NCBI GenBank assembly: GCA_019057475.1
Contig: DXJO01000050.1
Location: 1 to 19,972 of the forward strand
DNA: 19,972 nt
Source: Candidatus Thorarchaeota archaeon
GTDB lineage: Archaea; Asgardarchaeota; Thorarchaeia; Thorarchaeales; Thorarchaeaceae
Direction: 5' to 3'
Position numbers and translations under genes: made by a program. The first letter of the stretch is position 1, and each line of letters starts with the position of its first letter. The notes beneath the pieces were generated by a model. It saw only the letters and a list, made by a program, of their open reading frames with translations, did no database searches and was not told where the DNA came from. Shown here piece after piece: positions 1 through 19,972 of the stretch.

Positions 1-1
1 A

Positions 2-151
2 GATACGGAAACCCAGGGAGAGTCGACTAGATTGTTCCTCCGATATGTTTGCACGAAGTGTGATGACGCAACTGAGGCTGAAGAGGACAGCGAGAGATAC
101 AGGCTCTGCCTATGCAAGAAGTGCTATGAGGAAGCAGAGCAACAAGGCTGA
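2..151 (+). CDS. 3' end of a small zinc-finger protein (partial, runs in from the left edge; not in the ORF track)
   Basis: Frame starting at nt 2 reads DTETQGESTRLFLRYVCTKCDDATEAEEDSERYRLCLCKKCYEEAEQQG* with two CxxC pairs (CTKC, CKKC). TGA at 149-151. Confidence 0.6.
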   Translation, partial: DTETQGESTRLFLRYVCTKCDDATEAEEDSERYRLCLCKKCYEEAEQQG

Positions 152-226
152 ATTTCCACCTGGAAAGGGTATGGACCTGTGGTCTGAGGTGAGTATCACT
201 TCAATAACAATACTGAAAGAATATCC

Positions 227-256
227 AGGAGATGTGGCGCAAGGAGGTGTGGCGCA
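227..256. repeat. 15-bp tandem duplication
   Basis: AGGAGATGTGGCGCA (227-241) followed by AGGAGGTGTGGCGCA (242-256), one mismatch. Confidence 0.8.
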
Positions 257-374
257 AGCAGCCTTGGTTTCATCCCTCCAATGGCTTCCTTATATGGAAG
301 TTACAGCATATGTCGTAACGAACATATGACCTCGGAAAAAATTTGAATGATTATTAGTGCAAGATGGTGTAAGA

Positions 375-391
375 TTTTTATACTAGGTATA
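375..391 (+). promoter_or_regulatory. Putative archaeal TATA box with an overlapping palindrome, upstream of the four-gene operon
   Basis: TTTTTATA at 375-382; TATAC-tag-GTATA at 379-391; GGTGA Shine-Dalgarno-like motif at 439-443 before GTG 450. Confidence 0.4.
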
Positions 392-449
392 GAAACCAAT
401 GACAATTGATGACACTCGCATCAAGAAATCAGATATTTGGTGAATTCAA

Positions 450-2129
450 GTGGGTGGTCAACCAACTCGTAAAACAACTGCACATATGAAGATAGCCCCA
501 GAAATTGTAAATCGACTAAGTATTGGATTATACCGCAATTTTGGTCTAACAGTAAAAGAGTTGGTCTCGAACGCCTATGATGCTGATGCCACAGAAGTGA
601 AAATTCGCCTAGACTTAAAAAAAAAACAGTTCATCATCCGTGACAATGGGTGTGGCATGACAGAAAAGGAGGTAAAGGAGGTTTATCTCTACGTGGGGGG
701 AGGGATAAAACCCGGAACTAAAACACCTCAAGGACGTATTCGAATCGGTCAATTTGGTATTGGAAACCTAGCTGTATTTCCATATTGCGAGGAAATCCAT
801 CTCATCACCAAGAAACAAGATACAAACATCCTTGTAGAAGCCAAGATAAATGCAAAGGAATTTACCAAGGAATTCATCAAAGGGAAAAAGACAAGCATAG
901 AAAGAATACCTATCCCCATTGAAACCTTTGAAACTGATCTCCCTAAAGATATGGGAGAAACGGTCATTTATCTCAATAAGATCAAACCTCATATCATAGA
1001 CGAGCTTCAACGTAAAGGAACGAGCAAGAAAAAATTAAGTATCGATCAGGAATCAGGTTACAAGAAATTCGAATGGACACTTCGCCAATATCTATCACTT
1101 CAGTATCCCAAATCCCATCGAGATCTTATAGATATGTTTAAAGCAAAAAAAACTGAATCGTTCAGGGTCTGGTTGGATGGAAAAGAATTATTTCGAAATG
1201 TGGTAAGAAACGCTAGGATACTAGATAGTGGTGAAGAAGCTTTCGGCAATGTTAGAGTAAAATATGCAATTATGAGTCCAATGAAACCTGTACGTCCTGA
1301 AGAGGCTCGAGGACTACAATTGCGGCTTCGAAATGTAGCGATAGGTTTTCCAACCGATTTCGATGTTATCAAACTGAAAGGGAGAGTATTGGGGAAATTA
1401 AACTACATAACTGGTGAAATTTACATACTCGAAGGATTGGAAAATGACTTACTAATCGACCGCGATCGCTTTTCTTATACGAAAGAATATGATGAACTTG
1501 CTCATTTCTTTAGAGAGAAACTAACTACCTGGAATAGCGAATTAGAGACCGTTGCAAGACATGATAAACAGATATACATCGCAATTTCCGGAATTCCTCT
1601 TGAACAAAAGGTTATCAAAGATATGAAAGATAAAGGGATTCTTAGTGTTGACAGGAGTCGGGTTCGGATACCTCCACCAAAAGAACCAAAAGGTGACAAG
1701 GGGATTTTTCCCAAACATGCAAGAACAATAGTAAGAGCTATAGAAGAAACAACTGAATACAAAACAGAACTGAAAACCGAAGAGATTAGCTCAACGACTC
1801 CTCCTATCCATATTGATAAGAGAGCCAAAGTGATAACTGTCTTTGTCAGTCCAGAAGAACCTGAAGAGACAATCACCGTTTTAGGTCAAGAATTTACTGT
1901 TTCTCATGATACTTGGGATATGGATAAAACACTTCAATCCATCTGTAAGATAGAGGGAAAGCGACGGGTTAGTTATAATACGGATCACCCGATATTCGAA
2001 TCTTCGCTAGATGAAGATCTTGTGAAATATCTTGCGCTTGGAGGTATGTTACTATTAAAAGAACATCCTCAAAATGAGAAGCTCTTTCAACTGTTTTACA
2101 AGTTAATCAACGATTTACCTAGGAGTTAG
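450..2129 (+). CDS. GHKL-superfamily (HATPase_c / MORC-like) ATPase
   Basis: GHKL motifs KELVSNAYDADA (ExxxNAxDA), IRDNGCGM (DNGxGM), IGQFGIG (GxFGxG) and GETV. C-terminal YNTDHP resembles the NxxHP motif of RM-associated prokaryotic MORC proteins. No C-terminal nuclease motif recognised. Confidence 0.9.
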   Translation: MGGQPTRKTTAHMKIAPEIVNRLSIGLYRNFGLTVKELVSNAYDADATEVKIRLDLKKKQFIIRDNGCGMTEKEVKEVYLYVGGGIKPGTKTPQGRIRIGQFGIGNLAVFPYCEEIHLITKKQDTNILVEAKINAKEFTKEFIKGKKTSIERIPIPIETFETDLPKDMGETVIYLNKIKPHIIDELQRKGTSKKKLSIDQESGYKKFEWTLRQYLSLQYPKSHRDLIDMFKAKKTESFRVWLDGKELFRNVVRNARILDSGEEAFGNVRVKYAIMSPMKPVRPEEARGLQLRLRNVAIGFPTDFDVIKLKGRVLGKLNYITGEIYILEGLENDLLIDRDRFSYTKEYDELAHFFREKLTTWNSELETVARHDKQIYIAISGIPLEQKVIKDMKDKGILSVDRSRVRIPPPKEPKGDKGIFPKHARTIVRAIEETTEYKTELKTEEISSTTPPIHIDKRAKVITVFVSPEEPEETITVLGQEFTVSHDTWDMDKTLQSICKIEGKRRVSYNTDHPIFESSLDEDLVKYLALGGMLLLKEHPQNEKLFQLFYKLINDLPRS

Positions 2130-2134
2130 GGTCT

Positions 2135-2881
2135 ATGACCTACTTGGAGACTCTTAAGGATCGGCTCATCAAGGAGCTTTGGGTTCCTAGCGTGAAGGAA
2201 GCTTCTGACTTTCTTCAACCTCGGTTTCGAAAGAATAAGCATCTGACTATTCTAACATTGACTAGTTCTGTAAACTCCCGAGAGATAGAGTTGTTAGTTG
2301 AGCAAAACTTGACAACGTTCAAAGAGATAACTGCATGGAGCTACAGCCATCATCAAATGCTGGCATTGAATACGGAGGGACCAATCCAGGTTATTGGAGG
2401 AAGACGGTTTGAAGATAGCTTGTTCCAACAGAACTATAATGATCTTTCTGACCCATTGTGTTATCATGTTGTTAATCTTGATTTCGTTTCCCAGAATCCA
2501 ATTGACTCAACTAGACCGAGATGCTTGATTCGTGAACTAATAACCATAGAAAACATAATTCGAGAATTTAGAGGCTGCCGTGATTTACGGGGCTTAGTTG
2601 TATTATACACAACCCGCTTAACAGAGGAAAAAATCGACATCGGAACACTGAAGAACGAATCTGATAACCTCCATAAGACTGGCTGGCGGGGGCTCAAATT
2701 AAACCAAATACCCAAAAGAAATACAAAAAAAGGATTAGACTATAATCTCTCTTGTATCAGGTTAATGTTGAAAGAGTTAGCTAAGAAATACGAATTGGTT
2801 ACTGCTTCTGAAGAGGATCTAGAATTGTCTCAGAATCAGAAAACAATAATCTATTCAAAAAGCATGTTCCTTAAAAAGTGA
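2135..2881 (+). CDS. Hypothetical protein, possible degenerate class I SAM-methyltransferase (Rossmann-like) fold
   Basis: 248-aa ORF 5 nt after the ATPase stop. Strand-like segments LTILTLTS, ITAWSYS, IQVIGG, YHVVNLDF, GLVVLYTT occur in the order expected for MTase beta1-beta5, but the Gly-rich motif I is absent. Confidence 0.55.
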   Translation: MTYLETLKDRLIKELWVPSVKEASDFLQPRFRKNKHLTILTLTSSVNSREIELLVEQNLTTFKEITAWSYSHHQMLALNTEGPIQVIGGRRFEDSLFQQNYNDLSDPLCYHVVNLDFVSQNPIDSTRPRCLIRELITIENIIREFRGCRDLRGLVVLYTTRLTEEKIDIGTLKNESDNLHKTGWRGLKLNQIPKRNTKKGLDYNLSCIRLMLKELAKKYELVTASEEDLELSQNQKTIIYSKSMFLKK

Positions 2882-3615
2882 TTAAAATGGAATTCGGCGA
2901 AGATTTCACTAAACAAATGGATAAAATATTTGATGATTGGAAAAACAATTGGAATCAGACCCTTTTATCGCACAAAACAGAGATTAATGAGCTTTCAGAG
3001 AAAATAAGTGTAATTGATGATTGGTCAAATTGTTTGCTGTCCGTTACAGAACTCAAGCGAATCCCTAATGCTAAGCAATTCATTAGCGAAATGTTCATAG
3101 ACATCTACACTTCTTTAGTTTTAGTGAGTTTGGCTCTCTACAAGTATGCAAATATGTGTCTACGAAGTTACCTTGAATCCACAATGCGCCTTATCTATTT
3201 CTCAGTCCATCCAATTGAGTATAGATGGTGGACCAATAAACTGTACGGACATACTCCTTTTAGAATGTACTTAGAATTTGTAACGAAATTAGAACGAATT
3301 AATAAAGTAGATTCAGAAAAAACCCCCCTGATTGCAGAGGTAAGAAATCTCTATAACGAATTATCATCTTATGTTCATTCTGAGGAACGAGCTTTCCAGA
3401 CTAAGGTAGGACTCTCTCCAAAATATAGTCTTGAGAACTTTAAAGGATGCGAAAAAACATTCAGAGAAACAATCAGCTACTCTAATATCTTGCTCTTGGG
3501 ATCATTTTATGAAAATTATCAACAGCTCTCCGCGGAGAGCCAAAAGAGGATTATAAGAATCGGAATTGACGAAGAAAAGCATGAGTTAATTGAATCGTTC
3601 GGAGACAAAGGCTAA
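2878..3615 (+). CDS. HEPN-like all-helical protein (putative RNase effector)
   Basis: Motifs YKYANMCLRSYLE and RNLYNELSSYVHS (AxxxLRxxxE ... YxxLSxxVH), typical of DUF5677-like HEPN-type families. GTGA overlap with the upstream gene; alternative ATG at 2887. Confidence 0.65.
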   Translation: MIKMEFGEDFTKQMDKIFDDWKNNWNQTLLSHKTEINELSEKISVIDDWSNCLLSVTELKRIPNAKQFISEMFIDIYTSLVLVSLALYKYANMCLRSYLESTMRLIYFSVHPIEYRWWTNKLYGHTPFRMYLEFVTKLERINKVDSEKTPLIAEVRNLYNELSSYVHSEERAFQTKVGLSPKYSLENFKGCEKTFRETISYSNILLLGSFYENYQQLSAESQKRIIRIGIDEEKHELIESFGDKG

Positions 3616-4688
3616 TGAATGGTGCTGATGATTTCCTTAGACAGATACCATCTACCCGATATCAAGGGAGCAAACGTCGAATTCTACCTTGGATTTACGA
3701 GAACATTAAAGACTTACCGTTTGAAACCGTGTTGGATGGGTTTGGGGGTACGGCAAGTGCTAGTTTCCTGTTTAAGTTGATGGGTAAAAAGGTCACCTTT
3801 AATGATGTTCTCTTATCAAATTACCAAACGGGTATTGCCTTAATTGAAAACAATGCTGTAACTCTTAATGAAGCGGATGTTGAGTTTCTTCTAAATGAAA
3901 ATGGATTTGAGTACCCTTCATTTATCCAAGACACATTCAAGGAGATTTACTATACAGATTTGGAAAATGAATGGTTGGACATCGCTTCACATAATATTCA
4001 CAAACTATCGCAGACATATGAGGGGCGTACGTTAAAAATCAAAAGAGCCTTGGCATATCATATCCTGTTCCAAGCATGCCTAACAAAACGTCCCTTCAAT
4101 CTATTTCATAGGAAAAATCTCTACTTACGACTGGCCAAGGTCAAAAGAAGTTTTGGTAATAAGGTAACATGGGAAAGAGAATTCCAGAAGCTATTCATGA
4201 AATTCAACAATGAGATTTCCAGTAAAATCTTCTCTAATAAACTAAGAAACAAGGCAACCTGTAAAGATATTCTAGAGGTGAAAACTAAGGGTTTTGATCT
4301 CGTCTATTTTGACCCCCCTTATGCTCGACCTAAAGACACCTCTCCCAAGGACTATTATTCTCTGTACCACTTCTTAGAAGGAATAGTTGACTATAAGAAC
4401 TGGTCGAAGCGGATTGATTGGACGATGAAAAATCGACGACTAATAAGGGAGAAGACAAAATGGGAGCAGGGAGAACTGATAGATAATTTTGATAGTTTAT
4501 TTAGGAGGTTTCAAGACTCAATAATTGTTGTATCATATGGAGAACCGGGGAATCCCTCGGTAGAGAGGATTAGAGAGTGCTTGCATCTATACAAGTCGGA
4601 TGTTGAAATATCGAGGAAAAGATACAAGTATAGATTAAATCAGGGAAACAACCAGAACCTCAACGAGGTCCTACTAATAGGTAAATAA
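3615..4688 (+). CDS. Alpha-class N6-adenine DNA methyltransferase (D12 / FokI-NlaIII-like family)
   Basis: Motif X RYQGSKRRIL, motif I VLDGFGGTAS, motif II FNDVL and motif IV LVYFDPPY, in alpha order. TAATG overlap with the upstream gene. Confidence 0.92.
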   Translation: MNGADDFLRQIPSTRYQGSKRRILPWIYENIKDLPFETVLDGFGGTASASFLFKLMGKKVTFNDVLLSNYQTGIALIENNAVTLNEADVEFLLNENGFEYPSFIQDTFKEIYYTDLENEWLDIASHNIHKLSQTYEGRTLKIKRALAYHILFQACLTKRPFNLFHRKNLYLRLAKVKRSFGNKVTWEREFQKLFMKFNNEISSKIFSNKLRNKATCKDILEVKTKGFDLVYFDPPYARPKDTSPKDYYSLYHFLEGIVDYKNWSKRIDWTMKNRRLIREKTKWEQGELIDNFDSLFRRFQDSIIVVSYGEPGNPSVERIRECLHLYKSDVEISRKRYKYRLNQGNNQNLNEVLLIGK

Positions 4689-4698
4689 CTCCGAGCAG

Positions 4699-4730
4699 AC
4701 CTCAGAGAATCTACGTGGAAAGTCTGAGGT
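4699..4730. terminator. Possible hairpin between convergent genes
   Basis: ACCTCAGA (4699-4706) and TCTGAGGT (4723-4730) form a perfect 8-bp inverted repeat in the 42-nt gap between convergent stop codons. Confidence 0.25.
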
Positions 4731-5759
4731 TCAAAGATCCGCCCTGCAGTTCTGACACTTGAGAAGACCCTGTTCTGTCTTTGCCCCGCAGAAGGGACAG
4801 ACGACCAGGACTCTTTCTGTGATTATTTTTTCTCGCGTTGGTGCTGGCTCAAGTGCCTCTGTTTCCTTTGGTGGAGGTGGTCTAGGCACCACTTCTTCAT
4901 AGGATGGAGGACCCTCTTTGCCTCGACGTGAAGCTGCCACTGCTATACCAACAATAAAAATAAGACCCACGAGACCCAGCAACAATGTCGTAGGCAAGTC
5001 CATGGTCTGATCAGTCTGCCCGCCTGTAGTCGTTGTGTCCGGAACGGCATTAGATACATAGACTGTCACCTCTTCGTAGTCACTATTTTCTACAGTGTCG
5101 CTAGCTGATATCTTAACAGTATGCGCACCATTCGAGTATTGTGTGGTATCCCAAGAATAGCTGAAAGCACTGTCGTATTCCGTATCCTTGAGATAACCAT
5201 CAATATAGAGACGAACCGTACCGATATCGAACGTCGCTTCAGAGATGGTGGCCGTGATCTCCTTGATGCCGGAGTAAGTGGCTCCTGCATCCAGGTTCAT
5301 TGTGATGGTTGGTGCTGTGTTGTCCCCATAGAAATCAAACGAAACTGTCTGTGTCGTGATAAGAGCATCCTTGTTGCAGAAGACAAAGTACCATGTACCC
5401 GCAACAGGAATCCTGAATTCGAAGGAACCATCTAGAACGTCTTCAAGTGTGCTGTATCGAGAGTACCCCAAACCAGCCTCGTAGTCATCAAAATTATCTT
5501 GATCCACAATGAAGAACGTGATATCCGAACCTGCCGTCACCTCAAACGAACCATATCTTCCCCTGTACTGCGACTGATATCCGTAGACACAATGGTATGA
5601 CAGTGGACCGATATTCCACTCATAATGTGTATGTGAATCATCAGCCAAAGACATCTCTACGCTCGGACCATGTTCTTCAGTAATCAGAGAGTCGCCCGAT
5701 AAGACGGCCATGGACATTATGAACAATGCCACATAGATCATCAATATCGACTGTTTCAT
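4731..5759 (-). CDS. Membrane-anchored surface protein: signal peptide, beta-rich domain, Ig-like domain, Thr-rich linker, TM helix, cytoplasmic zinc ribbon
   Basis: Hydrophobic N-terminus; Ig-like VRLYIDG...YSWDTTQYSNGAHTVKISASD; TTTTGG linker; TM LLLGLVGLIFIVGIAVAA followed by RRGK; Pro-rich stretch; CPFC...CQNC. Confidence 0.85.
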   Translation of the reverse strand: MKQSILMIYVALFIMSMAVLSGDSLITEEHGPSVEMSLADDSHTHYEWNIGPLSYHCVYGYQSQYRGRYGSFEVTAGSDITFFIVDQDNFDDYEAGLGYSRYSTLEDVLDGSFEFRIPVAGTWYFVFCNKDALITTQTVSFDFYGDNTAPTITMNLDAGATYSGIKEITATISEATFDIGTVRLYIDGYLKDTEYDSAFSYSWDTTQYSNGAHTVKISASDTVENSDYEEVTVYVSNAVPDTTTTGGQTDQTMDLPTTLLLGLVGLIFIVGIAVAASRRGKEGPPSYEEVVPRPPPPKETEALEPAPTREKIITERVLVVCPFCGAKTEQGLLKCQNCRADL

Positions 5760-5891
5760 TTCTCAAATTCCCTCAAAGGCATACGATGCTATGTATGATG
5801 TTGGATGCCCACTTATCTCATGTCTCTACGTACCGAACCGTCAGCATGAGGCTAAATAGCGCGGTGCGGGACTGCGGACTGATGGACTAAG

Positions 5892-6107
5892 TTGAGAACG
5901 AAACGATCGACCGTAGACTTCGAGGAGCTACGGCGCATTGCCAATCAGGTACGCATAGACACTCTGAGTGCTATTGATGAGCTTGTCATTCGAACGATGT
6001 CCGAAGGTAAGGATGTCGAAGCTCTCTCCAGGAGAGTGAAGAAGGCTCTTGAGATTGAGATGGACGAGGCTGCTGAGGTGCGCCTTCGCACCTGGTTCAT
6101 CCGATAG
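5892..6107 (+). CDS. Small hypothetical helical protein
   Basis: 71-aa ORF (TTG start), charged amphipathic composition, divergent from the membrane-protein gene. No family recognised. Confidence 0.45.
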   Translation: MRTKRSTVDFEELRRIANQVRIDTLSAIDELVIRTMSEGKDVEALSRRVKKALEIEMDEAAEVRLRTWFIR

Positions 6108-6353
6108 CTCTACTGAAAAAACATCTGAATCCAAACCGTGATTGAAGATGTATTAATCAGTGGCCGAAACTCAGTAGCGAATATGAATGAAAAACAGAAG
6201 GCGTTCGACAGGGGTTAGTTCTTCGTTACATGCTTTCAATCACAAAACTCCTCCCCCATCAATAGGATCGTGCTCCTCGGACCCCCCCACAAAGAAGTCA
6301 GATTCTTCATCACTGTCTATTGACTCAACGTGATGGCGGTTGTTGAGATGACG

Positions 6354-7689
6354 TCATCCTGAATATGTCCACTTGGGGAGCCAGATCAGGAACTCAGCAC
6401 CTTGACTTGGGTCCCCTGTCATCCTGTCGTGTACACTGATTCGGCCATGGTACTTGCGTACGATGTTCATCGCTTTGTGGACCCCGACACCTCCAGAGCG
6501 TCGCTCTGGGTCAAAGAGAGCCTCCTTCTTGAGTTCGGTCAGACCGGGACCGTTGTCGCTGATCAACACCTCGTACCCTCTCTCGACCTCGTTCACTGTG
6601 ACCCAGACATGTCTGATTCTCTTGTCATTGTGGACAACAGCATTCTCCAAGATGTTCATGAGTAAGAGCTCAAGGTAATCATCCGCGTGAACTACTGGCT
6701 CCCTGACTTGCATGTCCATCTCGACCTCGACATCATCGTAAGTCGCACGCAGACTTCTCAGGCACTCGTTCAAGACCTCACTCAGCGACCTTGCAGAGAC
6801 AGGGGCTGTTAGCAGACCACATGTAGACTGCATCTTCTTGATCAGTGACTGTGAGTTATTCACCGAGTCAAGGATAATCTCGAATAATAGCTCCGCCTCA
6901 GCTCCGAGCTCCATGTGCTTCATTATGTCTGCACCCATGAGAATCGCCTGTAGGTGGTTGCGTATGTCATGGCTCATGAGATCCAAGTACAACATGGCTG
7001 TGTCTGCAGCAGCCTTGAGGTCGTGCTCTGCCCTCTTCCGCTCGGTGATGTCATGAATCGTTCCTACCATGCGAATCGCTATGCCAGTCTCATCGAGAAT
7101 CACCTCGGCCTCTTCGTGAACAATACGCTCTGAGCCATCTGACAGAACTGTCCGATGGTCAATACTGTAACGCTTGCCCTCATTTGCGGCTTCGTCGATA
7201 GCCCTCTGAACAAGCTCTCGATTATCCGGATGGACGAAACTCATGAACGTTTCATGCGCCACTGGAAACCCTTGCGGAGTGCAGCCAAAGATACGATAGC
7301 CCTCATCGGACCACTCCGATTCGTTGCTTACGAGATTCAGATTCCAGCTCCCAAGATGAGCGATTCGCTGGGCTTCAGCAAGATTGGCTTGACTCTTTTG
7401 GAGATGCTCCTCTGTCTTCTTGTGCTCAGTGATTTCTTGCCTAAGCTGTTCGTTGGCCTTTTCCAGTTCTTCTATTCTCTTCCTCACCAAGTCCTTAAGG
7501 TGCTCACCGTAGAATATCAAACCAAGGTGGGAATCGACAAGCTCCTTGAACTGTAGCATCAGCTCCTCGTAAGTATTGTCATAGCTGTTCTCCTTCAAAT
7601 CGAGCACGCAGATAGTGCCAAAGCATTCTCCATCAGGTCAGAGGAAAGCCCAAATAGGAGATCATTCCCAACTTGATGTCAGGGTTCTC
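6354..7689 (-). pseudogene. GAF-PAS-histidine kinase with a frameshifted, 5'-truncated GAF domain (intact frame 6354..7607)
   Basis: H-box DLMSHDIRNHLQ, N-box NILENAVVHN, G1 ISDNGPG, F-box LFDP, G2 SGGVGV; PAS ending DITERKRAE. Upstream of 7607 the GAF motif continues as ENPDIKLGMISYLGFPL / frameshift at ~7638 / PDGECFGTICVLD and stops near 7689. Confidence 0.85.
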
Positions 7690-7717
7690 ACACTCCGTTG
7701 GTGGAGAATGGGTGTCC
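7679..7717 (+). mobile_element. 39-bp IS5-family transposase remnant
   Basis: Reads SGFSHSVGGEWVS, matching SGFSHSTGEEWTS and TGFSHSTGGEWFS in the other transposase copies in this window, but on the opposite strand. Confidence 0.7.
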
Positions 7718-7865
7718 GATCAGGGGGACAATAAGATGTTTGATAATCTTCACGTGAAGCGGCTTACTTCTCCTAGATTCCAATTGATTATTGGGTTTTC
7801 CATTTCAATTAGTGTTAAGCACGGAAGTGCTATAGGGCCATGCAGATCTATTCTAACTGGAGAGT

Positions 7866-8668
7866 TCACGTATTAGCATCTATCCAACGTTCGAAAAGAC
7901 GAACCGACTTGGGTGGTAATTCCGTTCTAACACTCACTGGCAATCCTAGTCCATTGTAGATCTCCTTGACTAATTTTTCAAGTCCGAGCGGATACATCTG
8001 AGTTTTAAAAACCCATGAAAACCCACTGTAATCTTTTGTTATGAGGTACATGTAGGGTTTTATCCAACGAGTGGCAAAAACAGGCCTTATTTCGAGGTAT
8101 CTACACATATCAAGCTTGGTAGTTAGCTCTTTCTTATCAATAAGTGATAACGTATTCTTCACTTCAATGCCGATGTTTAGGTTCCCTGACCTGTGTTCTG
8201 CGATGAAATCCAAATTGTGGTTTGTTTCGGTCCAAGTTCTGCTATTGTATGAATTGGCGGACTCTCCTACTATTTTGAAACCTTGAGCTCTCACTTCTGC
8301 TTTCACAAGTGTTTCAAGATTTTTCCCAAGTATCGAGATATGTTAGGGTGGGCGTATGCATCAATCAATCTACTTGCAGATTTGATATGAGTTTCCATTG
8401 TGGGCATGTAGTTTGGTGTGTTGAGTTTATTGTTGAAGAAGAAAGCGATTTTCATGCGATTCTTGGAAACGTAATCAAATCTTTTGAGAGAACCTTGGTC
8501 GACAAGTTGGTTGAGTGCGTTAGTTATAACCCATGGGAAGTATTTATTTTCAAACTTAACTTGGAGCTGTCTCATGTAGTATGGTTTGCGTAGGGGGCGA
8601 TTGTATTTATCTTCAAAAAGGGAGAATACATCGGGAATTGCCCTTTGAACGTAAGGTCTGGATTGCAT
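7866..8668 (-). CDS. wHTH + PD-(D/E)XK nuclease, split into two ORFs (8303..8668/8740 and 7866..8306) by a -1 frameshift
   Basis: Downstream ORF has LDFIAE and IEVKN (D...ExK). A -1 shift at GGGAAAA (8327-8321) gives LGKNLETLVKAEVRAQGF, restoring the Glu-bearing first helix. The N-terminal half has wHTH-like ITNALNQLVDQG. Probable start is ATG 8668. Confidence 0.7.
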
Positions 8669-8757
8669 GAAATTCGATTTTCCATTTTTATGTGTACGAA
8701 ATTGATTTTCTTTATAAAGGATATATAAGTACTGAGCCAAAAGTCGCTCCCCTATTG

Positions 8758-9332
8758 GGCCCTGTGGAATATATCACCTCTGAGCGCACTCCAAGTGGTT
8801 CAATCGTTTGATGTTGTGCAGGACCACTTTGATCAACAGCTCTCTTCGTCGTTCCATCCCTCCTCTGGAACTGAAACTTCCACCATGCCTCAATTTCATC
8901 ATGCTGAACACGGTCTCCACCAGACTCCTCTTTCCGTACCTGTGAACTCCCTTCCACTCCTCAGAGTCTGCTCGATACTCCCTCGTCAACCTCCCATATG
9001 CCCAATGACTCTTTGAGTTGATATGCGAACTACTCTTCGGTTCAATCGCGGGATATGCACCGATGTCAGCTATGAACTGGACATTCCTCCTTGAGATGTA
9101 TGCCTTGTCACCATAGACGGTTTCAAGACTACTCTTCGAAACCCTCCTGACCAGTGGGACCATGAACCTGGGGTCACCACTAGGCGTGGTTCTCACCCGA
9201 GTCGTATGGATCAACAGAGTGTCAGTGTCCACAGCGTTGTGGAGCGCGTGGAAACGCTGTCTCCGGGTCTTCTTGAACCTCACAGAGGTCCACTCTTCAC
9301 CAGTGGAGTGAGAAAACCCAGAGGAGTCCATG
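8758..9332 (-). mobile_element. IS5-family element, 5'-truncated (copy A), with right terminal inverted repeat
   Basis: DDE segments DSSGF, YGDKAY and KRSLVETVFSMMK. Terminus GGCCCTGTGGAATATATC from 8758 resembles the IS903 end GGCTTTGTTGAATAAATC. Homology to copy C begins only at about 9332. Confidence 0.88.
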
Positions 9333-9388
9333 GTCTCTTCGTAGCTCCGCATGCCAGTGTTCCAGAAAGCTTTTCCTCAAACAGTCTG

Positions 9389-12300
9389 TCAAACACAAAT
9401 CTCCTTGAACTTGGTCAGAATATCCTTTTTGATTTCTTCTTCAGTCTCTAGAGAGTCCAGTACTAGTTTGATTTCTTCTTCATCCAATTCGTATAATCTA
9501 AAGACAAGAGCATCTATCTGGGTTTCAAGTTCGGAGATTTCTCGCACTATGGGGTTAAGCTTATCAACTGAGGCCTGCCACTCCTTCTCAAGTCTTTCTT
9601 GGAAGTTCCGAGAAGAAGGCTTAACACCAACCTTTGAACTATTATGCTTAGCTATATTGAGAATAGATTTACTATCCTCGTCGAAACCATGCTTCCAATA
9701 TTTCTTGAGATATGATTTCCGAGAGAGATTTTCTACATCCACCTTCCACTCCCGAGATATCCACCTAAGGAAGGAGTTAGTTTCATCGTACAATTCACCT
9801 TGTTTAGAACTGATTTTCAAGTACAAGTTCTTCATTCTGATGGATATTTCTTTTGATGGATTTTCCTTTATCGGGAGATACTCTACGCTTTCAGGATAAA
9901 CATTCAAATCGTATCCGACGAGAGTTTTGAAATAGAAATTCATAATACTTGAATTCAAAATGCTGGCGATATATTCTAGGCTATAATCGGAGATGAACTC
10001 TACTTGTTCCTGAGATACCTCTATTTTCCGCTTGTTTAGGAAAGCGTCGGATTTCTGAATAAGCGCTGTTTTCTTTATACAATTACATATGGAGTCGTCC
10101 GTGTAGTAGTTGTCTGTATCAACTGCAGCTATCAAACCTTCGGGTCCTGTAACCTTAGATATCATCACCTTGTCATTTTCAAATAACTCTGGAAATGCAG
10201 GTCTATAGAGTTTATCATAATCATAAAGCAGCCATCTGCCTTTATAGTCGATATAGAAGCTGTGGAGGTCTCTTCCTTTCACCAATCTTTCGCACTTCTC
10301 ATCTACTTTTTCATCGAAATGAAATTCTGATATTGGGCTTCCTCTAGCTCCCCATGAACCAGCTAGTCCATACCCCAACCGAAAAGATGATGAATCTATT
10401 TTCCTCTTTAGTTTCAGAATGTCAGGGCCTAGTTCTAGTCGAAACATATGTTTGAACATATTAGCGAAGTCTTCAGGTGAGATTTTTTTCTTATCGCCAC
10501 TTATTCTTCTGATTATATTGGGATTTTCCCTTTGAGTTATCACTTCCATTTTTCCTTCCTGTGGACCTTTCTGTATTATTAGCACGATACTTCTAACTGC
10601 AGCATCTCCAAAAACGGGATAATCTGATAGGTCTACAATCTGGATTAGATTCTCATCTAATACTTTTTTTCTCAGCAGTTCAGAATAATCCTGATTCAAG
10701 AAGGGATAAGGGATGATGAAACTAAAAACCCCTCCATGTCTAAGCAAGTTCAACGATTTTTCAATAAAAGCTATATAGAGATCTACTCTTTTTTGAGTCG
10801 TCCTATAGTTTTCTGACAGAAGGTAATCTATAGAATCTTGAGGCAATCCTCCAACACTCACATAAGGCGGATTTCCTATAACTACATCAAATCCCGGATA
10901 GACTTTTTCTTCACCTTTATCAATGTCGAAAAACACTTCGGGAAATTCGAGTTTCCAGTGAAAGAACCTTTTCTTGTCTGAGAGGTTGCTCTCCATTTTC
11001 TCGGGGACGCTATTAGATGCTTTTCTTACCCAATCCTCTCGGGTGATTTCATTCCATTCTTCAACCCCTCCCCTAAATGCACTAAGTAGTTTTTCATATT
11101 GATTTCCAGAGAACTCGTTTCCAAAATAGTAACCAGTATATACATCAGAAAGAACATCGAATTTCTTCTTGAAGGGATGGGCTTCAAATTCTCGAAAGAG
11201 ATCCACCTGTTCCTTGATATCTTCTGGCCGCTCTTCGGTTACCTCTAACATTTCATTGTATACACCGAGTAATCGCATGATATCATCACGCACGCTTTTA
11301 CCGAAGAAATCTGATAGAACCAGTTGCTTGGATTTTTCCTCTTTTTTATGCTTTTTTCCCACTATTCTTGAATGTTTGTCCAATTTATGAATGTCTGCAC
11401 CTATTAGCGAATTCCCAGTCTTGAGGTGGTGGTCCAAAAATGAGAGTGGCTTGTCTTCAGCCATGGTGTTCAGCCAGAGTGAAACCTTGGCTAGCTCTGT
11501 TGCCAGTGGATTGACATCAACCCCGTATATGCAGTTTCTAGCGACCTTTCTTTTTGCCCAGTCGATGTCACGATCTTCCTCTTCTCCTTCTTCAATGTAC
11601 TTGACAAGTTTGTTCGCCAAGAAATCGGTTGCTTCAACGAGAAAGTGACCTGAACCCATAGCAGGATCCAAGATTTTCATATCTAGGATTGCTTTTCTTT
11701 TTTCTTCAATAGTTTCAGCTTCTTCGATTTTTTCCTCGACTACAGGACCAACCGAATTTTCAACTATATACTTGACAACGTAATGGGGCGTGTAGTAGCT
11801 GCCCGTCGCTTTTCTCTCCCCTTTGTTGGTGGTTAGATAGAGTTCTCCTTTTCGAACCCGTTTATCTTGGTCAAACTCTGAGAAGTCCTTCTTAACTTCA
11901 GAAGCTGAAACCCACTTGAGGGCCCCTTTTTTCTTAACTGCAACTCGGTCTTGATTGGCCAGCTTTGGCTTAAATTCCAGTAGTCCTTCGTATATACCCC
12001 CGAGGTGCCTTAGAGAGAGGTCTGAGTAGTCTATTCTACTACGGTCTTTATCCTGTTTAGATGGAATCCTTGCTAGCAAATCCACCACTCTTGCTATGTG
12101 TCCATCTTGGATTTTCTTATCCACAAGGAAGGGATGTTTTTCGTTGTCAAAGAGCCCGCCATTGTATGCTGGGATGTAGAATTCTTCCCTCGATATCCCC
12201 AGCTCTTCGCTACCTTCTCTGACGAGCCTAAAGATAGAAAACAGTCTATGGTTGTATAAGCCGCCTTTGGGATTGACCTTTAAATTATCTATATCGTTCA

Positions 12301-13246
12301 GTATGTCGTCAATCCATTTCAGAAAGCTGTACTCATTGGCATACCTTCGAGGCACCTTGGTGCCGAGCATTCCCTTGCTTTCGGCATAAAACAAGAACAG
12401 CAAACGATAAAGAAATATCAAGCTGTTTTCGTGAACCCTCCTAATGTTTTCTTCATTTTTCTCCAATTTATTAGTTCTCATGTTGAAGTAACCTTTAGCC
12501 ATCCAGAGAAGTGCTTTGTATACACTTCTCTCCAGATTTTCACCAATTTCCTCAGCGTATCTCAAGCTCTGGTCATACACCCTGTCGAGGAAGGATTCTC
12601 CGACCGGGATGAAGGCTTCTCTCCTGAAAAAAAAGTAGAAGTACTTGAAATCTGCGAAATCGTCCCTCTCTAAGATATCTATGAGATCAACCTCGTAATA
12701 AGTTCCGATTGGTTGTGTGCTTTCTTCAAAGTATAACCTCCATTTCCGTCCATTGGTAAGGACACCCCGCTTTGGCTGGGTTGTGCGTAAGTAGTAATCG
12801 ATTTGATAGCTGGGGTTACGATTTTCAAAAATGTCTTTTCCACCTAATTTCTTGTCCAGGGGCTTATCCCAAGCTTTGGCGTCCCCTACCGCGATGGCTC
12901 CCTTGTAGAAACCTAGAGAATCTTTATTCTTGAAGGCTTCATCAAGGTCTTCTTTGCATTCAAAAAAACCATAGTCCGGTCTATAAGCATTCTTCTTAAT
13001 TGTCGCCTGGACACCAAAGACATGACTCAGAGCTCTCAATACGGGCCTTATGAAATCTTCTTCCAATTGCGCCTCGTTGCCGGTGTAGGTTTGAATCCTG
13101 TCTTTCTTTTCACTATGAATCTTCTTTATCTGATCATATGCGGTTCTTGCTTTCTCCTCCTTGTTCCACTCTTCTGACTCCTTCAACCTTTTGTCAAGAT
13201 AATGGGTAGAGAATAGGTTCTTGTTGTTGTAAGGTACCAAGGTCAT
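9389..13246 (-). CDS. Type IIG restriction-modification enzyme (Eco57I-like REase-MTase-TRD fusion)
   Basis: N-terminal nuclease RPDYGFF...VGDAKAW and LTNGRKWRLY; gamma-class m6A MTase motifs GSYYTP, ILDPAMGSGHFL and VIGNPPY; C-terminal TaqI-C-like TRD (LVKGRDL, ILNSSIMNFYF, YLPI). Probable start is ATG 13246; the ORF track extends to TTG 13303. Confidence 0.93.
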   Translation of the reverse strand: MTLVPYNNKNLFSTHYLDKRLKESEEWNKEEKARTAYDQIKKIHSEKKDRIQTYTGNEAQLEEDFIRPVLRALSHVFGVQATIKKNAYRPDYGFFECKEDLDEAFKNKDSLGFYKGAIAVGDAKAWDKPLDKKLGGKDIFENRNPSYQIDYYLRTTQPKRGVLTNGRKWRLYFEESTQPIGTYYEVDLIDILERDDFADFKYFYFFFRREAFIPVGESFLDRVYDQSLRYAEEIGENLERSVYKALLWMAKGYFNMRTNKLEKNEENIRRVHENSLIFLYRLLFLFYAESKGMLGTKVPRRYANEYSFLKWIDDILNDIDNLKVNPKGGLYNHRLFSIFRLVREGSEELGISREEFYIPAYNGGLFDNEKHPFLVDKKIQDGHIARVVDLLARIPSKQDKDRSRIDYSDLSLRHLGGIYEGLLEFKPKLANQDRVAVKKKGALKWVSASEVKKDFSEFDQDKRVRKGELYLTTNKGERKATGSYYTPHYVVKYIVENSVGPVVEEKIEEAETIEEKRKAILDMKILDPAMGSGHFLVEATDFLANKLVKYIEEGEEEDRDIDWAKRKVARNCIYGVDVNPLATELAKVSLWLNTMAEDKPLSFLDHHLKTGNSLIGADIHKLDKHSRIVGKKHKKEEKSKQLVLSDFFGKSVRDDIMRLLGVYNEMLEVTEERPEDIKEQVDLFREFEAHPFKKKFDVLSDVYTGYYFGNEFSGNQYEKLLSAFRGGVEEWNEITREDWVRKASNSVPEKMESNLSDKKRFFHWKLEFPEVFFDIDKGEEKVYPGFDVVIGNPPYVSVGGLPQDSIDYLLSENYRTTQKRVDLYIAFIEKSLNLLRHGGVFSFIIPYPFLNQDYSELLRKKVLDENLIQIVDLSDYPVFGDAAVRSIVLIIQKGPQEGKMEVITQRENPNIIRRISGDKKKISPEDFANMFKHMFRLELGPDILKLKRKIDSSSFRLGYGLAGSWGARGSPISEFHFDEKVDEKCERLVKGRDLHSFYIDYKGRWLLYDYDKLYRPAFPELFENDKVMISKVTGPEGLIAAVDTDNYYTDDSICNCIKKTALIQKSDAFLNKRKIEVSQEQVEFISDYSLEYIASILNSSIMNFYFKTLVGYDLNVYPESVEYLPIKENPSKEISIRMKNLYLKISSKQGELYDETNSFLRWISREWKVDVENLSRKSYLKKYWKHGFDEDSKSILNIAKHNSSKVGVKPSSRNFQERLEKEWQASVDKLNPIVREISELETQIDALVFRLYELDEEEIKLVLDSLETEEEIKKDILTKFKEICV

Positions 13247-13304
13247 CTGCACAATCAACCCTGTATGAACACTCGGGGCAGGATTATTTAGGTTTCTGTT
13301 CAAA

Positions 13305-13329
13305 ATGATTATGTAAATTCCATAATCAT
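13305..13329. repeat. Perfect 9-bp inverted repeat upstream of the type IIG gene
   Basis: ATGATTATG (13305-13313), 7-nt spacer, CATAATCAT (13321-13329). Confidence 0.6.
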
Positions 13330-13437
13330 AGCTAACTGGACAAATGAGAATGGAGTCAATACAACCGAAGTGATTGATGATAACCAGAAAAAGCCAGTTT
13401 AACTGGGATTGACGTTCAAGTGTGGTTCTATCCTGAT

Positions 13438-13796
13438 GGCCCTGTGGAATAAATCACCTCTGAGCGGATTCGAGGTAGTTCAGTCGTTCGATGTTGTGCA
13501 GGACCACCTTGATCAACAGCTCTCTCCGCCGCTCCATCCAACCCCTCGAACTCAGACCTCCTCCGTATCTCAGCTTCATCATGCCGAACACGGTCTCCAC
13601 AGGACTCCTCGTCCCGTACCTGTGAACTCTCTTCCACTCCTCAGGGTCTGCTCGATACTCCCTCATCAACTGACCATATGCCCAGTGACTCCTGGAGTTG
13701 ATGCTCGAAGTGCTCTTTGGCTCTATGGCGGGATATGCACCAATGTCAGCTATGAACTGGACGTTCCTTCTTGAGATGTATGCTTTGTTTACGTAG
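13438..13796 (-). mobile_element. IS5-family element, C-terminal remnant (copy B), with right terminal inverted repeat
   Basis: KAYISRRNVQFIADIGAYPAIEPKS...ELLIKVVLHNIERLNYLESAQR is highly similar to copy A. Terminus GGCCCTGTGGAATAAATC at 13438-13455. Confidence 0.88.
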
Positions 13797-14351
13797 CGCA
13801 GCCCGTAGCCCCCTTCTCCGTCCACCTCTCGCCCTCTCTCTTAGTATACGTAAGAAATTTGCATGCACGTGCCGACGGAACTTTCTTTATTTCCTCACAT
13901 TAGGGTACTTACACACATAACCCTAGCAAGTGCGAAATCCGAATAGCCTCCCGATTCACCGCGAAACACCGTTAGGCGTCGTTCTAATCCTACCACATTT
14001 TGCGGACACTGCCATCCACCAAGAAATCGCTCATTTGAAAGGACATATCATCACCATTTACCAAGTTGATGAATGATGACAAAAAAAAGGAAGAACTTTG
14101 AACTTCGCACATAGAGCTATCAGTAAGGATTGACAAGAAGGATCTGAAACTCTACAACGTTCTTCACACGTTTCTCAAGTCTGAAAAGAATAAACACACA
14201 TAGATGTAGTCCACCTAAGCGATTATCCACTACCTCCGTGCTATCGCGAGAGGGTGGAGCATGTTGAGGATTTTAAAATCTGATACGTGGATCACATCGA
14301 CAATGAAAGGCGAGTTGTCAAGATGTTTCGAGTTGAGTCCAGAGTCCACAG

Positions 14352-15329
14352 TCAACTGATCCGCAAAAGGTTGCGGAGAGTTCTTGACGCATGACATAAG
14401 CCAAGGGCATCGAGCTCCTCAATCTCTGGACCAAGACGCTCCTTCACGATGGAAGTGCCTAATATCCAGTCCTTCATGATGTTCAGTTCAATGACCACTG
14501 CAATGTCTACCACTTCCAGTTGAAGAGCCATATAGTCTTTGAGCTCCTCTTGGATGACCTTCACGTCCATGAATGGCTTTTCCTGCAATACTCGACGCCC
14601 TGAGTCTGTCTTGTCAGGAAAGACATGAACATTCTGGGACAGGATGTCATATATGCGGTCGTTAATCTCGATGAAATTGGGAATGTCGATGATTTCCAAG
14701 TCAACAAGCTGCCGAACCATTGCCCTAAAGGATGGCATGAATATGTATTTGCGTGCAAACTCGCGGTCTGCGAATATCGGGTCAAGCTTGTCGTATACTG
14801 CAACTGATGTCTTCTTCATGGCGTGTTCAATGGATGGTTCTAGCTCTTTCAGCCTGTCAATCCATTCCGCGAGAGTGATTTTATCGCTCTTCAAAGGAGA
14901 GAGAGACTGTACTCGTCCGGTCTTGGAAACTGATACCAGACACACAGATTCTCGGCTACGTCTTCCCAACCAAGTCAATCTGGCTCTTAATCGATCATCT
15001 GAGAGGCTTTGAGACAGGGCACCTCGAACAACAAGTTCATACACGTTTCGCAGCAGAGAGTAAGCGGGATTATAGTGTCCTGTGAGTGCATCTAGGTGTG
15101 AGCGGTGTGTTACCTCAAATACATCCCATGCAAATGTGAGAAAAGCAGACTTCTCATGAAAGCTTACATCTGGTGGAAGACATTGCGGTTGCAGGTACAG
15201 AAACTTGTGAATCGCATCATGTGCCTTTTGCACCATCTCAAACTCAAGGCTCAGAGACTTGATAATATTGCCTTGATAGAACTCTTGAACTATGTGTTCA
15301 AATGCTTTTCCAACCATATCTTCAGACAT
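14352..15329 (-). CDS. HEPN-like protein (same motif class as 2878..3615)
   Basis: GHYNPAYSLLRNVYE and IYDILSQNVH; 325-aa, mostly helical ORF. Confidence 0.65.
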   Translation of the reverse strand: MSEDMVGKAFEHIVQEFYQGNIIKSLSLEFEMVQKAHDAIHKFLYLQPQCLPPDVSFHEKSAFLTFAWDVFEVTHRSHLDALTGHYNPAYSLLRNVYELVVRGALSQSLSDDRLRARLTWLGRRSRESVCLVSVSKTGRVQSLSPLKSDKITLAEWIDRLKELEPSIEHAMKKTSVAVYDKLDPIFADREFARKYIFMPSFRAMVRQLVDLEIIDIPNFIEINDRIYDILSQNVHVFPDKTDSGRRVLQEKPFMDVKVIQEELKDYMALQLEVVDIAVVIELNIMKDWILGTSIVKERLGPEIEELDALGLCHASRTLRNLLRIS

Positions 15330-15779
15330 TTCGAGTCACTCATACTTGAAGCCGCGCCTCTTGGCTGTTACTATCCTTTGATGATGAGAACCTCATGCGT
15401 AGATGGTCCACCAATGCATCCTCCTTGAACCTGACCTTCTCTACCCTCAGTGGATCGAGTAAGGACACATCACTCAGTCTATTGATCAAAGTAGGGAAGA
15501 AAAGAAAGAACAAAGGATCGCTTTCTTGGAGCAATGGTTTTTGCACTTCATTCTTACGCACAAGCATAGGTTGACTCAATTATCTAGTTCTTGGTGTGTG
15601 GTGAGAGAACAAGAACTGGATTTCTTGAGGATTTCAGAATACAGGTCAGAATAAGCCCTTTGGAAATTCTTGAATTATCAGGAAACAAATATGACATCAT
15701 TGTGTGTGATGAGCCACGCATGGTTTAACTCGATGTATCTCGATTGAAGAACTTGTGCAAGTACTGTACATGTATAGAT

Positions 15780-16580
15780 CTATGAATAGAACACTCTCAT
15801 CAGCATAACGAGTGACATTTCCAGCTCACCAATATCAGCTGTATCATGTCCTAAAAGACTGGAAAGAATCTCCAGACGTCTTATCTCTGCTTGAGATATT
15901 CTAATGTTGTCCACAACGTGTTTCTGTGTATTAGTGTCACTCTTCAATATTTCAACCCACCTGAGCAAGGGTGAATCGCGAATGTCAAGGTCTGGCTTTC
16001 TCAGTGAGGCTATCCATTTAGCAAGATAAGCTACACGGGTGAATGTAGGACCATAGATTAAATCATAGAAGAACCTAGTGAAAACAACCACCATATGCTC
16101 CTCATTAGTTATATCACGTTTCACTGGACTCCATAGATGTCCTGCTCTTCCCATGGACTCAGTACGATCAACAACAGAGAATGATGCATAGACAAGACGC
16201 CCTGCTGCAATATGCTCTACATTCTCTCTCCTGAAAAGAGCCCATTTTCCAAATACTTCAGGAATATGATTGTTCCAGAGCTTTACTATATTGTACAGGG
16301 TATCTAGGGTGTTTCTGTCCAAGAGTCTGACAGCACCATCCTTCATGAAGAAGGTAAGGAGCGCGATGGCAAGACCCTCCATTGTGAAAGAGAGACGCAT
16401 TGCTGGTTGTGGACTAAAATCATGTATGCCTGCAGTTCTCGTCACGAAGCCTTTTTTCTCCAGCTTTTTAGCTGTCCTCGAGGCATTCTGTATCTCGGAT
16501 ATCTTGTTTCCTATCTTTGGACCATTAAACAGGAGATGAAGGAGCAGTTCTCGTTCGGTCCCTTTTGGTAAAATAATCAT
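15780..16580 (-). CDS. Putative winged-helix DNA-binding protein with an unknown helical C-terminal domain
   Basis: N-terminal ERELLLHLLFNGP...ASRTAKKLEKKGFV...RLSFTMEG pattern of MarR/PadR-like wHTH domains. Confidence 0.6.
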   Translation of the reverse strand: MIILPKGTERELLLHLLFNGPKIGNKISEIQNASRTAKKLEKKGFVTRTAGIHDFSPQPAMRLSFTMEGLAIALLTFFMKDGAVRLLDRNTLDTLYNIVKLWNNHIPEVFGKWALFRRENVEHIAAGRLVYASFSVVDRTESMGRAGHLWSPVKRDITNEEHMVVVFTRFFYDLIYGPTFTRVAYLAKWIASLRKPDLDIRDSPLLRWVEILKSDTNTQKHVVDNIRISQAEIRRLEILSSLLGHDTADIGELEMSLVMLMRVFYS

Positions 16581-16659
16581 TGTTGGTTATACCTATTAGT
16601 GTTATACTTTGAAGGAGAATCATATATTATATACATTGCTGCTATCCTGTTTATACATC
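16581..16659. promoter_or_regulatory. Divergent promoter region with TATAC direct repeats
   Basis: GTTATAC at 16586-16592 and 16601-16607; TTATATACAT at 16627-16636; TTATACAT at 16651-16658. TTATATA lies 27-33 nt before ATG 16660. Confidence 0.5.
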
Positions 16660-17298
16660 ATGAAATCAATTCATTTCGGCATTCGTGTGCCAACTGAGCT
16701 ACATAATCTCCTGCAAATGGAGAGTAAAGCAATAGAGAAGGACATGTCTAATTATATACGCAGAGGCATCCTCAAAGAACTGGCGCTTCTGAGCTATCTC
16801 GCAGACGAGCAGAAGAAAGCTCTCAGTGTCATAGCTGGCTGCATACAATGGACTGTAATGTATCCAGACAGTTTCCCAAGAAACTCGGTACAAATTCAAA
16901 ATAAAATGATAGAGTATGGGTTTGCAGGGGTTTGGAATCAGTTATCGACCGCAATCGAGAATTTTCTCTCAACTAACTACCAAGCTTTCTGCAATGCTCT
17001 TCGAAATGCACTTACCCGATTTATTAGAGAGTTGGCTAAGAAATACAATGTAGATGAGAAACAATTCGGAACCCAAAGAATGAACCTTGTCAAGATTGAT
17101 TTCATTGATAAGAATTTCAGCGACTCGATAAGCAAATACTATGGACATCTTTCGAAATTCAGCAAAGCGCTTGATGCTCCATCAGTCCTAGAATGCCAAT
17201 ATCTGCTTGATATGGCATTGAGTGTTTTTGGATTTCTTGTGAGAAGGATGGATGAATTCAAAATAGAGGAAAAAACCACAGAGGAATCAAAATCCTAG
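16660..17298 (+). CDS. Ribbon-helix-helix domain fused to a HEPN/Abi_C-like helical domain
   Basis: MKSIHFGIRVPTELHNLLQMESKAIEKDMSNYIRRGILKEL is a typical RHH pattern. C-terminal FCNALRNAL...YYGHLSKFSK echoes the HEPN-like motifs but lacks the final His. ATG 16660 is preferred over TTG 16609. Confidence 0.65.
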   Translation: MKSIHFGIRVPTELHNLLQMESKAIEKDMSNYIRRGILKELALLSYLADEQKKALSVIAGCIQWTVMYPDSFPRNSVQIQNKMIEYGFAGVWNQLSTAIENFLSTNYQAFCNALRNALTRFIRELAKKYNVDEKQFGTQRMNLVKIDFIDKNFSDSISKYYGHLSKFSKALDAPSVLECQYLLDMALSVFGFLVRRMDEFKIEEKTTEESKS

Positions 17299-17308
17299 AG
17301 ACTCGCCG

Positions 17309-17767
17309 CCTCCTTACCAAGGGGACCATGAACCTTGGATCACCTCCGGGCTTGCCTCTGACCCGAATCGCATGGACCAACAGAGTGTCAGTATCCACAG
17401 CGTTGTGCAGCGCGTGGAAACGCCTTCTCCGGGTCTTCTTGAACCTCACAGAGAACCACTCTCCACCGGTGGAGTGAGAAAACCCTGTCGAGTCCACGGC
17501 CAGGTTCTCTGGAGGAGGTCTCTTCCTGGCAAGGAGTTCGTACATTCTGTGAAGGAGTTGAGTGTCGATTCTCCGCAGGGCCTTGTAGAGAGAGGAGTAG
17601 CTTAGCGTTCTATCAAGGCCAAGACGATGTGACAGATATGGATTGAAGTCTACAAAAGCGACGAAGTCACGATAGCTGAGTCCCATGTCGAACTTGAGTC
17701 CAAGAAGGACGAAGAGAGCGGACGAGAAGCCATCTACTGACGAGCGTATGGATTGGAGATGGATCAC
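17309..17767 (-). mobile_element. IS5-family transposase, N-terminal/middle remnant (copy C)
   Basis: LGLKFDMGLSYRDF...LAVDSTGFSHSTGGEWFSVRFKKTRRRRFHALHNAVDTDTLL...DPRFMVPLVRR. Homology to copy A ends at about 17309. No terminal repeat seen. Confidence 0.85.
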
Positions 17768-17776
17768 TAACTATGG

Positions 17777-18229
17777 CTATGCCTGTCGCTTCACAATCAT
17801 GACTACCCATCCATCGATTACATGGTGGGCCTCGATATACCCCTCGATTTCCAACGTCGTGATGAAATTCTCAAACTTGACCTTGTCATGTTTCACGAGG
17901 AAGAGATAGAGATCCGCTCGAGGATGTCCTTTGAAGGCCTTTCGTAGATAGCTGTAGTCCGCTGTCGTCGATGCTTTCAGCTCTATGCCTAGCTCAGTGC
18001 CCTCGTCACTTATCTTTACAATCATGTCGCAATCACGGGCCACTTTATCCTTCATCACTACGTCGTATCCTTGATTCCTTAACGAAACAATAAGCTCGGT
18101 CTGAAGCCAGCCCTCCAGACCTATGTTGTTATACGGCGGGTCGCTTAGCACTTCAAATGCTTGTCGCCTACCTGAGAGCACTCCTTTTGCTGCATCAAGC
18201 ATTAAAAGCTCGAACTTCTTCAGTGTCAT
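17777..18229 (-). CDS. Putative PD-(D/E)XK-superfamily nuclease
   Basis: LEGWLQTEL (helix 1 Glu), CDMIV (Asp) and GIELKAS (ExK). Probable start is ATG 18229; the ORF track extends to 18292. Confidence 0.65.
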   Translation of the reverse strand: MTLKKFELLMLDAAKGVLSGRRQAFEVLSDPPYNNIGLEGWLQTELIVSLRNQGYDVVMKDKVARDCDMIVKISDEGTELGIELKASTTADYSYLRKAFKGHPRADLYLFLVKHDKVKFENFITTLEIEGYIEAHHVIDGWVVMIVKRQA

Positions 18230-18395
18230 AGAAAGCCACAAGCTAATGGGTAGATATTGTACCTTTCTGAGGCGATGCAGTGGACAAGCCATTACATAAC
18301 TAAGCCCAGAGTATTACAGGCCGTACCGATGTCCAATCATGAACTCCCGACACTTCGAGGGGTTTCAGGTCTGATTGATTGGAAATCGTGGGGAT

Positions 18396-18932
18396 TCATC
18401 TTAGGAAGGCATAATAATGATCCGTTTCCTCGGTCTTCTTTGTTGCTTTGAAGACTTCTGTTTCCATCTTCTTCGAAACAACATGTCCCTCCATGGTGAT
18501 CAGCCCGGTTTCAAAGAAAGATGCATCCAATATCGCCAGAACTTCAGTTTCGTCTGTCCACGAATTGCTGCTCTTCTCAAGCTTCTTGAGAAACCGCTCC
18601 CAGAGTTCCTTTGTGTTGGGGTACACAATGGCGATGATGTCCTCACACACTGATTCGCTAATTTTCCTAATTGTGTCGTCGAGCGCCGCCCAAGATCCTT
18701 TGTTCTCATGCTCTACATGTAGCCAAGGAGTCTTGTCGTCGCCTCTCCGGAACCAGCTAAGGTCATATTTATTCCATTCATACTCAGATCTCGCGCCCAA
18801 CATCGCTCCCAGCTGGTCATAGAATCCGAGTATCCGATTTGTCCATCTTGTCCAGTTGGCATCTGGTTCAATTCGGAATGAATGATAGTTTCTCACAAAC
18901 CCGTAGAAGAAATCCTTCATAGTGACCTCCAT
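18396..18932 (-). CDS. Putative PD-(D/E)XK-like nuclease, ExE variant
   Basis: EYEWNKYDLSWF...LHVEHEN motif. A GGTGA Shine-Dalgarno-like motif precedes ATG 18932. Confidence 0.55.
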   Translation of the reverse strand: MEVTMKDFFYGFVRNYHSFRIEPDANWTRWTNRILGFYDQLGAMLGARSEYEWNKYDLSWFRRGDDKTPWLHVEHENKGSWAALDDTIRKISESVCEDIIAIVYPNTKELWERFLKKLEKSSNSWTDETEVLAILDASFFETGLITMEGHVVSKKMETEVFKATKKTEETDHYYAFLR

Positions 18933-19344
18933 AGTATCACCTAATATCAGACTGGAACAGACTTCCATATATCACATCCGCTCATCGGTGAAGAGGTGAG
19001 AATGGTTTGAGCACTATTCTTGTTTGCGGGAGGAATTGTCCGACACCTACATCGAATTGCCTGCTGTGAATAATTATTGTCATGCATACAGTACAATCGG
19101 TAATTGTAGGAATCGCTTTCTATGAGCACAAAAGGCTGAATCGCAACACCCCTTGGAAATGAAAATCCATGCGGGAGTAGCGTTCACAAAGCGCGTTTCC
19201 ACAACCCTTGGACTTTCATCGATGACCAGCACTCTCAGAAAAAGAGCAGTAGGATTCTCCTGCCCGTCCGCGATACAGGTTATGCAAGTCAGGATCAATC
19301 ATGCCACGCGAAGATTGAGAATCAATCAGGATGAATGAAAATAG

Positions 19345-19972
19345 AGGGAAGTTGAAGCCCTTGCCCTTCATGTCGCCTCTAATCATGACCTCCATGAACG
19401 CGTTGAAGAACTGGTTTGCCTCATCTTCAAAGTCCCCGTAGGTCTGCTCTGTGAGTTTGCCGCCAAGCAAGACCGCAGGAACATCCCTCATTATCTTGGG
19501 AATCCCCGGTGTGAGGTCAACGCTTGAGAAGATTACTTGACCACCTCGGGCTACGTACTGCTGGGTGAGCGTGAATATCAGCTGTTGTGCGGCCTGCTTG
19601 ATCTTCTTGTAAGGGAGGCTCTTCATATACGGGGCGAGGAAGGTGTTGAAGTAGAATAGGCCTTGGCCGCCAGCAAGCGAACTCTGAGCCGCGGCCAACC
19701 ATATCGCGGCATGATTGACGGCCACAGGAAGGTGCTGGGCGGGTCCTGCAGCGCTGGAGTGCATTCCACTGAGTCCATCTGGTGCAATTCCTAGGAGGAG
19801 GATCTGTCTGAGGTCCTAAGTCGCGCAGTAATCGCGCGTTGAGAAGTACTCGCGGTCCTTGATGTAGATATCACCCTTCACGTGCGCGTCAGCCAGGTGC
19901 ATAGGAATGGAGAGGTATGTGTGCTGTCCCATCACCTGATCGTGGAGGAGCTTGGCGATTGTTTCGGGGTTC
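19345..19972 (-). pseudogene. nrdD: Class III (anaerobic) ribonucleoside-triphosphate reductase, with an in-frame TAG and 3' truncation (runs in from the right edge)
   Basis: NPETIAKL...ADAHVKGDIYIKDREYFSTRDYCAT*DLR...AGGQGLFYFNTFLAPY...ARGGQVIFSSVDL...GDMKGKGFNFP. TAG at 19816-19818. Similarity is lost after FNFP (19345) and the frame closes at 19216. Confidence 0.88.

What the first reader, a model, noticed from the sequence alone, without database searches (positions are those of the whole stretch)
450..4688. Candidate undescribed defence system: MORC-like GHKL ATPase + MTase-fold protein + HEPN-like effector + m6A DNA methyltransferase
Seen: four co-directional genes with a 5-nt gap, a GTGA overlap and a TAATG overlap, visibly more AT-rich than the next block and located among RM and nuclease genes. 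Known: prokaryotic MORC/GHKL ATPases occur in restriction-modification operons, usually with a restriction endonuclease, Z1 domain or helicase. HEPN RNases such as PrrC and RloC act as abortive back-ups to RM. Inference: no restriction endonuclease is recognisable here and a HEPN-like protein takes its place. The MTase may mark self DNA while the ATPase clamp and ORF2 sense unmodified DNA or an anti-RM protein and trigger RNA cleavage. I do not recognise this four-gene architecture as a named system.
Basis: partly seen in the sequence, partly recalled or inferred. Interest (0 to 1): 0.82.

Follow-up and report, generated by a model that had tools for sequence, protein, structure and literature searches.

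The report
Methylase-linked GHKL ATPase defence cassette
Four tightly packed genes (an ATPase, a methylase-shaped protein without cofactor motifs, a HEPN-shaped helical protein and a DNA methylase) form a mobile cassette that recurs in about 45 archaeal and bacterial loci and looks like an uncatalogued, untested restriction-modification-type immune system with no recognisable DNA-cutting enzyme.

Summary
Four co-directional genes (450-4688) are joined by a 5-nt gap, a GTGA overlap and a TAATG overlap, at 35-40% GC against 46-51% next door.

- **Parts:** ORF1 is a GHKL ATPase with intact ATP motifs. ORF2 has a class-I methyltransferase fold (Z 13.6) but no SAM-binding motifs. ORF3 has a HEPN-like fold (top seven structural hits are HEPN, Z 8.3-9.5) and an invariant His at the canonical catalytic position, but no Rx4-6H motif. 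ORF4 is an intact D12 m6A methyltransferase.
- **Conservation:** in 43 related loci, ORF2 is present in 36/36, the ATPase in 30/30 and a DNA methyltransferase in 31/31 where the contig has room. Two of these carry an unrelated SPPF-type enzyme instead.
- **Second copy:** the same genome holds another copy, 32-43% identical, on contig C22.
- **Distribution:** very patchy, 1 of 86 other genomes in the order.
- **Catalogues:** no PADLOC, Pfam or NCBIfam model covers ORF2 or ORF3, and no paper found describes the architecture.
- **Precedent:** paraMORC-HEPN fusions in RM contexts were predicted in 2013, and this scan has already noted the same cassette in two other archaeal genomes.

It is most likely a methylation-gated defence module. 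The effector chemistry (RNA or DNA) and the role of ORF1's C-terminal 370 residues are unresolved.

The parts
377..382 (+). TTTATA, a possible archaeal TATA-like box 68 nt upstream of the ORF1 start. Read from the sequence only; weak.
   Evidence: Sequence. The sigma-70 scan found no more sites than in shuffles. Not tested further.
450..2129 (+). ORF1, 559 aa: GHKL (Bergerat-fold) ATPase at about residues 20-180, a strongly conserved middle block (about 240-345, with K308 a candidate transducer lysine) and an unassigned C-terminal region
   Evidence: PF13589 2.3e-17. Motifs E37xxxN41, D65xGxG69 and G100xxGxG105 are invariant in 18 homologues. The N-terminal 170 aa resemble the BbrUII/HgiDII REase head, 93 bits against a cut-off of 550. 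Residues 190-559 have no Pfam, PDB-sequence or atlas family.
2135..2881 (+). ORF2, 248 aa: class-I Rossmann methyltransferase fold without SAM-binding motifs. It has a conserved pocket: E50, W68, N114-L-D-F117, Q120, R127, E134, Y158-T-T160.
   Evidence: AF2 pLDDT 88.3. Foldseek PDB gives 169 hits at E<=1e-3, and every listed row but one is a methyltransferase. In VIA wide the best Z is 13.6, and 49 of the 50 rows are methyltransferase-fold proteins (the other is a probable spermidine synthase). Column counts in 61 homologues are. There are no Pfam, PADLOC, NCBIfam or PHROG hits for the window copy and no Pfam hit for the 61 relatives.
2878..3615 (+). ORF3, 245 aa: all-helical protein with a HEPN-like four-helix core (about 60-213), related to DUF5677. 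Invariant R96 and H167; near-invariant E100, H111, E114 and S163.
   Evidence: AF2 pLDDT 91.1. VIA wide: six of the top seven are HEPN domains by title or by PMC3710099, and the seventh (3mfn) is of unknown function; Z 8.3-9.5 with 112-131 residues aligned. Foldseek PDB found nothing significant. 22 of 80 relatives hit PF18928 DUF5677. The topology mapping onto the HEPN definition uses.
3615..4688 (+). ORF4, 357 aa: D12-class (Dam-like) N6-adenine DNA methyltransferase with intact catalytic motifs
   Evidence: PF02086 4.5e-15. PADLOC MTase_II PDLC03261 1.4e-51. Motif I DGFGG, motif II ND and motif IV DPPY are present.

Best explanation
This is one copy of a conserved, horizontally mobile four-gene module that works like a restriction-modification system. 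Shown: the four genes travel together as a unit, and a DNA amino-methyltransferase is always attached. Inferred: the methyltransferase marks host DNA. The GHKL ATPase, the SAM-less methyltransferase-fold protein ORF2 and the HEPN-fold protein ORF3 are translationally coupled and co-evolve, and they form the 'restriction' side. The ATPase dimer probably clamps DNA and uses ATP to switch the complex. ORF3 is the best candidate for the effector nuclease. It keeps the catalytic His at the canonical HEPN position and supplies an Arg/Glu pair from helix 2 in place of the motif Arg. By analogy with other HEPN proteins its target would be RNA, giving abortive infection, but DNA or a non-catalytic role is not excluded.
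For: - **Gene order and coupling:**
- **Co-occurrence:** in 43 loci from archaea and bacteria, ORF2 36/36, GHKL 30/30 and D12 methyltransferase 29/31 where the contig has room. The two exceptions carry an unrelated PF01555 methyltransferase with motif IV SPPF in the same slot, so a DNA methyltransferase is present in 31/31.
- **Methyltransferase position:** it varies (26 co-directional, 3 convergent, 1 divergent), as expected for an independently expressed modification gene.
- **Second copy:** a diverged full copy sits in the same genome at 43/33/32/42% identity.
- **Co-evolution:** pairwise-identity matrices correlate (ORF2-ORF3 rho 0.76, GHKL-ORF3 0.62, with the methyltransferase 0.37-0.45; Mantel p<=0.02). 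ORF2 and ORF3 evolve faster (median 33% and 41%) than the methyltransferase (58%).
- **Patchy distribution:** 1 of 86 other genomes in the order and 0 of 6 in the genus, yet the cassette spans Aenigmatarchaeota, Methanophagales, Nitrososphaerota, Pseudomonadota and Desulfobacteraceae.
- **Neighbours:** they vary and often include defence genes.
- **Folds:**
- **Active-site topology:** H167 lies just after helix 3, R96/E100 in helix 2 and H111 at the start of the insert. This matches the positions set out in PMC3710099 section 7.
- **Intact motifs:** the window copy has all ATPase and methyltransferase catalytic motifs.
Against: - Nothing has been tested experimentally, and defence is inferred from context alone.
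- ORF3 lacks the defining Rx4-6H motif. The positions 5 to 7 residues before the His carry no conserved Arg.
- ORF3 has no sequence-profile link to any HEPN family.
- Its structural Z values (8.3-9.5) fall in the range where helical bundles can match by arrangement alone (note).
- ORF1 residues 190-559 are unassigned and could hide a DNase.
- The adenine-reader idea for ORF2 is weakened because ORF2 keeps NLDF in loci whose methyltransferase has the m4C-type SPPF signature.
- The C22 paralogue's methyltransferase reads DPPS, which is hard to square with strict methylation-based self-protection.
- ORF3-like proteins also occur with ParA-type ATPases and no methyltransferase in the operon, so the domain is not tied to methylation.
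Confidence: 0.55

Rival explanations
1. It is an ordinary ATP-dependent (paraMORC-type) restriction-modification system that cuts DNA. The endonuclease is cryptic and lies in the unassigned C-terminal region of the GHKL protein, or in ORF2 or ORF3 acting as a DNase. The other small proteins serve as specificity or assembly subunits.
For: Iyer et al. 2008 describe paraMORC families with C-terminal RE-fold or otherwise uncharacterised putative nuclease extensions in RM operons. ORF1's N-terminus resembles the head of the BbrUII/HgiDII restriction enzymes and PADLOC REase_II models. ORF1 residues 190-559 contain about 30 invariant polar residues of unknown role. The methyltransferase is more conserved than the putative restriction genes, as in classical RM.
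Against: No nuclease family or motif was detected in ORF1 by Pfam, NCBIfam, PADLOC, PDB-sequence or atlas searches. The only H...N..H-like triad (H468, N510, H513) is incomplete in the window copy. ORF2 is a methyltransferase fold and ORF3 a HEPN-like fold, and neither is a known DNase fold.
Confidence: 0.27
2. ORF2 is a real enzyme with an unusual cofactor or substrate, for instance one that modifies DNA, RNA or ORF3 itself. ORF3 is then a non-catalytic nucleic-acid-binding or regulatory HEPN-like subunit. The cassette would be a multi-step modification or toxin-control module rather than a restriction system with ORF3 as effector.
For: ORF2 has many invariant polar residues at the C-terminal edge of the sheet, where Rossmann enzymes bind ligands. 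Its nearest structural neighbours are tRNA/rRNA-modifying enzymes. HEPN domains that lose Rx4-6H are often non-catalytic (PMC3710099). HEPN toxins controlled by covalent modification from a partner enzyme are among the structural matches (7ae2 and 8xdj).
Against: Neither the glycine-rich loop nor the acidic residue after strand 2 is present in any of the 61 ORF2 homologues. ORF3 keeps an invariant His, Arg and Glu, which argues for catalysis. The constant attachment of a DNA methyltransferase, including by non-orthologous displacement, fits self-marking better.
Confidence: 0.12
3. It is not a defence system but a methyl-directed DNA repair or epigenetic-regulation module, by analogy with MutL plus Dam.
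For: A GHKL ATPase together with a Dam-like methyltransferase recalls methyl-directed mismatch repair. Iyer et al. note occasional recruitment of MORC-like proteins to non-RM roles.
Against: The distribution is extremely patchy (1 of 86 in the order). There are two diverged copies in one genome and cross-domain transfer, the GC is atypically low, and the cassette sits in variable and often defence-rich neighbourhoods. No MutS- or MutH-like partner is present.
Confidence: 0.05

Closest known systems
paraMORC / MORC GHKL ATPases in restriction-modification operons (Iyer, Abhiman & Aravind 2008, PMC2292703)
   Same: A GHKL ATPase with intact ATP motifs is encoded with a DNA methyltransferase in a mobile, patchily distributed operon. 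The proposed role is an ATP-driven clamp or switch on the restriction side.
   Different: The described families pair mostly with cytosine methylases, SF-II helicases and RE-fold, HNH or Vsr nucleases. Here there is no helicase and no recognisable nuclease. The methylase is m6A (D12), and the partners are a SAM-less methyltransferase-fold protein and a DUF5677-like HEPN-fold protein. None of paraMORC1-5 as described matches.
paraMORC-Ymh(HEPN) fusions in RM neighbourhoods, and PrrC/RloC (Anantharaman et al. 2013, PMC3710099)
   Same: An ATPase is combined with a HEPN-type domain in a methylation/restriction context. It was proposed to be an RNA-cleaving arm linked to RM.
   Different: Here the HEPN-like protein is separate, not fused. 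It belongs to a different family (related to DUF5677, not Ymh/PF09509) and lacks Rx4-6H. An extra methyltransferase-fold subunit is obligatory. No Type I RM partner is present, whereas PrrC and RloC use ABC-type ATPases.
BbrUII/HgiDII family Type II restriction enzymes (NCBIfam NF050001)
   Same: The N-terminal GHKL head is similar: residues 13-182 match profile positions 3-171 at E 1.7e-26.
   Different: The score is 93 bits against a family cut-off of 550. The remaining ~490 positions of the 659-position profile do not match. It is not a member.
PaREP1 and AF0298-type HEPN-T domains (PDB 2q00/2jpu, 2hsb)
   Same: They are the best structural matches. PaREP1 keeps the motif His but not the Arg, with another conserved basic residue elsewhere. 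AF0298 has an alternative His in the helix-2/helix-3 insert, as ORF3 does with H111.
   Different: No sequence similarity is detectable. Those proteins pair with minimal nucleotidyltransferases or stand alone, not with GHKL ATPases and methylases.
Tiamat (TmtA) and Mza (MzaB) defence ATPases in PADLOC
   Same: There are weak N-terminal GHKL matches (TmtA 9.9e-9, MzaB 8.7e-6).
   Different: The matches cover only about 110 residues of the ATPase head. Tiamat's PD-(D/E)xK NOV_C domain is absent, and so are the other Mza genes.

Membership tests
GHKL (Bergerat-fold) ATPase superfamily (ORF1) | Motif I ExxxN, motif II DxGxG, motif III GxxGxG | tested here: met
   E37/N41, D65-G67-G69 and G100-G103-G105 are invariant in 18 homologues. 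PF13589 scores 63.8 bits against a cut-off of 25.
MORC family sensu stricto (ORF1) | GHKL plus an S5-fold domain with the MORC-specific motif | tested here: inconclusive
   No Pfam S5 or Morc6_S5 hit. The atlas gave Morc6_S5 only at 0.77. A conserved middle block with K308 is compatible with a transducer domain, but no structural model could be made.
BbrUII/HgiDII restriction enzyme family NF050001 (ORF1) | Whole-protein score at or above the curated cut-off (550 bits) over the 659-position profile | tested here: not met
   93 bits, with only profile positions 3-171 matched.
Class-I SAM-dependent methyltransferases (ORF2) | Seven-stranded Rossmann-like methyltransferase fold | tested here: met
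   Foldseek E 3.4e-6 and 169 hits at E<=1e-3. In VIA the best Z is 13.6 with 169 residues aligned, and 49 of 50 rows are methyltransferase-fold proteins.
Class-I SAM-dependent methyltransferases (ORF2) | Glycine-rich motif I after strand 1 and an acidic residue after strand 2 (SAM binding) | tested here: not met
   After strand 1 the sequence is L-T-L-T-[NSD]-D-x-N, with no Gly in any of the 61 homologues. After strand 2 it is W68-[T/N/S].
HEPN superfamily (ORF3) | [quoted passage not shown] | tested here: met
   The model (pLDDT 91) has helices 65-84, 88-110, an insert at 112-147, then 151-164 and 185-209. Six of the top seven VIA matches are HEPN domains by title or by PMC3710099 (the seventh, 3mfn, is of unknown function), Z 8.3-9.5, covering 112-131 of 122-151 target residues. 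Caveat: these Z values are in the range where helical bundles can match by arrangement alone.
HEPN superfamily (ORF3) | Rx4-6H motif at the end of helix 3 | tested here: not met
   H167 is invariant (80/80) at the canonical position, but the residues 5 to 7 before it are not Arg: L162, and position 160 is K or R in only 29/80. The nearest basic residue is K/R156 (43/80), 11 residues upstream. Invariant R96 lies in helix 2.
HEPN superfamily (ORF3) | Sequence-profile match to a HEPN family | tested here: not met
   No Pfam HEPN family for the window copy or its 80 relatives. The profile found nothing in PDB sequences. hhalign against a genuine RiboL-PSP HEPN protein gave probability 0.3%.
DUF5677 (PF18928) (ORF3) | Pfam profile match | tested here: inconclusive
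   The window copy does not match, but 22 of 80 family members do (best E 6.2e-9). It is a related but separate subfamily.
D12-class N6-adenine DNA methyltransferases (ORF4) | Pfam PF02086 above its cut-off, motif I FxGxG and motif IV DPPY | tested here: met
   56.5 bits against a cut-off of 22. DGFGG and DPPY are present.
Type II restriction-modification system | A recognisable restriction endonuclease alongside the methyltransferase | tested here: inconclusive
   No nuclease was found in ORF1-3 by any sequence or fold search. ORF1 residues 190-559 were not modelled.
Catalogued defence systems (PADLOC-DB v2.0.0, 2023) | Matches to a system's signature proteins | tested here: not met
   ORF2 and ORF3 have no hits, in either the window copy or the 80 ORF3 relatives. 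ORF1 has only head-domain hits. ORF4 hits generic MTase_II. Newer catalogues (current DefenseFinder) could not be run.

The most novel reading that the evidence does not exclude
This is a methylation-gated RNA-cleaving immune system. A GHKL ATPase clamp and a cofactor-less methyltransferase-fold 'reader' inspect DNA for missing amino-methylation and then switch on a non-canonical HEPN nuclease, so a restriction-modification-style self/non-self test ends in abortive infection rather than DNA cleavage. A corollary is that the DUF5677-like HEPN variant (His retained, Arg supplied from helix 2) is a portable effector also driven by ParA-type ATPases.
Probability: 0.3. Interest if true: 0.85.

Novelty: new variant of a known kind. 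Interest (0 to 1): 0.62.

Why it matters
If it is active, this cassette would add an archaea-rich member to the methylation-dependent defence systems. It has three features of wider interest. First, a methyltransferase fold stripped of its cofactor site may have been re-used as a sensor or specificity subunit. Second, it carries a HEPN-like effector with a rearranged active site. Third, it is a GHKL/MORC-type switch that works without a helicase or a classical nuclease, which bears on how eukaryotic MORC and sacsin-type ATPases arose from prokaryotic conflict systems. The host is said by other notes of this scan to be an Asgard archaeon (not checked here), where defence systems are little studied. 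It also shows that a gene set recurring in about 45 loci is still missing from the catalogue and profile libraries I could run (PADLOC-DB v2.0.0, Pfam, NCBIfam, PHROGs).

Tried and rejected
- **ORF2 and ORF3 in family libraries:** Pfam, PADLOC, NCBIfam and PHROGs found nothing for the window copies. Scans of the relatives added only DUF5677 for ORF3 (Pfam and PADLOC on 80 relatives; Pfam on 61 ORF2 relatives).
- **ORF3 structure and profiles:** Foldseek against PDB found nothing significant. The ORF3 profile against PDB sequences found nothing. hhalign of ORF3 against a RiboL-PSP HEPN protein was negative.
- **ORF2 relationships:** hhalign of ORF2 against the cassette's own D12 methyltransferase, and against the ~185-aa partner of the ParA-type operons, was negative in both cases. 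ORF2 is therefore not a detectable degenerate copy of the methylase, and ORF2+ORF3 is not a portable pair.
- **ORF1 C-terminus:** searched alone against PDB sequences and Pfam, it gave nothing, and the atlas gave no family. I considered an HNH-like H468...N510..H513 triad and dropped it, because the window copy lacks H468.
- **Atlas lead:** PP_RS20740 for ORF2 is only a hypothetical protein.
- **Mobile-element collections:** no relatives on viral contigs, annotated plasmids or phages. BFVD gave only generic methyltransferase folds.
- **Search pattern:** the first metagenome scan failed because the ORF3 alignment was too divergent. It worked with a tighter alignment.
- **Boundaries and promoter:** no flanking repeats mark an insertion boundary. 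The sigma-70 promoter scan was no better than shuffles.
- **Strict adenine-reader model for ORF2:** weakened by the SPPF-type methylase in L008/L009.

Full report
**Observation**

The window is a whole 19,972-bp contig (C32) of a 3.34-Mb, 56-contig genome. Four + strand ORFs lie at 450-2129 (559 aa), 2135-2881 (248 aa), 2878-3615 (245 aa) and 3615-4688 (357 aa). GC is 0.35-0.40 over the cassette and 0.46-0.51 in the next 3 kb. A TTTATA at 377-382 could be an archaeal TATA box; this rests on reading the sequence only. The neighbours are a Big_7/zinc-ribbon protein and a PAS histidine kinase. A Type IIG RM / DrmMI-like gene (9389-13303, minus strand) and DDE transposase fragments lie further on. 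'Among RM and nuclease genes' is therefore only partly right.

**The four proteins**

- **ORF1** is a GHKL ATPase (PF13589, 2.3e-17). ExxxN, DxGxG and GxxGxG are invariant in 18 homologues.
  - Its first 170 residues resemble the head of the BbrUII/HgiDII restriction enzymes, but at 93 bits against a cut-off of 550.
  - Residues 190-559 match nothing in Pfam, PDB sequences or the atlas. They hold about 30 invariant polar residues, including K308, a candidate transducer lysine.
- **ORF2** matches no profile library.
  - With a 61-sequence alignment, AlphaFold gave pLDDT 88.
  - Foldseek (169 hits at E<=1e-3) and the Foldseek-independent VIA search (best Z 13.6) both place it in the class-I methyltransferase fold. 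49 of the 50 VIA rows are methyltransferase-fold proteins, many of them tRNA/rRNA enzymes.
  - All 61 homologues lack the glycine-rich loop and the acidic residue after strand 2. They keep an invariant pocket, including N114-L-D-F117 in the slot where amino-methyltransferases have (D/N)PP(Y/F).
- **ORF3** also has no profile hits, but 22 of 80 relatives match DUF5677.
  - Its model (pLDDT 91) is all-helical. Foldseek found nothing significant.
  - In VIA, six of the top seven matches are HEPN domains by title or by the survey, at Z 8.3-9.5. Roquin, AbiA, LsoA, HEPN-MNT toxins and Csm6 rank lower.
- **ORF4** is a D12 m6A methyltransferase with DGFGG, ND and DPPY.

**Is ORF3 a HEPN protein?**

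[quoted passage not shown] It places Rx4-6H at the end of helix 3, an accessory acidic residue in helix 2, and an alternative His in the insert of AF0298-type proteins. ORF3 maps onto this as follows:

- Helices 65-84 and 88-110 form the first hairpin, 112-147 is the insert, and helices 151-164 and 185-209 form the second hairpin.
- Invariant H167 lies just after helix 3.
- Invariant R96 and E100 lie in helix 2.
- H111 and E114 lie at the start of the insert.

The motif Arg is absent. This resembles the PaREP1 family (2q00/2jpu, both among my hits), which keeps the His but not the Arg. No sequence profile links ORF3 to HEPN. The call is therefore a HEPN-like fold with a plausible but non-canonical active site, not an established RNase.

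**Conservation**

- ORF2 and ORF3 each have only two close relatives by word search.
- The same genome carries a second full cassette on contig C22, at 43, 33, 32 and 42% identity. Its methyltransferase is transcribed divergently.
- An alignment search raised the ORF2 family to 61 members. An exhaustive HMMER search found 144 ORF3-family representatives.
- Six species genomes (Aenigmatarchaeota, Methanophagales, Nitrososphaerota, an unclassified archaeon, Pseudomonadota, Desulfobacteraceae) and 37 metagenome contigs carry the cassette in the same order.
- Where the contig has room, ORF2 is present in 36/36, the ATPase in 30/30 and the D12 methylase in 29/31.
- The two exceptions, L008 and L009 (near-identical loci), have an unrelated PF01555 methylase with an SPPF motif in that slot. 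This non-orthologous displacement argues that DNA amino-methylation itself is required.
- Identity matrices of the four proteins correlate, most tightly among ORF1-3. ORF2 and ORF3 diverge faster than the methylase.
- Within the host's order only 1 of 86 other genomes has ORF2, and none of six in the genus.
- Flanking genes differ between loci and often include defence genes, such as a Tiamat-like protein in L005.

**A wider ORF3 family**

The other 42 metagenome loci encode more distant ORF3-like proteins that keep the same invariant residues. These sit behind a ParA/MinD-type ATPase and a ~185-aa unknown protein, with no GHKL, ORF2 or methylase. The ~185-aa protein is not related to ORF2. 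The ORF3 domain is thus a module that pairs with different ATPases.

**Mechanism**

Shown: the parts, their conservation as a unit and the obligatory methylase. Inferred:

- The methylase marks self DNA.
- The ATPase, ORF2 and ORF3 form the restriction side.
- ORF2 is the likeliest reader or specificity subunit, and ORF3 the likeliest effector.

The main rival is a cryptic DNase in ORF1's C-terminus, which I could not model. Two facts do not fit well. The C22 methylase reads DPPS (codon AGT, so not a one-base error) although its partners are intact. ORF2 also keeps NLDF beside an m4C-type methylase.

**Comparison with what is known**

GHKL ATPases in RM operons were described in 2008 (PMC2292703). 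paraMORC-HEPN fusions were proposed as PrrC/RloC analogues in 2013 (PMC3710099). Neither paper, the 2026 Tiamat preprint nor my other literature searches describe this four-gene set. PADLOC-DB v2.0.0 does not cover it.

This scan had already noted the same cassette in a Woesearchaeota genome and in a DPANN genome (e1-1199862 and e1-2774664). Those notes reached similar conclusions, and I re-derived them independently here.

- the paralogous second copy;
- the methylase displacement;
- the ParA-linked sister family;
- the residue-level HEPN mapping.

**Verdict**

The cassette is real, conserved, mobile, uncatalogued in the libraries I could run, and untested. It is best classed as a new variant of the paraMORC-type RM-like systems. 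Interest is 0.62.

Noticed in passing
G000:C22, locus L003:9049-13656: A second, diverged copy of the whole cassette sits in the same genome: ATPase 43%, ORF2 33%, ORF3 32% and methylase 42% identical. The methylase is transcribed divergently upstream of the ATPase. Its motif IV reads DPPS (codon AGT) instead of DPPY, while the other three proteins keep all family-invariant residues.
   Followed up: partly
window 14352-15329 (-): This 325-aa ORF is a distant ORF3-like protein. It has LLRNVYE (R-x3-E) and IYDILSQNVH (Y-x-x-L-S-x-x-V-H), with hhalign probability 49% and E 1.7e-4. It lies upstream, on the same strand, of the Type IIG RM / DrmMI-like gene at 9389-13303.
   Followed up: partly
L047-L088 (e.g. 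L062:5333-7513, L060:5293-7540): A conserved three-gene operon occurs in 42 metagenome loci: a ParA/MinD-type AAA_31 ATPase (~295 aa), an unknown ~185-aa protein and an ORF3-like protein (~240 aa) with the same invariant Arg, Glu, His and Ser. It may be a separate uncharacterised system.
   Followed up: partly
L008:9168-10172 and the matching gene in L009: In two Nitrososphaerota-type loci an unrelated PF01555 methyltransferase with motif IV SPPF (the signature usually linked to N4-cytosine methylation) replaces the D12 methylase.
   Followed up: yes
L003:6232-8174 and 4315-5989: Next to the second cassette lie a GmrSD_N (DUF262) gene followed by a HEPN_RiboL-PSP gene, and an N6_N4 DNA methylase with an unassigned 284-aa partner. 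Contig C22 carries a defence island.
   Followed up: no
L005:11028-15461; L016:1883-3712: A 1477-aa Tiamat-like protein (SACS + NOV_C) follows the cassette directly in a Pseudomonadota MAG. In L016 a second, unrelated HATPase_c_3 protein sits just upstream of the cassette.
   Followed up: no
window 9389-13303 (-); 8774-9352 (-); 17258-17767 (-): A 1304-aa Type IIG RM enzyme (Eco57I, N6_Mtase and TaqI_C domains; best PADLOC hit DrmMI, 3.8e-105) lies in an AT-rich stretch. There are also two DDE_Tnp_1 transposase fragments.
   Followed up: no
L066:2016-2798, L067:4281-5063, L076:1-633: In three ParA-type loci an in-frame stop splits the ORF3-like gene into two adjacent ORFs (HMM positions 3-133 and 137-233). 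It could be a pseudogene or a recoded stop.
   Followed up: no
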